Made by a program: the position numbers and the translations under genes | In this document: positions 1-64,000 of the stretch, one piece after another | How positions within the stretch are numbered: the first letter of the stretch is position 1 | Layout: each line of letters starts with the position of its first letter | Origin: a virus | Virus record (IMG/VR): IMGVR_UViG_3300029177_000001 | Span: 26,630 to 90,629 of that record | Length of the DNA stretch: 64,000 nt | Reading direction: 5' to 3' (one strand) | The notes under the pieces: generated by a model | The model's database searches: none | The model's input: only the letters and a program-made list of their open reading frames with translations | Told to the model about the DNA's origin: nothing

Positions 1-79
1 ACGTTTATTTCGGATGCATTTTTTTAGAAAATCATGTCAAATGTAGAGAATAACGTAATGAAAAGTAAAAAAGGAAAGG

Positions 80-751
80 GTGATTAAAATGAATTGTGTC
101 GTGACTAACGACAAATTGTACATTAGGTTAAACTCTGAAGGGGCTCCTGTTACTTGTTCTAAAAGTAATGCTCAGGTTTTTGAAAAAGATAAAGCTGAGA
201 ACATACATAAAAATCTTCCCAAAGTATTGAAGAATTTTCATTTTAGAGTAAAACCTATTTCAAAGTCTGATCAGGAAGTTATTCAGAACAAAACGGATTC
301 AGATAGTGTACAAACAGAACAGAAGAAGTACATAAAAAAAGACTCATACATACCTTGTGATGAGGTTGTACAGTGGATTGAAAAATCAAAACAGTGTAGC
401 GAATTTGTGGAAGAGGCTACGAGAAGAAGAACAGTATTACATAAAAAATTGGCAAATATTGATCGTGAATTGTCAAACTGTATGCATCAGATAGAACTAG
501 AAAAATGGAAATCTGGTTGCGATGGATACAAACTTTACAAGAGAGAAAAAGAAATTTTAGAAAAGAGACGACAGATTAAAGATGAGTTGATAATCATTCA
601 ATCTGTTCTGGACAACACGAAATGTTCTGTTGTAATTAAGAATATTGAAAAGACATTCAATCGGTTAGGAACTAGGCGGTTTGAAGTAAGAATTGTGGAA
701 GACGATGATTTCTTTGATGAATTACAATCTGAAGGAGGCACATTAAAATGA
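80..751 (+). CDS. hypothetical protein (coiled-coil rich)
   Basis: 223-aa ORF; AG-rich RBS (AAGGAAAGGG) upstream; stop overlaps next start (ATGA). Confidence 0.55.
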   Translation: MIKMNCVVTNDKLYIRLNSEGAPVTCSKSNAQVFEKDKAENIHKNLPKVLKNFHFRVKPISKSDQEVIQNKTDSDSVQTEQKKYIKKDSYIPCDEVVQWIEKSKQCSEFVEEATRRRTVLHKKLANIDRELSNCMHQIELEKWKSGCDGYKLYKREKEILEKRRQIKDELIIIQSVLDNTKCSVVIKNIEKTFNRLGTRRFEVRIVEDDDFFDELQSEGGTLK

Positions 752-1392
752 GTAGACTGGACGAAAAAGAAATAGACGAGATATGTAGATTTTATGTAGG
801 AAACAACATGAAGGAAATCAGAAGAATTTGTGACAAGATTTTTTCTAGTACAAATATACCAAAAGGATATTTGGATGACTACTATGGAAAAGCGGTAGAA
901 ATTCTCGTGGAGAGCATAAAAACATACGATAAATTAAAAAAGTGTAAATTCAATACATATTATTATGGGAACCTTATAAGACGAAGAGAAACGTGGAAAA
1001 GAGATAATTTCAGGTTTAAGCGGTGTAATCTTGAAACAGACAAAAAAGGGAAAATTAAAAGGGATAGTAAAGGAAATCCTGTAATTATTACAGATATTTC
1101 TATACATATGAAAGTTGACCCAGATGAAGATTATACATTGGAAGAAAGCATCTCTTCAGGGTTTAATTTGGAGGATGAAGTAGAGAATAATATTTGTCCT
1201 ACTACAGATAGGATTGAAATGTACAAGAGTAATTTATCTTACAAACAACAAAAAGCGGTTGATCTTATTTGTTCTGGATATTCTCAGGAGGAGATTCTTA
1301 AAGAATTGCATATGACAGAGAGAGAATATAGAGATAAGATACTCGGATCTATGCAGCGTTATGAAAATGTAAAAATATTACTACGTAAGTAA
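748..1392 (+). CDS. putative sigma-70 family RNA polymerase sigma factor
   Basis: region-2-like segment (YYGKAVEILVESIKTY...YYYGNLIRRRE) and C-terminal region-4 HTH (QQKAVDLICSGYSQEEILKELHMTEREY); translationally coupled to upstream gene. Confidence 0.45.
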   Translation: MSRLDEKEIDEICRFYVGNNMKEIRRICDKIFSSTNIPKGYLDDYYGKAVEILVESIKTYDKLKKCKFNTYYYGNLIRRRETWKRDNFRFKRCNLETDKKGKIKRDSKGNPVIITDISIHMKVDPDEDYTLEESISSGFNLEDEVENNICPTTDRIEMYKSNLSYKQQKAVDLICSGYSQEEILKELHMTEREYRDKILGSMQRYENVKILLRK

Positions 1393-1412
1393 AAAATTGG
1401 AGGAATATAATC

Positions 1413-2876
1413 ATGGCAAAGAAAATCAGAAAAAAGACTTTATCTCTGGAATCATACCTGGAGGAAATAGTAGAAGAGGATATCAGTGATAACCAGGATG
1501 TACAAAGGTTATTTTGTTGGGAAAATGGGATGATAAATGAGTTGATCAAAACGGTATTGACCGATGATTATATTCCTCCGATTATTTTGGGCGAAGAAGA
1601 TTTAGATGAAGATGTCGTGCAGCAATATATCGTAGATGGAATGCAAAGAAGTTCTGCATTGATTAAATTTAAGCATGAAAACTATAAAATTACAGCTACT
1701 TTAGAAGATCCGATTATCCAATATCAGAGAAAAAAGAAAGATGAAAACAATAAAATCTGTAAAGATGAATATGGAAAAGTTATTTGGGAATCTGTTGAAT
1801 ATGATTTGAGAAGAAAAACATATGAAATGTTGCCGCCAGAATTGAAAAAAATGTTTGATGATTATCAGATTGATATTACAATACATCAACACTGCACGAT
1901 GTCACAGATTAGTAAGTTGGTGAGAAGATATAACAATCATTTGGGAATGAATACATCTCAGAAAGCATTTACTTATATTGATTTACATGCAAGAAAAATA
2001 AGGACAATATCTGAGAAAAATAAATTCTTTAAAAATTGTATGTCTTGTTCCGGTAAACAGCAATCGAAAGGTATTAGAGAAAGACTTGTATGTGAATCTG
2101 TCATGACAACGTTTTTCTTTGATAACTGGAAAAGTGCAATAAAAAATATGAGCAAATACCTAAATGAGAATGCAACAGAAGAACATTTTGATACTGTAAA
2201 TGAATATTTTAGCAGGATTGAATCTGTGTGCAAAGATAATTTCACAGAAGTGTTTGTGCCAAAAAATGTTATTGTTTGGATTCCTGTGTTTAAAGAGTTT
2301 GCTAAATTTGGATTAGATGATATTAAGTTTAAGGATTTTGTAGAAGAATTTGAAAAGTCTTTATATAAAAAAGATGTAAATGGAGTAACATTTGACAAAT
2401 TAAACGAGGATCGTCATACAAAAGGCAAGGCTATTTTAAAAGAGAAAATTAACATCTTAACTGCTCTCATGAAAGAGTATTTACATATTAAAGAAGATGA
2501 AGGAAACTTTGTTGAAGTAGAAGAGAATAATGTAATTGAAAATGTTTGTACAGAACAGAATACACTAGAATTCATCAGACATAACGTAAAAGAAGATGTT
2601 ATCGAAGATGATATTGAATTGTACAAATCACTGCTAGAAGACTGGTCAGTGGAAGTGGATAATTCGTCAAAACTTCTTGAACCTGGAAATAATAATTCAT
2701 TACTTGCCGTAATTGCATACAGTATTGAAAATGAACTTGATGAAGAAATTCCGGCATGGATGATGAGTTTCTTTAAGAGAAACGATACATATATTAAAGA
2801 TCAGAAAGAGAATTATACATATATGGTGAATGATCTTAGTGAATTTTTGAGACATAAATATGAACTTGCTGGATAG
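1413..2876 (+). CDS. DUF262 / ParB-like nuclease-domain protein (GmrSD N-domain-like)
   Basis: 487-aa ORF with strong RBS (TTGGAGGAAT); N-terminal DG(M/Q)QR motif (VDGMQRSSAL) typical of DUF262; no DUF1524/HNH half recognisable. Confidence 0.6.
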   Translation: MAKKIRKKTLSLESYLEEIVEEDISDNQDVQRLFCWENGMINELIKTVLTDDYIPPIILGEEDLDEDVVQQYIVDGMQRSSALIKFKHENYKITATLEDPIIQYQRKKKDENNKICKDEYGKVIWESVEYDLRRKTYEMLPPELKKMFDDYQIDITIHQHCTMSQISKLVRRYNNHLGMNTSQKAFTYIDLHARKIRTISEKNKFFKNCMSCSGKQQSKGIRERLVCESVMTTFFFDNWKSAIKNMSKYLNENATEEHFDTVNEYFSRIESVCKDNFTEVFVPKNVIVWIPVFKEFAKFGLDDIKFKDFVEEFEKSLYKKDVNGVTFDKLNEDRHTKGKAILKEKINILTALMKEYLHIKEDEGNFVEVEENNVIENVCTEQNTLEFIRHNVKEDVIEDDIELYKSLLEDWSVEVDNSSKLLEPGNNNSLLAVIAYSIENELDEEIPAWMMSFFKRNDTYIKDQKENYTYMVNDLSEFLRHKYELAG

Positions 2877-2893
2877 ATGGAGGTGAATAATAT

Positions 2894-3055
2894 ATGGATA
2901 AAACATTTTGGAACATAATGTCAGTAGGTGGATTAATTACATCGTGTTTAGCCGGCGCTAGATTATATGAAATTGGAGAAGAAGCATTTTTCTATGGATT
3001 TGTATTGGGTATCGGAGCATTGATGTTCGCTGCAAAATATATGGGAGATGAATAG
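2894..3055 (+). CDS. small membrane protein (53 aa)
   Basis: RBS GGAGGTGA 8 nt upstream of ATG; two hydrophobic segments. Confidence 0.35.
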   Translation: MDKTFWNIMSVGGLITSCLAGARLYEIGEEAFFYGFVLGIGALMFAAKYMGDE

Positions 3056-3159
3056 GAAAGAAAATGACAGTGGAAGAAATGCGACAGAAGATTGAAGAGC
3101 CGACAGGAGCAGAGATCGAGATTGTATAAATGTAATAATTAAAAAAGGAGAAATAAATT

Positions 3160-3924
3160 ATGTGTGAATTTAAAAGTGGAATTATTTTTAAGAATAGGGT
3201 GGAACTTGCGCCATTAGGGAATGAAAGTCATTCAAGTTTACTTGAAAACTTGGATGTAGAAGATAATGAATTTAATGCTTCTAAGAAATTTGTGAGAGCA
3301 GAATTAATTCCGCCAGAGAGATATGTTATCACTTCTGATATTTCAAAGTGGACTTATAAAGTCGATCAGGATATTGTGCCAGAATGGTATAGTAACGATC
3401 CAGAGAGATATGAAGAGGAATTTAAAGAATCTGTTAAGAATTTTATGGATAAAAATTTTACAGATGAATTTGGATATTATTGGACAAACATTCGAATGGA
3501 TGGAAAGATATATCATTTTATGTATGGAGTTCTTACGAAGATGAGTTTTGGTAGCAATAATAATTACGCAGAATCTTCTGTAAGAAAATATCTTAAAGAG
3601 CACAAACTTGCAAAAGACATTAAAGATAAATATGGGAATAGTATTGTTCCGTTTGAAAATAACTTGCTTAGTATGGATGGATTTAATGATTATGGCGTTG
3701 TAAAAGACGATGTATTATCTATTCCGACATTTTATTTATTCAGAAAATGTGGTGAAAAACTTCCATTAATCAATTATGCATACTGGCAGTCAACTCCAAA
3801 CCAGACACCGTCAAGAAAAGATTCTTCCTATGTTCAGGTTGTCTACAGTGGTGGGAACATGGGTTACGACGATTGCTGCTGGCTTGATCATGGGGTTCGT
3901 CCGTTTTTTATCACCGAATCTTAA
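3160..3924 (+). CDS. DGR target (variable) protein with C-terminal VR, CLec/FGE-like fold inferred
   Basis: 254-aa ORF, RBS AAAGGAGAAA; the last ~30 codons are a diverged copy of the downstream TR; C-terminus ...GNMGYDDCCWLDHGVRPFF. Confidence 0.8.
   Translation: MCEFKSGIIFKNRVELAPLGNESHSSLLENLDVEDNEFNASKKFVRAELIPPERYVITSDISKWTYKVDQDIVPEWYSNDPERYEEEFKESVKNFMDKNFTDEFGYYWTNIRMDGKIYHFMYGVLTKMSFGSNNNYAESSVRKYLKEHKLAKDIKDKYGNSIVPFENNLLSMDGFNDYGVVKDDVLSIPTFYLFRKCGEKLPLINYAYWQSTPNQTPSRKDSSYVQVVYSGGNMGYDDCCWLDHGVRPFFITES
3824..3912 (+). repeat. DGR variable repeat (VR)
   Basis: 89-nt ungapped match to 4409-4497; 13 of 16 mismatches fall at TR adenines; 3 non-A mismatches cluster at the 3' end (IMH-like). 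Confidence 0.8.
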
Positions 3925-3953
3925 ATCTGTTTATCTTGTCGATAACATTTTGT

Positions 3954-3998
3954 GGAGACGAAGACAGAACAATGCGCAAGCGTTGTTCGTAAGTCTCC
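3954..3998 (+). promoter_or_regulatory. GC-rich hairpin downstream of VR (putative DGR target-recognition stem-loop)
   Basis: GGAGAC...GAACAA-[tgcgcaagcg]-TTGTTC...GTCTCC inverted repeat ~40 nt 3' of the VR end. Confidence 0.4.
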
Positions 3999-4027
3999 GA
4001 AGAACTAAATGCAAGATTGGGGGTCAT

Positions 4028-4381
4028 GTGGAAGTTATTACAAAAGCTATTGATTTGATGCAGTATACATATTCTGTAACTTCAAATAAAAAGAGATATC
4101 CTGCGAAATATAGAATGCTTATAGAACGAATCCAGAATGAGTGTATGAATATATATGATTTCTTAATGAGCGCAAATAGAGTACAACTGAATATTGATAG
4201 ACAAGAAAGATTGGAATTGCAAACAAAATCGATTTCGTCATGTGACAAATTGTCCTGCTATGTTGAATTATCAATGAATATTAACCTTATAGGATCAGAT
4301 ACAGTTGAATATTGGCAGAAAAAGATATGCGATGTTAAGTACATGACAATAGCATGGAGAAGCAAAGATAAAACAAGATAA
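4028..4381 (+). CDS. avd: DGR accessory variability determinant (Avd)-like protein
   Basis: ~117-codon ORF between target gene and TR/RT, the canonical Avd position and size; GTG start with GGGGG 5 nt upstream (alternative ATG at 4058); the listed 201-aa ORF 3776-4381 overlaps the target gene and is probably only real from here. Confidence 0.5.
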   Translation: MEVITKAIDLMQYTYSVTSNKKRYPAKYRMLIERIQNECMNIYDFLMSANRVQLNIDRQERLELQTKSISSCDKLSCYVELSMNINLIGSDTVEYWQKKICDVKYMTIAWRSKDKTR

Positions 4382-4408
4382 AATTTTTTTTGGTTGTTTG
4401 CTATATGA

Positions 4409-4497
4409 CTTCCTATGTTCAGATTGTCAACAGTAATGGGAACATGAATTACAACGATTGCAACTGGAATAATCATGGAGTTCGTCCGTTCTGGATC
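4409..4497 (+). repeat. DGR template repeat (TR)
   Basis: non-coding copy of VR; encodes AAY-rich string (N G N M N Y N D C N W N N H G) characteristic of DGR templates; the ORF 4390-4623 over it is spurious. Confidence 0.8.
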
Positions 4498-4609
4498 GGA
4501 AGACGAAATAGAGTAAGAGAAACACTGAAATTAGAGTCCCGATATCAAAAGAGCAAACAACCTTTCCTGTCTAATCAAAGACAGGATAAATACAAAGGTA
4601 GAATATATC

Positions 4610-5647
4610 ATGATAAAAGGTAAAACAGATTTTGAAAAGGTATCGGATTTTGAAAATTTATATAAAGCGTATTTGGATTCAAAAGGTGGAAGAGGATTCA
4701 CAAAAAGCAGAATTAAATTTGAAATATCTGCCCTTGATGGGGTGTACCAGATTAAAAGACTTTTAGAAACAAAGAGATATGAAGTAGATAGATATAACAG
4801 ATTCAAAGTATATGAACCAAAAGAGAGAATTATAGAAGCAGGAAGTTTTAAAGACAAGATTGTGCAGCACAGTTTGTGTGACAATGTACTTCTTCCTATT
4901 TTAAGTAAGGAGTTTATATACACGAATTATGCTGGACAAGTAGGTAAAGGGACATTGTTTGGCTTAGACTGTTTGAAATATCAGATGTATTTAGCATATC
5001 AAAAATATGGATATGATTGCTGGATTATCAAAGGAGATATCAAAAAATTTTTTTATAATATTGAGCATGATGTTTTGAAAGATATTGTTTCTTACTTTAT
5101 ATCAGATTCAGATACATATTGGCTGTGCGAGAAATTCATTGATAGCACAAGTGAAAAAGGTCTACCGCTTGGAAATCAAGTTAGTCAGGTATTTGCTTTG
5201 TTATATCTCTCTGGTTTTGATCATTTTATAACCGGAGAATTAGGAATTAAATATTACGGGAGATACATGGATGATTTTTACTTAATTGTAGAATCAAAAG
5301 ATTATGCAAAATTCTGTTTACATGCTGCTGAAGAGTTTACTAAAACATTAGATATTGATCTGAATGAAAAAACTCAGATTATTCCTTTTAAAAATGGAAT
5401 TAAATTTTGTGGTTTTCACACCTATGTTACAAAAGATGGAAAAGTGATAAGAAAACTTGCAAATGAAAAGAAGAGAAAAGCAAAAAAGAAATATCGAAAA
5501 ATGGCAAAGATGTTAAGAGAGAATAAGTTATCAAAAGAAAAATTCCTAGAATCTTATGAATCTTGGAAGAATCATATTTCACATGGAAATTGTGTGAAAT
5601 TCACGTATGAGATGGACAAAATGGTGAATGAAATACTGTTTGGTTGA
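4610..5647 (+). CDS. DGR reverse transcriptase
   Basis: RT motifs incl. GLPLGNQVSQ (DGR-type [I/L]GxxxSQ rather than group II SP) and YGRYMDDFY (YxDD); 345 aa with no maturase/endonuclease domains; directly downstream of TR. Confidence 0.9.
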   Translation: MIKGKTDFEKVSDFENLYKAYLDSKGGRGFTKSRIKFEISALDGVYQIKRLLETKRYEVDRYNRFKVYEPKERIIEAGSFKDKIVQHSLCDNVLLPILSKEFIYTNYAGQVGKGTLFGLDCLKYQMYLAYQKYGYDCWIIKGDIKKFFYNIEHDVLKDIVSYFISDSDTYWLCEKFIDSTSEKGLPLGNQVSQVFALLYLSGFDHFITGELGIKYYGRYMDDFYLIVESKDYAKFCLHAAEEFTKTLDIDLNEKTQIIPFKNGIKFCGFHTYVTKDGKVIRKLANEKKRKAKKKYRKMAKMLRENKLSKEKFLESYESWKNHISHGNCVKFTYEMDKMVNEILFG

Positions 5648-6038
5648 AATGTCGATTTCATCTGAAAATAAACACAATATATAGTGGTTCTGGTTAGGTA
5701 CAAATACTACATATTGTATGTATAATTCCTGAGATGGAAGTCATATACGGACAGTCATTGCAAGAAATGAATTGCAATGCGACAACTGTCACTTCGTCAA
5801 TTATCTCTTAGGATAATGGCGATAATGCTCATGGACGAATTCCCACTTCTGGAGCCGGAACCGCCAATAAGCATCGACATGAACCATATTATATTCAGCA
5901 TAAAATCATCTCCTGGTTTCATGCAGACGAAAATATATCGCATGAATTTATCTGGATGATTTCTTGTATGTGGTGGTTGTCATAAAACAGTATATAACAA
6001 AATTTGAATGAAAGCAAATAGAAAAGGAGAATAAAACT

Positions 6039-6410
6039 ATGACAGTATATGATTTAGTAGCAATTGTGAATTTACTAGAAGACAAAAAACAAAAAGATTA
6101 TGGGTTTGCTTTATACAAGGAAGAATATGAATTACTTAGAACAGCAAGCTTAGAAAATACACTTGTAGTTGTTAATGCAAGAGGAAAAGATAGGAGAGTA
6201 TTAGGAAAAGTAAAAGTGATTTTACCTGCGAGTGTATATGGTAAATATCCTACAGCTCAGGTAGTTGGCGTTGTTAATATGGAGGCATATTCAAAACGTA
6301 AAGAGGAAGAAGAACGTATTGATAGAATCAAAGAAATAAATCGTTTAATTAATAAGAACAATAGAGAGTTAGTGAATTTAATGACAGAACTAAGAAAATT
6401 AGAAGGGTAA
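6039..6410 (+). CDS. hypothetical protein
   Basis: 123-aa ORF, RBS AAAGGAGAAT. Confidence 0.5.
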   Translation: MTVYDLVAIVNLLEDKKQKDYGFALYKEEYELLRTASLENTLVVVNARGKDRRVLGKVKVILPASVYGKYPTAQVVGVVNMEAYSKRKEEEERIDRIKEINRLINKNNRELVNLMTELRKLEG

Positions 6411-6427
6411 AAGGAGAAATAAATAAT

Positions 6428-6610
6428 ATGAAATATCCATTCCAGTGCTCTAAATGTGGACACAAAGAAATTATTACAATGTCAATGAAAGAATACGTAG
6501 GAGAAGGGCATATGTGTCCTGAATGCGGAGAAGAAATGCAACGAGAAATTGACTCGATGGTCTGTAGAAGTATTGATAAAACAGGAGACTTTTACAGAAG
6601 CTTCAATTAA
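6428..6610 (+). CDS. small zinc-ribbon protein
   Basis: CxxC...CxxC (CSKCGH...CPECGE); RBS AAGGAGAAAT. Confidence 0.5.
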   Translation: MKYPFQCSKCGHKEIITMSMKEYVGEGHMCPECGEEMQREIDSMVCRSIDKTGDFYRSFN

Positions 6611-6624
6611 CGATTTATAAAAGT

Positions 6625-6695
6625 TGTGGATTAGTGTAACTGGTAGCACGATGCAGCGTGGCACATAAGTAAAGGTTCGATTCCTTTATCTACAA
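6625..6695 (+). tRNA. tRNA-like element (acceptor, D-arm and T-arm fold; anticodon arm non-canonical) - possible pseudo-tRNA or tRNA-derived site
   Basis: 7-bp acceptor pairing tgtggat/atctaca (one G-U), D-arm gtgt-aactggta-gcac, T-arm aaagg-TTCGATT-ccttt; no canonical 5-bp anticodon stem found (only cacg/cgtg with 6-nt loop containing GCA). Confidence 0.3.
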
Positions 6696-6942
6696 TTCAT
6701 ATGCAGAACAATTTCCTATACATGTTTCATGACTCCAATAAAATAAGATACATAAAGTTCTGCATATGATTTTTCATTGGTGTTTATAATCAAATATCAC
6801 CTAAAGTAAATCAAATATTTAGAAACTGTAAACGTTGATTCAACAAACTATTTCATTTGTCGCTATTTGAAAATGTTTGTGAGCTGCATGTGATATAAGA
6901 TTGTAAATACCGATGTGATTAATATTAAAAGAGGTAAGTCAA

Positions 6943-7485
6943 ATGAGCAGTTGGACATATGTACATGGAACAATTGTTGTTTCTCCTCTAGGTAGGACAC
7001 AACATGAAAAGAGATATATTCTTGAAACCGCACTCGATCATCTTCCTGTCGTAACAGGGTCAGAAAGAGATATGGAAGTATATGTGATTCAAAAAAGAGG
7101 ACATAATTGTTCAAGTTTTTCTGACGAATTTCTTGAGAGAACAAATAATTTGAGAGATAGATATGGAGACAGAAATCGGAAACGAGGGTTCTTACGAACG
7201 CAAGACGAATATATTCTCGTTGTTGATGGATCACTACGTGATAGAGAGTTTAAAGATACATTTCAAGAATTTATGAAATGGATTTGTAGATTGTCAAAAC
7301 GAGTTATTGTATACGATGTAAATGTAAAAATTTGGGGATTTGATAAGCAATATTTTATCAATAATCCAGATCAGTTTTCTGATATGTATGAGTACAAAGA
7401 TAATTGGTGTAATTACTTAATGTGGGAATATGATAGAAATGAAGAAGGAAGTTTATTAAGTGGAAAGCCAGGGAAGAAAAGATGA
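6943..7485 (+). CDS. hypothetical protein
   Basis: 180-aa ORF, RBS AAAGAGGTAAG. Confidence 0.5.
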   Translation: MSSWTYVHGTIVVSPLGRTQHEKRYILETALDHLPVVTGSERDMEVYVIQKRGHNCSSFSDEFLERTNNLRDRYGDRNRKRGFLRTQDEYILVVDGSLRDREFKDTFQEFMKWICRLSKRVIVYDVNVKIWGFDKQYFINNPDQFSDMYEYKDNWCNYLMWEYDRNEEGSLLSGKPGKKR

Positions 7486-7883
7486 GAAAACCTAAAGTAG
7501 AAAATAAATACAACTTAACAATGAAGAAAATCCAAAAACTCAAAATTGGTGATGAGTACAAAATTAAGAAACCTTTATTTTGGAGAAATAATATTATTAA
7601 TGCATGGTGTATTAATGGAACTGTTGGAACGTATCAGGATATAAAGTACTGTACATATAATGAATTTTGGATAGGGATATATGATAAACCATATTGCAAT
7701 AGTAGAATTCGTGCTTATTGTAATTGTTGGGGAGGAATGGGTACTTATAAATTTGACAAGTTTTTTAGACCTGAAGATATTGAGTGTGAAAATGATTTAA
7801 AAGTACAGGAAGAGTTGTTAAAAACAATAAATAATTTGATTGATGAAGGGATTTTGGTGATGGAAGATGGACGGAACAGTTAA
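7482..7883 (+). CDS. hypothetical protein
   Basis: 133-aa ORF overlapping upstream stop (ATGA). Confidence 0.5.
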   Translation: MRKPKVENKYNLTMKKIQKLKIGDEYKIKKPLFWRNNIINAWCINGTVGTYQDIKYCTYNEFWIGIYDKPYCNSRIRAYCNCWGGMGTYKFDKFFRPEDIECENDLKVQEELLKTINNLIDEGILVMEDGRNS

Positions 7884-8079
7884 ACAATTTTTAAAAAATA
7901 ATCCGTCAGTGATAGTTTCAATACGATATTATCCATTTAATGACGAATTTGAAGTAAGATTGAGCAATTATCATACAAATAAACATGCATATATGATATT
8001 TCGTGATATAAATGAAATTTCATTAGATAAAATGGTTTGGATTGTTAGTAATAGATTTAGAGAAGAATTGTTGGAGTGA
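7867..8079 (+). CDS. hypothetical protein
   Basis: 70-aa ORF in operon context. Confidence 0.4.
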   Translation: MDGTVKQFLKNNPSVIVSIRYYPFNDEFEVRLSNYHTNKHAYMIFRDINEISLDKMVWIVSNRFREELLE

Positions 8080-8402
8080 TTATAAATATGAACGAGAAGA
8101 AAGTTAGAGAAGCGATAGGAAGGCTCCAAGTTGGGATTAATGCGAAAAGAGAAATGATAAAGCATAATAAAGCATTTTTCCAGAAACAAGATAACAGTTA
8201 TTTGGAAAGTGATATTGAGGTTTATTGTGCAGCAATCGAAGCATTGGAAAAGCAGTTACCAAAGAAAACTATAGATAAGAGTTGTGTGAAAGATAATGAT
8301 ACTATTTACGGATATGTTGGTATATGCCCTAGTTGTAACGGTATTGTTGACGATAGTATGATTGTTTGTGATTGTACACAAGTACTTGACTGGTCGGAAT
8401 AA
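8076..8402 (+). CDS. hypothetical protein with C-terminal Cys cluster
   Basis: 108-aa ORF; CPSCNG...CDC. Confidence 0.45.
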   Translation: MIINMNEKKVREAIGRLQVGINAKREMIKHNKAFFQKQDNSYLESDIEVYCAAIEALEKQLPKKTIDKSCVKDNDTIYGYVGICPSCNGIVDDSMIVCDCTQVLDWSE

Positions 8403-8452
8403 TATTCAAGTTCCCTGCGAGTAATCGTGGGAGAGCGGAAAGGTGGAAGAAA

Positions 8453-8662
8453 TTGAAGAACCCAAAGAAATGCCCGTTTTGTGATTCCGACAGTGGATAT
8501 TACATGCTGGAAAGAGTGCATAGAGCTTTATTGTTTAATTTTGACGGTGATCCGATCGGAGGAACGGAAGATGTGACAGACTACGCGGGGCGTAGAAAAC
8601 GATGTATGAACTGTCACAAGATACTCCCCAAAAAATTGTTTGAGGAAGTGATGGAAAAGTAA
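8453..8662 (+). CDS. small zinc-ribbon protein
   Basis: CPFCDS...CMNCHK; RBS GGTGGAAG. Confidence 0.45.
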   Translation: MKNPKKCPFCDSDSGYYMLERVHRALLFNFDGDPIGGTEDVTDYAGRRKRCMNCHKILPKKLFEEVMEK

Positions 8663-8725
8663 ATTATTATTCCAAGTTTCAGAAGAGCATTTGGAAAAAT
8701 ATTTTGAACCCTTGGAGGTGGAGTG

Positions 8726-8884
8726 ATGAAAACAATAATTTACACAGTAGATGACGAAGAACCAGATTGCAATAGATGTGATCATTGTTGCGGCGAAGAT
8801 TATTATTGTATCAAACAATGTGGAGCAGAACATGGGTGGAACGGATACGAAAGGTTAGAGAGAATTGAAAGTGATGAGGAGTAA
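8726..8884 (+). CDS. small Cys-rich protein (52 aa)
   Basis: RBS GGAGGTGGAG; CNRCDHCCGEDYYC. Confidence 0.4.
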   Translation: MKTIIYTVDDEEPDCNRCDHCCGEDYYCIKQCGAEHGWNGYERLERIESDEE

Positions 8885-8886
8885 CC

Positions 8887-9117
8887 ATGTGGAAAATATT
8901 TATTGAGTATGACGATAAGAGTAAAATTACATTAACAGGAAAACACAAAGATATTCCGCTAAGGCTTGCATTAAAATATAACCTACTGTATGCAAATTCC
9001 CAAAGCTGCATAGGTGCAAAATATCAACGATATCCAAAAAAGAATTATCCTGAAATGAGCTTAATGGATAAAATCGAGGAGCTGGAAATGATAGAGAGCG
9101 AGTTGGAGGTGGAATAG
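8887..9117 (+). CDS. hypothetical protein
   Basis: 76-aa ORF tightly following upstream gene. Confidence 0.4.
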   Translation: MWKIFIEYDDKSKITLTGKHKDIPLRLALKYNLLYANSQSCIGAKYQRYPKKNYPEMSLMDKIEELEMIESELEVE

Positions 9118-9330
9118 ATGGATCTAAAAATGGAATATTTAGGAATGGACACTATGACTTACAATTATCTTCTTCGTGCAGGCGCAAGATCAATATTAGA
9201 TGTATGTGATATTTTAAATGGCAAGAGAGCAATGCAGAGAAAAATTCCAGAATACGTTTTGAGAAAAGCGAAGGAATATGTTGAGACACAAGAAAGTATT
9301 TTGGGAGTCCGGTTGTTGGGAGAAGAGTAA
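9118..9330 (+). CDS. hypothetical protein
   Basis: 70-aa ORF, RBS GGAGGTGGAATAG. Confidence 0.4.
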   Translation: MDLKMEYLGMDTMTYNYLLRAGARSILDVCDILNGKRAMQRKIPEYVLRKAKEYVETQESILGVRLLGEE

Positions 9331-9500
9331 TGAAGTATAACAGACAAAAGTTTTGCGATTGTAGCGACAAAGAAAAGTTGCGAATTGTAAAGGAAGAATT
9401 AGCACTTGAAACACATGACAGAACTACGAAAGATGATTTATTGATGCTGCTTGATTGGACGTATAACAGATTAATAAAAGGTGATTTGGAGGTGGAGTGA
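9330..9500 (+). CDS. hypothetical small protein (56 aa)
   Basis: start overlaps upstream stop (TAATG); ends overlapping next start. Confidence 0.35.
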   Translation: MKYNRQKFCDCSDKEKLRIVKEELALETHDRTTKDDLLMLLDWTYNRLIKGDLEVE

Positions 9501-9898
9501 TGAAGATATATGATAAATCAGAATTAACGGGATTCTTCGAAGTAAAACCTACAGCTCAACCGCTCGCCGAAACAAAAGAGAATGTATATATTGGAGATAT
9601 TTTAAGGATTGATTGTAAATTATATAGTGTTTGTATGGTGGCAGCGAGAAGTAGATATGCTGTTGTGAATAAACTTAATATCATAGAATTTCCTGATAAT
9701 CCGAAAGAACAGGTAGGAACAAATGAAATTGTATGTCCTTATTGTCTTGAACAAACAGAAGGATTCGAAATGGATGATAGTGATGATGATTACGAATGTC
9801 CTTGCTGTGGTAGTCGTTTTTCATATCAAAGGGAAGTGATAGTTGCATATAATTCTCAACCGATTTCAAAGAATGAAAATATTTTGGAGATGGAATAA
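9497..9898 (+). CDS. zinc-finger protein
   Basis: RBS GGAGGTGGAG; CPYC...CPCCG. Confidence 0.45.
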   Translation: MMKIYDKSELTGFFEVKPTAQPLAETKENVYIGDILRIDCKLYSVCMVAARSRYAVVNKLNIIEFPDNPKEQVGTNEIVCPYCLEQTEGFEMDDSDDDYECPCCGSRFSYQREVIVAYNSQPISKNENILEME

Positions 9899-10222
9899 AT
9901 GAAATACAAAATAGGTCAAATCCTAACATCAAATTGTGATATAGAAGTAGAGAAGATGTTTGGAGAAAAAGTAATTATTCCAAAAGGGAATAAAATAATT
10001 ATTGGAGCTGACGAATTTGCACATCATTTAAAAGATGGAATGATTCAACCTTTACAGAAAGATACTATTGTCGAAGAATATGATACAGAGGGAATAGCAG
10101 AATACTTAATGAAAAAACTGTCTGAAGTATTTCCATTAGAAGAAATGCTTGAAGATTATGGTATTGAAAAAGAAGAATTTGAAGAAGAAATTGGTTTTTT
10201 CTTAGATGATATAGGATTTTAG
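9899..10222 (+). CDS. hypothetical acidic protein
   Basis: 107-aa ORF immediately after upstream stop. Confidence 0.45.
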   Translation: MKYKIGQILTSNCDIEVEKMFGEKVIIPKGNKIIIGADEFAHHLKDGMIQPLQKDTIVEEYDTEGIAEYLMKKLSEVFPLEEMLEDYGIEKEEFEEEIGFFLDDIGF

Positions 10223-10234
10223 GAGAGTGGAATA

Positions 10235-10777
10235 ATGGAGAACGTACTAGAGAAGATTTTGGAAGAAATAAAGCAATATACAGAAGATGTATACGAATGC
10301 GATCTTGACGATATCGTTGAGTATCAAAGAAGAAACAGAGAGGATAACTGTACATATATTGTACAAGGAATTGAAGAAGCAACAGAGTTTATCCGTTCAC
10401 ACATGGACGAAATAAGAACATTAAAGAAGAAGCCAGTATGGGAAATGGATGTTATGCATCACGAATCTTATGATTTGGGAAGAAATGTTGGGTGGAATGA
10501 ATGTTTAGAAACTATGCAGCGAAATACAAATAATAGTTGGATTCCGGTAGAGGAGAGGTTGCCGGAAGAAAAAGGATGGTATCAATGTACATGTTCTGAC
10601 AAGGAGATCTGGAATGATGATATAGTTAGAGATCTATATTATTACCCAGGAATAAAAGAATTTGTAGATAATATCAGATATGAAAATAATGGGTTAAAAA
10701 ATATTGAAAAATATGTTTGGACGAAATATGTAACAGCGTGGCAGCAACCCAAACCATATAAAGCAAAGGAAAAATAG
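10235..10777 (+). CDS. hypothetical protein
   Basis: 180-aa ORF, RBS AGGAGAGTGG. Confidence 0.5.
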   Translation: MENVLEKILEEIKQYTEDVYECDLDDIVEYQRRNREDNCTYIVQGIEEATEFIRSHMDEIRTLKKKPVWEMDVMHHESYDLGRNVGWNECLETMQRNTNNSWIPVEERLPEEKGWYQCTCSDKEIWNDDIVRDLYYYPGIKEFVDNIRYENNGLKNIEKYVWTKYVTAWQQPKPYKAKEK

Positions 10778-10779
10778 TA

Positions 10780-11865
10780 ATGTTAGAAGATACGAAACAA
10801 CAGTTGCAAATTGTTCTTGATTTGCTGAGAAAATCATTGATAGATAATGGAGTTTCTATGGGAATATCAGGAAATAAAATTATGTTTTTTGATACAAAGA
10901 AATATTTATTAACAGGAAAGTTTGATGGATTTTCTGTAAATATTGATAACTTAGTTAAATAATGAAAGCAGAATTTCAAACGTAGAAAGAGAGAACTAAT
11001 ATATGAAGAAAGACAATGTAAAAACAGTCACAATTAGATGTGACGATAATGCAGAAGCAGTTGTATTTTCTAAGTATACAATGAAAAATTCAACTGATTT
11101 TGAAATCTCTTTTGAGGATTCATATTGCGGTGGAGATTTTAAAGGAGTTATTGGAAGATTTAAAAGAGCATGGATGGCGTTCTGGAATAAGCCGGTGATT
11201 TATAATGGAATTTATTGTGGCGGCGAAGGAAGGGATAGAGTAAGAAATTTTCTGAAGGAATGCTTGGAATTGGTAGAAGGAGAATAGGGGATATGAAAAC
11301 GATCTATATTGCAGATGATGGCAAGCAATTTGAGGATGAATATGAATGTAGAACCTGTGCTAATTACAATCCATTAAGGATGTTGTATGAAAAAGAAAAG
11401 AATGGTGTTCAGTTAGGCGTTCCGATTGAAGTAGTACCACTTGTATATGAAGGAACTGATAAATCAAAAATCCAAGAATTATTAGATAAAGATGATAATG
11501 ATGGTTGAGAAGGCTTGATGCTTAATAAGGATACTAAGTGGAAGTACAAGCGTAATAATGGATTCTTGAAAGTAAAATCATGGAAACATGCAGATTTACT
11601 TTGTACTGGCGTTATTGAGAGAGAAGGCAAAAATAAAGGAACTTTTGGGTCAATTGAATGTGATTATAAGGGATTCAAATTATGAGTACATGGCTTTACT
11701 GATGAAATGAGAGATTATTATTGGAATAATCCAAATGGGATTATTGGTAAGATTGCACAGATTAAATATAAGGGCGAAACAAAGAATAAGCAAGATGGCA
11801 TATCTGGACAGTTTCCAGGTTTCCAGTGTATTAGACATGATAAGACAGAGCCTAGCTATTACTAG
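10780..11865 (+). pseudogene. ATP-dependent DNA ligase remnant (fragmented)
   Basis: motif I-like KFDGFSVNI (T7/Chlorella-virus-type KYDGVRxNI) in fragment 10780-10962; same frame downstream carries motif IV EGLMLNK, motif V GFLKVK and motif VI GQFPGFQCIRHDK, interrupted by in-frame TGA at 11506 and 11689 and several stops near 10960-11035. Confidence 0.5.
11003..11287 (+). CDS. hypothetical protein (ORF lying inside ligase relic, different frame)
   Basis: 94-aa ORF with RBS AGAAAGAGAG; may be real or relic. Confidence 0.3.
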   Translation: MKKDNVKTVTIRCDDNAEAVVFSKYTMKNSTDFEISFEDSYCGGDFKGVIGRFKRAWMAFWNKPVIYNGIYCGGEGRDRVRNFLKECLELVEGE

Positions 11866-11918
11866 ACTTTAGCCTTAAATCATCGGTTTTATTGTGGTTT
11901 TTGAAAGTAGGTGAATGT

Positions 11919-12434
11919 ATGAACGAAATGTTGAAACTTTGTATAGGACAAGGTTATGTGCCAGCAGATTGTAAATTAGATGGCATGTTGGTTTGGTTAT
12001 TAATCAATGAAGGTAAAAATCCTTGTGACGGATGTAACGCAAATTGTGTGCATAGAAGATGTTCTCACTGTGTCAAAAACGAATATGACAACTATAGAAA
12101 AGAAAAATTAGAACATAGAGAACGAATTGAAAAGAGGAAATCATTAGGCACTAATTCAGAAGCAATTATATATGTTGATACTGATTACGACAGTGCATTA
12201 ATAATGGCTATTGAGCCAAATAGTGAAAAGGGGTATTCGCTTAGATGTAAAGGAGCAGACGAAGCATCTCATTACATAGAAATTATGTGTAGTAAACACA
12301 AAGCAAGGCAAGTGATAATACCGTTAAATGGTTGGGGAGTAGCAATATATGATTGTTTAAAAATAAGAAATTTGAAAGATATAGATATTGTTCCACTTAG
12401 ATGCATAGGCGAAAAACTCAATAATTGGAGGTAA
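11919..12434 (+). CDS. hypothetical protein with N-terminal Cys cluster
   Basis: RBS AAGTAGGTGAAT before ATG 11919; CDGCNANCVHRRCSHC. Confidence 0.45.
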   Translation: MNEMLKLCIGQGYVPADCKLDGMLVWLLINEGKNPCDGCNANCVHRRCSHCVKNEYDNYRKEKLEHRERIEKRKSLGTNSEAIIYVDTDYDSALIMAIEPNSEKGYSLRCKGADEASHYIEIMCSKHKARQVIIPLNGWGVAIYDCLKIRNLKDIDIVPLRCIGEKLNNWR

Positions 12435-12575
12435 AACAAATGACAACGGTTGAGAAGATAGATTACATGATTCAGTCTTTGAAGTTGGCAAAAAGACTTC
12501 TGCGAAGCAGTGTTAAGGAAATGGTTAGAAAATGTTTTAAATATAAAAGATTAGTTTTATAGGAGATGATCAAGA

Positions 12576-12956
12576 ATGGTTGATTTAGGTATTACAGAAA
12601 ATGATTTTCATACAGAATGGTATTATTTAACAGGCAGGGAAAATCAGTTATTAAAAGAGTTGTCAGAATGCGTTGGCGATAAAGAAATTATCGTAGTAGC
12701 AAGAGAATTGAAAAAAGTGGTATCTGAACTTCAAACAAAATACGGAGAATCGGATGAAAAGAAATATAAATATGGAGTTTGTTTATCAGCGGAAGATTAT
12801 TCTGATGGTTATGTAAGGTTGACAAGAAGAGAAGCTGAAATTGTTTTTTATGCGACAAGCGAATGTAATTGGGAAGATGCACATTCGAACCCTTATAGTG
12901 GTTCATTTTACATTGATTTGGATAATCCTGTTGAGATTGACGAAAAGGGGATGTAA
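12576..12956 (+). CDS. hypothetical protein
   Basis: 126-aa ORF, RBS AGGAGATGA. Confidence 0.45.
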   Translation: MVDLGITENDFHTEWYYLTGRENQLLKELSECVGDKEIIVVARELKKVVSELQTKYGESDEKKYKYGVCLSAEDYSDGYVRLTRREAEIVFYATSECNWEDAHSNPYSGSFYIDLDNPVEIDEKGM

Positions 12957-12959
12957 ATT

Positions 12960-13778
12960 ATGGATAACAGCAATTTAGCAAAAAGAATGAAACAATATGA
13001 AAGTGTTTCAAAATCAACATTGATAAGACGTATGCCAGTGATCATCAGGCTTGACGGTAGAAGTTTTCATACATTTACAAAAGGGTTTAAAAGACCATTC
13101 GATGATGTATTAGTAAAAACAATGCAAGAGACAATGAAATACCTTTGTGAAAATATTCAAGGATGTGTATTAGGTTATACGCAGTCTGATGAAATTACAC
13201 TTGTGTTAGTAGATTATAAGAACTTAGATTCTCAACCTTGGTTTGATGATGAAGTGCAGAAGATATGTAGTATTGCAGCAAGTATGGCAACTATGGCTTT
13301 TAATAAAAATTTTGAACTTTTTTCTTTAACGATGCGATTAAAAGACTCTGTAGAAAGTAATAAACTTGGTGCAGTATATAAACAAGCAATGAATAAAGGT
13401 GCAATGTTTGATGCAAGATGTTTCAATATTCCAAAAGAAGAAGTAACTAATAATATTTACTGGAGACAACTTGATGCAACGAGAAATTCTATTCAAATGG
13501 TAGGACAAGCTAATTTTTCACATAAAGAATTACAGAATAAATCGTGCAATCAAATTCAAGACATGTTATTTACACAAAAAGGAATTAACTGGAATGATAT
13601 TTCTACATATTTAAAAAGAGGAAGTTGCTGCATTAGAGAAAATTATATTTTTGAAAATTCAAACCCAAATGGTGAGACGTGTGTAGAACGAAGTCGTTGG
13701 ATAATCGACAAAGAAATCCCTATTTTTAAGGGTGAGAATAGAGAATATATTAATAGATTGGTATATGTAGGAGAATAA
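12960..13778 (+). CDS. Thg1-like protein (tRNA-His guanylyltransferase family 3'-5' nucleotidyltransferase)
   Basis: N-terminal KRMKQYE...IIRLDGRSFHTFTKGF...GYTQSDEITLVL closely matches the Thg1 family signature (RIDGRxFHxF ... SDE). Confidence 0.7.
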   Translation: MDNSNLAKRMKQYESVSKSTLIRRMPVIIRLDGRSFHTFTKGFKRPFDDVLVKTMQETMKYLCENIQGCVLGYTQSDEITLVLVDYKNLDSQPWFDDEVQKICSIAASMATMAFNKNFELFSLTMRLKDSVESNKLGAVYKQAMNKGAMFDARCFNIPKEEVTNNIYWRQLDATRNSIQMVGQANFSHKELQNKSCNQIQDMLFTQKGINWNDISTYLKRGSCCIRENYIFENSNPNGETCVERSRWIIDKEIPIFKGENREYINRLVYVGE

Positions 13779-13782
13779 AACT

Positions 13783-14202
13783 GTGATTTCAAAAGAAGAA
13801 ATAATGAAGAAAAAAGACAGGTATAAACTACTTTTACATGCAAAAGATCAGTATTCAAAGGATTTTAATCGTGACTATGAGTTTAAGCATTTATCAAAAA
13901 ATACATTACATAAATTACTAAAGCAATACAAGCATTCGTGTATGGCTGAATGGAGCTATTGTTGCTATGGATTGTATCAAAATTGTTGGCAGGAACCATA
14001 TTTTGAAGGAAATTGGGATATGTCTCAGGAAAGAGTTGACGACGTGATCAGATATGTTATTGATAAAACTGCTAAGATCTGCAGAAAAGATAGCAGAATC
14101 TTGTATTGCAAAGATAATAATGAGATAAACATTGTAATTGTGGCAAGAGATGTATGCAAAAATGATTACTTGATTACATTTACAAATGAGGAAATGGAAT
14201 GA
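13783..14202 (+). CDS. hypothetical protein
   Basis: 139-aa ORF (GTG start; alternative ATG 13804). Confidence 0.45.
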   Translation: MISKEEIMKKKDRYKLLLHAKDQYSKDFNRDYEFKHLSKNTLHKLLKQYKHSCMAEWSYCCYGLYQNCWQEPYFEGNWDMSQERVDDVIRYVIDKTAKICRKDSRILYCKDNNEINIVIVARDVCKNDYLITFTNEEME

Positions 14203-14543
14203 TGAATGTAATTGTTTTAAGTAAAAGAGAGCCGAATATAATTGATGTAGAATACTGGTGCGAAATTACGGAATATCTGGATGAATACATTAGGAAAAAT
14301 TATGGTAAGTTTAATCATTATTTTAGATGTTACATATATGACTGCAGAAGCTGGTGCAATAATACAATAGCGATTCGTATGCCAGGATCAACAATTGGAT
14401 GCATTCAGTTTGACGACGAAAATGTAATTACAGAATGTTGTATTTATGATGATGTAATATCTAAGAGTAGATGTTTTTCTGAAGACATCAATGAACGACT
14501 AAAACGGTTTGTTGGAAGAACATTGAAATTTCAAGAAGAATAG
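14199..14543 (+). CDS. hypothetical protein
   Basis: 114-aa ORF, ATGA overlap. Confidence 0.45.
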   Translation: MMNVIVLSKREPNIIDVEYWCEITEYLDEYIRKNYGKFNHYFRCYIYDCRSWCNNTIAIRMPGSTIGCIQFDDENVITECCIYDDVISKSRCFSEDINERLKRFVGRTLKFQEE

Positions 14544-14553
14544 AGGTGAAAAA

Positions 14554-15153
14554 GTGAATTATTATATTAGTGATTTACATTTATTTCATAAGAATGTGAC
14601 GAATGAAGGTTCTAATTTTGACAATAGACCATTTGATACATTGGAAGAAATGCATAAAGTGATTAAGGAAAATTGGAATTCGAAAATTACTAATGCGGAT
14701 CATGTCTATATTTTAGGAGATTTGGCATGGAAGGAAAACGAAGATGCGATTAAACTTGTTAGTACATTGCGTGGTAATAAACATCTAATTCTTGGCAATC
14801 ACGATAAAGCAACAGATCAAAGATATAAACAGTTATTTGTAGAAATAGCAAATTATAAAGAAGCGAAAGATATGATTGACGGAAAAGAGCATCATGTCGT
14901 AATGTCTCACTTTCCATTGGCTTTTTGGAATCATCAGCATCATTACAGAAGAGATGGAAAAGAGCATAAAGTGTGGTCTGTTCACTTATATGGGCACGTA
15001 CATAATTCTATGGAAGAAGATTATTATCAAGAGTATATCAAAAAACTAAACAGTGAATATGAAATTAAGTGCGTAGCAAAAAATGTAGGGTGTATGTTGT
15101 GGAATTATACACCAGTAACATTGAAAGAAATTTTAGGCAGTAAAGGAGAATAA
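14554..15153 (+). CDS. calcineurin-like metallophosphoesterase
   Basis: DLHLFH ... GDLAW ... GNHD ... GHVH motifs of the metallophosphatase superfamily. Confidence 0.65.
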   Translation: MNYYISDLHLFHKNVTNEGSNFDNRPFDTLEEMHKVIKENWNSKITNADHVYILGDLAWKENEDAIKLVSTLRGNKHLILGNHDKATDQRYKQLFVEIANYKEAKDMIDGKEHHVVMSHFPLAFWNHQHHYRRDGKEHKVWSVHLYGHVHNSMEEDYYQEYIKKLNSEYEIKCVAKNVGCMLWNYTPVTLKEILGSKGE

Positions 15154-15157
15154 ATTT

Positions 15158-15475
15158 ATGAGAGCAATGCTAAGTCAACCAATGGCAGGAAAAACAGATG
15201 AAGAAATTGTAAATACAAGAGAAAAGGCAATTGAATATCTAAGAGATAGAGGATATGAAGTTGTGAATACTTTGTTTACAGACGAATGGTATTCAAAACA
15301 AGTGAATGAATGTAATATTACAAATAGAGGACTCTTCTTTTTAGCAAAATCTTTAGAGCAGATGTCGTTATGTAATATTGTTTATTTTTGCAAAGGGTGG
15401 GAAGATTACAGAGAATGTCGTATTGAACACGCTGCAGCAATCTCTTATGGATTGGATATTATTTACGAGGAGTAA
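15158..15475 (+). CDS. hypothetical protein (possibly DUF4406 / nucleoside 2-deoxyribosyltransferase-like)
   Basis: 105-aa ORF; weak resemblance only. Confidence 0.35.
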   Translation: MRAMLSQPMAGKTDEEIVNTREKAIEYLRDRGYEVVNTLFTDEWYSKQVNECNITNRGLFFLAKSLEQMSLCNIVYFCKGWEDYRECRIEHAAAISYGLDIIYEE

Positions 15476-15480
15476 TTTTA

Positions 15481-15789
15481 ATGGGTAGTTTTGAAATACA
15501 TGGAATTCAAAATGTAAGCTTTGTAGATCTTAAAACTGGAAAGAAGATAAATATAGAAAATGCAGAAGTATCGACATTGAGCGAAAGCAAGGATGTTAAT
15601 GAGCGGAAACCTACTGGTAAGCTGGATATTTCTAAAACACCACATTTTACATGTGAACTTACATATCTAAATAGGAAGGAACTCTTTTGGGCATTATATG
15701 GAATCACAAATAACTACAGAAGATTACATGGTGGACATGCATTGAGAGAAACAACCAGAAGAAGATACATAATGAAACATAAAAAATGA
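15481..15789 (+). CDS. hypothetical protein
   Basis: 102-aa ORF. Confidence 0.4.
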   Translation: MGSFEIHGIQNVSFVDLKTGKKINIENAEVSTLSESKDVNERKPTGKLDISKTPHFTCELTYLNRKELFWALYGITNNYRRLHGGHALRETTRRRYIMKHKK

Positions 15790-15797
15790 ATAAAAAA

Positions 15798-15863
15798 GAC
15801 ACACATCTCCGCGACCAAACTTTGATGTGTGTCTGTAAACACAAATACACTGAATAATTTGGA
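15798..15863 (+). promoter_or_regulatory. perfect 11-bp stem hairpin followed by conserved 27-nt motif AAACACAAATACAYTGAATAATTTGGA (copy 1)
   Basis: agacacacatc/gatgtgtgtct stem (15798-15834) then motif 15837-15863; near-identical module at 41802-41863. Confidence 0.45.
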
Positions 15864-15948
15864 ATCCAATGCATTTATTATATTACATATCTTTACATGT
15901 TTAGTCAAGCATGGATTTCCAAATTAAGAAAATTGAATATAGATAGGA

Positions 15949-16776
15949 GTGATTATTATCGGAGAGTACAAGCCAATTAATTTTACATATTATGATCCGA
16001 GAACCAGCATTTTTAAATCTGGGAAAAGTGACAGAGAAAGTATTTCTGTTTATAAGTGTAATAATTGCGAAAATTGCGATGCTTATAAGCGTAAATGTTG
16101 TGTGATGCTAAATTGGAGGCATAGTTGTCCTTACGGCACAATTGAAAAGAAAGAAGGTTTTACAAAAGCAGCACGTAAATGCGGATATTTAGTAAGTGAA
16201 TATAAGGGAAAATACGGAGATGTTGAATATGCGTTAAAATCATTAAATTTTGTATGTGAAATTGGAGATTATGTTTTTCTTGGATTGCCGCATCTTAATG
16301 GATATAATAATCCAATTCGAAATAGTGATTTCTTTGTAGATGATGACATGATTAAAAAAGATGAATTTACACCTGAATTCGTTGTAGAGCTTATTAAATA
16401 TAAACCATATGCGCTCATGGGTGGAGTAATTTCTTCTTATCAGAAAGAATATGTTCCAAAGTTTTGTGATCAACTAAAAAGACTTATGCCTGACATATAT
16501 AGAAAAGTATGTGAAATCTATCCGGAAATTGAACAGATAGTGGAGAATATTGATTATATAGACAAGATGGCAAAATTAATGACACTTCTTCCTGGGAAAG
16601 TTAAATTATCCACAGATATTCTTGAGTGGGATGGTGAATTATTACATGGGAAAGGAAAACAAATTTCTTTTTGGAAACTAAATGATGAGGAAGTGATTAT
16701 TTTTCCAAATAAAAACACGATAGTAACAATTTGTGATAATTCAACGGTGACTGAAGAGACAGAATTTATTGAATAG
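15949..16776 (+). CDS. hypothetical protein
   Basis: 275-aa ORF; GTG start with poorly spaced RBS, true start uncertain. Confidence 0.45.
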   Translation: MIIIGEYKPINFTYYDPRTSIFKSGKSDRESISVYKCNNCENCDAYKRKCCVMLNWRHSCPYGTIEKKEGFTKAARKCGYLVSEYKGKYGDVEYALKSLNFVCEIGDYVFLGLPHLNGYNNPIRNSDFFVDDDMIKKDEFTPEFVVELIKYKPYALMGGVISSYQKEYVPKFCDQLKRLMPDIYRKVCEIYPEIEQIVENIDYIDKMAKLMTLLPGKVKLSTDILEWDGELLHGKGKQISFWKLNDEEVIIFPNKNTIVTICDNSTVTEETEFIE

Positions 16777-16788
16777 AAGGTGTAAAAA

Positions 16789-17133
16789 GTGAAACATAAA
16801 GTTGGAGATAAAGTAAAGATCCGTAGAGATTTGCAGGTTGGAAAAATATATAATGGTGTTGCAGTTGTTGAAGAAATGGTCGAGCTTGCAGGGAAAACTG
16901 CAACAATAGAATGTGTTAATGAAGACTGCTATGGAGATATTAATTACTATTTAGAAGAGGATAAAGACGGTTGGTATTGGACGGAATTAATGTTTGATTA
17001 TGCCGTAACAAATGCAGACAGAATCAGAAATATGAGTGATGAAAAACTGGCTGATTTTTTAAGAAAGGTAACACTTGGTGCTGCATCTTGTGAGACATGG
17101 ATAGAGTGGTTGACAAGTAAAAAATGGAAATAA
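16789..17133 (+). CDS. hypothetical protein
   Basis: 114-aa ORF, RBS AAGGTG. Confidence 0.45.
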   Translation: MKHKVGDKVKIRRDLQVGKIYNGVAVVEEMVELAGKTATIECVNEDCYGDINYYLEEDKDGWYWTELMFDYAVTNADRIRNMSDEKLADFLRKVTLGAASCETWIEWLTSKKWK

Positions 17134-17182
17134 TAAGATAGAAATTCGTAATTTATATGAAATTTTAATGGTGTAAAAGTTT

Positions 17183-17476
17183 ATGGAAATAAGAAAACAT
17201 AAAGTAGATAATGTATGGATTTTTGGTGAATATGATTTCTATGTTGATAACAAATTAGTTGCACAACTCAGAAATCAATTGGTTGGAACAGATTATGTTT
17301 ATCTGTATTTTCTTCCAGATCTATATAATTGTACCGATAGAACAAGGATTAATTTGAGGTATATGACTTATAACGAAGTCATTAAAAAGGCAACTAATAT
17401 TGTAGTAAAAAAATTATATTTGATTACTACAAATGTATTATCGGAAATAAAAAAGGTTGAAATAATCGAGGAATAA
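17183..17476 (+). CDS. hypothetical protein
   Basis: 97-aa ORF. Confidence 0.4.
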   Translation: MEIRKHKVDNVWIFGEYDFYVDNKLVAQLRNQLVGTDYVYLYFLPDLYNCTDRTRINLRYMTYNEVIKKATNIVVKKLYLITTNVLSEIKKVEIIEE

Positions 17477-17585
17477 TTGTTACGAATAAATTATCAAATA
17501 AGGAAGAATGGAGCTAGACTGGTGTATATATGATGGAGAATAAAACAAATGAAAACTGGATTTCAAACAGACTGGAGGAACAAAA

Positions 17586-17867
17586 GTGAAACCAAAACTA
17601 GGTAGAAAAGTATACTGCATTTATGAAACAGGAATTATGGTCGATCGTGTTGGCTATGTTGGAAAAGATAGTTTTATAGTTGAAAGTTATGGATTATCGA
17701 CAGTACCGAGTAGTTGGGAATGGAACTATGATATGTATGGAAAACGATGGTTTACAAACTTATCAGAAGCTAAAAAGGTGTTGATCGATATCTATAAAGA
17801 AAGATATGAAAACAAATTAAAAATAGTGAAGATTGCAGATGATTGGTATGCGCTTGAGTTTTGTTAA
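17586..17867 (+). CDS. hypothetical protein
   Basis: 93-aa ORF, RBS GGAGGAACAAAAGTG. Confidence 0.4.
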   Translation: MKPKLGRKVYCIYETGIMVDRVGYVGKDSFIVESYGLSTVPSSWEWNYDMYGKRWFTNLSEAKKVLIDIYKERYENKLKIVKIADDWYALEFC

Positions 17868-17890
17868 TATGGGAGAAGGTGGTATAGAAA

Positions 17891-18169
17891 ATGAATAAAG
17901 ATTGGAATTCAATTAAGAGGGTTGGGCTTCCAGAATTAGAAGAGGTTACAACAACTAATTTTAGTTCTGTATATAAAAGCAAAGAAGTTCTAATTCAAAC
18001 CAAACGAGGTGAGCGGTTTGTAGCATATTGCAGAAAAGAAGTGTATGCGAACAAGAAATGGAAAGATGAAGTTTATTGGTTTTCACATGGAACAGGTGGA
18101 AGAAAAATGAAGGTGATGAGTACAGTTGTTGCTTGGATGGAATTACCTGAGAAATATGAAGGAGAATAA
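17891..18169 (+). CDS. hypothetical protein
   Basis: 92-aa ORF, RBS GGAGAAGGTGG. Confidence 0.4.
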   Translation: MNKDWNSIKRVGLPELEEVTTTNFSSVYKSKEVLIQTKRGERFVAYCRKEVYANKKWKDEVYWFSHGTGGRKMKVMSTVVAWMELPEKYEGE

Positions 18170-18172
18170 GAA

Positions 18173-18601
18173 ATGATTAAAGAATTTTGCTTGGCATGGG
18201 AGAAAAATAAAGGAAAACTTGAGGAATATTTTAGAAATACAAAACAGGAAAAATACAATGTGTACAGAAATTTAGTTGAGCTGCTATTTGATATTGTTAT
18301 TAATCCTGAATTTGGAGGTTGGAATACTAACAAATTTGATACAAAAAATATTTTGACAATTGATGACGGAGATTATCAAGGAACAGAAATTTTTATTTTG
18401 CATAAGGATGTGTACCAGCCAGATATCGAAGATTATGTATATACAAATACATATTATGGTTCATGCAGCGGTTGTGATACTTTGTTATCAATTAACGAAT
18501 ACGAAGATGGATTACCAAGTGAGTCTCAGGTTAATGATTACATGGATCTATGTTTACATCTTTTACAGAGATGTCATTATATGATTGACGAGGAGAAATA
18601 A
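18173..18601 (+). CDS. hypothetical protein
   Basis: 142-aa ORF, RBS AAGGAGAATAAG. Confidence 0.45.
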   Translation: MIKEFCLAWEKNKGKLEEYFRNTKQEKYNVYRNLVELLFDIVINPEFGGWNTNKFDTKNILTIDDGDYQGTEIFILHKDVYQPDIEDYVYTNTYYGSCSGCDTLLSINEYEDGLPSESQVNDYMDLCLHLLQRCHYMIDEEK

Positions 18602-18608
18602 AGATTAT

Positions 18609-19034
18609 ATGAACACTGAATTTAATGAAGAAAAAGAGATTGAATTGATTAACAGTATTATACGAGAAGCTATTGTACATGGTTCTGATGAAGGAGGAGC
18701 ATATGAAATTAATGAAGATGGTCTTAGAGAATCAGTTTCAGAATGGCTTGAGTATCATGATTTGTCTGAAAAATATACATTAAGAGAATTTAGCGACGGA
18801 TGGAATGTTATGAAACTTTGTAGAAATTTTGAAACATTGACGGATATTAAAAATATGACAGATTTAAGGAAATGGGAACTATGGGTAAAATCTTTTGGAA
18901 TTAAATGTAGAATAGAAAATAATGATGCTCTTTCTTATAAATACTTATATGTGAACGGCATAAATTATTTGGTAAAAATTGTTTTTGATGGTGCAACAGA
19001 AATGTTCAAATATATCGACCAAGAAAATTATTAA
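18609..19034 (+). CDS. hypothetical protein
   Basis: RBS GAGGAGAAATAA before ATG 18609. Confidence 0.45.
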   Translation: MNTEFNEEKEIELINSIIREAIVHGSDEGGAYEINEDGLRESVSEWLEYHDLSEKYTLREFSDGWNVMKLCRNFETLTDIKNMTDLRKWELWVKSFGIKCRIENNDALSYKYLYVNGINYLVKIVFDGATEMFKYIDQENY

Positions 19035-19074
19035 ATAGAAATTAAATCAGAAAGGATAAAAAGAATAGGTAGAT

Positions 19075-19419
19075 ATGACGTTTGAAAAATTACAGCAAAT
19101 TATAGAAGAAAATAATATTCCAGATGACGCTCAGTTACAATGTTATAGTGAACGGGAATGTCACGAAATAGAGATGGATGGACTTTATTATGATTCTGAA
19201 GAAAATAGATTGATTTTTACACGACAGGGAACCGTGTATGATAGATGTTTTCAAGAAGAGTTTTGTATCTTAAACGGGCGTAATAAAAGATGTAAAAATT
19301 GCAAACATTTATTATATTCAGATTGCGATTTACCAGGAAGAAGGATTCTTGGTGATTATATTAATGACAGAGAAATAGAAATTAACGACACATCGGATTG
19401 TAAGGATTTTGATTGTTAG
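19075..19419 (+). CDS. Cys-rich hypothetical protein
   Basis: 114-aa ORF; multiple CxxC. Confidence 0.4.
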   Translation: MTFEKLQQIIEENNIPDDAQLQCYSERECHEIEMDGLYYDSEENRLIFTRQGTVYDRCFQEEFCILNGRNKRCKNCKHLLYSDCDLPGRRILGDYINDREIEINDTSDCKDFDC

Positions 19420-19454
19420 TAATGAAATGTCTGTTTCATGTAAAGGAGTAGAAA

Positions 19455-19808
19455 ATGAAAATAGAGAAAAATAAACTTGTAAAAGTGAATTATAGTAGCG
19501 AAGAATTTATCGGGAACCTTTTTATAAAAAATGTAGAAGGATTAATTTTAGATACAATAAGAGTTTATGGATATATGCACAATGAAAGAAATAAAATGGA
19601 AGAATGTCCATATAGCATAGACAAAAATGATATCAATATTATAACTACTATTACTCCAGGAGGACATTATGATAGATACATTTTAAAAGCAATGCGAGTA
19701 ATTAATGCAGATGTAGTTAGAATTGATGCAGATGATTATTTAGACATTGGAGCAGATATGAACGGTAATTATGAGTTCGTTTTGAATAGAGAAAATATTG
19801 AAGTTTGA
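19455..19808 (+). CDS. hypothetical protein
   Basis: RBS AAAGGAGTAG. Confidence 0.45.
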   Translation: MKIEKNKLVKVNYSSEEFIGNLFIKNVEGLILDTIRVYGYMHNERNKMEECPYSIDKNDINIITTITPGGHYDRYILKAMRVINADVVRIDADDYLDIGADMNGNYEFVLNRENIEV

Positions 19809-19811
19809 TTT

Positions 19812-20015
19812 ATGAAAATTATTAAACAAGGTGATTATATAACAGCTAATAGAATTATTAAATTTTCATGCCAAAATTGTGGTTGTGTATTTGAAGCGGG
19901 CAAGAATGAATATGCAGAATATTATGAATGCAAAAATAAAGTGCGTAAAGTACGCGCCATAATATTTTGTCCATGTTGTGGAAGAATGGTACATGGTTCA
20001 TATAACAAAAAGTAA
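19812..20015 (+). CDS. small zinc-ribbon protein
   Basis: CQNCGC...CPCCG. Confidence 0.4.
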   Translation: MKIIKQGDYITANRIIKFSCQNCGCVFEAGKNEYAEYYECKNKVRKVRAIIFCPCCGRMVHGSYNKK

Positions 20016-20071
20016 TATATAATATATCAACATTATGTTGATGAAGATATGAATTTAAAAGGAGCGTACAC

Positions 20072-20332
20072 ATGAATAGTTTTGAAAATATTTTTGGAGA
20101 TTACTTTGATGCATACAAAACTACATCCAGATATATGGATGATTCTAAGATGGAAATTATGTTTCGTCGTCAGGAATTTGAAAAGAATTTAGATGATATG
20201 TGGGCTAACTATAGCAAGGGTATAGTTGTGCAATTGGTTAATTATAATAAGCAGCTTGAGAGTATTAAGAGTTGTGGTTTAAAAGTATTAAGGAATTCAT
20301 CTGGACAACATAAGATCATTGTTCCGAAATAA
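20072..20332 (+). CDS. hypothetical protein
   Basis: RBS AAAGGAGCG. Confidence 0.4.
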   Translation: MNSFENIFGDYFDAYKTTSRYMDDSKMEIMFRRQEFEKNLDDMWANYSKGIVVQLVNYNKQLESIKSCGLKVLRNSSGQHKIIVPK

Positions 20333-20351
20333 AATACAATTTTTATTTTAG

Positions 20352-21491
20352 GTGGTGAGAAAAATTAAAGTATATAAAGATAAACAATATCTTGTTTTTG
20401 AATATGATGGAAAAATTGTTAAATATGATTTAGCAAATAAAGTAGGTATTGGTTTAAAGGGTAAACCAGTAAAAGGTTTGCAGCGACAACTTAAAGATAT
20501 AAAGATTAAAGATATTATTGAATCATGTGAAGACAAAAACTACTCAGAGTTTTTAAAATACATATATAAAAAATATAGTAAATATATATGCAATTCTGGA
20601 ACATTTCTTTCTATGATTAATGAAAACAAGCATTTAGAACAATTATTTTCTTCCGGTTTAAAAGCAAGTCAAATACCATATAAGTTTGATTATTCATTAA
20701 ATGATATTCCAAAGTCACTTATTAAAATTGCAAAAGAACGAGAAATAGAATTATCAGAATCATTAGTTAAGTATTGGAAACATAATATTGATGCTCATTA
20801 TATTGCGTTCCAAACAGAGTTTATTTCATTGACTGATAAAAATCTAATTGAACTTTTTACATATGAAAAAAATTTTGGAGATTATAGAATTCCAAACTAT
20901 CAATCCGTATTTAATTATTTGATTGATGTATATAATTACAACCCCAAATCTCTTCTTATGTACATTGATTCACTAATAACATATGAAGCAATAGATAGTA
21001 TTGGATATATAGCAAGAGAACTTTATGATTATGTGAAAATGATGAGTACGATCAGTAGTAAATTTGATAAATATCCAAGAAATTTTTTGACAACGCATAA
21101 AATTGCCTGTAGAAACTACAATCGTTTAAAGCAGGAGTTTTCAGAAGAACTGTTTAAGAAAAGAATCAGAACAGATTATGAGTGCGTATATAAAGGATAT
21201 CAATTTGTATATCCAAAATCTATACAAGAAATTAAAGACGAAGCTGTTCAACAACATAATTGCGTTGCTTCTTATATTGATGATGTTATCAATGGGAAAT
21301 GTCATATTCTATTTTTGAGAAAAAGAGATAGTTTAGATAAGAGTTTGGTAACTATTGAAGTAAATACATATACAGAAACTATTGTACAAGCCAAAGGAAA
21401 GTTTAATAGAGATACAACAGAAGAAGAGAATAAAGTAATAGAAGCATGGAATAAAAAGTTTTCAATTAAAAGAGAGGAGATGGCGGCATGA
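20352..21491 (+). CDS. hypothetical protein (379 aa)
   Basis: long ORF, RBS TTAGGTGGTGAG; conserved-looking C-terminal HNCVASYIDDV...CHILFLR. Confidence 0.5.
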   Translation: MVRKIKVYKDKQYLVFEYDGKIVKYDLANKVGIGLKGKPVKGLQRQLKDIKIKDIIESCEDKNYSEFLKYIYKKYSKYICNSGTFLSMINENKHLEQLFSSGLKASQIPYKFDYSLNDIPKSLIKIAKEREIELSESLVKYWKHNIDAHYIAFQTEFISLTDKNLIELFTYEKNFGDYRIPNYQSVFNYLIDVYNYNPKSLLMYIDSLITYEAIDSIGYIARELYDYVKMMSTISSKFDKYPRNFLTTHKIACRNYNRLKQEFSEELFKKRIRTDYECVYKGYQFVYPKSIQEIKDEAVQQHNCVASYIDDVINGKCHILFLRKRDSLDKSLVTIEVNTYTETIVQAKGKFNRDTTEEENKVIEAWNKKFSIKREEMAA

Positions 21492-21943
21492 TTAAAGGAG
21501 ATAAGATAAAACTGGTAAAAAAGATGGGAATGTTTGATAACATTGGAGAAATCTGTGAAGTTATTAATGTAGATGAAAATGGAGTTATTAGTTTTAGGTT
21601 CGGTATAAATGGAATACATTTAGGATGTATGTCTTATAACGAATTTGAAAAATATTTTGAATTAGTTCAGGAGACAAAACGTGAATGGAGTTCTTGGAAA
21701 ACTGAAAGATTGTTTTATGAGAATTTAAATGGAGATCATATTTCAACAACTATTTATTACAGACATAATGGTAAAAAAATTAGAGTTAAAGGTCTTTGTG
21801 AAGATGGCACATTTGTTAGTGCAGAATCATCTTGTCATAGTGAAGATAAATTCAATTTAGACAGAGGACTAAAATTAGCAGAATATAGATTAGTAGTTAA
21901 ATTATTACAAAAAGAAGTAGAAGATTTTGCAAAGACAATGTAA
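21488..21943 (+). CDS. hypothetical protein
   Basis: 151-aa ORF, ATGA overlap. Confidence 0.45.
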   Translation: MIKGDKIKLVKKMGMFDNIGEICEVINVDENGVISFRFGINGIHLGCMSYNEFEKYFELVQETKREWSSWKTERLFYENLNGDHISTTIYYRHNGKKIRVKGLCEDGTFVSAESSCHSEDKFNLDRGLKLAEYRLVVKLLQKEVEDFAKTM

Positions 21944-21971
21944 AGAATTGTTTTGGTTTTGAGCTATTAAA

Positions 21972-22352
21972 ATGGTAGAAATTTTAGCAGAAACAGAATA
22001 TCAGGATTTATATAGGATTACAGATGGTGTGTTGCTTGTTGTAAATAAATTTAAACCGATTGATTATGGGGAAGACAAGTATGTTTCGCTGTATGATCCA
22101 AAGGTTAAATCGTATAACAAAGGATGTCAGAAACGATTAAAAATTCTAAAAGAAGATTATTATAAACAGTACGATGATATAACAGTACCTAAAGGAACTG
22201 TATTGTATTATGAAAGACCTGTTGAATTGGCGGATAAATCTGAATGGAATTATCAAGTTAAGACAACAGGCGAATCATTAAGTGGTGATTTTGATGAAGT
22301 TACAGAATTACTAAATGAAATTCTGAAAAAGATAAATAGCAACAGAGAATAA
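21972..22352 (+). CDS. hypothetical protein
   Basis: 126-aa ORF. Confidence 0.45.
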   Translation: MVEILAETEYQDLYRITDGVLLVVNKFKPIDYGEDKYVSLYDPKVKSYNKGCQKRLKILKEDYYKQYDDITVPKGTVLYYERPVELADKSEWNYQVKTTGESLSGDFDEVTELLNEILKKINSNRE

Positions 22353-22470
22353 TTTTTTGACGGTCATGAACGTCGATTGAAATATATTTTTCATTTGAAT
22401 GAGATCAGTTGCAAATGGTCTTATTACATAGATATTTAAGAAAGGATAAATGAGCAATCCTAGGTAGAAT

Positions 22471-22497
22471 GTGTGTACACACCTCTTATATAGAGGT
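22471..22497 (+). promoter_or_regulatory. tandem palindromes immediately upstream of the MTase start (putative operator)
   Basis: perfect 10-bp palindrome TGTGTACACA plus imperfect CCTCTTATATAGAGG, ending 3 nt before the start codon. Confidence 0.3.
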
Positions 22498-22499
22498 AA

Positions 22500-24335
22500 A
22501 TGGTAGAAAATAAAGATAAAAAATATAATTCAGATAAACATTGGGAACTTGTAAATTTTTGTGAATTTGATAAGTATGCAACAAAAAGCTACTGTGCAAT
22601 TCACGATGTAGATGAAAGTAAAAATCTTGGTGATATCACAAAGGTCGATGAAACTGAATTAGATGATTTTAATATGATTTGTGGAGGATCACCGTGCCAG
22701 GATTTCAGCGTGGCAGGAAAACAAAAGGGGTCTGTATGGACTTGTAAAGATTGTGGACATGAATATAATCCATTAACAGTTCATTGGAGTAAAAGAGATT
22801 GTTGTCCGAATTGTAAAAGCGAAAATATTGAAAAAACAAGATCATCTCTTCTTGTAGAATATTTACGAGTAGTTAGAGCAAATAAACCTAATTTTGGAAT
22901 TTATGAGAATGTAAAAAATATTGTTGGGAAACAGTTTAAAGATACAACTTTTAAATTATTTACTGATGAATTAGAGGAATATGGATATAACGTATATTGG
23001 AAGGTTTTGAATGCTAAAAATTATGGAATTCCACAGAACAGAGAACGTGTATATCTATTATTTATTAAAAAGGATTTGGATAATGGTAAGTTTGAATTTC
23101 CGGAACCTTTTGATAATGGTCTGAGATTGAAAGATTTATTAGAAGATAAAGTTGATGAGAAGTTTTATATTTCTGATGAGAAAGTTAATAGATTTATTAC
23201 AAATTTAAATGACAAAAATTCTTTATTATATGATCCATGCCAAGTAAAAAGAGAAGGAAAGAGCAGAGAATATTCTGAATATGCACCAACATTAACTTCG
23301 AGAGATTATAAAGATCCAAGATTAGTAAATGAAAATGTTGTAAGACAAGTTGGAAATATTTCCGATTGTAATGGAGCATGGGACAATCCGCAAGTAGGGA
23401 GAGTTTATGATGTAAGTGGTTGCAGTCCAACATTGAATACATGCAGTGGTGGTGGTCATGAACCGAAGGTTATTACAGGAATTGATAAGTCATATAACAA
23501 TCCAAAATTCATTGAAACAGCTAATTGTATTACTTCACGAGAAGATCGTGGTGTTTCAAATAGGGAATCCGAAGGTACAGCAGTTTTAGAAACTCCAAAT
23601 ATTAGTTATTGTTTGGATTCTAACTATTACAAAGGAACAACAATAGAACAATATATGAATAAACATCGTAGACAATTGATAGTCGAAAATAATAAAGTTG
23701 CAATCAGACAAGCCACTAAGCAAGGTTATATCGAATGTGAAGTAGGTGGAGTTGCAGATTTGTCTTATCCAGACAGTAAAACTAGAAGAGGCCGAGTACA
23801 GGATAATGGGAATACATGTCCGACAATTACTGCAACAGAAACAGGCATTTGTAGAATTGAGCCTAAAGAAAGATTTTTTAAACAAGCACTTGAAACTTTA
23901 AATGAAAATGATTGTAACTCTGGAGATACAATTAATGCATTTAATAAACATGTAGATAAAAGTGGGTATTCTCCTACATTAACAACAAGACCAGAAGGAT
24001 TTAAAACAGCAATTCTACCAGTTACAGATGATATTAGAATTCGTAAGCTAACTCCAAAAGAGTGTTTCAGGCTCATGGGATTTTCTGATGAAAATTTCGA
24101 TGCAGCACAGAAAGCAGGAGTTTCAAATAGTCAATTATATAAACAGGCAGGTAATTCAATTGTGGTAGATGTTCTTTATTACATATATGTAGAGTTATAT
24201 AAAGCTATGCCTTATTTGTTTGATGATCTGAAATTAAGTAGTTTCTTTTCAGGAATTGGCGCTTTTGAGATTGCGCTTGATAAATTATATAAAGGTATCA
24301 ATTCCGGAAATTTTATCAATCCACAGACAGAGTAA
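22500..24335 (+). CDS. multispecific cytosine-C5 DNA methyltransferase (SPR/SPbeta-type), apparently circularly permuted with motif I at the C-terminus
   Basis: motif II (ELVNFCEFDKYATKSYCAIH), III, IV (GGSPCQDFSVAG), VI (ENV), VIII (QNRERVY), four PTLT-type TRD repeats (APTLTS, SPTLNT, CPTITA, SPTLTT), IX (RKLTPKECFRLMGF), X (GNSIVVDV), then motif I (FFSGIGAFEIAL) at residues ~585-596; Cys4 insertion after motif IV. Confidence 0.85.
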   Translation: MVENKDKKYNSDKHWELVNFCEFDKYATKSYCAIHDVDESKNLGDITKVDETELDDFNMICGGSPCQDFSVAGKQKGSVWTCKDCGHEYNPLTVHWSKRDCCPNCKSENIEKTRSSLLVEYLRVVRANKPNFGIYENVKNIVGKQFKDTTFKLFTDELEEYGYNVYWKVLNAKNYGIPQNRERVYLLFIKKDLDNGKFEFPEPFDNGLRLKDLLEDKVDEKFYISDEKVNRFITNLNDKNSLLYDPCQVKREGKSREYSEYAPTLTSRDYKDPRLVNENVVRQVGNISDCNGAWDNPQVGRVYDVSGCSPTLNTCSGGGHEPKVITGIDKSYNNPKFIETANCITSREDRGVSNRESEGTAVLETPNISYCLDSNYYKGTTIEQYMNKHRRQLIVENNKVAIRQATKQGYIECEVGGVADLSYPDSKTRRGRVQDNGNTCPTITATETGICRIEPKERFFKQALETLNENDCNSGDTINAFNKHVDKSGYSPTLTTRPEGFKTAILPVTDDIRIRKLTPKECFRLMGFSDENFDAAQKAGVSNSQLYKQAGNSIVVDVLYYIYVELYKAMPYLFDDLKLSSFFSGIGAFEIALDKLYKGINSGNFINPQTE

Positions 24336-24562
24336 AATCTGTTTGTGGGAAAGAATATTTCTGTCTGAAGTATCAGAGAACTGAATATGCAAAAAAGATT
24401 AGAAAAGAATACGAAACAGGTAAAATAAAAGAACGTAGATGCAATATGAGAGAATATACATTTAGGACAGATGGATGTAGCAATACAATAACAACAGTTC
24501 AAAAAGATAATTATATTGCAGAGATAAATAATTGAAACTCACGTTTCAAATGGAGAAATAAA

Positions 24563-25054
24563 ATGAAAACAAGATTGATTGATGCAGATAAGTTGGTTGA
24601 TTCGTTAAGAGCAAGTATGAATCATGGACGCGAAACATTTCCAGTAGATCTTATTGTTGAAGCGATTGATGAGCAACCAACTATTAAATATATAGAACAA
24701 ATATCCAGAGATGATATAGAGGATATATGTTTTAAATTAACATGTTATTACATAGCAACAACAGAACTATATGATAGATCATTGACTGATGAAAGAAGAG
24801 TAGAAGACAATACTGAGGCGTTTACATATTCAGATCCTAGAATCAGACGACTGTCTAATAAAAACGCTATTCTTACATATAAAATGATACAAACAATTGC
24901 AGAGTATAAATTTGGAATATCACGACTTGTCTTTAATAGAAGCTATAAAGAACAATTGAAAAGATGTGGCAATTTATCCGCACAGTGGTGGATAGATAAA
25001 TATAATTTTCTCTGTGAAAATGGTGAAATGGATTTTATTGAGGAGTGTTTATGA
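24563..25054 (+). CDS. hypothetical protein
   Basis: 163-aa ORF, RBS AATGGAGAAATAAA. Confidence 0.45.
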   Translation: MKTRLIDADKLVDSLRASMNHGRETFPVDLIVEAIDEQPTIKYIEQISRDDIEDICFKLTCYYIATTELYDRSLTDERRVEDNTEAFTYSDPRIRRLSNKNAILTYKMIQTIAEYKFGISRLVFNRSYKEQLKRCGNLSAQWWIDKYNFLCENGEMDFIEECL

Positions 25055-25230
25055 GCGATAAAAGCATGTCTGAATACTTTAGTAAAATGCGAAGAGAAAG
25101 ATATGAAGAGCAAAATTGCGAAAATAAAAATACTAAAAAAGAACAACTTATACAAGCGTTAGTAAAAGAATTAGGTTCATCAAAGGACAGAGAAAAGAGA
25201 ATCAGAAGAATTGTAAATAAATATTTGTGA
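25045..25230 (+). CDS. small basic protein
   Basis: 61-aa ORF overlapping upstream stop. Confidence 0.35.
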   Translation: MFMSDKSMSEYFSKMRRERYEEQNCENKNTKKEQLIQALVKELGSSKDREKRIRRIVNKYL

Positions 25231-25257
25231 AGATGAGGTTATTATGAGGTGAAAATT

Positions 25258-25647
25258 ATGAGTCAGTGGACACATGTAAATGCAATTTTTAGATTAGATA
25301 GTATTGGTAAAATACCAGATGAAGAAATTATTAATATTTTTGGAAAACAAGTTGATTACAGGGATATGAGCAATATTGAATATGATGAGAATTATGAAGT
25401 AAAAGATAAAGATAAATATCTTCCAATGGGATCAGAAGGAACATTGGAAATGAGTATTTGGCATAATCCGGACAAATCATGTATGGCTTCAACAACTGTG
25501 TCAGTATTTGGTGATTTGAGAAATTATGGAAGCTTTGATGAAATTGAGAAATGGTTTAATAAGTGCTGTAATAGATTTTTTGTAAGACAAGCAGTTTGCC
25601 AAGTTGAAGTCGAAGGAATTGGAATAAAGATATTTCAAAATAAGTAA
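25258..25647 (+). CDS. hypothetical protein
   Basis: RBS TGAGGTGAAAATT before ATG 25258. Confidence 0.45.
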   Translation: MSQWTHVNAIFRLDSIGKIPDEEIINIFGKQVDYRDMSNIEYDENYEVKDKDKYLPMGSEGTLEMSIWHNPDKSCMASTTVSVFGDLRNYGSFDEIEKWFNKCCNRFFVRQAVCQVEVEGIGIKIFQNK

Positions 25648-25665
25648 TGGAGATGTAGTAAAACA

Positions 25666-25986
25666 ATGAACGAGGATTTTAAAAAAATGTTTGATAAAAA
25701 ATGGGCTGTTGTTGGATTTGATTATTATAGAGCAATTGATATTATGTCAGAAATTGAAAAAGTATGTAGTAAAACTGTTTCTAAAAGAATCAAGAGTAGT
25801 AATGTACCAACATTAACAACAGAATTTAGAGATGGTACTAAGTTATTCTGGTTAATAGCATCAGAACAAGCCATAGGATTTAGATTTGGTAAAATGTGGT
25901 GTGATAAAAGGATTAATAAAGAATTTTTTAATACAGTAATCATGTCATGTTATACAGGAAAATATGAAGATATTATTTGGATGTAA
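25666..25986 (+). CDS. hypothetical protein
   Basis: 106-aa ORF. Confidence 0.45.
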   Translation: MNEDFKKMFDKKWAVVGFDYYRAIDIMSEIEKVCSKTVSKRIKSSNVPTLTTEFRDGTKLFWLIASEQAIGFRFGKMWCDKRINKEFFNTVIMSCYTGKYEDIIWM

Positions 25987-26030
25987 GAAGATGATTGAAA
26001 GAATAGTTTCGTTCAAAATGAGGTGATGGT

Positions 26031-26546
26031 ATGACAGATTATCAGAGGCAGTTAGTAACTGACAATCATAATTTGATCTATAGATTTTTACAGAAAGAAA
26101 AATTAAATATGGAAGATTGGTATGATTTGGCTGCAATTGGAATGTGTAAAGCAGCGAAAACATTTAATGAAGGAGCGTCCAAATTTTCTACATATGCATT
26201 CAAATGTATGTTTAATGAAGTGTACAGCGAAAAAAGAAAAGAATTAAATAAGAGAACAATTCCAGAAGACAAGATCCTTTATTACAACACTGAGTATGAG
26301 GATGGATCTGGAAATAAAGTAGAATTTATTGAAAAAATACAATCGGATTACAACGTTGAGAGCGACTGTATTCGTAAAGTTACTTTAAAAAATGCATTTA
26401 ATAATATGAAAGAAAAACATAAACCTATCATCTCATTATTTTTACAAGGATATAAACAAGTAGAAATAATGAAAATTGCTGGATGTTCTCAGCCACAAGT
26501 TTCGAGAGTTATGAAAAGATTTGTAGATGAATATGTGAGATGTTAA
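26031..26546 (+). CDS. sigma-70 family RNA polymerase sigma factor (compact, regions 2 and 4)
   Basis: region 2 (DLAAIGMCKAAKTFNEGASKFSTYAFKCMFNEV) and region 4.2 HTH (QVEIMKIAGCSQPQVSRVMKR). Confidence 0.65.
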   Translation: MTDYQRQLVTDNHNLIYRFLQKEKLNMEDWYDLAAIGMCKAAKTFNEGASKFSTYAFKCMFNEVYSEKRKELNKRTIPEDKILYYNTEYEDGSGNKVEFIEKIQSDYNVESDCIRKVTLKNAFNNMKEKHKPIISLFLQGYKQVEIMKIAGCSQPQVSRVMKRFVDEYVRC

Positions 26547-26564
26547 GATAGGGAGAATCAATTT

Positions 26565-27125
26565 ATGCCAATAGTAAGAAGTGTAGATGGTGTACATATT
26601 GAATATACAATACCATCTAATATTAAGAATTTGATTACAGATGATTTTTTGAATGAATTTTTATATCAACTTATTCGAATTACTGGAATATCACCGTATG
26701 ACTTCGCAGATGAAGGAATAGAATATCTGTCAGGAACCTGTGGTTGGGATGCTGCATTTGGAAAGGCTTGTATTAACACGAAAAATAAGAAATTATTTGA
26801 CTATAGAAATTCATTGGAATGGTATGATTCAGACATTTTTGATTCAGAAATAATCTGTGTTCTAATTGATAGAGAATTCATCTTAGGATATAAGACCGAT
26901 ATTATCAAGAAAGAGCTTGATGTTGAGTATGAAGATGTGGATGTGTGTGATAAATGTGGAAAGCTAATGAGAAGAGATCTACTTATTAAAAACGGAGAAG
27001 AATATATATGTCCACATTGTAAAGATGTAGATAATGGTGATACATATGGGAATGGCACATCTGATTATTATAGAGAAATATGCATAGAAGTAGATGAATA
27101 TTATAGGAGAACCAAAGATGAGTAA
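26565..27125 (+). CDS. hypothetical protein with C-terminal zinc ribbon
   Basis: CDKCGK...CPHCKD. Confidence 0.45.
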   Translation: MPIVRSVDGVHIEYTIPSNIKNLITDDFLNEFLYQLIRITGISPYDFADEGIEYLSGTCGWDAAFGKACINTKNKKLFDYRNSLEWYDSDIFDSEIICVLIDREFILGYKTDIIKKELDVEYEDVDVCDKCGKLMRRDLLIKNGEEYICPHCKDVDNGDTYGNGTSDYYREICIEVDEYYRRTKDE

Positions 27126-27489
27126 TAATCGATTATGTGATGAGCACTTTTTAAATCGAGGATACAAAAAATACGACAAAACACAATTCCAGAGATCAGA
27201 TATATATTTGTATAATTTTCAAAAAAGATTTGATGATGAAAAAGGCAAGAAATATTTTATTGATGTACACAAAATATCGAACGAATGGATGTCGGAACAC
27301 GATAAAAGTAAAGAGTGGTACAAGCCGTTTCAATATACATATTCTTGTCAGTTATATAAGAAAGATACTCATGCACCTGTAAATATGGAATTCTTTTCAG
27401 ATTGGACGATTGAACAGGTAGAGAAGTTTGTTGAAAAACTATTTCAGGATGGGGAATTGGATTATTACGAAAGATGGGATGAAGAGTGA
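27118..27489 (+). CDS. hypothetical protein
   Basis: RBS AGGAGAACC before ATG 27118. Confidence 0.45.
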   Translation: MSNNRLCDEHFLNRGYKKYDKTQFQRSDIYLYNFQKRFDDEKGKKYFIDVHKISNEWMSEHDKSKEWYKPFQYTYSCQLYKKDTHAPVNMEFFSDWTIEQVEKFVEKLFQDGELDYYERWDEE

Positions 27490-27776
27490 ATAAATATTGT
27501 GCAAGCAAGGATGGGTATATAGTTTTTGAAGATGGAGGGATAAATCCAATGTGTTATGGCGCTTCCGAAAGGTGGTTCCAGGATTACGATAAGGCAATGG
27601 AGTATGCAATAGGTATTGTATTAAAAAGAGTCAACGAATTCAAAGATCGTATAGATTATAACTCCGTTGTAGTTTATGAGGGAAGCGAAGAACATTTGAA
27701 GTCAAATTCTGTTTCTGAAAGAAGAAGGACAATCTTTCAATGGAATAATTATGGAATGAATGTGGGTAATAAATAA
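27486..27776 (+). CDS. hypothetical protein
   Basis: 96-aa ORF, ATGA overlap. Confidence 0.4.
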   Translation: MNKYCASKDGYIVFEDGGINPMCYGASERWFQDYDKAMEYAIGIVLKRVNEFKDRIDYNSVVVYEGSEEHLKSNSVSERRRTIFQWNNYGMNVGNK

Positions 27777-27791
27777 AGCGAGGTGTGAATA

Positions 27792-28061
27792 ATGAGAAAA
27801 TTATCTGAAGAAAATTTCGATACAATTAGACAATATAGCAAAAATTTGAGTGAATTATATTTGATGGTAGAAAATGGATGTCAATCAGATATTACTGTTG
27901 CTGATATGACAGAATGTATGGAGTGTATTTGTTCATTGATAAAAACAAATACAATGGCTAATACGTCTTCTGATATGCATAAAAAAGATATTGAAATATT
28001 ACGTGAGATTATTTGTGATCAAGCAATTAAGCTTCAGAAACAGAAGAAAGAAATGGAGTGA
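27792..28061 (+). CDS. hypothetical protein
   Basis: RBS AGCGAGGTGTGAATA. Confidence 0.4.
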   Translation: MRKLSEENFDTIRQYSKNLSELYLMVENGCQSDITVADMTECMECICSLIKTNTMANTSSDMHKKDIEILREIICDQAIKLQKQKKEME

Positions 28062-28068
28062 TTGAAAC

Positions 28069-28239
28069 ATGAAGATTTGTACCGGAGCATGTAAAAATTG
28101 TAGCGAAAAACCAGATCCAGAGTGTGGAGAGATTTGCAGAGAGATGGCTGAATTGCAGCTTGATTTATTAAATGAGATTCTGCTTACAGAACTCACAGAA
28201 AAGCAGGCGGATTTAGTAAATAAATGGTGTCATTTATAA
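28069..28239 (+). CDS. small Cys-rich protein (56 aa)
   Basis: RBS GGAGTGATTG; CTGACKNCSEKPDPECGEIC. Confidence 0.35.
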   Translation: MKICTGACKNCSEKPDPECGEICREMAELQLDLLNEILLTELTEKQADLVNKWCHL

Positions 28240-28262
28240 AATCGGAAAGGACGACTGATTAT

Positions 28263-28505
28263 ATGAAAATTGTATCGAATAAGAAAATTATGACAGATGT
28301 AATGAATATTAAATCAGGACATGTATTTTGCTTCAGAGAAACTTACTATATGAAACTTGCAGATATCGGAGAAAATTGTGCAGTAAATTTATTAGATGGA
28401 CTTGTTTACAGTAATTCATTTTTTAAGTCGTATGTTTATGAAGTTTATGCAGAACTACATGTAAAAGATAATCCTAAAGATAATAATGTAATCGTGCAAA
28501 AATAA
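28263..28505 (+). CDS. hypothetical protein
   Basis: ATG 28263 preferred over 28224 (better upstream purine tract). Confidence 0.4.
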   Translation: MKIVSNKKIMTDVMNIKSGHVFCFRETYYMKLADIGENCAVNLLDGLVYSNSFFKSYVYEVYAELHVKDNPKDNNVIVQK

Positions 28506-28571
28506 TTTGAAAGAGAACTTTCATTAGGGAGAATAAAAGGTATATCCCTCACAATCTTAGAGGTCTGGTGT

Positions 28572-28655
28572 TTATAAATTTGAAATGAGTTGCAAAACTG
28601 CACTCGCCATGACTAACAGAGTTAGTGAATCAACAAGTTTTGTCAATTTCTTCAT
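28572..28655 (-). CDS. small hydrophobic peptide (27 aa), type I toxin-like; only convincing minus-strand gene in window
   Basis: minus-strand ATG preceded by AAAGGAGGT 7 nt upstream; peptide MKKLTKLVDSLTLLVMASAVLQLISNL; SD can pair with upstream CCTCC (cctccatttagaaaggagg hairpin); lies in a 355-bp otherwise non-coding gap. Confidence 0.4.
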   Translation of the reverse strand: MKKLTKLVDSLTLLVMASAVLQLISNL

Positions 28656-28861
28656 GGTATCAAACCTCCTTTCTAAATGGAGGCAAAAACACCTTATTAC
28701 CCGGAGGGCGTCCGTGACCTCTTTGATTGTGTTCTCCAACAACTATCTTTTGGATAGTTATTCCACCCAAAAGCATTATATCACACAATTATAAAAAATA
28801 AAAGTGAATGATAAATGTTCTGATCAAATGAAAAAGCAGAAAGGTATATGGATAGAATTTT

Positions 28862-29626
28862 ATGAGTGAATATATGAAACAAGGATTTGAGAAAAGATTC
28901 AAAAATTGTGACATTGTTTACTGGTGTCATAGTGATGGCAATGGGAGATATTCTGTAAAAAATGGAATGGTTGATGAACAATTTTTAGATGCAGTAGTAA
29001 TTGATTATTTAGCACCAAGAGAAAGAAGATTAGTAAATGGAATTCCGATTGACGAATTTACAAGTCAAATTAAATACAAGAAATTACCAAAAGGGTGGAC
29101 ATATAATACAGAGCTGTTTAAGATTACATATTCTGATTTAACAGAAGAAGAAGTAAATTATCGGATTGATGTTAAGAAACCAGAAACAATCAAGCAAGCA
29201 TATGATCTTGGATATTTGGTAAAGGATTGTACAATTTTCCATGGTGTTATTGAAGCAGATATTACAAAAGAAGGATATAGAATTGTAAAGAAATATCCTA
29301 TGTGGCAGCATCATATTGATCATGTTTCAATTCGTCCTGATAAAGTCTATTTTACATATGAAGAAGCAAAATCTGAAGTGGATGATAATGTGAAAGAGTT
29401 TGAAAGACAGCTTTCATTAACAGATTACGAGTGGTCAGTAGAACATATTTGTAAGAATCTGGATATTTTTAAAGCAATTCATGACTTATCAGAAAGAGAT
29501 ATTGATGCGTATAGAGAATTTATTCTAGGTATGGATAATGTAGAGAATATTGAGACTAGAATTTACCAAGGACAGATCCAGTGGAAGTACGAAGATAAGA
29601 ATAGATGGAATTATATTGAATTGTAA
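28862..29626 (+). CDS. hypothetical protein
   Basis: 254-aa ORF. Confidence 0.5.
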   Translation: MSEYMKQGFEKRFKNCDIVYWCHSDGNGRYSVKNGMVDEQFLDAVVIDYLAPRERRLVNGIPIDEFTSQIKYKKLPKGWTYNTELFKITYSDLTEEEVNYRIDVKKPETIKQAYDLGYLVKDCTIFHGVIEADITKEGYRIVKKYPMWQHHIDHVSIRPDKVYFTYEEAKSEVDDNVKEFERQLSLTDYEWSVEHICKNLDIFKAIHDLSERDIDAYREFILGMDNVENIETRIYQGQIQWKYEDKNRWNYIEL

Positions 29627-29640
29627 GGGAGAATAAATGA

Positions 29641-29856
29641 ATGTGTGGAATATATAGATATGATAAATGTTTGAGATGTGGACGTGGAAATATTTTATAT
29701 ATTTCTGAGCAAGAACATGATTATGAGTGGAAGTGTAAAAATTGTAATCATGTAAATAGAAAATTAAATAAATGGGTGCAACCTCCTAATGTAAAGAGAA
29801 GAGTTCCGTTAGGCTGGATTCCATTAGAGGAGTTGAAAAATTATGAAAAAAGTTGA
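29641..29856 (+). CDS. small zinc-ribbon protein
   Basis: CLRCGRG...CKNCNH. Confidence 0.4.
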   Translation: MCGIYRYDKCLRCGRGNILYISEQEHDYEWKCKNCNHVNRKLNKWVQPPNVKRRVPLGWIPLEELKNYEKS

Positions 29857-30037
29857 AGAAAGATATTATTGTGATTCCTGTGGAAAAGAATGCAAGCATA
29901 CTCCCCAGTATGTGTTTCCATGGTTAACACAGTCTGGGGCTAAAGATGTGCAAATGGATTTGTGTAATGAATGTAGAGACAAAGTTGCATGTATGACATT
30001 TAGCGGAATTGCAAATTATTTTAAAATTCTACATTAA
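29843..30037 (+). CDS. small zinc-ribbon protein
   Basis: CDSCGKEC...CNECRD. Confidence 0.4.
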   Translation: MKKVEERYYCDSCGKECKHTPQYVFPWLTQSGAKDVQMDLCNECRDKVACMTFSGIANYFKILH

Positions 30038-30086
30038 ATAAAATCTTGGTTTTTATATTACAGTAAGGGAAGGGGGAAAAGATGAG

Positions 30087-30431
30087 TTGATTATATTAAG
30101 TAATATCTCGAAAAATGATTTCGAAAAGGTTATTGGATTCTTTTTATTATGGCTTTTGGTTGGATTTCTTACTTTGCTATTTTTAATTTTTAGTTATTTA
30201 AGAAAAACGGAATATAATAAAAAGTATTTAAAAAAATTCTTTGATTACACAGATTGGACACTTGTATGTTTTGCAACTGGCTATCTAGCTCCAATAATAG
30301 TTTTTGTAATTTATATCTCTAACAAATTGAGTAGTAAAAAGGATAATATTTTTGGATGGTTATATGACATTCTTTATAAAATAGCGAATGTTGGAGTGAA
30401 TCAAGAAGAGAATAAGAAAAAAGAGGATTAA
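30087..30431 (+). CDS. membrane protein (2 TM helices)
   Basis: TTG start after AAGGGGGAAAAG; hydrophobic helices FFLLWLLVGFLTLLFLIF and LVCFATGYLAPIIVFVIYI. Confidence 0.4.
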   Translation: MIILSNISKNDFEKVIGFFLLWLLVGFLTLLFLIFSYLRKTEYNKKYLKKFFDYTDWTLVCFATGYLAPIIVFVIYISNKLSSKKDNIFGWLYDILYKIANVGVNQEENKKKED

Positions 30432-30433
30432 TT

Positions 30434-30847
30434 ATGCTTGTGAAATCAGAGAAAACGTGTAAGACAGTACGGGACGCAGTCGATTTCATTATGGATGAAT
30501 GTAAAAACAAAGATATGCGCATTGACCGTCTTGTAAAAGAGAATAAAAGTCTAACGGACGAATATAGCAAAGATGAAGAAATTCAGAAGATGAATCAACA
30601 GTTAGATAATATGAGAGAAGATCTTCGGCGTGGATTTCCAATTACAGAGATTGAAAATGAGAGAATTAAGACATGGAAGAATGAACACGAAGAAAAAGTT
30701 CATGGAATTACAAAATCTTCTAAAAAGATGAGATATGGTGGAACAATTGGTGGAAGCTATACATATAAATTTACGCCAACATCAATTGGAGTATTTGGAA
30801 CAGTTGAGTGTAGCTGCGGAGAGCGATTTGATTTTTCGGAATTATGA
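30434..30847 (+). CDS. hypothetical protein
   Basis: RBS AAAGAGGATTAATT. Confidence 0.45.
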   Translation: MLVKSEKTCKTVRDAVDFIMDECKNKDMRIDRLVKENKSLTDEYSKDEEIQKMNQQLDNMREDLRRGFPITEIENERIKTWKNEHEEKVHGITKSSKKMRYGGTIGGSYTYKFTPTSIGVFGTVECSCGERFDFSEL

Positions 30848-30931
30848 TTAAAACACTTATATAGCTTTATTATTTTTTGACTAATTTTTGTTATAGATAT
30901 TATAAAACATATATATAAAGGAGAATAAAAA

Positions 30932-31444
30932 ATGGAAATGGGATGTAATTTATTATTTGATATAAATCTTTCAAAATCTACTTTTGATCTACAGTGCCTT
31001 GGTGAAATTATCGAAGAATTCAAAATTATTATACCGGGAAAGGTAATTGTAGTAAATTTTGCAAATGGAACAACTCAAAAAGTTGTTTGCAATGATAAGG
31101 ACAATTTTGATTTGCGCCGAGGTTTATTCGTTGCTTTATCAAAAAACATGTATAAATACAAATATACTTTAGAAGGAATTGAGCATATGGCAACAGAACT
31201 TTCTTATCAAAAGAAATATGTAAAGATGATCGATAAGGCAATAAAAGAACATGATAGAAAGCTTGTTGAAGCAGAGAACAAGAAATATGAAGAGGCAATG
31301 CAAAAGAAACTTGCTCATGAGCGAAAAGTGAAAAGAGATAAGAAAAAACGTGAAAGAGCAATTAATATTCAGAAAGAAGCGTATGTACGTGCCATGAAAG
31401 AGATTGGTGATTTACATAAAGAAAGAGGAGAAAAAGGAGAATAG
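30932..31444 (+). CDS. hypothetical protein with Lys/Glu-rich C-terminal helix
   Basis: RBS AAGGAGAATAAAAA. Confidence 0.45.
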   Translation: MEMGCNLLFDINLSKSTFDLQCLGEIIEEFKIIIPGKVIVVNFANGTTQKVVCNDKDNFDLRRGLFVALSKNMYKYKYTLEGIEHMATELSYQKKYVKMIDKAIKEHDRKLVEAENKKYEEAMQKKLAHERKVKRDKKKRERAINIQKEAYVRAMKEIGDLHKERGEKGE

Positions 31445-31447
31445 AAA

Positions 31448-31615
31448 ATGTGGGTAGTTTTTTTACTAGCAGCAATGGGATTTGCGGTTGCTACCTTGCT
31501 AGTAATTTACATCGGAAATAAAGTTGTGAATGCAATGAAAAGAGACGATATAAAACTGGACAAGGATATCAATAAAGAAAAAACAAACGAGAAGGAGAAA
31601 GAAAAACATGAGTAA
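31448..31615 (+). CDS. small single-TM membrane protein (55 aa), translationally coupled to SPFH gene
   Basis: MWVVFLLAAMGFAVATLLVIYIG...; stop overlaps SPFH start by 8 nt. Confidence 0.4.
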   Translation: MWVVFLLAAMGFAVATLLVIYIGNKVVNAMKRDDIKLDKDINKEKTNEKEKEKHE

Positions 31616-32450
31616 AAAAGGATTGGTAGTAGGAATTGTTGTAGCTGCAGCGGTTGTAGGAGGAGTATTTACAATTAAATCTGTAGAGAGAATTGGAACC
31701 GGTAAATTAGGGGTGCAGTATTCAGTAAATGGAATTAAAGAAGAGACATTGTCTGAGGGGTGGCATTTTATTAATCCATTCTTAAAGATTAAGGAATTTT
31801 CCATTGGTAATGAACAGCTCGTACTTGAAAAGGGCAAAGAAGACAATTCAATTAAGGTTGCTACTTCAGATGACGCAAGTATTTCAGTAAGTTTTCAGAT
31901 GTCATATCGGTATAAACCAGAAGAAGTAGTTTCTACATATAAGAAGTTCCGCGGTATGGACGGAGAAGATATCGTTGACCAGAGAGTGAAATCTGTACTT
32001 AAATCGAAAATCTCAGAAGTGACATCTGGATATTCCATGATGGATGTGTATTCGGGAAGTAGAACAGAAATCAACAATAAAATTACTGAATATTTAAATA
32101 ATGTATTTGGAAAAGAATATGGAATTGAAGTGTTAGATGCATCTATTATTGATGTTCACCCAGATGACAAGTTAAAAGAGTCTATTGATGCAAGGGTAAA
32201 AGCACTCCAGGAAAAGCAGCAAGCAGAAGCTGAACAGGAAAAGGTAAAAGTTCAGAAAGAAACTGAGAAGATTCAAGCAGAAGCAGATGCACAGATTGAG
32301 ATTACAAAAGCAAAAGCTGAAGCAGAAGCAAACAGATTGAAATCGGAGTCTATTACAGATGAGTTGATCAGAATGAAAGAAGCTGAGGCACATATGGAAC
32401 ACGGATTTGTGACAGTGAATGGAGCAAATACTGTTGTAACAGATAAATAA
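31608..32450 (+). CDS. SPFH/band-7 (stomatin/prohibitin/HflKC-like) domain protein
   Basis: N-terminal TM segment, SPFH core, C-terminal coiled coil (QAEAEQEKVKVQKETEKIQAEADAQIEITKAKAEAEA). Confidence 0.7.
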   Translation: MSKKGLVVGIVVAAAVVGGVFTIKSVERIGTGKLGVQYSVNGIKEETLSEGWHFINPFLKIKEFSIGNEQLVLEKGKEDNSIKVATSDDASISVSFQMSYRYKPEEVVSTYKKFRGMDGEDIVDQRVKSVLKSKISEVTSGYSMMDVYSGSRTEINNKITEYLNNVFGKEYGIEVLDASIIDVHPDDKLKESIDARVKALQEKQQAEAEQEKVKVQKETEKIQAEADAQIEITKAKAEAEANRLKSESITDELIRMKEAEAHMEHGFVTVNGANTVVTDK

Positions 32451-32465
32451 ACGTAAATAAATTTA

Positions 32466-32495
32466 GCTGCATATGGTGTCACAGCTATATGCAGC
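32466..32495 (+). terminator. stem-loop after SPFH gene (weak terminator candidate)
   Basis: gctgcatat/atatgcagc 9-bp stem; downstream only ATTTA, poor U-tract. Confidence 0.25.
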
Positions 32496-32545
32496 ATTTA
32501 GAAAAATAATAAGATGAAACTTTCGTTTCGTAGGAGGTAAATAAT

Positions 32546-33073
32546 ATGTCAGTACCATCAGGGTTAGATTTTAGTAATGTAAGACATGTAAAAGTTTGGC
32601 ATGAACAGTTTGAAGCTATTAAAAATAAAGGTGAATTCTTAATTGTAGAAGATAAGACTAATGGTAAATGTGTATCGTTTACAAGAGATCATCCTGAAGA
32701 ATATGCTCCAAATGAATCTTATTTAAAATTAAAGAAGATATTAGAAGACACAAGAGAAATTGTAAGAAATTTAGAAAGAAAAAAGGAGAACAAGATTATG
32801 AGTAGTGAAAAATTTATTGCTTTCTGCAAAGAAAACGTAGTGAATTATTTCAATGAAAATGCTGATAAAACAGACAACGTACTTATTACACAGGAAGATG
32901 TCTATCTTGTGTGGTATTGCAAAACGCTACAGAATCATAAAGCATTATTAAGTACAAATATTTCTGATGGAATGTATTACGAGCTTACATATAATGGTGA
33001 TAAAAATGAATTATATTTGGATGCTTACAAGAAATGGAAGAATGTAAAAATTGATTTAAACGAAGAGGAGTAG
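32546..33073 (+). CDS. hypothetical protein
   Basis: RBS TAGGAGGTAAATAAT. Confidence 0.45.
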   Translation: MSVPSGLDFSNVRHVKVWHEQFEAIKNKGEFLIVEDKTNGKCVSFTRDHPEEYAPNESYLKLKKILEDTREIVRNLERKKENKIMSSEKFIAFCKENVVNYFNENADKTDNVLITQEDVYLVWYCKTLQNHKALLSTNISDGMYYELTYNGDKNELYLDAYKKWKNVKIDLNEEE

Positions 33074-33079
33074 GTATTT

Positions 33080-33583
33080 ATGGAGAATAATATTACAGTA
33101 AATATGGAAAATCTTTCAGAGGAAGAAAGAAAACAATTGATGAACTTGATAAAGAAATCCAATGGATCTAAAAGAAATCTTTGGAAGCCGAATTATGGGA
33201 GAAAATATTTTTATATAAATGACTGCGGTGGAATTATGAATAGCGAATGGTACGATGATAGAATTGATAGTGAATTCTATAAAATTGGTAACTGCTTTAA
33301 AACTAAAGAAGAAGCAGAACTTGAATTAGAAAGAATAAAAGTAAAAACAGAATTGCGTCGATTTTCAGAAGAAAATAATGAGTATGAAATTGATTGGAAA
33401 GATAAGGATCAAGAAAAATGGTGTATGTGCTATTCCTATTATTATGGAAACATATATTTTATAGATGCAGGTTCTTACAAGAGAAATGATATTTATTTTA
33501 CATCAAAAGAAATAGGGGAACAAGCAATTAAACATATTGGAGAAGAACGTTTAAAGAAATATTATTTTGGAGTTGAGGATTGA
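33080..33583 (+). CDS. hypothetical protein
   Basis: 167-aa ORF. Confidence 0.45.
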   Translation: MENNITVNMENLSEEERKQLMNLIKKSNGSKRNLWKPNYGRKYFYINDCGGIMNSEWYDDRIDSEFYKIGNCFKTKEEAELELERIKVKTELRRFSEENNEYEIDWKDKDQEKWCMCYSYYYGNIYFIDAGSYKRNDIYFTSKEIGEQAIKHIGEERLKKYYFGVED

Positions 33584-34041
33584 TTATGTGGATTAGTAAT
33601 ATGGAATATTGTACATTAGTTCAAACAGTAGAAGATACAAATAAATTGGTTAGAGAAATTTATAATGATCTGTGGTATTATACTCATCTTTGTGAAGAAT
33701 TAAAAGAGCAGTTTGATGAAACAAACAGACATTTTAAGTATGGAAATGTAAAGGATATTGTTGTTGTGAATCCAAAAGGAGATCATTTTGTAGATACTGA
33801 CAAAGGAAGGAAATGTGTTCATGATTGTTTTTATATCTATAAGAATGGTAGAGAATATAAAGTAAAAGGTGTTCTTTTGGGTGGAAAAGATAATGATCCA
33901 GGAGCTGTTTTTGAAGCAGAGCAGGATAAAGATGACGAAGATATTATTAAGTTGAAAGAAACCTATATGGATAAGTATAGAGAGAAGCATGTCAATAAAT
34001 ATGTAATTAATTTAAAAAGCTGCAGTTGTGTAAAGATTTAA
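33580..34041 (+). CDS. hypothetical protein
   Basis: ATGA overlap. Confidence 0.45.
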   Translation: MIMWISNMEYCTLVQTVEDTNKLVREIYNDLWYYTHLCEELKEQFDETNRHFKYGNVKDIVVVNPKGDHFVDTDKGRKCVHDCFYIYKNGREYKVKGVLLGGKDNDPGAVFEAEQDKDDEDIIKLKETYMDKYREKHVNKYVINLKSCSCVKI

Positions 34042-34054
34042 AACGGAGAATGAT

Positions 34055-34261
34055 ATGAAAAAGAACTTTAAAATTACAGGATTCTCAGCATTTATATTTA
34101 TCAACATTCTGTTCTCCATTCAATGTTTGCTTGTATGTGGAGCAATGAAATTATTAACGTTGATTTTGCCTATTGATTTCAATCTGGAATTAACAGTTGT
34201 GACATTTACAGTATGTAAGGCATTTCAGATTATTGGATGTTCTGTTAGATCTAGGGAGTAA
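34055..34261 (+). CDS. small membrane protein
   Basis: RBS AACGGAGAATGAT; hydrophobic. Confidence 0.35.
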   Translation: MKKNFKITGFSAFIFINILFSIQCLLVCGAMKLLTLILPIDFNLELTVVTFTVCKAFQIIGCSVRSRE

Positions 34262-34273
34262 AAAACGAAAGAG

Positions 34274-34705
34274 GTGTCAAAAGAATTGTGGATTAGCAGA
34301 AAAAGATTTAAAGAGTTGGAAGAGAAGTACAAGAGATTAGAACAAATACAAGATACTCAAAATAATTATTTAAATCGTATAGAACGCATAGAAAGAATTA
34401 TGAAAAATGCAAGGGACGGAAAAGTAAATTACGTAAGAAAAAATAGATCTTGTGTCAGCATCAATGATTATCTTATGGATGAGTTATATTACATTTATTT
34501 AGATAATTTAGAGTATGAAATTTCAGTACCGTTTTTACAAAAAATATATGATGTTAAAAGAACGAAAAATAAAAATGTTGTTATTGTCATGAGTAGAGAA
34601 AATACTACAGATGATGATCCTGTATATTGTAATTTTGTCATTGATTTGCAATCAGGAGATAAGGTAGAGATTACATTGGATGAAGTAAATAAATTGAAAA
34701 TTTAG
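34274..34705 (+). CDS. hypothetical protein (coiled-coil N-terminus)
   Basis: start uncertain (GTG 34274 with adjacent AAAGAGG). Confidence 0.4.
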   Translation: MSKELWISRKRFKELEEKYKRLEQIQDTQNNYLNRIERIERIMKNARDGKVNYVRKNRSCVSINDYLMDELYYIYLDNLEYEISVPFLQKIYDVKRTKNKNVVIVMSRENTTDDDPVYCNFVIDLQSGDKVEITLDEVNKLKI

Positions 34706-34728
34706 TTTCGTTTGGAGGACGAAGAATA

Positions 34729-35085
34729 ATGGGAGTAGAATTTTATACATGTGACAATTGCGGAACAACATTTCCAGATTGTGGGGAATACGTATCATGT
34801 GAAACTTGTCGGACAAAATGGCGTTGTGATGAATGCGCTGAAGAAGATGGTTATGTGAGAGAACATTGTAAATTGCATCCAGATTTAGATGATTATGACC
34901 TTATGTATGAATATAGAAAAAAACATTGTAAATACGACAGTTGTACAGACTGTGAGCATTATGTGCCTGATAGCTGCAAGTATTGTAGAAAAGAAGATTA
35001 TCCTGACAATGTGTTACTGGATTATTGCATGGAATTACTCGGTGTTACAAGAGATCAGTTAGTTGAGAAATATAATAATAGGTAA
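34729..35085 (+). CDS. Cys-rich multi-zinc-finger protein
   Basis: RBS GGAGGACGAAG; seven CxxC pairs. Confidence 0.45.
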   Translation: MGVEFYTCDNCGTTFPDCGEYVSCETCRTKWRCDECAEEDGYVREHCKLHPDLDDYDLMYEYRKKHCKYDSCTDCEHYVPDSCKYCRKEDYPDNVLLDYCMELLGVTRDQLVEKYNNR

Positions 35086-35090
35086 AGAGT

Positions 35091-36119
35091 ATGAATCTGA
35101 AACAAATTAAAGAAACGATAAAGAAACAAGAATATGATTTCTTAAAAGAGAATGAGCACTTAGGTAACAATATTATCTTACTTACGCTTGGCGGCAGTCA
35201 CGCATATGGAATGGATAAAGAGGACAGTGATTTAGACGTAAGAGGAGTTACACTAAATAGCAAAGAGGAAATTCTTCTTGGAAAAGACTTTGAACAGGTT
35301 GTAGAGATTGATACAGATACGACAGTTTATTCATTCAATAAAATTTTACAATTACTAAAATCAAACAATCCTAACACTATTGAAATTTTAGGATGTAAAC
35401 CTGAGCATTATTTATATTTGTCTGATGTTGGAAGAGAATTGTTAAATAATAGAAAAATGTTCTTATCCAAGATTTGTATTAATTCTTTTGCAGGATACGC
35501 TTCAAGTCAATTAAGGCGTATGGAGAACAAAGCTGCTAGATTAGTTGGACAAGCACAAAATGAAGAGTACATTTTAAAATCAATTAATAATGCAAGTTAT
35601 GATTTTAAAAATCGTTATTTCCCAATGAATGATGGATCACTCAATCTTTATACAGATAAAGCAGTACAGGAAGGCTATGACACTGAAATTTTTATGGATA
35701 TTGACTTGCGACATTATCCTCTAAGAGATTGGGCTGGTATGTGGAATGAGATGAAAGCTATTGTAAGTAGTTATAACAAAATCGGTAGGCGAAACGAAAA
35801 AGCAATGAACAAGGACAAACTTGGAAAGCATATGGCTCATTTGATCAGATTATACATGATGTGTATTGACATTCTTGAAAAAGAAGAAATTATCACTTAT
35901 CGAGATAAAGAACATGATCTACTTATGAGTATACGAAACGGAGAATACTTAGATATCAATAGGCAGCCAACTTCTGAATTTTATGATTTGCTAAATGAAT
36001 ATGAAAAACGATTCGATTACGCTAAAGAAAATACTTCGTTGCCAAATGTACCGGACTACAAGAGAATCGAAGAGTTTAAAATGTATGTAAATGAACGAAT
36101 TGTGAAAGGAGATATATAA
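35091..36119 (+). CDS. Pol-beta superfamily nucleotidyltransferase
   Basis: GGSHAYGMDKEDSDLDVRGV = GS-x9-DxD minimal NTase signature. Confidence 0.6.
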   Translation: MNLKQIKETIKKQEYDFLKENEHLGNNIILLTLGGSHAYGMDKEDSDLDVRGVTLNSKEEILLGKDFEQVVEIDTDTTVYSFNKILQLLKSNNPNTIEILGCKPEHYLYLSDVGRELLNNRKMFLSKICINSFAGYASSQLRRMENKAARLVGQAQNEEYILKSINNASYDFKNRYFPMNDGSLNLYTDKAVQEGYDTEIFMDIDLRHYPLRDWAGMWNEMKAIVSSYNKIGRRNEKAMNKDKLGKHMAHLIRLYMMCIDILEKEEIITYRDKEHDLLMSIRNGEYLDINRQPTSEFYDLLNEYEKRFDYAKENTSLPNVPDYKRIEEFKMYVNERIVKGDI

Positions 36120-37081
36120 TGGATATTTCTGAAAAACTGAAAGAACGTTTCTGTAAAGATTGTAATATTCCATTGAAACTATTTAAGGAACCATATTTTA
36201 CAGACAGACTTCAATTATATGATAACTATTACAATACATTGGATAAATGGAATATTTTTGTAAGAGAATTAGATAAATATAAGTGTGAGCAAGATTATCT
36301 TGAAGAATATAATCGAGTAAAGAATGCTGCAATAAAGGACATTAAAGATTCTGATGGTTACAAGAGATTTAATGTAGAAGACATGAATAAGTACACAGTA
36401 AAATACAAAGATCTTCCGGGAAAAGATATTTATAAACCATCAAACATCGGAAAACTGTTTATCAGTATTGATATGAGAAAGGCAAATTTTTCAGCATTAA
36501 AATTTTATGATAAAAGTATTTTTAGTAACTCTGATACATGGGAAGAATTTATTGAAAGATATACGGAGAATAAACATATCGTAAACAGCAAATATATTAG
36601 ACAAGTCATTCTTGGAAACTGTAATCCTAAAAGGCAGGTGACTTATGAAAAATATTTGATGGGTCTTGTATTAGAAGTTCTTATTGATGAATTAGGATAT
36701 TCCACTAGTGATATTGCGTTTTACTCTAATGATGAAATTGTTATTGATATGGGAAAATATAAAGGCTGTATAAATAAACAAAAAATATTAGAAATGGCAG
36801 TTAACGTACGTTTTAATATTCCATTCAGGATTGAATTGTTTTACTTACACAAAATTACTGGTACAGATGGATATTACAAGGAAATTGTAAAAAATATTAT
36901 TGAAATAGAATATGAATTTAAATGCTTAAACAATTATACATTACCATTTGTGCTGAGAAAGTTTAATGGAGAAGAAATCACTGAAAACGATAAAGTATTT
37001 TATCATGAAGGGCTACTATCAAAGTTTATGGAAGTACCAAATATGGAGGTAAAATTGAATGAAAATAAATATTCCGTCTGA
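36119..37081 (+). CDS. hypothetical protein (320 aa)
   Basis: sits between NTase and CCA-adding enzyme, overlapping both. Confidence 0.45.
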   Translation: MDISEKLKERFCKDCNIPLKLFKEPYFTDRLQLYDNYYNTLDKWNIFVRELDKYKCEQDYLEEYNRVKNAAIKDIKDSDGYKRFNVEDMNKYTVKYKDLPGKDIYKPSNIGKLFISIDMRKANFSALKFYDKSIFSNSDTWEEFIERYTENKHIVNSKYIRQVILGNCNPKRQVTYEKYLMGLVLEVLIDELGYSTSDIAFYSNDEIVIDMGKYKGCINKQKILEMAVNVRFNIPFRIELFYLHKITGTDGYYKEIVKNIIEIEYEFKCLNNYTLPFVLRKFNGEEITENDKVFYHEGLLSKFMEVPNMEVKLNENKYSV

Positions 37082-38396
37082 TGCAAATGAGTTGATTCAT
37101 ACACTTCAAAATCACGGAAATTCCGCTTATGTGGTAGGTGGTTGTGTAAGAGATAGCATCATTGGAAGACAAATTCACGATTGGGATATTTGTACATCTG
37201 CAACACCAGACGAAATGCTGGAGATTTTTAAGGATAAAAAAGTAATTGAAACTGGCTTAAAACACGGAACTATAACTGTTGTGGTAAAAGGAGAATCATA
37301 TGAATTAACAACATTTCGTATTGATGGAAAATATTCTGATAGTCGTAGACCTGATTCAGTAATTTTCACAAGTAGTTTAATTGAAGATTTAAAGAGACGT
37401 GATTTCACAATCAATGCAATGGCATATAATGATGACGAAGGATTAATTGATCCATTTGGGGGATTAGAAGATATTGAATATAAAAAAATTCAATGTGTAG
37501 GTTCTGAAAAAGATAGATTTGGAGAAGATGCTTTAAGGATCTTGAGAGCAATTCGTTTTGCTTCTCAACTTGAATTTGTGATGACCCCGGAAACAAGTTA
37601 TGAAATCAATAAACAATACAAAAATTTGAAGAATATTTCGATTGAGAGAATAAATAGTGAGTTTTGCAAAATCGCCGCATCAAGAGATTTCTGTGTAGAA
37701 ATGGTTTTATATAAAGATGTGTTTGCATTGTTTATACCGGAATTAAAAGATATGTTTGAATTCCAACAGAATAACCCATATCACGATTATGATGTTTACA
37801 GTCATACAGTACATTCAATTGAACATTGTAAATCCGATAATTTGGTTGTTAGATTGGCGGTTTTCTTTCATGATATTGGAAAACCTCATTCATTTCAAGA
37901 TGGCGAAGACGGTATTAGACACTTTAAAGGACATGGAAAAGTTAGTGCAGACATTACAGACAATATTATGAAACGTCTCAAATTTGACAATGAGACAAGA
38001 AATAATGTGGTTGAATTGGTGTATTACCATGATGCAACCTTTGAGGTTGGTAAAAAATATGTGAGAAGATGGATCAATAAGATTGGAGTAGAACAGTTTA
38101 GAAGACTATTGGAAGTTAGGAAAGCAGATATTTTAGGGCAGAAAGAATCTTATGAGCAGTATAGGATTAACAAAGTTAATAATATTAAACAAATTCTTGA
38201 AGAAGTTCTACGAGAAGAAACATGTTTTACACTTAAAGATTTAGCTGTCAATGGCAACGATTTAATGAGTATTGGTTATAAAGAAAACAAAGAATTAGGC
38301 AATACACTAAATGAATTATTACGATTAGTAATTGATGAAGAATGTCCTAATAAAAAAGAAAAATTATTAGAAGTAGCAATTGAAAGGAGAATGTAA
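37059..38396 (+). CDS. cca: CCA-adding tRNA nucleotidyltransferase with HD domain
   Basis: GGCVRD head-domain motif, RRDFTINA, HD motif (FHDIGK), RBS GGAGGT. Confidence 0.8.
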   Translation: MKINIPSDANELIHTLQNHGNSAYVVGGCVRDSIIGRQIHDWDICTSATPDEMLEIFKDKKVIETGLKHGTITVVVKGESYELTTFRIDGKYSDSRRPDSVIFTSSLIEDLKRRDFTINAMAYNDDEGLIDPFGGLEDIEYKKIQCVGSEKDRFGEDALRILRAIRFASQLEFVMTPETSYEINKQYKNLKNISIERINSEFCKIAASRDFCVEMVLYKDVFALFIPELKDMFEFQQNNPYHDYDVYSHTVHSIEHCKSDNLVVRLAVFFHDIGKPHSFQDGEDGIRHFKGHGKVSADITDNIMKRLKFDNETRNNVVELVYYHDATFEVGKKYVRRWINKIGVEQFRRLLEVRKADILGQKESYEQYRINKVNNIKQILEEVLREETCFTLKDLAVNGNDLMSIGYKENKELGNTLNELLRLVIDEECPNKKEKLLEVAIERRM

Positions 38397-39302
38397 TTGA
38401 TTAAATTATTCACACACCGGGATTTAGATGGAATTGGTTGTGCGGTTCTGGCACAATTGACATTTGGTAAAAATGTAGATATTACATATTGTAACTATGA
38501 TGAAGTAGATTCTCTTGTGAAAGAATACATTACCAAAATGGACAAAGATCATGATACGTGTTTTATTACAGACATTAGTATTAAGGATGATTTGGCTTCT
38601 GAGATTGATAGAGAATATAAAAATAATTTCAAATTATTTGATCATCACAAAACAGCATTAGAACTCAATAAATATGATTGGTGTACTGTTGAAACAGAGA
38701 ATAATGATACAGGTCTTATGACAAGCGGTACAGAATTATTTAGTAAATATCTGATTGACCATAAATATTTAGATGTGGATGTAAGTGATTTTGTAAGAAT
38801 TGTAACAGATTACGACACATGGAGATGGTCAACACTTGGTAAGGACGGACTCGTTTCAAAAGATGTAAATGACTTGTTGTATTTATATGGAAGAGAAAAA
38901 TTTGAAACGTGGTGTATTAGATGTATTGAATCTGGCAGATTTCCTCATTTTGACCAAGAGTCAAGTTTGATGTTGTCATTTAATAGGAATGAAATTGAAA
39001 AATATATCAAAGAAAAAGATAAGACAATTATTGTTAAGTGCAATGGAGAATATATGTATGGTGTTGTTTTTGCAGATAAATATATCAGTGAATTAGGTAA
39101 TGAATTATGTAAATTGAATAGAGAACTTGATTATATTGCAATTGTAAATATGAGTACACGTTCAGTTTCTTATAGAACTATCAAAGATGATATTGACATG
39201 GGTATGATTGCAAAGAAATATGGAGGCGGTGGTCATCCAAAAGCAGCAGGATCAAAATTTGATGTTTATAAACTTGCAAGATTTCTTGATGAGTTGTTGT
39301 GA
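38397..39302 (+). CDS. DHH/DHHA1 phosphoesterase (NrnA-like oligoribonuclease / pAp phosphatase)
   Basis: THRDLDGIGCA, FDHH, C-terminal GGGGHPKAAG (DHHA1); TTG start after AAAGGAG. Confidence 0.75.
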   Translation: MIKLFTHRDLDGIGCAVLAQLTFGKNVDITYCNYDEVDSLVKEYITKMDKDHDTCFITDISIKDDLASEIDREYKNNFKLFDHHKTALELNKYDWCTVETENNDTGLMTSGTELFSKYLIDHKYLDVDVSDFVRIVTDYDTWRWSTLGKDGLVSKDVNDLLYLYGREKFETWCIRCIESGRFPHFDQESSLMLSFNRNEIEKYIKEKDKTIIVKCNGEYMYGVVFADKYISELGNELCKLNRELDYIAIVNMSTRSVSYRTIKDDIDMGMIAKKYGGGGHPKAAGSKFDVYKLARFLDELL

Positions 39303-39679
39303 TATGGAGAATAAGAAATATGGAGCTGACAAGAGAAGAAGCGGTTTCAGAACACAGAAAAATGTGGAACTGGATTGCAGATAAGATTGAAGAAGAAAAG
39401 AGAGATCAAGATATCTTTGATTTAAAAGAAGAATATTGTAATAGAGAAGGATATAACGACATAAGAAGCGATTGTTTTTGTTGTGGATATACAAAATACA
39501 TTTGTGATTATTGTCCTATCGAGTGGGGAAGTGAGGTTGAATATTTTATGTGTCTTGATAAATATGAAGACAACGATTACAAAGGATTGTATTCATTATG
39601 TTGTAACGAATCAGATTGGAGGGAACAGGCAAAATTAGCAAGACAGATTGCAAATCTACCAGAAAGAGAGAATGTGTAA
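39299..39679 (+). CDS. Cys-rich protein
   Basis: CFCCGYTKYICDYCP. Confidence 0.45.
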   Translation: MIWRIRNMELTREEAVSEHRKMWNWIADKIEEEKRDQDIFDLKEEYCNREGYNDIRSDCFCCGYTKYICDYCPIEWGSEVEYFMCLDKYEDNDYKGLYSLCCNESDWREQAKLARQIANLPERENV

Positions 39680-39680
39680 T

Positions 39681-40043
39681 ATGGATAGATTATATAGAAC
39701 AGAATTAGGGGTTAGTTTAGACATATACGATAAATGCCCTACGTGTAGTATTTGCTGGAATTGTGATATCCCAGTAAGAGAATGTGGATACATGTACGAT
39801 GCACTAGAAAAACTTGCAGAATATGAAGATACAAAATTGACACTTGAGCAGATACGGAACCTGAATGAGCGTGACACAGCGAAGAAACCAGATATCGAGG
39901 GAGACGGGTATGCTCCAGATGGAACATTTATATATGACACCTGGATCTGTCCAAACTGTAATGAACATTACGAGATTGATTACGATGACTATGATTTTTG
40001 TCCGAAGTGTGGACAAAGAATTGATAGGAGTGAATTGAAATAA
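39681..40043 (+). CDS. zinc-ribbon protein
   Basis: CPTCSICWNC ... CPNC ... CPKCG; ATG 39681 directly after upstream stop. Confidence 0.45.
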   Translation: MDRLYRTELGVSLDIYDKCPTCSICWNCDIPVRECGYMYDALEKLAEYEDTKLTLEQIRNLNERDTAKKPDIEGDGYAPDGTFIYDTWICPNCNEHYEIDYDDYDFCPKCGQRIDRSELK

Positions 40044-40058
40044 AATGGCGAATAAGAA

Positions 40059-40382
40059 ATGCAACAATTTAAAAATTCAAAAATTTGTATTTCACGAACC
40101 CGCATGGTTGCTACGTTTGTTGGAGGTGAAAATCGAATGAAACTGGAATTTCAAACGGAGAATAAAGATACAAAGGTGATATCTCATCCAAGAAGCAGAA
40201 AAGAACTTTGGAGGGATATACATAAAGTACTAGAAGACATGGGATTCAAAACCTATTACCAGAGATTGTATATGGAGAATGATAAATTAAAAATAGATTT
40301 TGGATCACACACTGAATTCTTCTATGTGACTGATTTAACAGTTTCAGATCTGAGAGAGTTATCAATTGAAATTATCAATTGA
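40059..40382 (+). CDS. hypothetical protein
   Basis: 107-aa ORF. Confidence 0.4.
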   Translation: MQQFKNSKICISRTRMVATFVGGENRMKLEFQTENKDTKVISHPRSRKELWRDIHKVLEDMGFKTYYQRLYMENDKLKIDFGSHTEFFYVTDLTVSDLRELSIEIIN

Positions 40383-40601
40383 GTAAGATAATTCACGTAT
40401 AAAATTGCAAATCAATAGTTTCTATAAATTCAAATTATAGAATTAAATAATTTAAAAATTTGTCGTGAAAGTGCGACAGTTTCTTAAATGCACCCATTTT
40501 TGGGGTTTTACATAGAAATTTACATATTAGTAACTCTATGCTCCGGCTGCTGTGCGGTCGTTCACATATATAAATATACATACAAAAGGAGATTTTATTT
40601 T

Positions 40602-41789
40602 ATGGCAAGAAAAGAAAAAGCAGTTTTAGAAAAAAAAGGATGGTCAAATTCATTTGTACTGGTTGGAGAGGCAAAAATTAATGCTGATTATACATACAAA
40701 TTGGATGAACATTCTGAGAAATCAGATTGGGTTTACAATTCATTAAATCTTGGTGTTGATTGCGGAGATGTATGCGGAACAGTTTATGCCGAATTGATGG
40801 GCGGATATGGTGCAGAACGAGACAATGTTGTTTATGTCCATGGTAAAGACGCAGATGGCAAGGATGATTTTGAAAACAGATTTACTATTGATTGGGATGA
40901 CAGGTTTGATGAAAAAATCTTGGAGTCTGTCGGAGATTTATGTTTTATGACTGTCGGTCTTGAAAAGGATAAAAATGAAAAGGTGTTTTACAAAAAATTC
41001 TTAACACCATATGACATGATCGCTTATATCAATGAAAATCTAGAGGATGGAATGGTTGTTAATGTAAAAGGACAGCTTAAATATTCTTCATACGAAGGCA
41101 GTGTACAGGTAAAAAAAGAAATTTCAAGTCTTGTGCTTTCCAAAGTAGATGACAGAAGTAAGTATCATGCAAACTTTACACAGACAATGTTGCTTACAAG
41201 AGATAGTGTTGGCAAGCCAGACAAATCAACAGGAATTTTGCCAATCTATGCAAAGATTCTCGATTATGTAAAAGAGTATAAAGGAAAAGAAGTTAGATGC
41301 AATATTCCATATGATAAAGCATTTGAATATGAACTCGATTTAACTAAACCGGAGATGTCACAGAAAGTAATCGAAAAACTTTTTAAAGTGAAAAAGGGAG
41401 TTACAGAAATTACATTTGAAGGAGATTTGATTGAAGGCGGAGCAGTAGTCACAGCAACAGAAGATGATATTCCAGACGACATCAAAACTCTTATTGAGAT
41501 TGGTGTATTCACTTTAGAAGAAGCTCTTCAGAAATGTACTGTTAATTCAGGAAGAGAAAGGAGAATGGTTATTAGAAGACCACAGATTAAAAATGTTGAG
41601 GGAAAAGATGGGACAAAAACTCCAGTCCTCCAGAAGTTTGAACAGAAGTACGACGAAGATGATTTGATTCTTGATTTTATGTATGAAGAAGAATCAGAAG
41701 ATGAAAATAGTGATGTTTACGTCGAAGACGAATCTGAGGATGTTGCAGAAAATCCAAATGATATGTCATGGCTTGATGCACTTGGATAA
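40602..41789 (+). CDS. hypothetical replication-associated protein with acidic C-terminal tail ending DMSWLDALG (possible ssDNA-binding/annealing protein)
   Basis: RBS AAAAGGAGA before ATG 40602 (track ORF starts further upstream without RBS); tail EESEDENSDVYVEDESEDVAENPNDMSWLDALG; upstream AT-rich promoter-like region. Confidence 0.4.
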   Translation: MARKEKAVLEKKGWSNSFVLVGEAKINADYTYKLDEHSEKSDWVYNSLNLGVDCGDVCGTVYAELMGGYGAERDNVVYVHGKDADGKDDFENRFTIDWDDRFDEKILESVGDLCFMTVGLEKDKNEKVFYKKFLTPYDMIAYINENLEDGMVVNVKGQLKYSSYEGSVQVKKEISSLVLSKVDDRSKYHANFTQTMLLTRDSVGKPDKSTGILPIYAKILDYVKEYKGKEVRCNIPYDKAFEYELDLTKPEMSQKVIEKLFKVKKGVTEITFEGDLIEGGAVVTATEDDIPDDIKTLIEIGVFTLEEALQKCTVNSGRERRMVIRRPQIKNVEGKDGTKTPVLQKFEQKYDEDDLILDFMYEEESEDENSDVYVEDESEDVAENPNDMSWLDALG

Positions 41790-41801
41790 AAGCATTAAAA
41801 A

Positions 41802-41863
41802 GTCTACGCAGCACAAGACTGCGTAGACAGCAAATAAAACACAAATACATTGAATAATTTGGA
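41802..41863 (+). promoter_or_regulatory. 10-bp stem hairpin followed by conserved 27-nt motif AAACACAAATACAYTGAATAATTTGGA (copy 2)
   Basis: gtctacgcag/ctgcgtagac stem then motif 41837-41863, immediately before RBS/start of 41875 gene. Confidence 0.45.
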
Positions 41864-41874
41864 GGATAGAATAT

Positions 41875-42987
41875 ATGGCAAGAAAATTTGGAAAGAAAAA
41901 AGAAGTGAAAATTGATCCATTAGCTTACAACATTGGACTGGCAGGATTATCTGGTATCGGTAAAACTACTCTTATTAAAAATGTATGTGAGGAACTTGTT
42001 GGAGAAGACGGATATTTAATGTTGGATATCGGGAAAGAAAGTGGACATGATTGTATTGATGGAATTGTGAGTGAAGAATGTGCGGACTGGGAGAAGTTAG
42101 ATGAAGTTCTTGATGACATTATTGACAATAGAACAACAGATTACAAAGATTTGAAAGTGATTGTTTTCGATACATTAGATGAATTATTTACAATTGGAGA
42201 GGAAGAAACGATTGCACAGTGGAATCGATCAAATCCGGACAAACGAACCAAAACAATTAACAGTGTAAATGGCGGATTTGGGAAAGGTCTTGATGCCTGT
42301 ATTGAAATGGTATTAGACAGAATTTGGTCTTTAAAAGATGTTGGAATTTCATTCATTGTAATTGTACATACAAAAACAAAAGACGTGGAAGATCCAATTA
42401 CAGGACAAACATATCAGGTTATTACAGCAAATATGCCACAAAGATATTTTAATGCAATCAAAACAAAATTAGATATTTTTGGTGTTGCATATATTGACAG
42501 AGATATTGTAACAGAAAAACTTGGTAGAAAAGATATTAAAGGAAAAGAAATTACAAGGAACGTTGTTTCAAAAGAGGCACGTAAAATTGCATTCAGATCA
42601 GATAATTATAATCTTGATAGTAAATGCAGATTTCCAGAAATTGTAAGCGAAATCGATCTTGATCCACATCAGTTTATCCAGGCAATTACAGATGCTATCA
42701 AAGCAGAACAAGCTAAATCAGGTAAATCATTTGAAGAATCTGAAAAAGAACAGGCTGCAAAGGAGGCAGAAGAAATGAAAGAACTGGCTAAAAAAGAGGC
42801 AGAAAAGAAAGAAGAGAAAAAAATTGAGTTTGTGATTGATCAGATTAAAGATTTTATCAAAGACAATAAGGGGAATATGGAAGCAATTAAACCATTGCTT
42901 GAATTTTCAAAAGAAAATGGATATGCGAACCCAACTTTAATTGACGATTTATCAATTGCGGAACAGGCATTGAAAATTATTGCTTAA
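41875..42987 (+). CDS. AAA/RecA-like ATPase (phage Sak4/AAA_24-like) with coiled-coil C-terminus
   Basis: Walker A GLAGLSGIGKTT; Walker B-like IVIVHT; RBS GGAGGATAG. Confidence 0.55.
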   Translation: MARKFGKKKEVKIDPLAYNIGLAGLSGIGKTTLIKNVCEELVGEDGYLMLDIGKESGHDCIDGIVSEECADWEKLDEVLDDIIDNRTTDYKDLKVIVFDTLDELFTIGEEETIAQWNRSNPDKRTKTINSVNGGFGKGLDACIEMVLDRIWSLKDVGISFIVIVHTKTKDVEDPITGQTYQVITANMPQRYFNAIKTKLDIFGVAYIDRDIVTEKLGRKDIKGKEITRNVVSKEARKIAFRSDNYNLDSKCRFPEIVSEIDLDPHQFIQAITDAIKAEQAKSGKSFEESEKEQAAKEAEEMKELAKKEAEKKEEKKIEFVIDQIKDFIKDNKGNMEAIKPLLEFSKENGYANPTLIDDLSIAEQALKIIA

Positions 42988-43002
42988 TAGGATGGTGATG
43001 TA

Positions 43003-43476
43003 ATGAGAGTAAAGCCTGAATCAGTGAAGATGACAGATGTTGAAAAGCAAGAATGGGATGAACTATACAGATATGTAAAAAAAGAAATTCTATTTTATGA
43101 CGACAATCAGAGTTTGTCCAGTTTTATTTGTACTAAACTAAAAGGTATTAGAACCGGTAAATTTATCGAAAATAAAAAAATCAAAAGTCAGGCTGAGTAT
43201 CCATACAAAATCATTTTATATACATTCCAGATATGCAGACCAAAAATATTGGCTGCATTATCTGGAAAAACATTTGAGTCAGAAACACAGAAAATTAATT
43301 ATATTTGTGCAATTGTAAGAAACAACATAAACGACGTTTATGAGATGGTTAAGAGAAAAGAACGTAACGAAGAAAAAGTTAAAACTATGGATACAAATAT
43401 TCTGACACATAAAGCAGCTCATTACCAAACAAAAACTAAGGAATTAAAAAACGATAAATTAAAAAACTTATGGTGA
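43003..43476 (+). CDS. hypothetical protein
   Basis: 157-aa ORF. Confidence 0.4.
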   Translation: MRVKPESVKMTDVEKQEWDELYRYVKKEILFYDDNQSLSSFICTKLKGIRTGKFIENKKIKSQAEYPYKIILYTFQICRPKILAALSGKTFESETQKINYICAIVRNNINDVYEMVKRKERNEEKVKTMDTNILTHKAAHYQTKTKELKNDKLKNLW

Positions 43477-43491
43477 GGAGCATATTAACTA

Positions 43492-44991
43492 ATGGGGACA
43501 AAATCAAATGTAAAAAAACTAACACCATTTGAAAAAGAGTTAATCGAAACTATTAAACAGGTGAATCAATACAAGGAAGCTGATGAGGCAAATATTGTTG
43601 CGATTTTATATAAGAATTCAGATTTGATTTATGAAACAAATTTACATTTAGAGGAATTTGGTAATAACGTTTGGAGAGTATACTGGACAATTGCTGATGA
43701 CATTATAAAGGTAGAAAAGAAGAAAACGTTGGATGAAATTACGGTTGGTTTGTATCTTGAAAAACATCCAAAATTAAGAGAAAAATATGATGAGTATGGC
43801 GGATATGAAACTATTGAAGCAGCAGGTGGATATGTAAAATCAGAAAATCTTTATGGATATATTGACGAGCTTCGTAAATGGAATAGTGTAATCAAATTAG
43901 CAAAAATGCGATGTGCGGTAAACGACAGATTAAGTGATTACTGCGATATGACTGCGGAAGAAATTTACAATGAGTGGGAAGCTCAGATCAACGATATTTT
44001 CTCTAATATTGATTACGATGTAAAAAGCTACGACATTTGTGACGGGATATATGAACTGATTGAGAAATTGGACGAGGGGTATGCAGTCGGTCTTCCATAT
44101 AACAATATGGAGATCATTACAAAAGAAACCGGTGGACAATATCTTGGTAGTATTACTTTGGTTGGAGGGTTGAGTAATGTTGGTAAATCAACATTTGCTC
44201 GAAATGCAGTTATTCCAACTGCAATAAAAGAGAAAGAAAGAATCGTAATCATTGTCAACGAGGATGGTTTAGAAAAATGGCAAAGAGAGCTTCTAGTATT
44301 CGCAGCAAATAATATTATCAAAGATGATTTACAAAAGCATGTCGTAAGAGATGGTCATTTTGAGAAGGAAACAAAGGAAATCTTGTATAAAGCAGCAGAT
44401 TGGCTAAAAGAACAAACGGACAATCATATCATAACAATTCTTCCGTTTCAGCAATACAAAACAGAAAATGCTATAAAAACCATAAAGAAATACTCAAGTA
44501 TGGGAGTTAAGTATTTTTTGTTGGATACATTTAAATTAGATGCAGGAAATGTAAGTGATAAAGCATGGCTTGAAATGCAGCAAAATATGGTAAAAATCAA
44601 TGACGTTATTAAACCAGAGGCAAAAAATCTACATATTCTTATTACATTTCAGTTAGCAAAGGGAAGTGTAAAACAAAGATATTACACGCAAGATAATATT
44701 GGAATGTCTAAGAATATTATTGATGTTGCTTCAACATGTATTATGATTCGTGATTTATACGATGATGAATATACAGGAGAAAAAAGGGAGTTAAAAGTAT
44801 ATAAGTTAGAGGGTAAAAATGGAAAGACGAAAATTCCAGTAAAGTTAGATAAAGATAAACATTATCAGATTCTATTTATCATCAAAAACCGTGAAGGTTC
44901 TGCAAATAGGTATCAGGTGGTGATTGAACATGATATGTCAAGAAATATTATTAAAGAAGTTGGGATTACAAATGTTCCAGTAGACTTTTAA
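43492..44991 (+). CDS. DnaB-like replicative DNA helicase
   Basis: DnaB C-domain Walker A GGLSNVGKSTFARN, N-terminal helical domain; 499 aa. Confidence 0.8.
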   Translation: MGTKSNVKKLTPFEKELIETIKQVNQYKEADEANIVAILYKNSDLIYETNLHLEEFGNNVWRVYWTIADDIIKVEKKKTLDEITVGLYLEKHPKLREKYDEYGGYETIEAAGGYVKSENLYGYIDELRKWNSVIKLAKMRCAVNDRLSDYCDMTAEEIYNEWEAQINDIFSNIDYDVKSYDICDGIYELIEKLDEGYAVGLPYNNMEIITKETGGQYLGSITLVGGLSNVGKSTFARNAVIPTAIKEKERIVIIVNEDGLEKWQRELLVFAANNIIKDDLQKHVVRDGHFEKETKEILYKAADWLKEQTDNHIITILPFQQYKTENAIKTIKKYSSMGVKYFLLDTFKLDAGNVSDKAWLEMQQNMVKINDVIKPEAKNLHILITFQLAKGSVKQRYYTQDNIGMSKNIIDVASTCIMIRDLYDDEYTGEKRELKVYKLEGKNGKTKIPVKLDKDKHYQILFIIKNREGSANRYQVVIEHDMSRNIIKEVGITNVPVDF

Positions 44992-45011
44992 GAAAGGCGG
45001 TAAACAGTGTT

Positions 45012-46094
45012 GTGACGATTGGCGAACTAAAAACTTATATATATAAAGAAAATAAGATTGAATATGTACTTCAAGAAATTGGATGTCATCACATTGTTTA
45101 CCATCAAAACAAAGAATATTACTCATGTGGGAATGTAGATGGCGATAATAAATCATGTGTAATTGTACGGAATAATGAATATTTAAATGTTGTGAATTAT
45201 ACAAGAGAAAATTTTTTTGATGACAGATCAGACATTATTACACTCGTTCAGTATAACTTGTCGGCAAAACATAAAGATTCTACTACGTGGGAAGCTGTGA
45301 AAATCCTACATAAGATTTTAGGACTAAGATTATCATTTAAAAAAGAAGAGAAGAAGAAAGAAAAAATTGATCCACTTCAAATATTCAAAAGAGTTAAAAC
45401 GAGACGAAAAAAAATAAATGTTTTAGATTTTGAAGTGCATGACGAAAAAGAACTAGACGCTTTTGTTCCTTATGTACACATTGATTGGTACAAGGAAGGT
45501 GTCATGCCATGGACAGTAAAAAAATTTAAACTTGGATATAGTTATAAGTATAAAAGAAATGTTATTCCACTAAGATACTGGCTTACAGGAGAATTAATGG
45601 GATACAACATGAGAACAACGGTTGAAAACTATGATCTATTTGATATCAAAAAATATTACATTACACCAGGATATCCAAAACAGATTAATTTGTATGGTCT
45701 ATATGAGAATAGAGAGTCGATTGAAAAATCAGATTATGTTGTGGTTGTAGAAAGTGAAAAATCTGTATTAAAGAGAGACAGCCTTTGTGATTCTACATGT
45801 GTTGCTGTTTCTGGACATGAAATATCAGATGAACAGGCAAGGATACTAATAGGTCTAAATAAAGAAGTTATTATCTGCTTTGATAAAGATATTGATATTA
45901 ACCATGTAAGACATTGCTGTGAGAAATTTTATCATATTAGGAAAGTTAGCTATATGTATGACAAATGGGGAATCATAGGTGACAAAGACTCACCAGTAGA
46001 TGCACGAAACCAGATATATGAATTCATGATGAAATATAGAGTAACGTATGACGAACGTGAACATAAAGAATATTTAAAAGCATTACGAAAGTAG
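45012..46094 (+). CDS. DNA primase (zinc-binding + TOPRIM)
   Basis: N-terminal CHHIVYHQNKEYYSCGNVDGDNKSC zinc finger; TOPRIM-like VVVVESEKS...CFDKDID; position next to helicase. Confidence 0.65.
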   Translation: MTIGELKTYIYKENKIEYVLQEIGCHHIVYHQNKEYYSCGNVDGDNKSCVIVRNNEYLNVVNYTRENFFDDRSDIITLVQYNLSAKHKDSTTWEAVKILHKILGLRLSFKKEEKKKEKIDPLQIFKRVKTRRKKINVLDFEVHDEKELDAFVPYVHIDWYKEGVMPWTVKKFKLGYSYKYKRNVIPLRYWLTGELMGYNMRTTVENYDLFDIKKYYITPGYPKQINLYGLYENRESIEKSDYVVVVESEKSVLKRDSLCDSTCVAVSGHEISDEQARILIGLNKEVIICFDKDIDINHVRHCCEKFYHIRKVSYMYDKWGIIGDKDSPVDARNQIYEFMMKYRVTYDEREHKEYLKALRK

Positions 46095-47306
46095 GTGTTT
46101 ATTATAGGACGCAAAACTAAAGAAGAATTAAATGAAATTATGTCTTATTACAAGACTGATCGATTATGGAGTTGGTCTAAATTTAATACATATCACACAT
46201 CTCCATATGAATACTTTCTTAAATATATAAAACATGTACCCGAAGATAGGGATGACTGTATCTATGTAGTTACCGGAGGAATGGCACATGAGATTATGGA
46301 AGATTTGTATTTAGGACATATTAAATATGAAGAGATGGATGAAAAATTCGAAGATTCTTGGCTGACAGCAGAAGTGGCTGATTTAAAATTTGACAGAAAC
46401 GACGAAAAGAAAAATGAGAGTGTTAAACAAAAATATTATGAATGTCTAAAACATTTCTTTAACCACCATAAGATGTTTGAACAGCATATGGAAATAGAAA
46501 GATTTGTAACAGCTAAAATTGGAGAAAATGTATTTCAAGGATATATTGATGCTGTTTATAAGGATAAAGATGGCAATTTTCATATATTAGATTGGAAAAC
46601 AAGTTCTATTTATAAAGGTAAAAAAGCAGAAAATGAATGCGGGCAGTTGATTGTGTATGCAATTGCATTGAACCAAATGGGAATTCCGATGGATAAAATT
46701 CGTATCTCATGGGATTTTCTAAAATATGTTTCAATTGATTGTCAGCAAGCAAATGGGAAATGGACAACGAGAGAAATTGAAAGAAATCAGATTGGCATGA
46801 AATTGCAAACAAGCGTGAAGATGTGGCTAAAAAAATGTGGATACGAGGAAAATCAGTTGGAGTATCTTGATCTTCTTATGCAGACAAATGATATTAAATG
46901 TCTTCCAAAAGATGTACAAGAAAAGTATAGAATGAATGATTGTATTGTGACAGTTTCAATCACAGAGGAACTTTTGAATAAATGGACAACAGATATTATC
47001 GAAACAATTTCTGAAATTGAAGAGAAGGAGGATAAATATAAGAAACTGAAAGATAGCAATTTATTAAAAGCAGAAAAAGAGTTTTGGGATTCAGATGACC
47101 TAGTAGAAAAGCAAAGCTATTATTTTTCTACATTATGTGCTTACTCTCCGAATGTACATCTGCCATATAAAAAATATTTAGACAAGCTAAATGCCAAGAA
47201 AGAGCAGCAGGATAATATTTTTGCAGGTGTTGGTGAAGATGCCATATCTAATGTTCAAGGAGAATTATTGGATGAAGACGATATGTCTTGGTTAAATGAT
47301 TTATAG
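46095..47306 (+). CDS. PD-(D/E)XK nuclease (RecB/Cas4-like) with acidic C-terminal tail ending DMSWLNDL
   Basis: GYIDAVYKDKDGNFHILDWKTS and QLIVYAIAL motifs; start may instead be ATG 46140. Confidence 0.65.
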   Translation: MFIIGRKTKEELNEIMSYYKTDRLWSWSKFNTYHTSPYEYFLKYIKHVPEDRDDCIYVVTGGMAHEIMEDLYLGHIKYEEMDEKFEDSWLTAEVADLKFDRNDEKKNESVKQKYYECLKHFFNHHKMFEQHMEIERFVTAKIGENVFQGYIDAVYKDKDGNFHILDWKTSSIYKGKKAENECGQLIVYAIALNQMGIPMDKIRISWDFLKYVSIDCQQANGKWTTREIERNQIGMKLQTSVKMWLKKCGYEENQLEYLDLLMQTNDIKCLPKDVQEKYRMNDCIVTVSITEELLNKWTTDIIETISEIEEKEDKYKKLKDSNLLKAEKEFWDSDDLVEKQSYYFSTLCAYSPNVHLPYKKYLDKLNAKKEQQDNIFAGVGEDAISNVQGELLDEDDMSWLNDL

Positions 47307-47321
47307 AACTGGGGTGAGTAA

Positions 47322-48422
47322 GTGGAGAAGAATTATGTACCAACTAAAGAAGAGTTGTACAACGAGATTATTAGAGTATATAAGAAATGCGAAAAAATGA
47401 ACAAGATAATTCTAAAGGAAGAATCTAATATAGAAATAAGTGATTATTGTTTACATAAGCATGGAGGACTACAAAAGATATGTAAGGAATTGAATATACC
47501 ATTTACATTCCACCAAAGAGTTGATCATAAGGATGTTGTTCAAGATTTATTGAGGGTATTTAATGAGCATCAATATTTAAGTACAGAAAGTTATAAGAAA
47601 TACGGTAAATATTCTGTTACCTGCGTTAAAGATCATTTTGATGGATCTTTTAATAAAGCATTAGAAACTCTTAATTTACCTATTAATATGTATAAGAATG
47701 TTACGAAAAAAGATATTAAAGATGACGTTTTAGAAATATTTAAAGACAAAAAAGTTAGTAGTACTGTTTACAGACGCGATGGCAAATATTCACAATCTAC
47801 CATTGAACGATTATTTGGTTCATGGAAAGGACTAATGAAAGAAATGGATTTGCCATATACTTCACATGATTATGGATTTGATGAAATGTTAAGGCAATTA
47901 AATAATGTGTATGAAAAATATGGATGCATAAATAAAACACTGATAGATGAGGAATGTGACTTTACTTATCAGGCATTGAAATATTATATAAAAGATAAAG
48001 AAGAACTATGTAAATTACTTAATAAAGAAAATTTGTTTTCAGATTCTTTGAGTGTAAAAGCTAATCTTTTAAGACGTATATTATATTTATTATTCGGAGA
48101 TGAAAATATTGAATCTGAAAAAACATGGAGTTGGTTAAAAAATGATAAAACTCAAAAAAATCTATATGTTGATTTCTATATAGATAAATTTAATTTAGCA
48201 ATTGAATACGATGGAATACAACATTACAAGATGTATACAAGTTTTCATAGAACTGAACAAGATTTCATTGACTCTTGCGCTAGAGATAAATTAAAAGAAA
48301 AACTTTTAAAGCAACACAAAATTGATTTAATAAGAATCCCATATACATTAAAGTTATGTGAAAAAAATGTAAATAATCTTGTAATTAGCAACTTATTAAG
48401 TAAGAATGGAACGAAAATATGA
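47322..48422 (+). CDS. putative free-standing homing endonuclease: repeated DNA-binding modules + C-terminal Vsr/DUF559-like endonuclease domain
   Basis: three ~50-aa repeats (...GKYSxxTIERLFGSWxxALxxLNLP) and C-terminal FNLAIEYDGIQHY...RDKLKEKLLKQHKIDLIRIPY. Confidence 0.5.
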   Translation: MEKNYVPTKEELYNEIIRVYKKCEKMNKIILKEESNIEISDYCLHKHGGLQKICKELNIPFTFHQRVDHKDVVQDLLRVFNEHQYLSTESYKKYGKYSVTCVKDHFDGSFNKALETLNLPINMYKNVTKKDIKDDVLEIFKDKKVSSTVYRRDGKYSQSTIERLFGSWKGLMKEMDLPYTSHDYGFDEMLRQLNNVYEKYGCINKTLIDEECDFTYQALKYYIKDKEELCKLLNKENLFSDSLSVKANLLRRILYLLFGDENIESEKTWSWLKNDKTQKNLYVDFYIDKFNLAIEYDGIQHYKMYTSFHRTEQDFIDSCARDKLKEKLLKQHKIDLIRIPYTLKLCEKNVNNLVISNLLSKNGTKI

Positions 48423-51400
48423 AGAGATACGAAAATTATCATAAACATTGTCATGAAAGTAATATTACAACATTAGATTGTGTTGTAAAAAATACAGATT
48501 ATATTTCTAGAAGTTTAGAATTAGGCTGTAAAAACTATTTTACGACTCAACATGGATGGACTGGAAAATATTTAGAGGCGTATGATTTATGTAAAAAAAA
48601 TAATTTGAAAATGATATATGCTGCGGAATTATATATGGTAAAAGATAGAAAAGAAAAAGATAATTCAAATTATCATATTGTAATTGTAGCAAAAAATCAA
48701 GATGGATTTTATGAATTAAATGAAATTATGTCGGAAAGTAATAAAACAGGTTTTTATTACAAACCAAGGATTGATATAGAGTTAATTAAAAGATTAAATC
48801 CAAACAACTTCATTGTAACTTCAGCTTGTGTGGGCGGAATATTGAGACCAGGCAATGATATGAAAGTTATGTTTGAAACTATATATGGACATTTTAATAA
48901 AAATTTTTATTTAGAAGTGCAAAATCATCAATATGATATACAGACTAGTCATAATAAAAATATGCTGTTGTTGAAACAACATTATGGCTTAAAGTTAATA
49001 CATGCAAATGATAGTCACTATATTTATCCGGAACAGTCAAAAGACAGACTAAATTTTTTAAAAGGTAAAGGAATGAACTATGGTGATGAAGATAGTTTTA
49101 TTCTTGATTTTCCTGATTATGACACAATTGTAGAACGATATAAAAAACAAGGGATCTTATCAGATTGGCAAATTGAAGAAGCATTACAAAATACACTAAT
49201 TTTTGATGAATGTGAAAATTTATATTTTGACAAGGAAATTAAAATGCCAACTATTTATCCAGGATATACACAAGAAGAAAAAGATAAGGAACTTGCAAAG
49301 CATATATGTAGTAAATGGGATAATGAAAAGGTAAATGTTGATAAATCAAGATGGGAAGAGTATAAAAAGGGAATTGCATATGAATATAAAATAATAAAAG
49401 ATACTAAAATGTCTGACTATTTTTTGTTTAATGAAAAAATGGTAGATCTTGCGAAGAGAAAATATGGTGGAGTTTTATCAAGAACAGGTAGGGGATCAGC
49501 AGTTTCTTTCTATATTAATAAGTTACTTGGATTTACTGAAATTGATAGATTTGCAGCACCAGTACCATTATATCCAACTAGGTTCATGAGTACTGCTAGA
49601 ATTTTAGAAACAAGATCTTTACCAGATATAGATCAGAATTGGGCACAGGTTGATGCACCAATTAAAGCCTCAAAAGAATTATTAGGTGATGATGGTGTTT
49701 ACTATATGTATGCACTAGGTACTATGAAGGAATCATCAGCATTTAGAAATCTTTGTAGAGCATATGAATTTCCAATGCATGAGTATAACGAAGTCGCTAA
49801 AAATATTGATGCATATAGGGAGGATAAGAAATGGAAAAATATTATTGAAGAATCACAGAAGTATATTGGTACAATTGAAAGTATTTCACCAAGTCCGTGC
49901 AGTTTTGTTTTGTCAAATAAACCTTTATCTAGAGAATTAGGTTTAATTAGGATTGGTGGAGAATTATGTGCATGTATTGATGGATATACATCTGATGTAT
50001 GGAAATATCTTAAAAACGATTACCTTACTGTAACAGTGTGGCGTATAATTTCAAATTTTTATAAAAGAATTAAACAACCAATTCCTAATATTCGTGAACT
50101 ATTAAATAAAATAGATGGAAATACATGGAAATTATATGAAGATGGTATGACATCAACATTAAATCAAGCTGATACAGAGATTTCCACGTCAATGTTAAAA
50201 AAATATAAACCAAAAACAGATGCAGAAATGAGTGCTTTTGTAGCTGCAATTAGACCTGGGTTTGCAAGCTTGGTAAATACATTTCTAAATAGAAAAAAAT
50301 ATACTACTGGTGTAAAAGAAATCGATGAAATATTGGCACCGAGTTATCATTTTATGTTGTACCAAGAATCTATTATGGCATTTTTAGTATGGTGCGGCAT
50401 GAAAGAGGATCATACATATGACATCATTAAAAAGATTAGTAAGAAAAAATTTACAGATGATGCAAAAGAAGAGTTAAGACAAGAATTGTTGCATGGATAT
50501 AAAAAGAATCTAGGAACAGAAAAGGGATTTGATGAAGTTTGGCAAGTAGTAGATGATGCGGCTAGATACAGCTTTAATGCTTCACATGCAGTATCAGTAG
50601 CATACGATAGCCTATATGGTGCTGAAGCAAAATCACATCATCCATTAGAGTATTTTGAAACAGTGTTGAATGAATATAAATCAGATAATGAAAAAACTAG
50701 CCGTATTATTGCTGAATTAGATTATTTTGGTATTACATTAGAGGGTATTAAATTCGGAAAATCAAAGAATGAATATACGTCAGATAAAGAAACAAACACA
50801 ATATATAAGTCTATTTCATCTATTAAATATTGTAACGAAAAAATAGCCACAGAATTATATGAACTTGGTAGTAAAAATAAATATAACAGCTTCGTAGAAG
50901 TGTTGGACGACATTAAGAAGAAAACATCAGTCAATTCTAAACAGCTTACAATCCTTACTGGTCTAAATTTCTTTAGTGAATTTGGTGGTAATAAATATCT
51001 ACTAAATGTTATTGACATCTATGAAAAGTTTTCAAAATGTAAACAAATCAGTAAAAAGAAATTAGATTCATTGGGACTAACAGAGTTTTTGATGAAAAAA
51101 TACTCTGGTAAAGAAACGGCTTCATTATATAAGGATATAGATAATGTAGGTTTAATAGAAGAACTTTGTAGTCACGTAGAGAATAAAAAAATGGGTATTA
51201 TTGAATCTATGAAATTTGAGAAAGAATATCTTGAGTATATCGTATATACCAATGAAAATGTTTCTCCGCTTTATTATATGGTCACAGATTTTAAGACTTA
51301 CAAAGATACAACAAAACCATATATTACAGCAAGACAGATTAGAACAGGGAAAGAGGTTAAAACCAGAATTAAACAAGGTAAAATTTTCAAAGAAAATCCA

Positions 51401-51532
51401 TTTGGTCAATGGTCTGTTCTAAAAATAAATGAATTCTCGCAAGAATTTAAGAAACGACCGAATGCTGAAGGTAAGTGGGAGGCGACAGATGAACTAGAAG
51501 ATATCCTTACAGAATATGAGGTGATTAGGTGA
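48419..51532 (+). CDS. dnaE: DNA polymerase III alpha subunit (DnaE-type)
   Basis: N-terminal PHP (YHKHCHES...D), palm/fingers FNASHAVSVAYDSLYGAEAKSHHP; 1037 aa. Confidence 0.85.
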   Translation: MKRYENYHKHCHESNITTLDCVVKNTDYISRSLELGCKNYFTTQHGWTGKYLEAYDLCKKNNLKMIYAAELYMVKDRKEKDNSNYHIVIVAKNQDGFYELNEIMSESNKTGFYYKPRIDIELIKRLNPNNFIVTSACVGGILRPGNDMKVMFETIYGHFNKNFYLEVQNHQYDIQTSHNKNMLLLKQHYGLKLIHANDSHYIYPEQSKDRLNFLKGKGMNYGDEDSFILDFPDYDTIVERYKKQGILSDWQIEEALQNTLIFDECENLYFDKEIKMPTIYPGYTQEEKDKELAKHICSKWDNEKVNVDKSRWEEYKKGIAYEYKIIKDTKMSDYFLFNEKMVDLAKRKYGGVLSRTGRGSAVSFYINKLLGFTEIDRFAAPVPLYPTRFMSTARILETRSLPDIDQNWAQVDAPIKASKELLGDDGVYYMYALGTMKESSAFRNLCRAYEFPMHEYNEVAKNIDAYREDKKWKNIIEESQKYIGTIESISPSPCSFVLSNKPLSRELGLIRIGGELCACIDGYTSDVWKYLKNDYLTVTVWRIISNFYKRIKQPIPNIRELLNKIDGNTWKLYEDGMTSTLNQADTEISTSMLKKYKPKTDAEMSAFVAAIRPGFASLVNTFLNRKKYTTGVKEIDEILAPSYHFMLYQESIMAFLVWCGMKEDHTYDIIKKISKKKFTDDAKEELRQELLHGYKKNLGTEKGFDEVWQVVDDAARYSFNASHAVSVAYDSLYGAEAKSHHPLEYFETVLNEYKSDNEKTSRIIAELDYFGITLEGIKFGKSKNEYTSDKETNTIYKSISSIKYCNEKIATELYELGSKNKYNSFVEVLDDIKKKTSVNSKQLTILTGLNFFSEFGGNKYLLNVIDIYEKFSKCKQISKKKLDSLGLTEFLMKKYSGKETASLYKDIDNVGLIEELCSHVENKKMGIIESMKFEKEYLEYIVYTNENVSPLYYMVTDFKTYKDTTKPYITARQIRTGKEVKTRIKQGKIFKENPFGQWSVLKINEFSQEFKKRPNAEGKWEATDELEDILTEYEVIR

Positions 51533-51541
51533 TGAAAAATT

Positions 51542-53818
51542 ATGGATAAAAAAGAAGTTAAATTTAAATGTTCTGTTGTTAGAAAAACATATGACGGTGG
51601 AGATTACAAAATCTACGCTGTTGATGTTGACAAAAATAAATATCCGGATATAAAGTTCACAAAATATGGAAATGTAACATTAACAGGAGAAATGCATGAA
51701 CTTGGCGTAGGGTCAAATTATGAAGTTGCTGCGGTTGAGCAGTTATCTAAATATGGATACGGTTACAAGGTAACAAACATTAAAAGAGATAGACCAACAA
51801 ACGCAGAAGAAACTTATGTTTTCTTAAGAGAAATTCTCACAGAAAATCAAGCCGATGTTTTATGCAAGGTTTATCCAGATATTGTGGATAGGGTAATCAA
51901 TAACAGATTGGATGATATTGATTTAAACAAAACACCTGGAATAAAAGAGTATACGTTTGATGTGATCAAAAATAAGATTGTCGAAAACTTTTGTTTGGCA
52001 GAAATTGTAACGGAGTTTCAAGGAATGCTGACGCTTTCTATGGTAAAAAAATTGCATGAAAAATATTCATCTGTTCAAATGATAAAACAAAAAATGAGAG
52101 AAGATCCATATAAATGCCTATGTGGATTGGCAAGAGTTGGTTTTAAAACTGCGGACTCAATTTTACTTGAATTGGAAAGAGAGTCTTTGGAAAGTATTAA
52201 AAACGGAAAGAAGCCAATAATAGAATTTAATTGTGATTTGAAAACAAGTAAACAAAGATGTTTATCATGTGTGTTGTACCTATTAGAAGAGAATGAAAAT
52301 AACGGACATACTGTGATGGATATTGTTGATTTAAGAAATCAATGTATGAAATTAACCCCTGCATGTTCAGATTTGTTTGTGGATTGCATCAAACATGAAA
52401 GTATCATTTATGACAGGGATACGATGAACGTAGCTTTGAAGTCTACATATGATACAGAACAATGTATTGCAAATGCGATTATTGAAGGACTAAGGCAAAA
52501 TACAAAATGGAATTTTAATATAGAAAAATATAGAACTGTAAATAATGGATGTGAATTGTCAACTGAGCAGATAAAAATACTGGATTATATTTGTAAATAT
52601 AACATTTGTATACTGAATGGATCAGGAGGAACTGGTAAAACATTTTCGACACAATCTGTTATTCAAATGCTTAAAGACAATAATAAGTCATATGAGTTAT
52701 TTTCACCAACAGGTAAAGCAGCAAAAGTTTTGTCTGAAAATACTGGTGAACAAGCAAGTACAATTCATAGAGGTCTTGGATATATGCCACCCGACAAATG
52801 GGGATATAACGAAGCAGAAAAGATGATGTGTGATGTATTAATTGTGGATGAGTTTTCTATGGTTGATTTGCGATTATTTAAACATATTATAGATGCGATT
52901 GATTTCAAGCGCACAAAACTTCTAATGATAGGAGACAACGCACAGCTTCCGTCTGTTTCATGCGGGAATTTACTTCATGACTTTATGCAGTCCAAAATGA
53001 TTCCGACTGTTACTCTTACGAAAGTATTTAGATACGGCGAAGGTGGTTTAATGAAAGTAGCTACAGACGTAAGACAATGTAAACAATATCTTAATAATAT
53101 TAATCAACAATGTACATATTTTGGAGACAACAAAGATTATGCTTTTATAAATGTTGGTTCAAGCACAATTGTCAAAAATCTAATTGCTCTATATCAAAAA
53201 TTGCTTTCGAGTGGGAAATATAATGTAGATGATATTCAAGTTCTTACTTCCTATAAGAAAGGCGATTATGGACAGATTGTAATTAATAACCAATTACAAA
53301 AAATAGCGAATAAAAATTATGGCAGTCAAGATTTTATGAAGGTTGGAGATATTACTTATTATAAAGACGACATCATCATACAAAATACTAATAATTATCA
53401 TGCTCGAATTTTCTATGAAGATGACTTTATTCCAGATGATATGCCGAAGGAAACGTTTATTGCGAATGGCGAGACAGGGAAAATTAAAAAAATTGATCAA
53501 AATAAAGTTATTATCGAATTTGATGATGTGTTAGTAGAATACGATAGAAGCGCAATGCAAATGTGTGGATTAGGCTATTGTATTACCATTCACAAATCTC
53601 AAGGAAGCAGTATTAAAGTCGTATTACTGATCACTCCTGCAGCACATACATATATGTTAAATTCAAATCTAATTTATGTAGGTTTAACAAGAATGAAAGA
53701 AAGATGTTTTCATTTTGGAGATACAACAACTGTGAATAGAGCTATTAAGAAAAAGGCTAATTTATCAAGAAATACGTTTATGCAGAAGTTATTAAAAAGC
53801 AAAGCAAAAGGAGAATGA
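51542..53818 (+). CDS. RecD-like SF1 DNA helicase
   Basis: Walker A GSGGTGKTF, DEFSM Walker B, conserved C-terminal helicase motifs (TIHKSQGS, YVGLTR). Confidence 0.75.
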   Translation: MDKKEVKFKCSVVRKTYDGGDYKIYAVDVDKNKYPDIKFTKYGNVTLTGEMHELGVGSNYEVAAVEQLSKYGYGYKVTNIKRDRPTNAEETYVFLREILTENQADVLCKVYPDIVDRVINNRLDDIDLNKTPGIKEYTFDVIKNKIVENFCLAEIVTEFQGMLTLSMVKKLHEKYSSVQMIKQKMREDPYKCLCGLARVGFKTADSILLELERESLESIKNGKKPIIEFNCDLKTSKQRCLSCVLYLLEENENNGHTVMDIVDLRNQCMKLTPACSDLFVDCIKHESIIYDRDTMNVALKSTYDTEQCIANAIIEGLRQNTKWNFNIEKYRTVNNGCELSTEQIKILDYICKYNICILNGSGGTGKTFSTQSVIQMLKDNNKSYELFSPTGKAAKVLSENTGEQASTIHRGLGYMPPDKWGYNEAEKMMCDVLIVDEFSMVDLRLFKHIIDAIDFKRTKLLMIGDNAQLPSVSCGNLLHDFMQSKMIPTVTLTKVFRYGEGGLMKVATDVRQCKQYLNNINQQCTYFGDNKDYAFINVGSSTIVKNLIALYQKLLSSGKYNVDDIQVLTSYKKGDYGQIVINNQLQKIANKNYGSQDFMKVGDITYYKDDIIIQNTNNYHARIFYEDDFIPDDMPKETFIANGETGKIKKIDQNKVIIEFDDVLVEYDRSAMQMCGLGYCITIHKSQGSSIKVVLLITPAAHTYMLNSNLIYVGLTRMKERCFHFGDTTTVNRAIKKKANLSRNTFMQKLLKSKAKGE

Positions 53819-53822
53819 AGAT

Positions 53823-54056
53823 ATGAATTCAGAAATTATTATTGCAATAGTTTTATCAATGCTGGTTGTAATATATGCAGTTATTGAAATTATAAATATT
53901 GCATCAAACATAAAGGTTAAAAATACTTATATTGAATATAGAGATCTATTAAAAGAACAGAATGACTTGTTAAATGAAGATATCCATTGCTTGAAGACGC
54001 TTCTTGGGATTGTGGTTGACAAAGTAGAATCAGAGAGAAAAGGAAATAAAAAATGA
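53823..54056 (+). CDS. small membrane protein
   Basis: N-terminal TM helix IIIAIVLSMLVVIYAVIEI. Confidence 0.4.
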   Translation: MNSEIIIAIVLSMLVVIYAVIEIINIASNIKVKNTYIEYRDLLKEQNDLLNEDIHCLKTLLGIVVDKVESERKGNKK

Positions 54057-54883
54057 GAACAGATATTGTATCGTGCAAAGATTATGTAGAGATTAAAAAG
54101 AAAGAATTAGAAGAAGAGATTCAACATTTCAATAGAAAACCTGTACTTGCTGTAATTCAGATTGACAATGATCAGGCATCAAACTCCTATATCAAAGGGA
54201 AACAAAAAGATTGTGATGAGATTGGAATAGAAATGCGTCATGTAAATATTTATTCTAATGTAGCAGGGCAGAAGGAAGTTGAATGTATTATCAAAGATAT
54301 TGCAAAATCTGATGCAGATGGAATTATTATTCAACTCCCAATTCCAGATAAATATGATTTAAATCAGTTACAGAATTTAATTCCACCAGAAAAAGATGTA
54401 GATGGATTTAGAAAAGGCAGTTGTTTCAAACCATGTACTCCAAAAGGAATTATCGATTGGATGGAATATAACAACTTCGAGTTTAAAGGCAAGGATTGCT
54501 GTGTATTAGGCAGAAGTAAAATTGTTGGGCTTCCATTGACCAATATGCTAATTGAAAAAGGGGCAACAGTTACATGCTGTAATAGTACGACTCCGAGTAC
54601 ATGGTACTACACTAGAAATGCAGATTATGCTTTTTCTGCAGTTGGAGTTCCAAACTATTTTGATTTTTCAGACTTCCAAGATTTTTGTGAACTTGTTGTA
54701 GATATTGGAATTAATCGAGATGAGAATGGAAAATTATGTGGTGATGTAAACAATGCTGGGTTTGAGAGTAGTTTAAATGATACATATGTTACGCCGGTAC
54801 CCGGCGGGGTAGGATTACTCACAAGATTGGCATTAATGCAAAATGTTGTAGACGCATATAAAATTCAGAAAATGAAAGGATGA
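54053..54883 (+). CDS. folD: bifunctional methylene-THF dehydrogenase/cyclohydrolase FolD
   Basis: PCTPKGI, GRSKIVGLPL, TPVPGGVG motifs; 276 aa. Confidence 0.8.
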   Translation: MRTDIVSCKDYVEIKKKELEEEIQHFNRKPVLAVIQIDNDQASNSYIKGKQKDCDEIGIEMRHVNIYSNVAGQKEVECIIKDIAKSDADGIIIQLPIPDKYDLNQLQNLIPPEKDVDGFRKGSCFKPCTPKGIIDWMEYNNFEFKGKDCCVLGRSKIVGLPLTNMLIEKGATVTCCNSTTPSTWYYTRNADYAFSAVGVPNYFDFSDFQDFCELVVDIGINRDENGKLCGDVNNAGFESSLNDTYVTPVPGGVGLLTRLALMQNVVDAYKIQKMKG

Positions 54884-54887
54884 TTGA

Positions 54888-55166
54888 ATGTTTAAGTTTT
54901 TTAAATGTAATCACGAATATAAAGAAGTCGGAAAATATTACACAATCGTCATGGATTATGAGTGCAAACATATTATGGCTGTTTCCGTATCCGAATGTAC
55001 AGTTTGCGGAGAACGAAAATCTGATGTTGTATATGAAGAAACTATTTCTTCAAATTCAGAATACGAAGTTGATGACGTGATTCAAACATTAGAAGATAGA
55101 GGGTTTTGTCCAAAATTAAACTTCATGTTGGATGATTATGAACGAAGAAAAAATGCAAAGGAGTGA
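54888..55166 (+). CDS. zinc-finger protein
   Basis: CNHEY...CKH...CTVCGE. Confidence 0.4.
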   Translation: MFKFFKCNHEYKEVGKYYTIVMDYECKHIMAVSVSECTVCGERKSDVVYEETISSNSEYEVDDVIQTLEDRGFCPKLNFMLDDYERRKNAKE

Positions 55167-55170
55167 TTTG

Positions 55171-57135
55171 ATGGATAAGATTAAAAGAATTCAAGAACTT
55201 GTAAAGCAGCTAAATGAATATAGAAACGCTTACTATAATGAAGCAAGGTCTGATGTTTCTGATGCAGCATATGACAAATTATTCGATGAGTTATCAGAAC
55301 TTGAAAAAGAAACTGGAGTTGTATATGCAAATTCACCAACACAAACTGTTGGATATGTGGTGAAATCAGAACTTGAAAAAGTTAAACATTCTCATCCAAT
55401 GTTATCGCTAGATAAAACAAAATCTGTTGATGATTTAGTAAAATTTGCCCGAGAAAAAGACTGTATTTTAAGTCTGAAAATGGATGGATTGACATGTCTT
55501 CTTACATATGAAAACGGAGAGTTGGTTCAGGCGGAAACTCGTGGAGATGGAGAAGTCGGGGAATTAATCACTCATAATGCAAAAGTCTTTGATAATATTC
55601 CTCTAACGATTGATTATAAAGGACATTTTGAGATCGAAGGAGAAGCCATTATTACATATGATGACTTTAATAAAATTAATGAGTTTTTGTCGGATGATAA
55701 GAAATATAAGAATCCAAGGAATTTAGCTTCTGGATCTGTGCGACAGTTAGATAGCAAGATTGCATCACAAAGACATATTAAATTTATTGCTTGGAAAGTC
55801 CCGACAGAAGTTGCATCAAATAGTTTTATCAATAGATTACAGTATGCTGCAGAATTAGGATTTGACACAGTCCCATTTTTGCCTATTCGTGGAAATTCTA
55901 ATGCAGAATTTATTAATATTGTGATTGAACAATTGCAGAGACGGGCGAATGAAAAGGGCTTTCCGATTGATGGCTTAGTGGCAACGTACAACGATATTAC
56001 ATACGGAGAGTCACTTGGAATGACAGGTCATCATCCTAAACATTCTATTGCATTTAAATTTTACGATGAAGAAGTCGAAACGGTATTGAAGAATATTGAA
56101 TGGTCAATGGGCAAGACCGGTTCATTAACACCTGTAGCAATTTTCGATCCTGTAGAAATTGACGGGACTATGGTGGAAAGAGCCAGCCTTCACAATGTAA
56201 GTATTCTTACTAAATTAGATTTACAAATTGGAGATACAATTATTGTATATAAAGCAAATCAAATTATCCCACAAGTAAAAGAAAACTTATCTGCAAAAGA
56301 CAGAGAATCAGCTTATATCCGGATTCCATCACAGTGTCCTGTATGTGAATCATCAACACAGATTGTAAAAGAAAATGATTCAGAAGTTTTGATGTGCACT
56401 AATCCACATTGTAAAGGTAAATTGCTAGGAAGAGTTTCTCATTTTGTTTCCAAGAAAGGTATGGATATTTCGGGATTGTCCGAAGAAACAATCAAGAAAT
56501 TTATTGAACTTGGATGGATTGCAGAAATTACAGACGTATATAATCTTGAGCAACATTATGACAGACTTTCTACAATGAGTGGTTTTGGAAGGAAATCAGT
56601 AGATAAATTAAGAAAGTCGATTGAAAATAGCAAGACAGTAAGATTGGACAAGTTTATTACTTCATTGAGTATTCCTGGAATCGGAACTTCACAATCAAGG
56701 GAGTTGGCAAAAGTATTTAACACATGGGATGATTTTAGAGATGCAAGTGTTGGGTGTTATAACTTTACACAGATAGATGGATTTGGAGATGTATTAAGTA
56801 AAAATATCCACTCATGGTTTAAAGACATGTGCGGTATTGCAGATAACCTTGCTTCTCTTATGACTTTTGAAGCAAAAGAAAAACAAAATGCAGATAATTC
56901 GTTAGATGGCAAATCATTTGTTGTGACAGGGAAAGTTTTCAGATTCAAAAATCGTGACGAAGTAAAAGCAGAAATTGAAAAACGTGGTGGAAAAGTTGCT
57001 GGATCAGTAACCAAATCTACATATGCTTTGATTAATAATGATATTGAATCAAATAGCAGTAAAAATAAAAAAGCAAAAGAACTTGGTGTAAAGATTATCA
57101 CCGAAGATCAATTGATTGAAATGTTGGGTATGTAG
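55171..57135 (+). CDS. ligA: NAD-dependent DNA ligase LigA
   Basis: KMDGL adenylation motif, OB, Cys4 zinc finger (CPVCES...C..C), HhH, C-terminal BRCT; RBS AAAGGAGTGA before ATG 55171. Confidence 0.85.
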   Translation: MDKIKRIQELVKQLNEYRNAYYNEARSDVSDAAYDKLFDELSELEKETGVVYANSPTQTVGYVVKSELEKVKHSHPMLSLDKTKSVDDLVKFAREKDCILSLKMDGLTCLLTYENGELVQAETRGDGEVGELITHNAKVFDNIPLTIDYKGHFEIEGEAIITYDDFNKINEFLSDDKKYKNPRNLASGSVRQLDSKIASQRHIKFIAWKVPTEVASNSFINRLQYAAELGFDTVPFLPIRGNSNAEFINIVIEQLQRRANEKGFPIDGLVATYNDITYGESLGMTGHHPKHSIAFKFYDEEVETVLKNIEWSMGKTGSLTPVAIFDPVEIDGTMVERASLHNVSILTKLDLQIGDTIIVYKANQIIPQVKENLSAKDRESAYIRIPSQCPVCESSTQIVKENDSEVLMCTNPHCKGKLLGRVSHFVSKKGMDISGLSEETIKKFIELGWIAEITDVYNLEQHYDRLSTMSGFGRKSVDKLRKSIENSKTVRLDKFITSLSIPGIGTSQSRELAKVFNTWDDFRDASVGCYNFTQIDGFGDVLSKNIHSWFKDMCGIADNLASLMTFEAKEKQNADNSLDGKSFVVTGKVFRFKNRDEVKAEIEKRGGKVAGSVTKSTYALINNDIESNSSKNKKAKELGVKIITEDQLIEMLGM

Positions 57136-57182
57136 TTATTTTGCATACCGAAACAACATCATAATAGGAAGGAATTTTGATT

Positions 57183-57422
57183 ATGGAGTTATATATTAAA
57201 TTAAATACTGTAAAAAATGCAATGCTATTTGCAACGGTTTGTGACAATTATGAAGAAGATATTGATTATATTTGTGGGAGATATCAGATTGATGCTAAAT
57301 CAATTCTTGGGATTATGGGAATTGGACTCGAAAGAGAATGCACAGTTGTGCTCCATTCAGAAGATGAGTATGTAAAAAATAAATTTAAAGAAGATATGAA
57401 ACTATGGATTGTGGAGGAATAA
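57183..57422 (+). CDS. hypothetical protein
   Basis: RBS AGGAAGG. Confidence 0.4.
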   Translation: MELYIKLNTVKNAMLFATVCDNYEEDIDYICGRYQIDAKSILGIMGIGLERECTVVLHSEDEYVKNKFKEDMKLWIVEE

Positions 57423-57425
57423 TTT

Positions 57426-58049
57426 ATGAATAAACCCGATTTATCAAAAATGCGCGTAGAAATCAAATGGGCTGAAGATATGTGGCAGCAGATTAAAGAT
57501 GCAACAATGACTACGATTGGTAAAGACAAAGGTTCTTATCCTGATCATGATTGGAAATTGAAGCTTTTAATGGCAGAACACTCTCCGGTCAGACTTGGAT
57601 TTGTAATTTTGAAAATCTATGATGCACCACAATTTGTACATGGACATTTAGTGCGTCATTCAAATGGGGTTGTTCCGTTTGTATCATCACTCAGAAGTGA
57701 CAGGAATAACTATAATGAAGTTCCTGATAGAAACACATTACAGAGTGCTACATATTACTTTAATTTTCAAGCTTTAATCAATGTTGCGAGAAAAAGACTA
57801 TGTAATTGTGCTAGTTACGAAACACAGAAAGCATTTAAGATGATTAAAGATGAAATTGTTAAATTTGAACCAGAAGCAGCAAGCAGAATGGTTAGAGAAT
57901 GCGTGTATAGAAATGGTCTTTGTCCGGAAATGTTTACGTGCGGATATAATAAAACACAAGCATTTGAAGAGGAGTTAAAGGAATATATTAAAGGATTCGA
58001 GCCTCAAATCTGTGACAAAACGAATATCAGAAAAGGAACGAATGAATAA
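57426..58049 (+). CDS. ThyX-like (flavin-dependent thymidylate synthase family) protein, divergent
   Basis: EHSPVRLGFVILKI...HGHLVRHSNGVVPFVSSLRS resembles ThyX core and RHRx7S motif but with RHS instead of RHR; 207 aa. Confidence 0.45.
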   Translation: MNKPDLSKMRVEIKWAEDMWQQIKDATMTTIGKDKGSYPDHDWKLKLLMAEHSPVRLGFVILKIYDAPQFVHGHLVRHSNGVVPFVSSLRSDRNNYNEVPDRNTLQSATYYFNFQALINVARKRLCNCASYETQKAFKMIKDEIVKFEPEAASRMVRECVYRNGLCPEMFTCGYNKTQAFEEELKEYIKGFEPQICDKTNIRKGTNE

Positions 58050-58249
58050 TGCCAGATATGATTTATTATTGCAAACATGAGGAAAATGATTGTCCTGTAA
58101 AAGATACATGTGAAAGATATGTAGATGCGGAACAGCATGAATGTAAAGTTACCTTATATAAAGCGATGTGTGTTGATGATAATGGACGAGTATTGTTTAT
58201 TAATAAAACACCATTAAATATAGAAGATACAGAGGTGAAATTAGAATAA
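58049..58249 (+). CDS. small Cys-rich protein
   Basis: ATGA overlap both sides. Confidence 0.4.
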   Translation: MPDMIYYCKHEENDCPVKDTCERYVDAEQHECKVTLYKAMCVDDNGRVLFINKTPLNIEDTEVKLE

Positions 58250-58803
58250 TGGCAATTATAATCTTCGGTAAAACAGCAAGTGGAAAGAGTAGGATTGTTG
58301 ATGAACTTGTAAAACAAGGATACAAGAAAATTGTAACGACAACAACAAGACCGGCAAGAAAAGGTGAAATTGATGGAGTTGATTACAATTTTATTTCCGA
58401 AGAGGAGTTTGAACAACTTATTAATACACGATATTTTGCGGAATGGAAGAAATACGACACCGTAGAAGGTGTTTGGTATTATGGTTCTCCTTTAGATGAA
58501 ATATCAAGAGTGGACAATAAATCGATCGTAATTCTGACTCCAGATGGATATAGAGACATTAAAGATGAATTGGATGATCATATTGCTATTTATATATATG
58601 CAAACAATAAAACAATTAGAAGCAGACTATCTAAACGTGGAGACAAGAAAGAAGAGGCTGATCGTAGAATTAAACAGGATAACAAAGATTTTAAAGATGC
58701 TGAATTTCTAGCGGATAGAATTTTTTACAATAATGAAGACAAGGATATCAGTGATCTAGTAGATGAAATTTGTAAATACTTAAAAACGAGAGAGGATGAA
58801 TAA
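58249..58803 (+). CDS. (d)NMP kinase (guanylate-kinase-like P-loop)
   Basis: P-loop GKTASGKS; TTTTRPAR (GMPK-like TTRxPR). Confidence 0.55.
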   Translation: MAIIIFGKTASGKSRIVDELVKQGYKKIVTTTTRPARKGEIDGVDYNFISEEEFEQLINTRYFAEWKKYDTVEGVWYYGSPLDEISRVDNKSIVILTPDGYRDIKDELDDHIAIYIYANNKTIRSRLSKRGDKKEEADRRIKQDNKDFKDAEFLADRIFYNNEDKDISDLVDEICKYLKTREDE

Positions 58804-59007
58804 ATAAATTGATCAGAACGAGTGGCATGTTGATGAGAGAGTTGGGAATGTATCCTGACGATTTCATCACAGTTAGATTAGGAGAAGAAGAATATGTAAT
58901 TGATAGTATTGGACACACGAAAACACATGGAAACATCGATGACATCTCTCACTTATGTTTAAACGTGAGAGATGGAGGAAGTGGATTTATTAGGAGGTAA
59001 AGTAAGT

Positions 59008-59292
59008 ATGGATTTTAATCAACTTGGAACAGTGATTTTTGCAATTGGGACAACAATGTGGATTCCAATCTGGTCATTGTTTGAAGGTGTTGCAAAATGT
59101 ATTCGTGCATTCAAAGGTACAGATGTGACTATGGAAGGGTTTAGAAGCAATAAAAGTCATGAATGGTCTGATTCTGATGGTGAAGAAGATTTGGGAGAAG
59201 ACGAACCAAAAGAAGTGAATAATACAATGGAGCAGAAAACAAAAAGAACCAGACCTACAACGAAGACAACAAAAGATAGTTCTCAGAAGTAA
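59008..59292 (+). CDS. small membrane protein with acidic/basic tail
   Basis: RBS AGGAGGTAAAG before ATG 59008; TM helix GTVIFAIGTTMWIPIW. Confidence 0.4.
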   Translation: MDFNQLGTVIFAIGTTMWIPIWSLFEGVAKCIRAFKGTDVTMEGFRSNKSHEWSDSDGEEDLGEDEPKEVNNTMEQKTKRTRPTTKTTKDSSQK

Positions 59293-59310
59293 GAAAGGAT
59301 GATGTATTTG

Positions 59311-61482
59311 ATGAAAGTAATTAAAAGAGATTGTACTGTGGCAGAATTTGAAAAGAAAAAAATTTACGATGCTATTATGAAGTCGATGAAAAACGGGAGC
59401 GGAATTATTAAACCCAAAATCGCAGAATCGATTGCAGATGAAATTTATGAAGAGAATAAGGATAGACAGGATATTAGTATTTCTGAAATTGAGATGTCTG
59501 TGTATGATAAGCTAATTACTAAAAAACAGCGATTGACGGCTAAGGCTTATGAAGGATATCGATGTGTCAGAGAATTTCAGAGAGAAAATATGAATACAAC
59601 AGATGAACAAATTTCAGAACTTTTAAGCGGATCAAGTGATTACTGGAATAACGAGAACTCGAATAAAAATCCTAAATTGCTCACAACTCAGAGAGATTAC
59701 ATGGCAGGAATTTTAAGCACTGATATTACAAGAAGATTTCTACTTCCTCCAGAAATTGTACAAGCTCATGATGAAGGAATGATTCATTTTCATGATGCGG
59801 ATTATTACGCACAGAACGCAATTTCAAACTGTTGTTTAATCAATCTTGAAGATATGTTGCAAAACGGAACATGTATTAACAAAGTGACAATTGATAAGCC
59901 ACATAGACTAATTACCGCAACAACAATTGCTACACAAATTATAACTGCCGTTACATCTTCACAATATGGCGGAGCAACAATCACATTAACACATTTGGCT
60001 CCATTTGTAAGAGATAGCTTCAATATCTATATGGAGAAATATAAAAATAGAGGACTGTCTTATCAGCAGTGTCTTGAATTTTCAAGAGAAGATATTAAAA
60101 AAGAAATTGCGGATTCAGTACAGACTTTTAATTATCAGGTGAATTCTATGACGACAACGAATGGACAATCTCCATTCCTGTCAGTATTTATGTATCTTGG
60201 AGAAACTGAAGAATACAAAGAAGAGCTTGCAATGCTTATTGAAGAATTCTTAAAACAAAGAATTCAAGGATTGAAAAATGAAGAGGGCGTATATGTTACA
60301 CAGGCATTCCCAAAATTATTGTATGTATTAGAGCCATGCAATATTGATAAAGACGGAAGTTACTTCTATTTGACAAAATTGGCAGCAGAATGTACAGCTA
60401 AGAGAATGGTTCCTGATTATATTTCTGAAAAAGTTATGCTTGAAAATAAGATTGATAAAAATGGCAACGGAAATGTGTATGGCTGCATGGGTTGTCGCAG
60501 CTTTCTTACTCCATACATTAGCAAGACTGGAAAATCGCAGTATTATGGTCGATTTAACCAAGGTGTTGTTACATTAAACTTAGTAGATATCGCACTCTCA
60601 TCTGGAGGAGATATCGATTCATTTTGGACAATTTTTGATGAAAGATCAGAATTATGTCATAAGGCATTGAAACTTAGACACGAGAGACTTGAAGGAACTT
60701 TGTCTGATGTCGCTCCTGTTTTATATCAGGACGGAGCGTTTGCAAGGCTAAAAAAAGGAGAAAAGATTGACGAACTTTTGCATGACGGGTATTCAACAAT
60801 TTCACTTGGATATGCAGGTTTATATGAATGCGTAAAATATATGACAGGCAATTCTCATACAGATGAAGATATTGGAACATCATTTGGTTTAGAGGTTATG
60901 AAGAGACTTAATGATAAATGCAATGAATGGAAAGAAAAAGAAAATATTGATTACAGCTTATATGGAAGTCCAATTGAATCAACCACGTATAAATTTGCTA
61001 AATGTTTAAAGAAACGATTTGGCGTGATCGATGGAATTACGGATAGAGACTACATTACAAATTCATACCATGTGCCAGTATTTGAAGAAATTGATCCATT
61101 TAAAAAACTAGAACTTGAAAGCAAGTTCCAAAAACTGAGTCCCGGTGGTGCAATTAGCTATGTTGAATGTGCAGATTTAACCCAAAATACAGAAGTAGTG
61201 ATTGAGATCATGAAATTTATTTATGAGCATATTATGTATGCAGAGTTAAATACAAAATCTGATTATTGTCAGGAATGTGGGTATAATGGAGAGATTAAAA
61301 TTATTGATGAAGATGGTGAACTGATCTGGGAGTGCCCAAATTGCGGTAATAGAAACAAAGATAAAATGAATGTGACAAGAAGAACATGTGGATATATTGG
61401 TACGAACTTCTGGAATCAAGGAAGAACGGAAGAAATTAAAGAACGATATGTTCATGTAGACGATCATGAAGCGGAGGTATAA
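59311..61482 (+). CDS. nrdD: anaerobic ribonucleoside-triphosphate reductase NrdD
   Basis: ATP-cone N-terminus (VIKRDC...F), C-terminal zinc ribbon CQECG...CPNCG and glycyl-radical motif RRTCGYIG. Confidence 0.85.
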   Translation: MKVIKRDCTVAEFEKKKIYDAIMKSMKNGSGIIKPKIAESIADEIYEENKDRQDISISEIEMSVYDKLITKKQRLTAKAYEGYRCVREFQRENMNTTDEQISELLSGSSDYWNNENSNKNPKLLTTQRDYMAGILSTDITRRFLLPPEIVQAHDEGMIHFHDADYYAQNAISNCCLINLEDMLQNGTCINKVTIDKPHRLITATTIATQIITAVTSSQYGGATITLTHLAPFVRDSFNIYMEKYKNRGLSYQQCLEFSREDIKKEIADSVQTFNYQVNSMTTTNGQSPFLSVFMYLGETEEYKEELAMLIEEFLKQRIQGLKNEEGVYVTQAFPKLLYVLEPCNIDKDGSYFYLTKLAAECTAKRMVPDYISEKVMLENKIDKNGNGNVYGCMGCRSFLTPYISKTGKSQYYGRFNQGVVTLNLVDIALSSGGDIDSFWTIFDERSELCHKALKLRHERLEGTLSDVAPVLYQDGAFARLKKGEKIDELLHDGYSTISLGYAGLYECVKYMTGNSHTDEDIGTSFGLEVMKRLNDKCNEWKEKENIDYSLYGSPIESTTYKFAKCLKKRFGVIDGITDRDYITNSYHVPVFEEIDPFKKLELESKFQKLSPGGAISYVECADLTQNTEVVIEIMKFIYEHIMYAELNTKSDYCQECGYNGEIKIIDEDGELIWECPNCGNRNKDKMNVTRRTCGYIGTNFWNQGRTEEIKERYVHVDDHEAEV

Positions 61483-61485
61483 ATA

Positions 61486-62127
61486 GTGAGATATGCATCA
61501 ATAAGGAAGCTTGACATTTCCAACGGAGAGGGTATTGGTGCATCTCTCTTCGTTCAAGGATGTCATTTTCATTGCAAGAATTGTTTTAACAAGGATACGT
61601 GGGATTTTGATGGTGGAAAAGAGTGGACAAAAGATGTTAAGAAAAAATTTATGCAATTAACGGAATCGTCATACATAAAAAGAATTAGCATTCTCGGAGG
61701 AGAACCACTCGCAAATGAAAATCTTAAAGATGTTTTTGAATTGATTACAGACTTACGGTCAAAGTATCCAATAAAAAGAAAAATATGTACAATATATAGT
61801 TGTGGAAACAATTATGAACACAATATATTGACAAGAAATTCGGATGAAATTCGTCTTTCATATCCAGAAAAAACAATCTGGTTATATACAGGATACACAT
61901 GGGAACAGATTATGTATCCGGTTGTTACAGACGATTTTAATCCAGAACGAGATAAACTTGTAAAAATGCGACAAGATATCGTAAGGCAATGTGATGTTCT
62001 CGTAGACGGAAGATATGAAGAAGACAAACGTGATGTTACTTATCACTGGGCTGGCAGCACAAATCAAAGAGTAATTGATATAAGAAGAACATTAGAACAA
62101 GGAAGTGTGGTTCTATGGGAGAGTTAG
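61486..62127 (+). CDS. nrdG: anaerobic RNR-activating radical-SAM protein NrdG
   Basis: GVGASLFVQGCHFHCKNCFN (CxxxCxxC); GTG start right after nrdD. Confidence 0.8.
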   Translation: MRYASIRKLDISNGEGIGASLFVQGCHFHCKNCFNKDTWDFDGGKEWTKDVKKKFMQLTESSYIKRISILGGEPLANENLKDVFELITDLRSKYPIKRKICTIYSCGNNYEHNILTRNSDEIRLSYPEKTIWLYTGYTWEQIMYPVVTDDFNPERDKLVKMRQDIVRQCDVLVDGRYEEDKRDVTYHWAGSTNQRVIDIRRTLEQGSVVLWES

Positions 62128-62387
62128 TAAAAGTAAAAGATATTTTATATTACGCAAGAATTATTCCTACGGTTGGCATATTTGATGTATGCCAACTAAC
62201 AATAAGAACAGTAAAAGAAGATTATTTTGTTGGATGCGACAAAGTAGACAAACATGCTTATCTATTTAGTTATTCTGATTTGGAAGAGATTGTGTTTCAC
62301 GATCGTAAACAAGCGTTAGATAAAGTTCTTGTTGCAGAGAATAATAAAAAGAAAATAAATAATGAAGTATTTTACGAGGAGTATTGA
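62115..62387 (+). CDS. hypothetical protein
   Basis: overlaps nrdG end. Confidence 0.4.
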   Translation: MGELVKVKDILYYARIIPTVGIFDVCQLTIRTVKEDYFVGCDKVDKHAYLFSYSDLEEIVFHDRKQALDKVLVAENNKKKINNEVFYEEY

Positions 62388-62388
62388 A

Positions 62389-62517
62389 ATGGGTGTATTT
62401 ATAGGATTTATGGTTGGATTTTTTATTGGAGTAGTCGCCAGTTTGTTTGCGATTTCTTTATGTGTTGCCTCAGATGAGAGAGAGAATTTTTATGATGAAG
62501 AGGACGGTGATAAATAA
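62389..62517 (+). CDS. small TM peptide (42 aa)
   Basis: RBS GAGGAGTATTGAA; MGVFIGFMVGFFIGVVASLFAISL then acidic tail. Confidence 0.35.
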   Translation: MGVFIGFMVGFFIGVVASLFAISLCVASDERENFYDEEDGDK

Positions 62518-63147
62518 TTGTCATACTTGATGAGATATAAAGGCACATATAGGTTAAAAGTGCCGTATGACTTGCGAAATAATCAGTATGGAAGAAAGCT
62601 GAATGGAACATTAGAAGACATTGATGTTTATATAGATTGTCAGCATGGTAATAAAGTTTTCCATTATGGAAGATCAATATTACAAGCGTATATTCCATCA
62701 CTAATTCGTGGTCATAACGTTCTGAAGAAACTTACAGATTTATATGGACAAGATATTGTATCAGATATAGAAGAAAGTGATTCGGAAGTGTTATTTAGAT
62801 TTAATGCAAGAGATATCAAAAAAATAATTCCATTATTAAAACCTAGAACAAATGGTTCTGGCATTAGCCCTTTTAGCAGTAAAAATCTACCTAAAACAAA
62901 GTATATTATTCCAGACGAAGATTTTGCTATGTATAAAAATATCATCAAAAACATACCTCAAAAAGAAGTTTTAGGTATAAGTCATATGACAAATGATTTT
63001 GTCAAAAGTATCTCTACAAAAAATAATACTTATGAAAATATAAAAAATGACATGATTGCCAAAGGTCTAAAAGGGAAAGAATATATTCACAGCATTGGAA
63101 AATGGAATGAGTATATTGGATTTTTACGAGATAAATTAAAGGAGTAA
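62518..63147 (+). CDS. hypothetical protein
   Basis: 209-aa ORF (TTG start; alternative ATG 62530). Confidence 0.45.
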   Translation: MSYLMRYKGTYRLKVPYDLRNNQYGRKLNGTLEDIDVYIDCQHGNKVFHYGRSILQAYIPSLIRGHNVLKKLTDLYGQDIVSDIEESDSEVLFRFNARDIKKIIPLLKPRTNGSGISPFSSKNLPKTKYIIPDEDFAMYKNIIKNIPQKEVLGISHMTNDFVKSISTKNNTYENIKNDMIAKGLKGKEYIHSIGKWNEYIGFLRDKLKE

Positions 63148-63153
63148 TGGATT

Positions 63154-63486
63154 ATGAAGCAGCTTAAATTACATAGGCAATGTACACATGATAAGTTAAT
63201 CAATTTTGGATTTAGGAAGTGCGGCTTAAATTATAAGTTGTTTCGTCCTCTATATGAGAACAAGTCAAAGACAGTAATTGCTGCAGAATTTCTTGTCTCA
63301 TCTTTAGACAACTATGTTGGATATGATGTCATAGATGTATGTGGTGACACATTGTATACGGCATTTTACGACAAAGAATATACAAACGAAGAGAAAAACG
63401 ATGTCTATAGAACAGTATACACAAGACTATCTGACATTATGGATGAAATGGTAAAAGCAAAAATTATTAGAAAGAGAGTGATTTAA
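63154..63486 (+). CDS. hypothetical protein
   Basis: RBS AAAGGAGTAATGG. Confidence 0.4.
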   Translation: MKQLKLHRQCTHDKLINFGFRKCGLNYKLFRPLYENKSKTVIAAEFLVSSLDNYVGYDVIDVCGDTLYTAFYDKEYTNEEKNDVYRTVYTRLSDIMDEMVKAKIIRKRVI

Positions 63487-63489
63487 TTT

Positions 63490-63996
63490 ATGAGAAAAAT
63501 AGCAGTTTTTAGAAAAGTAAGTGAAGAACAATTCGTAGGTGATTGTTCAAATGCATTTGGAGATGATAATATTTTAGACATACGAAAAAAATATAAAGAA
63601 ATAAATCTGCCAAAACGTAGCACAAGATTTAGCGCAGGACATGACATCTGTACTCCATTTGATGTGAAACTTTGTCCAGGTGAAAAGTTAATGATACCAA
63701 CTGGAATTAGATGTGAAATGAGTGAAGAATATGTTATGTTGATTTTTCCACGCAGTAGTCTTGGAATTAAAAAAGGAATGACTATTTCAAATACAGTTCC
63801 TGTTGTGGACGCAGATTATTTCTTTGCGGATAATGAGGGACATATTTTTATTAGTATTAAAAATAATGGAAATGATGTTTTGGAATTGAGATCAGGAGAA
63901 AAAATTGTACAGGCTGTATTTGTTCCATTCGGTGTTGCAGATGAAGAAGAAATCACAACTGAACGTACTGGCGGTATTGGCTCAACAGGAAAGTAG
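63490..63996 (+). CDS. dut: dUTPase (dUTP diphosphatase)
   Basis: motif 3 RSSLGIKKG and C-terminal motif 5 RTGGIGSTGK. Confidence 0.75.
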   Translation: MRKIAVFRKVSEEQFVGDCSNAFGDDNILDIRKKYKEINLPKRSTRFSAGHDICTPFDVKLCPGEKLMIPTGIRCEMSEEYVMLIFPRSSLGIKKGMTISNTVPVVDADYFFADNEGHIFISIKNNGNDVLELRSGEKIVQAVFVPFGVADEEEITTERTGGIGSTGK

Positions 63997-64000
63997 GTAG

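Follow-up and report, generated by a model that had tools for sequence, protein, structure and literature searches.

A phage gene for a Thg1-like protein raises the question of what such an enzyme does for the virus and which of its neighbors, if any, work with it. In the 64,000-nt stretch of viral DNA analyzed here (the window), an initial annotation had recognized a Thg1/TLP signature in the open reading frame (ORF) at 12960-13778 and had paired it with a calcineurin-type phosphoesterase two genes downstream as the first half of a putative tRNA-repair toolkit. When the first of these ORFs is compared with family models and solved structures, the assignment holds: both ORFs and the quoted motifs are present on the + strand, and the 272-aa product of 12960-13778 is a Thg1-like protein (TLP). 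Its ATG start codon follows an AGGGG Shine-Dalgarno-like sequence ~10 nt upstream. The Pfam Thg1 model (PF04446), which describes the N-terminal catalytic palm domain, is matched over positions 2-130 of 130 at 115.2 bits (gathering cut-off 29.2; E 2.5e-33), and PHROG 4717 ("tRNA-His guanylyltransferase") matches with an E of 1.2e-90; no NCBIfam model matches the protein. The structure of the Bacillus thuringiensis enzyme (BtTLP, PDB ID: 4KGK) aligns with residues 5-270 (E 2.3e-63). The C-terminal domain is also present, with residues 148-270 aligning to BtTLP 126-239 (102 bits) and the Pfam Thg1C model reaching 22.9 bits, under its cut-off of 26.3.

The active site can be read residue by residue from this alignment. 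The RLDGRSFHTF motif contains R30 and D32, the SDE motif is S76-D77-E78, and the ten catalytic residues E14, R30, D32, S76, D77, E78, K101, R153, R169, and N176, which correspond respectively to BtTLP E12, R28, D30, S74, D75, E76, K99, R131, R147, and N154, are each at least 97% conserved among 127 clade relatives. Roles are documented for the BtTLP residues E12, R28, D30, S74, D75, E76, K99, and R131, whereas R147 is named in the same work without an established catalytic role and N154 is not mentioned there (PMC3701042). All of the catalytic carboxylates align: D32, D77, and E78 match BtTLP D30, D75, and E76 and human D29, D76, and E77, and are 98-100% conserved in the 127 relatives. The NTP-binding and activation residues E14, R30, S76, K101, and R153 are likewise kept, and R45 stands where BtTLP has K43, a lysine in contact with the activating ATP; the change is conservative, and 72 of the relatives have K and 50 have R at this site. 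The gene is under purifying selection, with a dN/dS of 0.06 against its closest relative, a locus (L001) whose TLP is 96% identical. Judged from its sequence, 12960-13778 is a genuine bacterial-type TLP with an intact predicted active site.

The comparison with known relatives also places the protein within the family. Its best PDB matches are TLPs (4KGK, 2e-63; 5AXK, 6e-14), with eukaryotic Thg1 structures at 1e-7 to 1e-10, and M180 aligns with BtTLP M158 at the position where yeast Thg1 has N161. With BtTLP (4KGK/4KGM) the phage protein shares a full-length alignment, the three carboxylates, the NTP-binding arginines and lysine, the activation serine, the TLP-type methionine, and the C-terminal domain; it differs in its phage, not bacterial, origin, in carrying R45 in place of K43, and in having ~20 additional residues at 117-147 and 8 at ~234-241. 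The first of these additions reflects a variable insertion of 20-35 aa that the gut-phage TLP clade has at residues 117-147 and BtTLP lacks. The yeast and human Thg1 enzymes share the fold and the two-metal active site of the phage protein, but the similarity is only ~1e-7 and confined to the N-terminal 90 residues. By these sequence criteria, the TLP belongs to the repair-type subclass rather than to the eukaryotic Thg1 type; as it has M180 instead of the Thg1-type asparagine, it is expected to be template-dependent and repair-oriented and, unlike eukaryotic Thg1, is not expected to add G-1 in a non-templated manner opposite A73.

The initial annotation had regarded Thg1-like genes as rare in phages, and as a claim of novelty this does not stand. 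TLP genes occur in 164 of 50,697 GenBank phage records (0.3%), where most are already annotated, usually as "tRNA-His guanylyltransferase"; they have a dedicated PHROG; and phage Thg1 was pointed out in 2013 and again in a 2021 survey by Iyer, Anantharaman, Krishnan, Burroughs, and Aravind, which proposed it as an RNA-repair counter-defence (PMC7824862). Close relatives of the window TLP are present on at least 284 IMG/VR contigs of 90-200 kb, and relatives are also found in assemblies of Lachnospiraceae and other Clostridia. The source is a phage of ~160 kb whose hosts are gut Clostridia. The PHROG 4717 genes of Fusobacterium phage Fnu1 (gp147) and Bacillus phage Bc431v3 (gp143) belong to the same family and share the setting of a large phage, an early/middle region, and small hypothetical genes around the TLP, which in cultured phages lies among hypothetical genes. 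The window TLP differs in coming from an uncultivated gut-phage clade with Clostridia hosts; it is 44-48% identical to the Fnu1, Staphylococcus PMBT8, and Bacillus phage proteins, and at most 60% identical to any GenBank phage protein. No biochemical or genetic study of a phage TLP was found among the papers searched.

We then turn to the genes that lie beside the TLP on the + strand. Two small ORFs with no assigned function (13783-14202 and 14199-14543) separate it from the phosphoesterase; neither matches Pfam, PHROG, or NCBIfam models, both are 98% identical in L001, and it is only there that the two accompany the TLP. ORF 13783-14202 is missing from all other relatives, and for ORF 14199-14543 another 13 loci have weak matches (28-36% identity), scattered upstream. 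The ORF at 14554-15153 encodes a 199-aa, aq_1665-like metallophosphoesterase (MPE) of the calcineurin type, as originally annotated. Its five motifs, read from the sequence, occur in order (D7-x-H9, G55-D56, G81-N82-H83-D84, H119, and G147-H148-x-H150), PHROG 547 ("phosphoesterase") matches with an E of 8e-39, and the Aquifex aeolicus aq_1665 structure (PDB ID: 1XM7) aligns end to end with the metal-binding motifs in register (E 1.1e-11). The Pfam Metallophos models (PF00149/PF12850) give no match even at E <= 1, so the assignment rests on PHROG 547, 1XM7, and the motifs. Like the MPE, aq_1665 is a small stand-alone metallophosphoesterase with these motifs; it has no assigned substrate, and the match therefore names a fold and not a function. 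The next ORF (15158-15475) encodes a DUF4406/nucleoside 2-deoxyribosyltransferase-like protein (Pfam DUF4406, 23.9 bits, cut-off 22; PHROG 355, E 1e-18).

Whether the MPE is a partner of the TLP is a separate matter from its identity. In a coupled toolkit for end-healing and end-filling, the MPE would remodel RNA termini for the TLP, and several observations are in keeping with such an arrangement: the two genes share a strand, are separated by 775 nt, and have no convincing promoter or terminator in the interval (where a scan gave fewer promoter-like sites than shuffled sequence), calcineurin-type phosphoesterase domains heal RNA ends in bacterial Pnkp/Hen1 repair, and in 13 of 103 relatives the TLP has a member of a second, unrelated Metallophos family no more than 6 kb away. 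We nevertheless consider this coupling very improbable. The 96%-identical block common to the window and L001 ends exactly at the MPE start codon, where L001 has 162 nt in place of the ~1.1 kb that holds the MPE and the DUF4406 gene, so the closest relative keeps the TLP while lacking both. Of 80 related loci, only 11 have any homolog of the MPE inside the 10 kb flanking the TLP, on both sides and at scattered positions, and the best GenBank homolog of the MPE (MT835469) has none of the window's neighbors around it; conserved TLP-MPE synteny was rejected on the L001 indel, these scattered offsets, and the surroundings of the GenBank homolog. A phmmer search of the MPE against all PDB chains at E <= 1 returned 1XM7 and two chance matches, and no Pnkp or lambda-type RNA-repair phosphoesterase. 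The chemistry also argues against the pairing, since the TLP reaction requires a 5'-phosphate in addition to NTPs and a phosphoesterase would strip that phosphate, and the CCA-adding enzyme encoded elsewhere in the window already has an HD phosphohydrolase domain for 3'-end healing. The MPE would be better described as an independently mobile accessory gene outside the TLP pathway, and the suggestion that it remodels termini as a functional partner is not supported.

The wider neighborhood does not supply an alternative partner. Loci were viewed as 10 kb on either side of the TLP, with unbiased neighbor clustering on 103 loci and an IMG/VR set of 80 loci. The surroundings are extremely mosaic: every neighbor family is present in at most 26 of the 103 loci, the commonest being small unknown ORFs, a PurA-like protein, a YpsA/SLOG protein, and the second MPE family, and a dominant partner gene was rejected because none emerged from the clustering. 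The 10-kb flanks of the TLP are free of tRNA genes in 67 of the 80 IMG/VR loci, although occasional loci have the gene directly behind tRNA arrays, 26 nt after a 13-tRNA array in one (L060) and ~400 nt after an array in another (L073).

The second half of the proposed toolkit is found not at the MPE but 22 kb from the TLP, in a tight module at 35091-39302 on the + strand that encodes RlaP, an uncharacterized 320-aa protein, a CCA-adding enzyme, and a DHH phosphoesterase; of the toolkit reading, it is this part that survives, and the MPE as a partner that does not. RlaP (35091-36119; Pfam PF10127, 75 bits) is a Pol-beta nucleotidyltransferase of a family whose members extend damaged RNA 3' ends by 1-2 NMP (PMC12776372), and we infer that it may be a co-worker of the TLP. 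The CCA-adding tRNA nucleotidyltransferase with its HD domain (37059-38396) is matched by NCBIfam NF009814 (302.5 bits; cut-off 290), Pfam PolyA_pol (136.6 bits) and HD (30.5 bits), and PHROG 2244. The NrnA/RecJ-like DHH/DHHA1 phosphoesterase (38397-39302) is matched by PHROG 4771 (E 8e-30) and by Pfam DHH and DHHA1 at 26.2 and 26.0 bits, both close to their cut-offs. The 320-aa protein (36119-37081) is predicted to have a minimal family-B-polymerase-like (PolB-like) fold (pLDDT 96); a first AF2 run on the ORF, made with a shallow alignment of sequences 85-97% identical, gave a pLDDT of 49 and was discarded. Its near-invariant residues include D118, D205, E206, K158, and R161. A family profile searched against PDB sequences and per-member Pfam scans returned nothing credible, and no NCBIfam model matches this ORF, RlaP, the MPE, or the DUF4406 protein. 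The family nonetheless comprises ~1,600 clusters at 50% identity, extends into giant viruses, is entirely unannotated, and adjoins RlaP in 76 of 78 loci.

On at least 11 IMG/VR contigs the TLP occurs together with the RlaP/PolB-like/CCA module, at distances of 2-46 kb, and RlaP follows the TLP immediately in some loci (L010, L028, L035, and L086). In 12 of the 103 loci the distance between RlaP and the TLP is 6 kb or less, a frequency hardly higher than the ~8% that chance would give in a 150-kb genome, and for this reason we claim no TLP-RlaP operon. The presence of RlaP, a CCA-adding enzyme, and the TLP together in the window resembles the RNA-repair sets of jumbo phages, in which RlaP, a CCA-adding enzyme, and Thg1 occur in one genome and have been read as restoring lost terminal nucleotides (PMC7824862). 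The present case differs from those sets in that the ~160-kb genome is under the jumbo-phage range and RlaP is tied to the undescribed PolB-like protein and not to a ligase. No RNA ligase (Rnl, RtcB) or polynucleotide kinase was found in the window, in a PHROG scan that included all coding-strand ORFs of at least 300 aa, which differs again from the jumbo-phage sets and fits end-filling rather than break-sealing.

From the identity of the protein and its gene context we infer its substrate, the timing of its action, and any part in counter-defence. The TLP is most likely an active, bacterial-type, stand-alone enzyme for maintaining the 5' ends of host and/or phage tRNAs, a reading that we favor with some reserve and that agrees with the role proposed earlier (PMC7824862). 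By the mechanism of its family, the TLP would activate the tRNA 5'-monophosphate with ATP or GTP and would then, with two metals held by D32 and D77, extend this end in the 3'-to-5' direction, copying the 3' strand of the acceptor stem. Missing 5'-terminal nucleotides would in this way be restored, including G-1 opposite C73 of tRNA-His, and the TLP would complement the separate 3'-end module at 35-39 kb with no physical coupling. A defence against host tRNA-cleaving systems, as originally suggested, is not borne out and stays conjectural. The bacterial tRNA-targeting defences named in two papers of 2026 cleave tRNA in its anticodon loop, T-loop, or CCA tail; a TLP could mend none of these lesions, and no bacterial defence that truncates tRNA 5' ends was found in those papers.

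A narrower role is suggested by a tRNA-like gene at 6625-6695 (+ strand; Rfam tRNA, 46.9 bits), derived from tRNA-His, with anticodon GUG and, as in L001, a non-canonical U-1:A73 pair and no encoded G-1. The TLP could then be dedicated to tRNA-His maturation, adding the -1 nucleotide to a phage tRNA-His or to this RNA, with no damage repair at all. The element, which was missed by Aragorn, is 91% conserved in L001 against ~78% identity of its flanks, a tRNA-His(GUG) with a normal anticodon arm in another locus (L065) also has U-1:A73, the TLP adjoins tRNA arrays in L060 and L073, and bacterial TLPs are able to add G-1 to tRNA-His (PMC3701042). It is possible, but unproven, that the RNA from 6625-6695 is a TLP substrate. 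Its anticodon arm, however, is defective at 16 nt, and it may therefore not be a decoding tRNA at all; a covariance model of the element, run on 100 sources, detected it in the window and L001 alone, with a canonical phage tRNA-His as the next-best match, and a systematic link to TLP loci was accordingly rejected. Moreover, the tRNA-His of L073 encodes the canonical G-1:C73 and has no need of a TLP, other loci lack a tRNA-His within 10 kb of the TLP, and BtTLP is far more efficient on 5'-truncated tRNA than at G-1 addition (PMC3701042). Taken against this evidence, a dedication to tRNA-His maturation appears unlikely.

A substrate other than tRNA seems less probable still. Some eukaryotic TLPs act on RNAs other than tRNA, the majority of TLP loci have no nearby tRNA or RNA-repair gene, and the 117-147 insertion could change substrate recognition; the phage enzyme might then extend or repair the 5' end of a regulatory RNA of the phage, a primer, or an rRNA fragment. 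To our knowledge, however, all biochemically studied bacterial and archaeal TLPs prefer tRNA acceptor stems, the occasional synteny of the phage genes is with tRNA arrays and tRNA-end enzymes, and no candidate substrate was identified. The enzyme might alternatively employ its activation step for making capped or adenylylated 5' ends, for which the A-pp-RNA intermediates noted in PMC8131947 provide some precedent. Maintenance of tRNA 5' ends is the reading that we retain.

The TLP gene itself is not new, as phage TLPs are already catalogued, but the copy in the window is a well-conserved and abundant gut-phage representative that may provide a test case for phage TLP function. A more ambitious and rather doubtful possibility is that the TLP and the RlaP/mini-PolB-like/CCA/DHH module are the two arms of a two-ended repair system for the tRNA acceptor stem. 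In such a system, the PolB-like enzyme would refill the 3' strand of the acceptor stem with the 5' strand as its template, RlaP would add the untemplated discriminator base, and the CCA enzyme would rebuild the tail, while the TLP would do the mirror-image job on the 5' strand. If this were true, the phage could withstand host effectors that degrade the ends of tRNAs, for instance Cas12a3-like CCA-tail nucleases or undiscovered 5'-end nucleases. The most interesting result is a side finding, the PolB-like protein beside RlaP, as its structural model depicts it; if it is an RNA-end polymerase, it would represent a new enzyme class for RNA repair.

The open reading frame at 12960-13778 (+) encodes a 272-residue protein that is matched end to end by the Pfam Thg1 model (115 bits, against a cut-off of 29), which bears out its initial annotation as a Thg1-like protein (TLP). 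It also matches PHROG 4717 (tRNA-His guanylyltransferase; E-value 1e-90), and the crystal structure of the Bacillus thuringiensis Thg1-like protein (BtTLP; PDB ID: 4KGK) aligns with residues 5-270 (E-value 2e-63). When the protein is aligned with BtTLP and 127 relatives from the fetched loci, E14, R30, S76, K101, R153, R169, N176 and the catalytic carboxylates D32, D77, and E78 are each at least 97% conserved. In sequence order, the BtTLP counterparts of these residues are E12, R28, D30, S74, D75, E76, K99, R131, R147, and N154; the roles of the first eight are documented in the BtTLP structural paper, which names R147 as a residue whose catalytic role was not fully investigated and does not mention N154 in its text (PMC3701042). 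K43 of BtTLP, which contacts the activating ATP, is replaced by R45 here, and the clade is divided at this position (K in 72, R in 50). The gut-phage TLP clade also carries a variable insertion of 20-35 residues at positions 117-147. Sequence evidence groups the protein with the TLPs (repair type) and not with eukaryotic Thg1: its best PDB matches by far are TLP structures, and a methionine (M180 here, M158 in BtTLP) stands where the yeast enzyme has N161. In comparison with the closest relative (locus L001), dN/dS is 0.06; the gene is therefore under strong purifying selection, and it looks functional.

The window has a G+C content of about 31%, with all genes on the + strand. PHROG scans, which found DnaB, a primase, a large DNA polymerase, a RecD-like exonuclease/helicase, an NAD-dependent DNA ligase, the anaerobic ribonucleotide reductase NrdD/G, FolD, guanylate kinase, dUTPase, a sigma factor, and a 611-residue DNA methyltransferase, indicate that it comes from a large phage infecting an anaerobe. 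L001 is a collinear 164-kb IMG/VR contig. The TLP relatives lie on 150-190 kb contigs from assemblies of Roseburia, Blautia, Fusicatenibacter, and other Lachnospiraceae/Clostridia, so the probable host is one of the gut Clostridia. The left end of the window holds a diversity-generating retroelement (1413-5647, +), comprising an Avd-like protein (3776-4381, +; PHROG 3206), a reverse transcriptase (4610-5647, +; PHROG 1423, E-value 1e-106), and candidate target genes upstream (1413-2876 and 3160-3924, +). An HNH/homing-endonuclease-like ORF (47322-48422, +) lies between the exonuclease and DNA polymerase genes of the replication module.

Phage TLPs had been supposed to be rare, which does not hold: tblastn detected them in 164 of 50,697 GenBank phage records, most of them already annotated as tRNA-His guanylyltransferase, and a pattern-limited scan of IMG/VR returned at least 284 close relatives. 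The GenBank carriers include Bacillus, Caulobacter, Mycobacterium, Fusobacterium, and Staphylococcus phages, the Prevotella Lak megaphages, and many jumbo phages; the window TLP thus belongs to a known, already annotated phage gene family. The Thg1 gene of Bacillus phage Bc431v3 was flagged as unusual in 2013 (PMC3601020). The repair idea is likewise already in print, as Iyer et al. 2021, surveying jumbo phages, listed Thg1 with RlaP and CCA-adding enzymes and read the set as phage devices restoring nucleotides lost at RNA ends (PMC7824862). We found no experimental work on a phage TLP in the literature searched.

The initial annotation coupled the TLP to a metallophosphoesterase (MPE) at 14554-15153 (+) as the first half of a tRNA-repair toolkit. 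The 199-residue product is indeed a calcineurin-type phosphoesterase, with five motifs of that type and matches to PHROG 547 (E-value 8e-39) and the Aquifex aq_1665 structure (PDB ID: 1XM7; E-value 1e-11), and it reaches none of the Pfam Metallophos models. The coupling itself is contradicted by gene order. In a blastn comparison of L001 with the window, a 1,600-nt block of 96% identity, spanning the TLP and two small ORFs immediately downstream, stops at 14553, 1 base short of the MPE start, and matching begins again at 15651; L001 has 162 nt in place of the MPE, a gene for a DUF4406 protein, and the beginning of the ORF that follows. Relative to L001, 14554-15650 is a 1.1-kb indel with its breakpoint exactly at the MPE start codon; the DUF4406 protein is nucleoside-deoxyribosyltransferase-like. 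MPE homologs (33-45% identity) occur in 11 of 80 IMG/VR loci searched 10 kb each side, on both sides and at scattered offsets, and the nearest GenBank homolog (MT835469, 72% identity) has unrelated neighbours. When all ORFs lying up to 6 kb from the TLP were clustered without bias across 103 clade loci, the top neighbour family was present in at most 26 loci, and a second, unrelated Metallophos family (PF00149, 257 residues) in 13, again at scattered offsets. Large phages carry several phosphoesterases, so finding one or other MPE family in about a quarter of the 12-kb TLP neighbourhoods is not clearly above chance. Nor does a phosphoesterase have an obvious place in the pathway: the TLP substrate needs a 5'-phosphate, which is activated with ATP or GTP (PMC3701042), and a capacity for 3'-end healing already resides in the HD phosphohydrolase domain of the phage's own CCA enzyme. 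By synteny, then, the MPE is not a conserved TLP partner, and a coupled toolkit is extremely unlikely. Two other genes recur near the TLP in relatives. A YpsA/SLOG-family protein (Pfam YpsA, E-value 7e-24) lies 0.4-5 kb downstream in 14 loci (range L010-L066, e.g., L045:11415-11891), with none near the TLP in the window. An adenylosuccinate-synthetase-like gene (Pfam Adenylsucc_synt, E-value 4e-34), absent from the window, lies about 2 kb upstream in 20 (range L004-L057, e.g., L023:6735-7826) and could encode a PurZ-type enzyme for 2-aminoadenine DNA.

The actual second half of the repair set is not the MPE; it is really a module at 35091-39302. Its four genes, overlapping or abutting, encode an RlaP-family Pol-beta nucleotidyltransferase (35091-36119; PF10127, 75 bits), a 320-residue protein without annotation (36119-37081), a CCA-adding enzyme with an HD domain (37059-38396; NCBIfam NF009814, 302.5 bits against a cut-off of 290), and a DHH/DHHA1 phosphoesterase (38397-39302). 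RlaP enzymes add 1-2 nucleotides onto damaged RNA 3' ends (PMC12776372). Among 80 IMG/VR loci fetched with the 320-residue ORF, 78 had enough flank: RlaP is directly upstream in 76 of these and the CCA enzyme directly downstream in about 55, with the DHH protein next after in 37 of the fetched loci. Gene order thus indicates a tight module. Its tie to the TLP is looser. The TLP immediately precedes RlaP in four loci (L010, L028, L035, and L086), no more than 6 kb separates the two genes in 12 of 103, barely exceeding a chance expectation of about 8% on a 150-kb genome, and the two share at least 11 contigs at separations of 2-46 kb in contig coordinates (23 kb in the window). These proximities and separations point to co-occurrence in the same genomes and on the same genome arm, not to an operon.

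Judged from its sequence, the protein is most likely a working TLP, a free-standing enzyme of tRNA 5'-end maintenance. It would refill lost 5' nucleotides using the 3' acceptor strand as template, and this 5'-end work would complement the separate 3'-end module. No RNA ligase or kinase was present among the window ORFs scanned with PHROGs, which fits end-filling over sealing of anticodon breaks. [quoted passage not shown] Of those cuts, only that of the CCA tail is repairable by this phage, via the CCA enzyme and not the TLP. Action on a non-tRNA substrate seems very unlikely. That the TLP is dedicated to maturing phage tRNA-His-like RNAs is unlikely: a tRNA-His(GUG) in another TLP locus (L065:5554-5627) and an element in the window both have U-1:A73, but of 100 sources searched with a covariance model only the window and L001 yielded the element, which is therefore not a general TLP companion. 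The L065 tRNA has a normal anticodon arm and an 8-bp acceptor stem closed by U-1:A73, not G-1:C73.

Aragorn found no tRNA in the window and missed this tRNA-His-derived gene, which Rfam places at 6625-6695 (+; 46.9 bits). It agrees with the canonical phage tRNA-His of locus L073, which has G-1:C73 and an encoded CCA, in the D arm and in the loop segment GUGGC-ACA. The window element has a U:A pair at -1:73, not G:C, no encoded CCA, and an anticodon arm of 16 nt against 17. Variants in L001 (2444-2514) and a further locus, L082, share this one-nucleotide deficit. No occurrence was seen outside the lineage closest to the window. The element looks maintained, not decaying, because the window and L001 copies are 91% identical, against about 78% for flanking genes, GUG is invariant, and one acceptor-stem change among variants (G4.U69 to A4-U69) keeps pairing. 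As for other tRNAs, a 13-tRNA array in L060 ends 26 nt before the TLP start, an array in L073 ends about 400 nt before it, and in 67 of 80 IMG/VR loci no tRNA occurs in the 10 kb to either side of the TLP. These phages repeatedly show non-standard anticodon loops: a 71-nt tRNA with a six-nucleotide anticodon loop, called tRNA-?(Gln|Pro)(tg) by Aragorn (L010:5155-5225, L035:3800-3870, and L028:5149-5219), lies between tRNA-Ile(UAU) and tRNA-Gln(UUG), with the TLP about 5 kb further downstream.

The 320-residue protein of the 3'-end module matched nothing in Pfam, PHROGs, NCBIfam, or PDB sequences, singly or as a profile. Its homologs form about 1,600 clusters at 50% identity, with only four GenBank phage records among the carriers. 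In a diverse 62-sequence alignment D118, K158, R161, D205, and E206 are nearly invariant, and an AlphaFold model built from this alignment (pLDDT 95.7, pTM 0.91) gave full-length matches among predicted viral structures (TM 0.72-0.84, E-value about 1e-16) to uncharacterised giant-virus proteins, some of them fused to R3H or DEDDy-exonuclease domains. The best description of the 320-residue protein is a minimal PolB-like palm-and-fingers protein, locked next to RlaP. Speculatively, it may perform templated refill of the acceptor 3' strand before RlaP and the CCA enzyme act, and this PolB-like protein merits study in its own right.

Follow-up and report, generated by a model that had tools for sequence, protein, structure and literature searches.

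A minus-strand micropeptide module with a covarying mRNA fold, shared among uncultured gut phages

The minus-strand gene and its cassette

The window, meaning the whole 64 kb stretch of large gut phage DNA that was analysed, carries a minus-strand mini-gene in the gap at positions 28506-28861 (Table 1). The first-pass annotation had described this gap, and its limits hold: the upstream gene (28224-28505) has its stop at 28505, and the downstream ORF has a possible start at 28862, its start conserved in relatives being 28874. Counted simply as ORFs, the plus strand of the window has 73 that reach 100 aa or more (17,725 aa), and the minus strand has 13, all short. A Shine-Dalgarno (SD) sequence and a 27-aa ORF had been read on the minus strand, and both were found where they had been placed, with the ATG at 28655, the stop codon at 28574-28572, and GGAGG at 28669-28665 separated from the ATG by a 9-nt spacer. 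When both strands of the window were scanned for strong SD sequences followed by a start codon, 44 sites were found on the plus strand and exactly one, that of ATG 28655, on the minus strand; the minus strands of 20 related loci had none. Because ATG 28655 is the lone site of this kind on its strand, the mini-gene is not a product of chance.

The encoded peptide, MKKLTKLVDSLTLLVMASAVLQLISNL, has the hydrophobic, small-membrane-protein character previously ascribed to it, being TM-like with a best 19-aa Kyte-Doolittle window of 1.86 and a hydrophobic moment of 0.07. It starts with MKKLTK, a basic N-terminus, and ends in ...LISNL, a charged C-terminal tail being absent. The locus has one feature expected of a type I toxin-antitoxin (TA) system, a small (<~60 aa) hydrophobic peptide with its own ribosome site. 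Profile searches of Pfam, NCBIfam, and PADLOC at E values up to 10 gave no match for the window peptide or for five family peptides, and no sequence relationship was found to any Pfam, NCBIfam, PADLOC, or PHROG family. A search of 1.84 billion proteins returned a single match, P0135, to a helical repeat of an 868-aa protein; this was rejected as a homologue, the match being that of a helix in a repeat protein by chance. Gene callers missed the peptide in every contig examined.

Homology to relatives ends at 28539-28543 and restarts at 28866-28869, which delimits a lineage-specific cassette of roughly 320 bp; in the relatives, the same two flanking genes enclose a phrog_20593 gene. Contigs that encode an identical upstream protein have either the cassette or the phrog_20593 gene, and the module is dispensable, as the closest relatives are without it. 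The cassette is identical in eight of nine contigs sharing the same downstream protein, unchanged in more than 30 contigs despite varied flanks, and shortened by a 1-nt deletion (28689) in one lineage, where the downstream protein is 97% identical. This near-identity among carriers is uninformative on selection because regional divergence is patchy, and an argument for selection was rejected, a neighbouring 337-nt stretch being just as invariant. Short AAAGGTATAT repeats at 28536-28545 and 28840-28849 flank the cassette. A mobile element with a target-site duplication was considered and rejected: the right copy of the repeat lies inside the lineage-specific segment, and neither terminal inverted repeats nor an empty site were found. 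By DNA polymerase, the closest cultured relatives of the phage are the large clostridial phages c-st and phiCD211. The phage is present in samples that include ERR525722 and SRR22389023.

Table 1. Features of the minus-strand module and its surroundings (positions in the window; helices and hairpins as predicted)
Feature	Position	Strand	Remark
Lineage-specific segment (cassette)	28544..28865	.	Replaces plus-strand phrog_20593 gene of relatives
Extended -10 promoter TGTGATATAAT	28775..28785	-	TATAAT 28780-28775; sole TGnTATAAT on both strands of window
5' element GGGUGGAA, hairpin UAACUAU[CCAAAAG]AUAGUUG, then UUGGAGAA	28732..28768	-	Covariance model R1
Helix A, leader arm CACAAUC	28725..28731	-	Pairs with 28556-28550; inverted repeat I1, in MFE
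Helix B, leader arm AGAGGUC	28716..28722	-	Pairs with 28565-28559
G+C-rich leader hairpin CGGA-CGCCC-UCCG	28702..28714	-	From fold; holds second CCUCC
Third long-distance helix, leader arm GGUGUUU	28687..28693	-	Inverted repeat I12, in MFE
Anti-SD/SD hairpin: CCUCC 28683-28679, 9-nt loop, GGAGG 28669-28665	28665..28683	-	
27-codon ORF plus stop, MKKLTKLVDSLTLLVMASAVLQLISNL	28572..28655	-	Sole strong SD plus start on minus strand; TM-like
Helix B, 3'-UTR arm GACCUCU	28559..28565	-	Computed fold and inverted repeat
Helix A, 3'-UTR arm GAUUGUG	28550..28556	-	Directly upstream of 3' motif
3' motif AGGGAUAU, family consensus GGGAAUAUUAU	28542..28549	-	Module 3' edge; cassette boundary inside
Weak terminator-like hairpin GAAAGUUCUCUUUC, then AAAUUAUUUUU	28497..28522	-	Ancestral phage sequence, outside cassette

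Promoter and structure of the minus-strand RNA

The TGnTATAAT box of the extended -10 promoter (28785-28775) lies 130 nt upstream of ATG 28655. Taken alone, the count of such boxes in the window is at chance level (mean 1.4 per window), and the box is meaningful because of its position upstream of the ATG and not because of its rarity. The promoter has no good -35, and a second TATAAT is present on the minus strand at 28793-28788. In all members of the family described below, a TATAAT-like box, usually accompanied by TG, precedes a conserved RGGUGG start by 6-9 nt, and in the window transcription would begin at about 28768.

The 5' element of this RNA scores 57.5 bits (E = 3e-13) against covariance model R1. 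The stems of its hairpin (28760-28754 with 28746-28740 on the minus strand) are supported by covariation: among eight distinct sequences, pair 11-27 is CG, GC, AU, or UA and pair 12-26 is UA or CG, and the observed score was reached by none of 500 shuffles. The invariant U.G pair 9-29 is compatible with this strand alone, and the G.U pairs of both this hairpin and helix A fit the minus strand only. A terminator-like hairpin at 28773-28747, which overlaps the supported one, was discarded, showing no covariation and having a pair broken in three sequences. A second R1 match at 29643-29677 (20 bits) falls within coding sequence and was likewise set aside.

The minus-strand RNA, taken over 276 nt, has a computed folding energy of -84 kcal/mol (z = -5.2), and the 5'-3' fold-back that brings leader and 3' UTR together is supported by covariation across the family. 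For helix A, all 35 cells (35/35) are paired in five sequence types and 6 of 7 positions covary, whereas slid registers, used as a control, pair only 9-15 of the 35. The helix recurs in independent minimum free energy (MFE) folds of 7/8 members, with z-scores of -2.1 to -6.4, and in RNAalifold. A crude shuffle test that asked whether the leader contains a 7-mer complement at any position was not significant per sequence (p = 0.15-0.45); helix A is supported because of its fixed position and its covariation, and not by this test. Other members have a helix at the position of helix B, built from bases just past the stop codon, and the partner of the third helix in the window, AAACACC at 28573-28567, overlaps the ORF stop codon.

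An upstream CCUCC had been proposed to sequester the SD, and the predicted folds do bury the SD in the window RNA; an outer GGUGU/AUACC helix can lengthen this hairpin up to the AUG. When the members were folded independently, most of the SD was paired in 8/9 of them (3-5 of its 5 nt), L062 having 2/5, and the anti-SD sequence differs member by member. The GC-rich segment that had also been pointed out is present at 28700-28719 and forms a hairpin internal to the leader. A similar stretch, ACGGnCGCC...CGGGU, was read by eye in L043 and in the MKCKIK type.

At the other end of the module, the homology of L055 to its sister loci ends at the same 3' motif. The hairpin GAAAGUUCUCUUUC beyond it is shared with relatives that lack the cassette and may mark where the transcript ends. 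Other members carry strong terminators of their own, unlike the window copy.

A family of modules in other gut phages

Scans of IMG/VR, GTDB genomes, JGI metagenomes, INPHARED, and PLSDB with seeds from the window sequence, used both as exact DNA and as 8-mer patterns of the peptide drawn from a 56-aa read-through, gave no match elsewhere. The cassette is not an orphan, however: a looser pattern of SD plus MKKLTKL led to L043, and the 5' RNA motif shared with it led to a family, the members of which were gathered by pattern scans. Related modules, with the same order of parts, are present in other uncultured gut-phage contigs. Their common parts are a sigma-A-type promoter, an RNA start RGGUGGAAUA, a covarying 5' hairpin, a covarying helix joining leader to 3' UTR around the ORF, a local anti-SD hairpin, and a hydrophobic peptide of 24-30 aa. 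We define the family by RGGUGGAAUA plus hairpin at a fixed distance from TATAAT, helix A before a GGGAAUAU-type 3' motif, and an SD-led ORF, and the window copy has all of these. A strong SD, an ATG, and a hydrophobic ORF of 24-30 codons are found in every member except L063, which has the 5' element and no clear SD-led ORF.

That the family codes for peptides is borne out both by codon-position variation and by peptide likeness. In the MKCKIK subfamily, variable sites number 8/2/12 by codon position and the ORF length is constant. Similarity to the window peptide is seen in the peptides of L065 (p = 1.5e-4) and of L051 (p = 0.004), which were both found via the RNA motif alone; other members have unrelated peptides on the same leader. 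The first-pass annotation had named conservation of the peptide in related phages as a check, and the outcome is divided, since the closest relatives lack the peptide and the locus is polymorphic, while the module with a related peptide occurs in other phages. The 5' 37 nt are conserved far better than the peptides, and the element is 89-92% conserved versus 67-76% for its neighbours, to which it is antisense in most loci. Two unrelated members adjoin GmrSD_N (DUF262) genes.

The family is absent from the RNA and protein libraries searched (Rfam, Pfam, and NCBIfam). At the gathering score, Rfam 15 reported only a tRNA (6625-6695) in the whole window, and at E values up to 10 it gave only noise in 28400-28950 and in two family members.

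Comparison with known toxins and possible roles

A type I TA system also comprises an RNA antitoxin, cis-antisense or encoded nearby in trans, that has a promoter of its own and pairs with the toxin mRNA, and none was found in the window. The 69-aa plus-strand ORF at 28585-28794, noted earlier as lacking a ribosome-binding site, indeed has no SD, and its only family match is a weak one to PHROG (E = 0.017). The suggestion that this region is a dedicated antisense RNA gene did not hold up, as no plus-strand -10-like hexamer with at least 5/6 matches lies inside the cassette. Just outside it, a promoter-like plus-strand site at 28507-28534 has lost its -35 in L026-type carriers, and a search of the rest of the window for a sequence complementary to the 5' element gave nothing convincing. 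A plus-strand frame of 26 codons (GGAGG-6-GTG, 28714-28794) was rejected as not hydrophobic. Read on its opposite strand, the 3' motif of some members gives TGaTATAAT, which is suggestive only. Plus-strand RNA made by read-through could substitute for an antitoxin.

The hok/Sok system of plasmid R1 and its homologues is a maintenance module on mobile elements, in which Hok, of about 50 aa, is translated via the overlapping mok frame and Sok is a cis-antisense RNA. The window peptide has no match to Pfam HOK_GEF and no sequence relationship to Fst, Ldr, TxpA, Hok, or ShoB. Its likening to Fst, TxpA, and Ldr in the first-pass annotation was not borne out, as no HMM matched, the N-terminus is basic, and a charged C-terminal tail is lacking. 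The peptide does not have the layout of a hydrophobic N-terminal helix plus a positively charged C-terminal tail, and only the L062 variant (MEIIAV...SKR) shows a hydrophobic N-terminus with a charged tail; such a tail is usual in type I toxins (PMC7699646). ShoB of the Escherichia coli ShoB/OhsC pair is closer in form, with 26 aa, a basic N-terminus, a hydrophobic C-terminus, and AVLQLI at nearly the same position. Homology was nevertheless rejected: the likeness does not reach significance against shuffled sequences (p = 0.14-0.15), the RNA context is unrelated, and we regard the likeness as coincidence.

Type I toxin mRNAs sequester the SD and pair their 5' and 3' regions over a long distance, an interaction that 3' processing releases (PMC5416894), and features of this kind are predicted in the window RNA. 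Like aapA1 of the aapA1/IsoA1 type I TA system of Helicobacter pylori, the module has a strong promoter, a predicted mRNA of roughly 250 nt, a hydrophobic peptide of roughly 30 aa, and an SD that would be buried in the full-length RNA (PMC5416894); in the published model, aapA1 is activated via 3' trimming (Arnion et al. 2017, PMC5416894). In contrast, IsoA1 is a dedicated antisense sRNA that lies opposite the aapA1 5' UTR and is transcribed from its own promoter; no promoter of this kind was found in the window, and the two peptides share no sequence similarity. The predicted SD lock of the window is a local hairpin on top of the fold-back, and its carrier is a Firmicutes-type phage, whereas aapA1 lies on a proteobacterial chromosome. 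Clostridial prophages are stabilised by type I TA systems (PMC7699646), and those of Clostridioides difficile (CD0977.1-RCd11 and others) are small unannotated ORFs in clostridial phage genomes (Peltier et al. 2020, PMC7699646), in which AGGAGG precedes the ATG by 7-8 nt and which have a role in prophage maintenance (PMC7699646); the clostridial affinity of the window phage is a further likeness. Compared by description, these toxins are 34-47 aa long, hydrophobic at the N-terminus, and lysine-rich in their C-terminal tail (PMC7699646), as opposed to 27 aa, a basic N-terminus, and no tail in the window, and they have mapped convergent antisense RNAs (PMC7699646), whereas no antisense promoter was found here.

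The reading that we prefer, though we put it somewhat short of an even chance, is that the cassette is a horizontally acquired, self-contained expression module and a translationally locked, type I-toxin-like membrane micropeptide unit. We call it type I-toxin-like because it is built like the aapA1 and hok toxin mRNAs. The first-pass proposal of a type I TA or small-membrane-protein locus thus stands as regards an autonomous minus-strand unit with a TM-like peptide and a sequestered SD, and does not as regards a dedicated antisense RNA; the module is at most a candidate type I TA system, and toxicity of the peptide would follow by analogy. Under this reading, host sigma-A-type RNA polymerase would start at the extended -10 promoter and make a minus-strand mRNA of roughly 260 nt, antisense to the unidirectional phage gene array. 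This mRNA would open with the conserved single-stranded RGGUGGAA, followed by the conserved hairpin; its leader would pair with the 3' UTR in three stacked long-distance helices around the ORF, and the local CCUCC hairpin would additionally bury the SD, so that the full-length RNA would be stable yet translationally locked. Once the lock was opened, whether through trimming of the 3' end, through refolding, or with the help of a trans-acting factor, the 27-residue single-helix membrane peptide would be made and would act on the host membrane. The antagonist antisense RNA would most likely come from read-through plus-strand phage transcription, or from another partner.

Alternatively, the peptide may be a non-toxic small membrane protein (a "moron"), with the structured leader only tuning its amount or timing and no antitoxin needed. 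It might then modulate a host membrane protein, or aid superinfection exclusion or counter-defence. We consider this unlikely, although it would fit the missing antisense promoter, a basic N-terminus and hydrophobic C-terminus as in many regulatory small membrane proteins, the polymorphic slot in the window, the unrelated peptides on one leader, and the siting of the module in accessory regions, beside GmrSD_N genes in two unrelated members. However, no target is indicated, and a triple lock of fold-back, anti-SD hairpin, and strong constitutive promoter typifies products that must stay off and is unusual for ordinary small membrane proteins (PMC5416894). The conservation of the 5' 37 nt far above the peptides, the antisense orientation in most loci, and the lone 5' element of L063 could instead point to an RNA that is regulatory in the first place, acting as a minus-strand antisense or roadblock against the plus-strand operon or as a trans-acting sRNA via the 5' element, with the ORF secondary; having no strong terminator, the window transcript could enter the 3' end of the upstream gene. 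Such a role is decidedly improbable, as all other members retain the SD-led hydrophobic ORF, the codon-position bias indicates selection on the protein, and peptide likeness persists across divergent leaders.

Even an inert recombination scar was weighed, that is, foreign DNA caught when phrog_20593 was lost, with signals left from an earlier home. The locus is a hot spot of decay and replacement (the phrog_20593 gene is broken by stop codons in L003, L007, L008, and L031), the AAAGGTATAT repeats flank the cassette, and the closest relatives are without it. Yet what was captured corresponds precisely to a single whole module, promoter through 3' motif, with the same edge in L055, its helices, SD, and ORF are all intact, and it is unchanged across its many carriers, all of which makes a scar very improbable indeed.

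A more speculative extension of the toxin-like reading, to which we give little credence, is that the near-invariant 37-nt 5' element and the fold-back lock form a portable RNA chassis for swappable membrane micropeptides, without a dedicated antitoxin gene. Convergent plus-strand transcription and/or a common factor, with the conserved 5' element (and the 3' motif, which is similar) as its recognition site, would keep the lock shut or destroy the mRNA, and the peptide would be made only once phage transcription across the site stops. The module would then be a dead-man switch for episome maintenance or for abortive or exclusion functions, a type I-like system in which the "antitoxin" is the transcriptional state of the carrier element.

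If the toxin-like reading is true, large gut phages of the clostridial type possess a compact, exchangeable module for delivering tiny membrane peptides under an RNA lock, and type I-toxin-like systems would extend to uncultured gut phages. The covariation data supply a testable RNA structure, and RGGUGGAAUA plus the hairpin would provide a short conserved signature by which unannotated micropeptide genes may be spotted in metagenomes.

The minus-strand unit

The window is a gene array on one strand: ORFs of 100 aa or longer number 73 on the plus strand, compared with 13 short ones on the minus strand. The first-pass annotation had drawn attention to a lone minus-strand hydrophobic ORF with a Shine-Dalgarno (SD) sequence able to pair with CCUCC and a G+C-rich stretch nearby; all of these are present as described, and the observation as a whole is confirmed. 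When the window was scanned for a strong SD hexamer followed by a start codon, 44 instances were found on the plus strand and one on the minus strand, the ATG of this ORF, and no strong SD plus start was found on the minus strand in 20 related loci. The TGnTATAAT box upstream is the only one in the window, both strands scanned; because chance alone would yield one such box per window, the promoter argument depends on its position. The minus-strand RNA has an unusually stable predicted fold (-84 kcal/mol, z = -5.2), ~8 kcal/mol more stable than that of the plus strand because of G.U pairs. On the plus strand, GGAGG (28703-28707) is followed after 6 nt by the GTG of a 26-codon frame, MTSLIVFSNNYLLDSYSTQKHYITQL (28714-28794), which is in the same phase as a 69-aa ORF and is not hydrophobic.

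Positions of the minus-strand unit, its signals and its neighbors in the window
Feature	Position	Strand	Remark
Upstream gene	stop at 28505	plus	
Intergenic gap	28506-28861		between two plus-strand genes
Downstream gene	possible start 28862	plus	start kept in relatives, 28874
TGnTATAAT box TGTGATATAAT	28785-28775	minus	130 nt upstream of ATG 28655
G+C-rich stretch	28700-28719		
Anti-SD CCUCC	28683-28679	minus	able to pair with SD over 9-nt loop
SD GGAGG	28669-28665	minus	9 nt ahead of ATG 28655
27-codon ORF MKKLTKLVDSLTLLVMASAVLQLISNL	ATG 28655, stop 28574-28572	minus	
Long-distance helix	28731-28725/28556-28550	minus	
Long-distance helix	28722-28716/28565-28559	minus	
Long-distance helix	28693-28687/28573-28567	minus	

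A family of related RNAs encoding micropeptides

Searches seeded with the window's own sequence found the cassette (the lineage-specific segment 28544-28865 holding the unit) nowhere else. A looser pattern (GGAGG, 6-10 nt, MKKLTKL) led to contig locus L043, which encodes a 28-aa peptide, MKKFTKLLENLSIFLLTLSLVYAIMHMF, and has a leader whose first 29 nt are nearly identical to those of the window RNA. The RNA motif of L043 and the window was then scanned in IMG/VR and metagenomes, yielding further members, among them L051 (MRKYIKLLEVIFRLLLILAVAYAIVHMF), L065 (MKNLIKFVEALTDFILVLAVAECLMHFAAI), L062 (MEIIAVLSLILQVVSFVYSVVSKR), and L063; the MKCKIK type, a subfamily named after its peptide start (e.g., MKCKIKVNAGFIIAVMALIIVIKLCA), comprises twelve loci, several from contigs of 159-178 kb. 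Three more motif matches, which had no hairpin, promoter, or ORF, were taken as chance. The 5' element (conserved RNA start plus hairpin) is absent from cultured phages and PLSDB plasmids, the RNA and peptides have no match in Rfam, Pfam, NCBIfam, PADLOC, or PHROGs, and a limited literature search found no description of the family. The lone-looking element is one copy of a phage-borne family missing from the libraries searched.

In the anatomy common to the family, a TATAAT-like box, usually with TG upstream and often with a TTTACA -35, lies 6-9 nt before the RNA start RGGUGGAAUA, which is followed by the hairpin UANNUAU[YCAAAAG]AUANNUG and then by GGAGA or GGGAA. The leader arm right after this last motif pairs with the 7-8 nt right before a 3'-UTR motif (GGGAAUAUUAU; in the window AGGGAUAU) to form helix A, a second leader segment pairs with bases at or just past the stop codon, and an upstream anti-SD pairs with the strong SD of a hydrophobic ORF of 24-30 codons. 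Strong terminators occur in most members but not in the window copy, which ends at the 3' motif. Homology to relatives is lost at this motif in two independent copies (window 28544 and L055, ~+250 of the element), and the motif therefore marks the 3' edge of the module. The 3' motif, GGUGG(G)AAUAU, also resembles the RNA 5' end, GGGUGGAAUA, and may act as a common binding site or be prone to recombination.

Individual members have features of their own. L063 (PPYF01102789.1) retains the promoter and 5' element and lacks any clear hydrophobic ORF led by an SD. Its neighbor is homologous (63% aa) to window gene 12960-13778, and this copy may come from a relative of the window phage and be either decayed or RNA-only. 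The MKCKIK-type terminator hairpin (AGAGAGTAGAG...CTACTCTCTATTTTATT; L053 ~4440-4480) matches an intergenic hairpin of Fusobacterium phage Fnu1 (NC_055035.1, 79366-79405), also found in FNU2 and FNU3, with 90% identity over 40 nt. Three MKCKIK-type leaders (L050, L052, L053; +41 to +82) hold a 13-codon upstream ORF, MSITIWSLHRALA, with GGAGAG 5 nt before an AUG that falls within the helix A leader arm; this ORF is not present in the window or other subfamilies. GmrSD_N (DUF262) proteins adjoin two unrelated members, L053 (325-aa ORF) and L065 (592-aa ORF ~740 nt downstream, also with a Schlafen AlbA_2 domain), and from these neighbors the module may be resident in defense or counter-defense islands.

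Evidence for RNA structure and coding

Covariation is seen at both stem positions of the 5' hairpin that the search pattern had not fixed (pair 11-27: CG in 3, GC in 3, AU in 1, UA in 1; pair 12-26: UA in 5, CG in 2, one mismatch); 0/500 shuffles reach the observed score, and slid registers collapse. A competing hairpin flagged by a terminator scan was rejected, as it had no covariation. For helix A, anchored on two conserved motifs, 35/35 cells pair across five sequence types (CACAAUC/GAUUGUG, CUAAACA/UGUUUAG, GCCAGAU/AUCUGGU, GCCAGAU/GUCUGGU, and ACCAUAC/GUAUGGU) with changes at 6/7 positions, and slid registers pair just 9-15/35. Because the anchors were picked by eye and a position-free shuffle test was not significant per sequence, the case for helix A rests on fixed position and covariation.

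Minimum free energy folds, member by member, contain the complete helix A in 7/8 and the 5' hairpin in 8/9, with the SD mostly paired in 8/9 (3-5/5 nt; 2/5 in L062) and z-scores of -2.1 to -6.4; RNAalifold recovered the same four elements from six MKCKIK-type sequences. Read on the opposite strand, the G.U pairs of both helices would become A.C mismatches; the structure is therefore that of the window's minus-strand RNA. The purine-rich strands flanking helix A (GGAGA in the leader, GGGAAUA on the 3' side; window 28732-28737 and 28542-28549) lie opposite one another; a G.A-rich internal loop might result, perhaps resembling a K-turn or serving as a protein-binding site.

In all members except L063, a strong SD and an ATG lead an ORF of near-constant length. 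Among six distinct MKCKIK ORFs, length is invariant, replacements are conservative (I/V/L/M), and the variable sites comprise 8 first, 2 second, and 12 third codon positions. The window peptide, TM-like and not amphipathic, shows similarity to two peptides located via the RNA motif alone, from L065 (p=1.5e-4) and L051 (p=0.004), and to that of L043 (p<5e-5), a locus itself found with a peptide pattern; similarity to L062 is only marginal (p=0.03), and to the MKCKIK peptides there is none (p=0.47). Therefore, at least two and perhaps three unrelated peptides use the same leader. Kinship with ShoB through a common AVLQLI was rejected as coincidence.

Proposed function and phage context

A strong host-type promoter, a stable ~260-nt mRNA, a buried SD, a 5'-3' fold-back enclosing the ORF, and a tiny hydrophobic product are, in combination, the traits of type I toxin mRNAs, and the favored if tentative reading of the window element is a translationally locked, toxin-like micropeptide module. 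For aapA1, pairing of the 5' UTR with the 3' end keeps the full-length RNA inert until loss of the terminal 30 nt lets it refold and frees the SD; SD sequestration occurs in most type I toxin mRNAs, in some of them via 5'-3' pairing (PMC5416894). The analysis establishes the unit, the family, the RNA structure, and coding; the transcript ends are putative, and the lock, its release, the membrane action of the peptide, and the antagonist are predicted. [quoted passage not shown]

The module differs from a type I system as generally defined in that, as far as tested, no antitoxin was found. The first-pass interpretation, a candidate type I toxin-antitoxin or small-membrane-protein locus, is partly supported: it holds for the TM-like micropeptide and buried SD, and its antitoxin RNA and its Fst/TxpA/Ldr-like label find no support, the module being no member of the Fst/Ldr, TxpA, Hok, or ShoB families and not in Rfam. 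As to the plus-strand ORF region proposed as antisense RNA, the plus strand of the cassette contains no -10-like hexamer with at least 5/6 matches, L026-type carriers do not conserve the single promoter-like site lying immediately upstream (28507-28534), and neither a further copy nor a complement of the 5' element occurs in the window. In some members, TGaTATAAT and then ATTCCCACC can be read on the strand opposite the 3' motif, a candidate antisense promoter that other members have in weak form or lack altogether; its window counterpart is down to GTATAT at the junction. Since the element opposes its neighbors in most loci, phage-gene read-through would give perfectly complementary RNA, and on this basis there may be no dedicated antitoxin gene, with convergent plus-strand transcription and/or a common 5'-element factor restraining the module, an arrangement we consider unlikely.

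The lack of a detected antitoxin, together with an accessory context in which GmrSD_N/DUF262 lies beside two unrelated members, also suits a non-toxic small membrane protein under a regulated leader, which is a tentative possibility. The stronger conservation of the 5' element would fit a mainly non-coding antisense or sRNA function; this is at odds with the coding signal and quite improbable. That the cassette is an inert recombination scar is hardly credible for a module that is complete, intact, and persisting in many contigs.

The toxin-like module occupies a variable slot. In IMG/VR relatives with a downstream protein 85-95% identical, the slot holds not the cassette but a plus-strand gene of 97-179 aa (phrog_20593, function not known), whose SD and start coincide with window 28529-28543; homology to the window stops at 28539-28543 and picks up again at 28866-28869. 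Contigs encoding an identical upstream protein carry either the cassette or this gene, and the locus is therefore polymorphic among very close phages. The gene has 97-aa and 179-aa forms (L003, L007, L008, L031, and L038; slot equivalent to 28544-28865), and in-frame stops break it in several lineages, so it is dispensable and decaying. The cassette is identical in 8/9 contigs sharing the downstream protein (the ninth differs only at 28509, outside it) and has a single 1-nt deletion, in the U-run at 28689, in a lineage with a 97% identical downstream protein, a near-identity uninformative on selection because divergence here is patchy. Just upstream, the small plus-strand gene 28224-28505 is an allelic hot spot, with dozens of differing sites and several indels in L017 and L026 between flanks 98-100% identical. 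A 10-bp direct repeat, AAAGGTATAT, spans the left cassette junction (28536-28545) and recurs ~20 bp inside the right end (28840-28849); a search for its empty site found none.

Judged by its large genes (among them those for a DnaE-type polymerase, RecD/Dda-like helicase, NrdD, NAD ligase, and CCA-adding enzyme), the window is the replication region of a large phage. One of its few plus-strand gaps (6611-6942) contains an Rfam tRNA call (6625-6695, plus strand, 46.9 bits); ARAGORN reports no tRNA in the window. By polymerase, Clostridium phage c-st (52%) comes closest among cultured relatives, followed by C. difficile phiCD211 (45%). Phages like c-st and phiCD211 persist as episomal prophages, and if this lifestyle holds here, maintenance modules would be relevant.

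What the first reader, a model, noticed from the sequence alone, without database searches (positions are those of the whole stretch)
35091..39302. Second RNA-end-processing cluster: Pol-beta NTase, CCA-adding enzyme (HD), DHH/NrnA phosphoesterase
Three consecutive RNA-end enzymes (minimal NTase 35091-36119, CCA-adding enzyme 37059-38396, DHH-DHHA1 phosphoesterase 38397-39302) with an unknown 320-aa protein between. Together with the Thg1-like gene they would allow repair of both tRNA 3' ends (CCA, after cyclic-phosphate removal) and 5' ends. This is a plausible counter-defence module against anticodon/acceptor-stem nucleases (PrrC/RloC/VapC/colicin-like).
Basis: inference. Interest (0 to 1): 0.6.

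Follow-up and report, generated by a model that had tools for sequence, protein, structure and literature searches.

The report
Phage RNA-end cassette with mini-polymerase
A large gut phage carries a tightly packed four-gene cassette of RNA-end enzymes, and the "unknown" gene in it belongs to an undescribed, widespread family of miniature polymerase-like proteins that sits beside an RNA-repair nucleotidyltransferase in 87 of the 103 loci examined.

Summary
The four ORFs exist at the stated coordinates, and the three domain calls are correct: an RlaP-family Pol-beta NTase, a class II CCA-adding enzyme with an HD domain, and a DHH/DHHA1 phosphoesterase. All have intact catalytic motifs.

The main new result concerns the 320-aa unknown. 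It models at pLDDT 94.6 as a palm-plus-fingers right-hand polymerase. Its closest structural matches are family B DNA polymerases, and it carries PolB-like motifs A, B and C. It has no Pfam, PHROG, NCBIfam or PDB sequence match.

The family spans 1577 clusters at 50% identity. Structural relatives occur in giant viruses. RlaP is directly adjacent in 87 of 103 loci examined.

RlaP, the mini-polymerase, CCA and DHH travel as one block with different flanks in two phage lineages. In relatives, Thg1, RNA ligases and kinase-HD genes lie nearby.

The tRNA-repair and counter-defence reading is plausible and already anticipated in the literature, but it is unproven. Two points cut against it. Related phages carry tRNA genes without an encoded CCA, which gives the CCA enzyme an ordinary maturation role. 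DHH orthologs in other phages sit in DNA-replication modules.

Verdict: a new variant of a known kind of module, containing a probably new polymerase family.

The parts
35091..36119 (+). RlaP-family (PF10127) Pol-beta nucleotidyltransferase, 342 aa
   Evidence: Pfam RlaP 8.9e-21 and phrog_388 1.6e-47. G35-S36, D47-x-D49 and D76 are invariant in an alignment with T4 NrdC.11, Bacillus phage JBP901 gp145 and five metagenomic homologs.
36119..37081 (+). Undescribed miniature PolB-like palm+fingers polymerase-like protein ('unk320'), 320 aa
37059..38396 (+). Class II CCA-adding tRNA nucleotidyltransferase with HD phosphohydrolase domain, 445 aa
   Evidence: PolyA_pol head 7.4e-40, HD 4.7e-07 and tRNA_NucTran2_2 2e-12. 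NCBIfam PRK13299 302.5 bits, above the 290 cut-off, and HDIG 28.1 bits, above 27.6. Best solved relatives are the CCA-adding enzymes 6ibp and 1miv at about 1e-59. All head motifs and HD ligands are conserved.
38397..39302 (+). Stand-alone DHH/DHHA1 phosphoesterase (COG2404 / NrnB-like), 301 aa
   Evidence: DHH and DHHA1 Pfam hits, and phrog_4771 at 8e-30. H7-x-D9-x-D11, D59, D82-H83-H84 and G276-GGG-H280 are invariant in 22 homologs. JGI names homologs 'oligoribonuclease NrnB/cAMP/cGMP phosphodiesterase'. AF2 model has pLDDT 88.8. The best PDB matches are 6mtz (H. pylori), PAP phosphatase 8a8k, PggH 7d62, RecJ2 and NrnA.
12960..13778 (+). Thg1-like 3'-5' nucleotidyltransferase. It lies 22 kb away here but directly upstream of RlaP in some relatives.
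   Evidence: Pfam Thg1 2.5e-33. Thg1-RlaP-unk320 are contiguous in L054, L055 and L057. Thg1 lies within 3 kb of unk320 in 6 loci.

Best explanation
Genes 35091-39302 form a co-transcribed cassette, possibly translationally coupled, whose products act on RNA 3' ends, most probably those of tRNA.

Shown by sequence or structure prediction:
1. An RlaP NTase with an intact active site.
2. A miniature right-hand polymerase-like protein with a full set of palm carboxylates and a PolB-like motif B helix.
3. A complete CCA-adding enzyme carrying a conserved HD metal-phosphohydrolase domain.
4. A DHH/DHHA1 phosphoesterase with all catalytic motifs.

Inferred mechanism:
- tRNAs whose 3' ends are eroded, cut or blocked are cleaned. 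The damage could come from host defence nucleases or toxins, or from ordinary turnover. The HD domain and/or the DHH enzyme would remove a 3'-phosphate or 2',3'-cyclic phosphate, or trim nucleotides.
- Missing nucleotides are then put back. The mini-polymerase may do this using the 5' strand of the acceptor stem as template. RlaP adds 1-2 untemplated nucleotides.
- The CCA enzyme rebuilds the CCA end.
- The same CCA enzyme also matures the phage's own tRNAs, whose genes lack CCA in relatives.
- The Thg1-like enzyme elsewhere in the genome does the mirror-image repair of 5' ends.

The position five residues after the motif A aspartate selects the sugar in palm polymerases. It is an invariant Asn here rather than the Tyr of DNA polymerases, so I predict that the mini-polymerase uses rNTPs.
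For: - Domain and motif evidence.
- Tight packing with no internal terminator-like site.
- Cassette conservation among 72 viral loci: 33 have RlaP+unk320+CCA+DHH, 19 have RlaP+unk320+CCA, 8 have RlaP+unk320+DHH (plus L070, where unk320 is only partial), and 7 have RlaP+unk320 only.
- The four-gene block, with overlapping junctions, is kept in a lineage whose flanking genes are all different.
- RlaP-unk320 adjacency persists down to 35-42% identity (L091-L094, L105), once in the reversed order (L092).
- RNA-repair genes lie nearby in relatives: Thg1 directly upstream (L054, L055, L057); an Rnl1-like ligase with an AAA_33 kinase and an HD protein (L010); PF09414 ligases (L025, L026, L095); kinase-HD fusions (L051, L091).
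- A distant family member sits beside a SpoT-type HD_4 hydrolase, an aminoacyl-tRNA synthetase and RF-1.
- Structure of unk320.
- Motif match to T4 gp43: SFDLTSLYPS against S-I-D-L-K-K-A-N-F, and KILINSLYG against K-Y-I-R-Q-V-I-F-G.
- RlaP biochemistry on RNA 3'-OH: PMC12776372.
- Published prediction of RlaP, CCA and Thg1 as phage RNA repair: PMC7824862.
- DHH-DHHA1 fusions to tRNA nucleotidyltransferases are noted in PMC12709177.
Against: - No biochemical or genetic data exist for any of these four proteins.
- No RNA ligase homolog was found in the 64-kb window, whereas RlaP is defined by association with ligases.
- CCA and DHH are each dispensable in many relatives, so the cassette is modular rather than obligate.
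- DHH orthologs in other phages lie in DNA-replication contexts. In the window the cassette directly precedes the replication/recombination module (Sak4-like, DnaB-like, primase, Pol III alpha).
- Many unk320 relatives are stand-alone, some in what look like chromosomal housekeeping contexts (L082, L083).
- The loci counted are phylogenetically non-independent.
Confidence: 0.55

Rival explanations
1. The cluster is a juxtaposition of separate functions. The CCA enzyme simply matures phage-encoded tRNAs whose genes lack CCA. RlaP and the mini-polymerase are a separate two-gene unit of unknown role. The DHH protein belongs to the adjacent DNA replication/recombination or nucleotide-salvage module, as a mini RecJ-like or nanoRNase-like nuclease.
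For: Related loci carry tRNA-Gln, Lys, Met, Ile and Thr genes near the cassette, and none has an encoded CCA. CCA and DHH are independently present or absent. DHH orthologs at 52-53% identity lie right after Pol III alpha and a RecD2-like helicase (L117, L118), or after an ATP-dependent DNA ligase near Pol III alpha and an ERCC4 nuclease (L114). In the closest relatives, DHH stays syntenic with the downstream genes p126, p131, p433 and Sak4 even when CCA is missing. Structural neighbours include RecJ and RecJ2.
Against: The four-gene block with overlapping CCA/DHH junctions is kept in a lineage where no replication genes flank it. Thg1, RNA ligase and kinase-HD genes cluster with the block in relatives. 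The host must already have a CCA enzyme, because Firmicute tRNA genes often lack CCA (general knowledge, not tested here). So maturation alone does not explain why the phage carries its own copy.
Confidence: 0.25
2. The DHH/DHHA1 protein is an anti-signalling enzyme. It degrades cyclic di- or oligonucleotide second messengers (CBASS, type III CRISPR, c-di-AMP) or their linear products, and its position next to the CCA gene is incidental.
For: Phage DHH phosphodiesterases were predicted to counter SMODS and type III CRISPR signals (PMC7824862, section 3.4.8). Structural neighbours include the pGpG-specific PggH, and NrnA/Pde2. The gene is patchily distributed, as expected for a counter-defence gene.
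Against: There is no specific similarity to a characterised ring nuclease. The best structural match is the H. pylori protein 6mtz, followed by PAP phosphatase. JGI annotates homologs as NrnB/COG2404. NrnB proteins are general 3'-5' exoribonucleases (PMC12709177). No PADLOC hit.
Confidence: 0.1
3. The 320-aa protein is not a template-copying polymerase. It could be a palm-domain enzyme of another kind, such as a nucleotide cyclase or oligonucleotide synthase, a terminal transferase, or a protein-priming factor. Alternatively it could be a non-catalytic RNA-binding partner that gives RlaP its substrate specificity.
Confidence: 0.15

Closest known systems
RlaP-containing RNA repair operons (Pseudomonas RtcB-RlaP-RtcA; phage T4 NrdC.11)
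   Same: ORF 35091-36119 is an RlaP with the same invariant G-S, DxD and third Asp as T4 NrdC.11. RlaP adds 1-2 NMP to RNA 3'-OH ends and is proposed to restore nucleotides lost to 'smart' ribotoxins (PMC12776372).
   Different: Here RlaP is paired with a mini-polymerase-like protein and a CCA enzyme rather than with an RNA ligase. No ligase was found in the window. T4's neighbouring gene NrdC.10 is not related to unk320; it carries a P-loop-like GAAGIGKT motif (hhalign probability 2.4%).
RNA-repair repertoire of jumbo phages (Iyer et al. 2021, PMC7824862): RNA ligases, PNK, phosphoesterases, RlaP, CCA-adding enzyme, Thg1
   Same: The same enzyme families occur in a large phage. The same counter-defence logic was already proposed for RlaP, CCA and Thg1.
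   Different: That survey lists the components by their presence across genomes. It describes neither a conserved RlaP-polymerase-CCA-DHH cassette nor the 320-aa family, and it reads DHH phosphodiesterases as anti-signalling enzymes rather than RNA-end enzymes.
Family B DNA polymerases (RB69/T4 gp43, Pol delta, Pol alpha, phi29)
   Different: unk320 is 320 aa against more than 570. It has no exonuclease domain, no detectable sequence homology and no Pfam DNA_pol_B hit. Its fingers are drastically shortened. Motif C is D-E rather than D-T-D. The Tyr steric gate is replaced by an invariant Asn.
Bacterial NrnB / stand-alone DHH-DHHA1 nanoRNases (PMC12709177, PMC10570053)
   Same: The architecture is the same two domains, with DHH and GGGH motifs. 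Homologs are assigned to COG2404. The best structural match is the H. pylori protein 6mtz.
   Different: Sequence similarity to solved DHH proteins is marginal (E >= 0.025). The substrate is unknown. The genomic context is split between a tRNA-enzyme cassette and DNA-replication modules.
Thg1-like proteins (TLPs) that repair 5'-truncated tRNAs by templated 3'-5' addition
   Same: The system is conceptually complementary: a palm-domain enzyme restoring acceptor-stem nucleotides. A Thg1-like gene is encoded by the same phage and lies adjacent to RlaP-unk320 in relatives.

Membership tests
RlaP (PF10127) Pol-beta NTase | Scores above the Pfam gathering threshold for PF10127 | tested here: met
   75.1 bits against a cut-off of 23, E 8.9e-21. 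The match covers only profile positions 14-144 of 249. phrog_388 covers the full length.
RlaP (PF10127) Pol-beta NTase | Pol-beta active site: hG[GS], [DE]x[DE] and a third carboxylate | tested here: met
   G35-S36, D47-x-D49 and D76 are invariant across 8 sequences including T4 NrdC.11.
RlaP (PF10127) Pol-beta NTase | Gene neighbourhood with an RNA ligase (origin of the family name) | tested here: inconclusive
   jackhmmer with three ligase queries found no ligase in the 64-kb window. Rnl1-like or PF09414 ligases lie within about 2-5 kb of the cassette in L010, L025, L026, L091 and L095.
RlaP (PF10127) Pol-beta NTase | Adds 1-2 NMP to RNA 3'-OH | not testable with these tools
   This activity is known only for two Pseudomonas enzymes (PMC12776372).
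Class II CCA-adding enzyme | Head-domain motifs A (GGxVRD...DxD), B (RRD), C, D (EDxxR) and E (ERxxxE) | tested here: met
   All are present in the window protein and conserved in 45-48 of 48 related sequences. It aligns to 6ibp and 1miv over residues 9-235 at about 1e-59.
Class II CCA-adding enzyme | Passes a curated equivalog model for CCA tRNA nucleotidyltransferase | tested here: met
   NF009814/PRK13299 scores 302.5 bits against a cut-off of 290. The poly(A) polymerase, A-adding and E. coli-type multifunctional models all fall far below their cut-offs.
Class II CCA-adding enzyme | Adds C, C and A (not only CC or A) to tRNA | not testable with these tools
   The loop between motifs A and B (YSDSRRPDSV) resembles that of the solved CCA enzyme 6ibp (YSDNRRPDSV) in the alignment. 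This is suggestive only.
HD-domain phosphohydrolase (in the CCA enzyme) | H...HD...H...HD...D metal-ligand pattern, and a score above the curated cut-offs | tested here: met
   PF01966 scores 30.5 bits (cut-off 22) and TIGR00277 HDIG scores 28.1 (cut-off 27.6). H249, H271-D272, H292, H324-D325 and D357 are conserved in 45-46 of 48 sequences.
DHH/DHHA1 phosphoesterases (NrnA/NrnB/RecJ superfamily) | Motifs I (DxD), II (D), III (DHH) and IV (GGGH) | tested here: met
   D9-x-D11, D59, D82-H83-H84 and G277-G-G-H280 are invariant in 22 homologs.
DHH/DHHA1 phosphoesterases (NrnA/NrnB/RecJ superfamily) | Pfam gathering thresholds for DHH and DHHA1 | tested here: inconclusive
   DHH scores 26.2, below 28.1. 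DHHA1 scores 26.0, above 25.9. phrog_4771 at 8e-30 and Foldseek probability 1.00 to 6mtz, 8a8k, 7d62, RecJ2 and NrnA support superfamily membership.
NrnB nanoRNase (COG2404) | General 3'-5' exoribonuclease activity on short RNAs (the defining feature according to PMC12709177) | not testable with these tools
   The only support is JGI's COG-based name for homologs and the best structural match to the H. pylori protein 6mtz.
Family B DNA polymerase (considered for the 320-aa protein) | Palm with motif A Asp at the end of strand 1, a fingers insert with motif B Lys, and motif C acidic residues in the beta2-beta3 hairpin | tested here: met
Family B DNA polymerase (considered for the 320-aa protein) | Detectable sequence homology (Pfam DNA_pol_B, or a PDB sequence match) | tested here: not met
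   No Pfam hit. phmmer and profile hmmsearch against PDB sequences found nothing relevant.
Family B DNA polymerase (considered for the 320-aa protein) | N-terminal 3'-5' exonuclease domain, and DTD in motif C | tested here: not met
   The protein is only 320 aa with an all-helical N-terminal 100 residues. Motif C is [SN]-D-E. It is therefore not filed as a PolB member, only as PolB-like in fold and motifs.

The most novel reading that the evidence does not exclude
The 320-aa protein founds a new family of miniature, PolB-derived, rNTP-using polymerases. The family is found in phages, Firmicutes, Asgard-archaeal MAG contigs and giant viruses. In this reading the enzyme performs templated 5'-3' fill-in of damaged RNA 3' ends, for example the 3' strand of the tRNA acceptor stem. 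It would hand over to RlaP for untemplated nucleotides and to the CCA enzyme for the CCA end. That would make it the missing counterpart of Thg1-like 5'-end repair, and together they would form a complete acceptor-stem repair pathway.
Probability: 0.2. Interest if true: 0.85.

Novelty: new variant of a known kind. Interest (0 to 1): 0.62.

Why it matters
Phage RNA repair is the classic counter to tRNA-cleaving defences such as PrrC and RloC, and a growing list of newer systems also targets tRNA. Known repair toolkits consist of end-healing enzymes, ligases and template-independent NTases.

A conserved cassette that couples RlaP and a CCA enzyme to a polymerase-like protein suggests an extra step, resynthesis of lost nucleotides, which has no characterised enzyme on the 3' side.

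The 320-aa family also matters in its own right. It is large (1577 clusters at 50% identity) and unannotated in every library queried here (Pfam, PHROGs, NCBIfam, PADLOC, PDB sequences). It is structurally related to replicative polymerases but a third of their size, and it is shared between phages and giant viruses. It would interest polymerase enzymologists and could be a compact enzyme for RNA 3'-end engineering.

If the cassette only matures phage tRNAs, the finding is ordinary apart from the new protein family.

Tried and rejected
1. Megablast of the 4.2-kb region against 50,697 phage records found no match. The lineage has no cultured representative.
2. T4 NrdC.10, the gene next to T4's RlaP (NrdC.11) and of similar size (325 aa), was tested as a possible unk320 homolog and rejected. 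hhalign probability was 2.4%, and the protein carries a P-loop-like GAAGIGKT motif.
3. phmmer and profile hmmsearch of unk320 against PDB sequences found nothing.
4. The RlaP sequence found nothing in PDB sequences either.
5. A genome-contig scan with the 48-sequence alignment failed because no block was conserved enough. I repeated it with a 10-sequence alignment.
6. Viral-contig scans with the divergent members P0251 and P0264 found nothing.
7. A Pfam scan of ten longer family members, looking for fused domains, found only a PLD-like nuclease on a truncated copy, which is probably an insertion.
8. The afdb50 fold library was unavailable.
9. Burroughs & Aravind 2016, the paper that defined RlaP, is not held in the library.
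10. Neighbourhoods in Salicola phage SCTP-2, LR756502 and MT835533 contained no RlaP, CCA or DHH genes.
11. The promoter scan showed no enrichment over shuffles.
12. I considered an RNA-ligase identity for unk320, because RlaP partners are usually ligases. I rejected it because the fold is a polymerase palm and there is no KxDG motif.

Full report
**Setting.** The window is 31% G+C with a uniformly positive GC skew, and essentially all long ORFs lie on the + strand. Its gene content is that of a large virulent phage:
- Pol III alpha-like polymerase, RecD-like helicase, DnaB-like helicase, primase and a Sak4-like ATPase;
- NAD-dependent DNA ligase, NrdD/NrdG, and other replication and nucleotide-metabolism genes.

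Megablast finds no relative among 50,697 phage records. IMG/VR holds 72 related loci on contigs of up to about 200 kb. Related blocks also occur in Lachnospiraceae genome assemblies, so the host is very probably a gut Lachnospiraceae.

**Observation.**
- ORF1 (35091-36119) is an RlaP NTase: PF10127 at 8.9e-21 and phrog_388 at 1.6e-47. In an alignment with T4 NrdC.11 and six other homologs, the Pol-beta signature G35-S36, D47-x-D49 and D76 is invariant.
- ORF3 (37059-38396) is a class II CCA-adding enzyme: head domain at 7.4e-40, and 302.5 bits against the NCBIfam equivalog PRK13299 (cut-off 290). Its best solved relatives are the CCA-adding enzymes 6ibp and 1miv at about 1e-59.
- Motifs A-E of the CCA enzyme, and the metal ligands of its HD domain, are conserved in 45-48 of 48 distinct related sequences.
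- ORF4 (38397-39302) is a two-domain DHH/DHHA1 protein. Motifs DxD, D, DHH and GGGH are invariant in 22 homologs. Its Pfam scores sit at the thresholds, but phrog_4771 matches at 8e-30.
- The predicted DHH structure (pLDDT 88.8) matches DHH enzymes with Foldseek probability 1.00. The matches are the H. pylori protein 6mtz, PAP phosphatase 8a8k, PggH, archaeal RecJ2 and NrnA. JGI names homologs 'oligoribonuclease NrnB/cAMP/cGMP phosphodiesterase'.

The genes overlap or abut (1 nt, 23 nt, 0 nt). No terminator-like site occurs before 40460.

**The 'unknown 320-aa protein'.** It has no match in Pfam, PHROGs, NCBIfam, PADLOC or PDB sequences, either as a single sequence or as a profile. It is nonetheless a member of a large family.
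- An exhaustive phmmer search found 1577 representative clusters at 50% identity with E <= 0.001, and 402 with E <= 1e-30. Almost all are about 300-330 aa, and all that carry a name are 'hypothetical protein'.
- With a 48-sequence alignment, AlphaFold2 gives a confident model: pLDDT 94.6, pTM 0.90.

The conserved residues map onto the canonical palm:
- A helical insert carries S157-K158-x2-R161-Q162-x3-G166.
- D205-E206 lies in the hairpin between strands 199-202 and 206-210.
- Across 39 members down to 27% identity, E206, S116 and D291 are invariant. D118, D205, N123, K158, R161, Q162 and G166 are at least 90% conserved.

I extracted T4 gp43 from the T4 record and compared it directly.
- Motif A reads SFDLTSLYPS in gp43 and S-I-D-L-K-K-A-N-F in the family consensus.
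- Motif B reads KILINSLYG in gp43 and K-Y-I-R-Q-V-I-F-G in the family.
- The pattern K-x3-[N/Q]-x2-[Y/F]-G is shared, and the motif order is the same.
- The spacing is much shorter: 40 residues from A to B, against 149 in gp43.

The residue five positions after the motif A aspartate is the sugar selector in palm polymerases. It is Tyr in PolB and reverse transcriptases and Asp in RdRPs (established knowledge, recalled rather than tested here). In this family it is Asn in 38 of 39 members. From this I infer, without proof, that the enzyme accepts rNTPs.

Foldseek against BFVD adds close structural homologs in giant viruses:
- a Klosneuvirus 'R3H domain protein' (E 1.5e-16, TM 0.84, rmsd 2.5 A, 21% identity);
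- proteins from Hyperionvirus, Barrevirus, Clandestinovirus, Pandoravirus, Moumouvirus and Tupanvirus;
- a 695-aa medusavirus protein described as a DEDDy 3'-5' exonuclease.

Only one cultured phage among 50,697 records, Salicola phage SCTP-2, encodes a member. That explains why the family has gone unnoticed. I found no paper describing it.

**Linkage.** In all 72 IMG/VR loci retrieved with unk320, RlaP lies in the locus. It is directly upstream of unk320 in the 71 loci where unk320 itself was detected.
- Over all 103 loci with a family member, RlaP is within 300 bp in 87. The CCA gene is directly downstream in 59. DHH is within 3 kb in 47. Thg1 is within 3 kb in 6. These loci are not independent.
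- The adjacency survives in divergent branches. These are L091, L093 and L094 (42% identity, Clostridia and Ruminococcus assemblies, RlaP-unk320-CCA), L105 (35% identity, bacterial-looking context) and L092 (order reversed).
- Among the 72 viral loci the combinations are: all four genes in 33, no DHH in 19, no CCA in 8 (plus L070, where unk320 is only partial), and RlaP+unk320 only in 7.
- In a second phage lineage (about 61% identity for unk320), the four-gene block keeps its overlapping junctions while every flanking gene differs from the window's. That is the behaviour of a functional cassette.
- Relatives add canonical RNA-repair genes close by. Thg1 lies directly upstream of RlaP in L054, L055 and L057. 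L010 has an AAA_33 kinase, an HD protein and an Rnl1-like ligase. L025, L026 and L095 have PF09414 ligases with the PHA02142 OB domain. L051 and L091 have kinase-HD fusions.
- A distant member lies beside a SpoT-type HD_4 hydrolase, a class II aminoacyl-tRNA synthetase and RF-1.
- In the window itself no RNA ligase homolog was detected.

**What it most likely does.** RlaP is now biochemically defined for two Pseudomonas enzymes. It adds one or two NMPs to RNA 3'-OH ends, not to DNA, prefers a cleaved-tRNA mimic, and is needed to restore aminoacylation of over-damaged tRNA (PMC12776372). Iyer et al. had already read RlaP, CCA enzymes and Thg1 of large phages as RNA repair (PMC7824862).

Given the cassette behaviour, the best-supported reading is an RNA (tRNA) 3'-end maintenance module with three steps:
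1. End cleaning by the HD domain and possibly the DHH enzyme.
2. Nucleotide restoration by the mini-polymerase and RlaP.
3. CCA rebuilding by the CCA enzyme.

The step assigned to the mini-polymerase, templated fill-in of the acceptor stem with rNTPs, is my inference. It would mirror Thg1-like 5' repair.

**What weakens it.**
- Related phages carry tRNA-Gln(UUG), Lys(UUU), Met, Ile(UAU) and Thr genes within a few kb of the cassette, and none encodes CCA. Routine maturation of phage tRNAs is therefore a sufficient reason to carry a CCA enzyme.
- DHH orthologs at 52-53% identity sit immediately after Pol III alpha and a RecD2-like helicase, or next to an ATP-dependent DNA ligase, in other phages. 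In the window the cassette abuts the replication/recombination module. The DHH protein may therefore be a RecJ-like or salvage nuclease, or an anti-signalling phosphodiesterase as proposed for phage DHH enzymes (PMC7824862, section 3.4.8).
- Many family members are stand-alone, some in apparently chromosomal contexts such as rlmH-unk320-ruvAB (L083) or pcrA-unk320-ligA (L082).
- The polymerase call rests on a predicted structure and motif resemblance.

**Verdict.** The idea of a phage tRNA-end repair set is already in the literature. New here are the conserved RlaP, mini-polymerase, CCA and DHH cassette, and the recognition that the 'unknown' gene belongs to a large, unannotated, PolB-like mini-polymerase family shared with giant viruses. 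I rate the module as a new variant of a known kind, with interest 0.62. The most novel reading, a dedicated RNA 3'-end repair polymerase, has about 0.2 probability and would be of high interest if true.

Noticed in passing
window 6625-6695 (+): A tRNA-like element scores 46.9 bits with Rfam RF00005 (gathering score 29), but ARAGORN does not call it. Its anticodon arm is one nucleotide short and cannot form a normal 5-bp stem, and no CCA is encoded. It lies about 1 kb downstream of a reverse-transcriptase ORF.
   Followed up: partly
window 4610-5647 (+): A reverse transcriptase in a phage genome. It matches the PADLOC RT model at 2.9e-34, Drt3a at 1.4e-22, and the NCBIfam group II intron RT/maturase at 100 bits (cut-off 300). 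No group II intron RNA was reported by Rfam at gathering thresholds.
   Followed up: no
window 31608-32450 (+): An SPFH/Band_7 protein (Pfam 2.7e-26) lies 2.6 kb upstream of the cassette. From memory, SPFH modules with a tRNA-like RNA were proposed as RNA-repair scaffolds by Burroughs & Aravind 2016. That paper could not be read here.
   Followed up: no
window 12960-13778 and 14554-15153 (+): A Thg1-like gene (Pfam 2.5e-33) has a calcineurin-type metallophosphoesterase-like ORF (sequence motifs; no Pfam hit) 0.8 kb downstream. An ORF with similar motifs precedes the unk320 homolog in the 642-kb phage LR756502 (L120 7999-8664).
   Followed up: partly
L054 2927-4611: A macro-domain-like ORF and a PARP-like protein (WGR-like N-terminus, by inspection of the sequence only) lie just upstream of Thg1-RlaP-unk320 in a related phage. 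NADAR-like ORFs (also by inspection) lie near unk320 in L089 and L090. Together these suggest a counter-defence gene neighbourhood.
   Followed up: no
L069, L070; protein P0121: In some relatives the unk320 gene is interrupted or truncated. P0121 joins a PLD-like nuclease domain (PLDc_2, 1.8e-12) to the C-terminal half of unk320, which suggests insertion of a mobile nuclease gene.
   Followed up: partly
L089 and L096, 5413-6912: In two Lachnospiraceae assemblies, unk320 is fused to a roughly 190-aa N-terminal domain with no Pfam match. It lies downstream of an HD-like ORF and a NADAR-like ORF.
   Followed up: partly
L012 1882-2033; L028 319-546; L052 5711-6209; L054 970-2907: Related phages encode tRNA-Gln(UUG), tRNA-Lys(UUU), tRNA-Met, tRNA-Ile(UAU) and tRNA-Thr close to the cassette, all without an encoded CCA. 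Lys(UUU) and Gln(UUG) are classic targets of anticodon nucleases (general knowledge).
   Followed up: partly
window 1413-2876 (+): A 487-aa protein has a weak match to the GmrSD_N/DUF262 domain (27 bits, below the 33.2 cut-off). Homologs recur in related loci (L012, L028) and near other unk320 family members (L101, L105).
   Followed up: no
L014 4805-5974; L010 4825-5991: Two tandem genes that look TerD-like (judged by inspection of the sequence; no domain search was run on them), plus a coiled-coil membrane protein, lie directly upstream of RlaP in one phage lineage.
   Followed up: no
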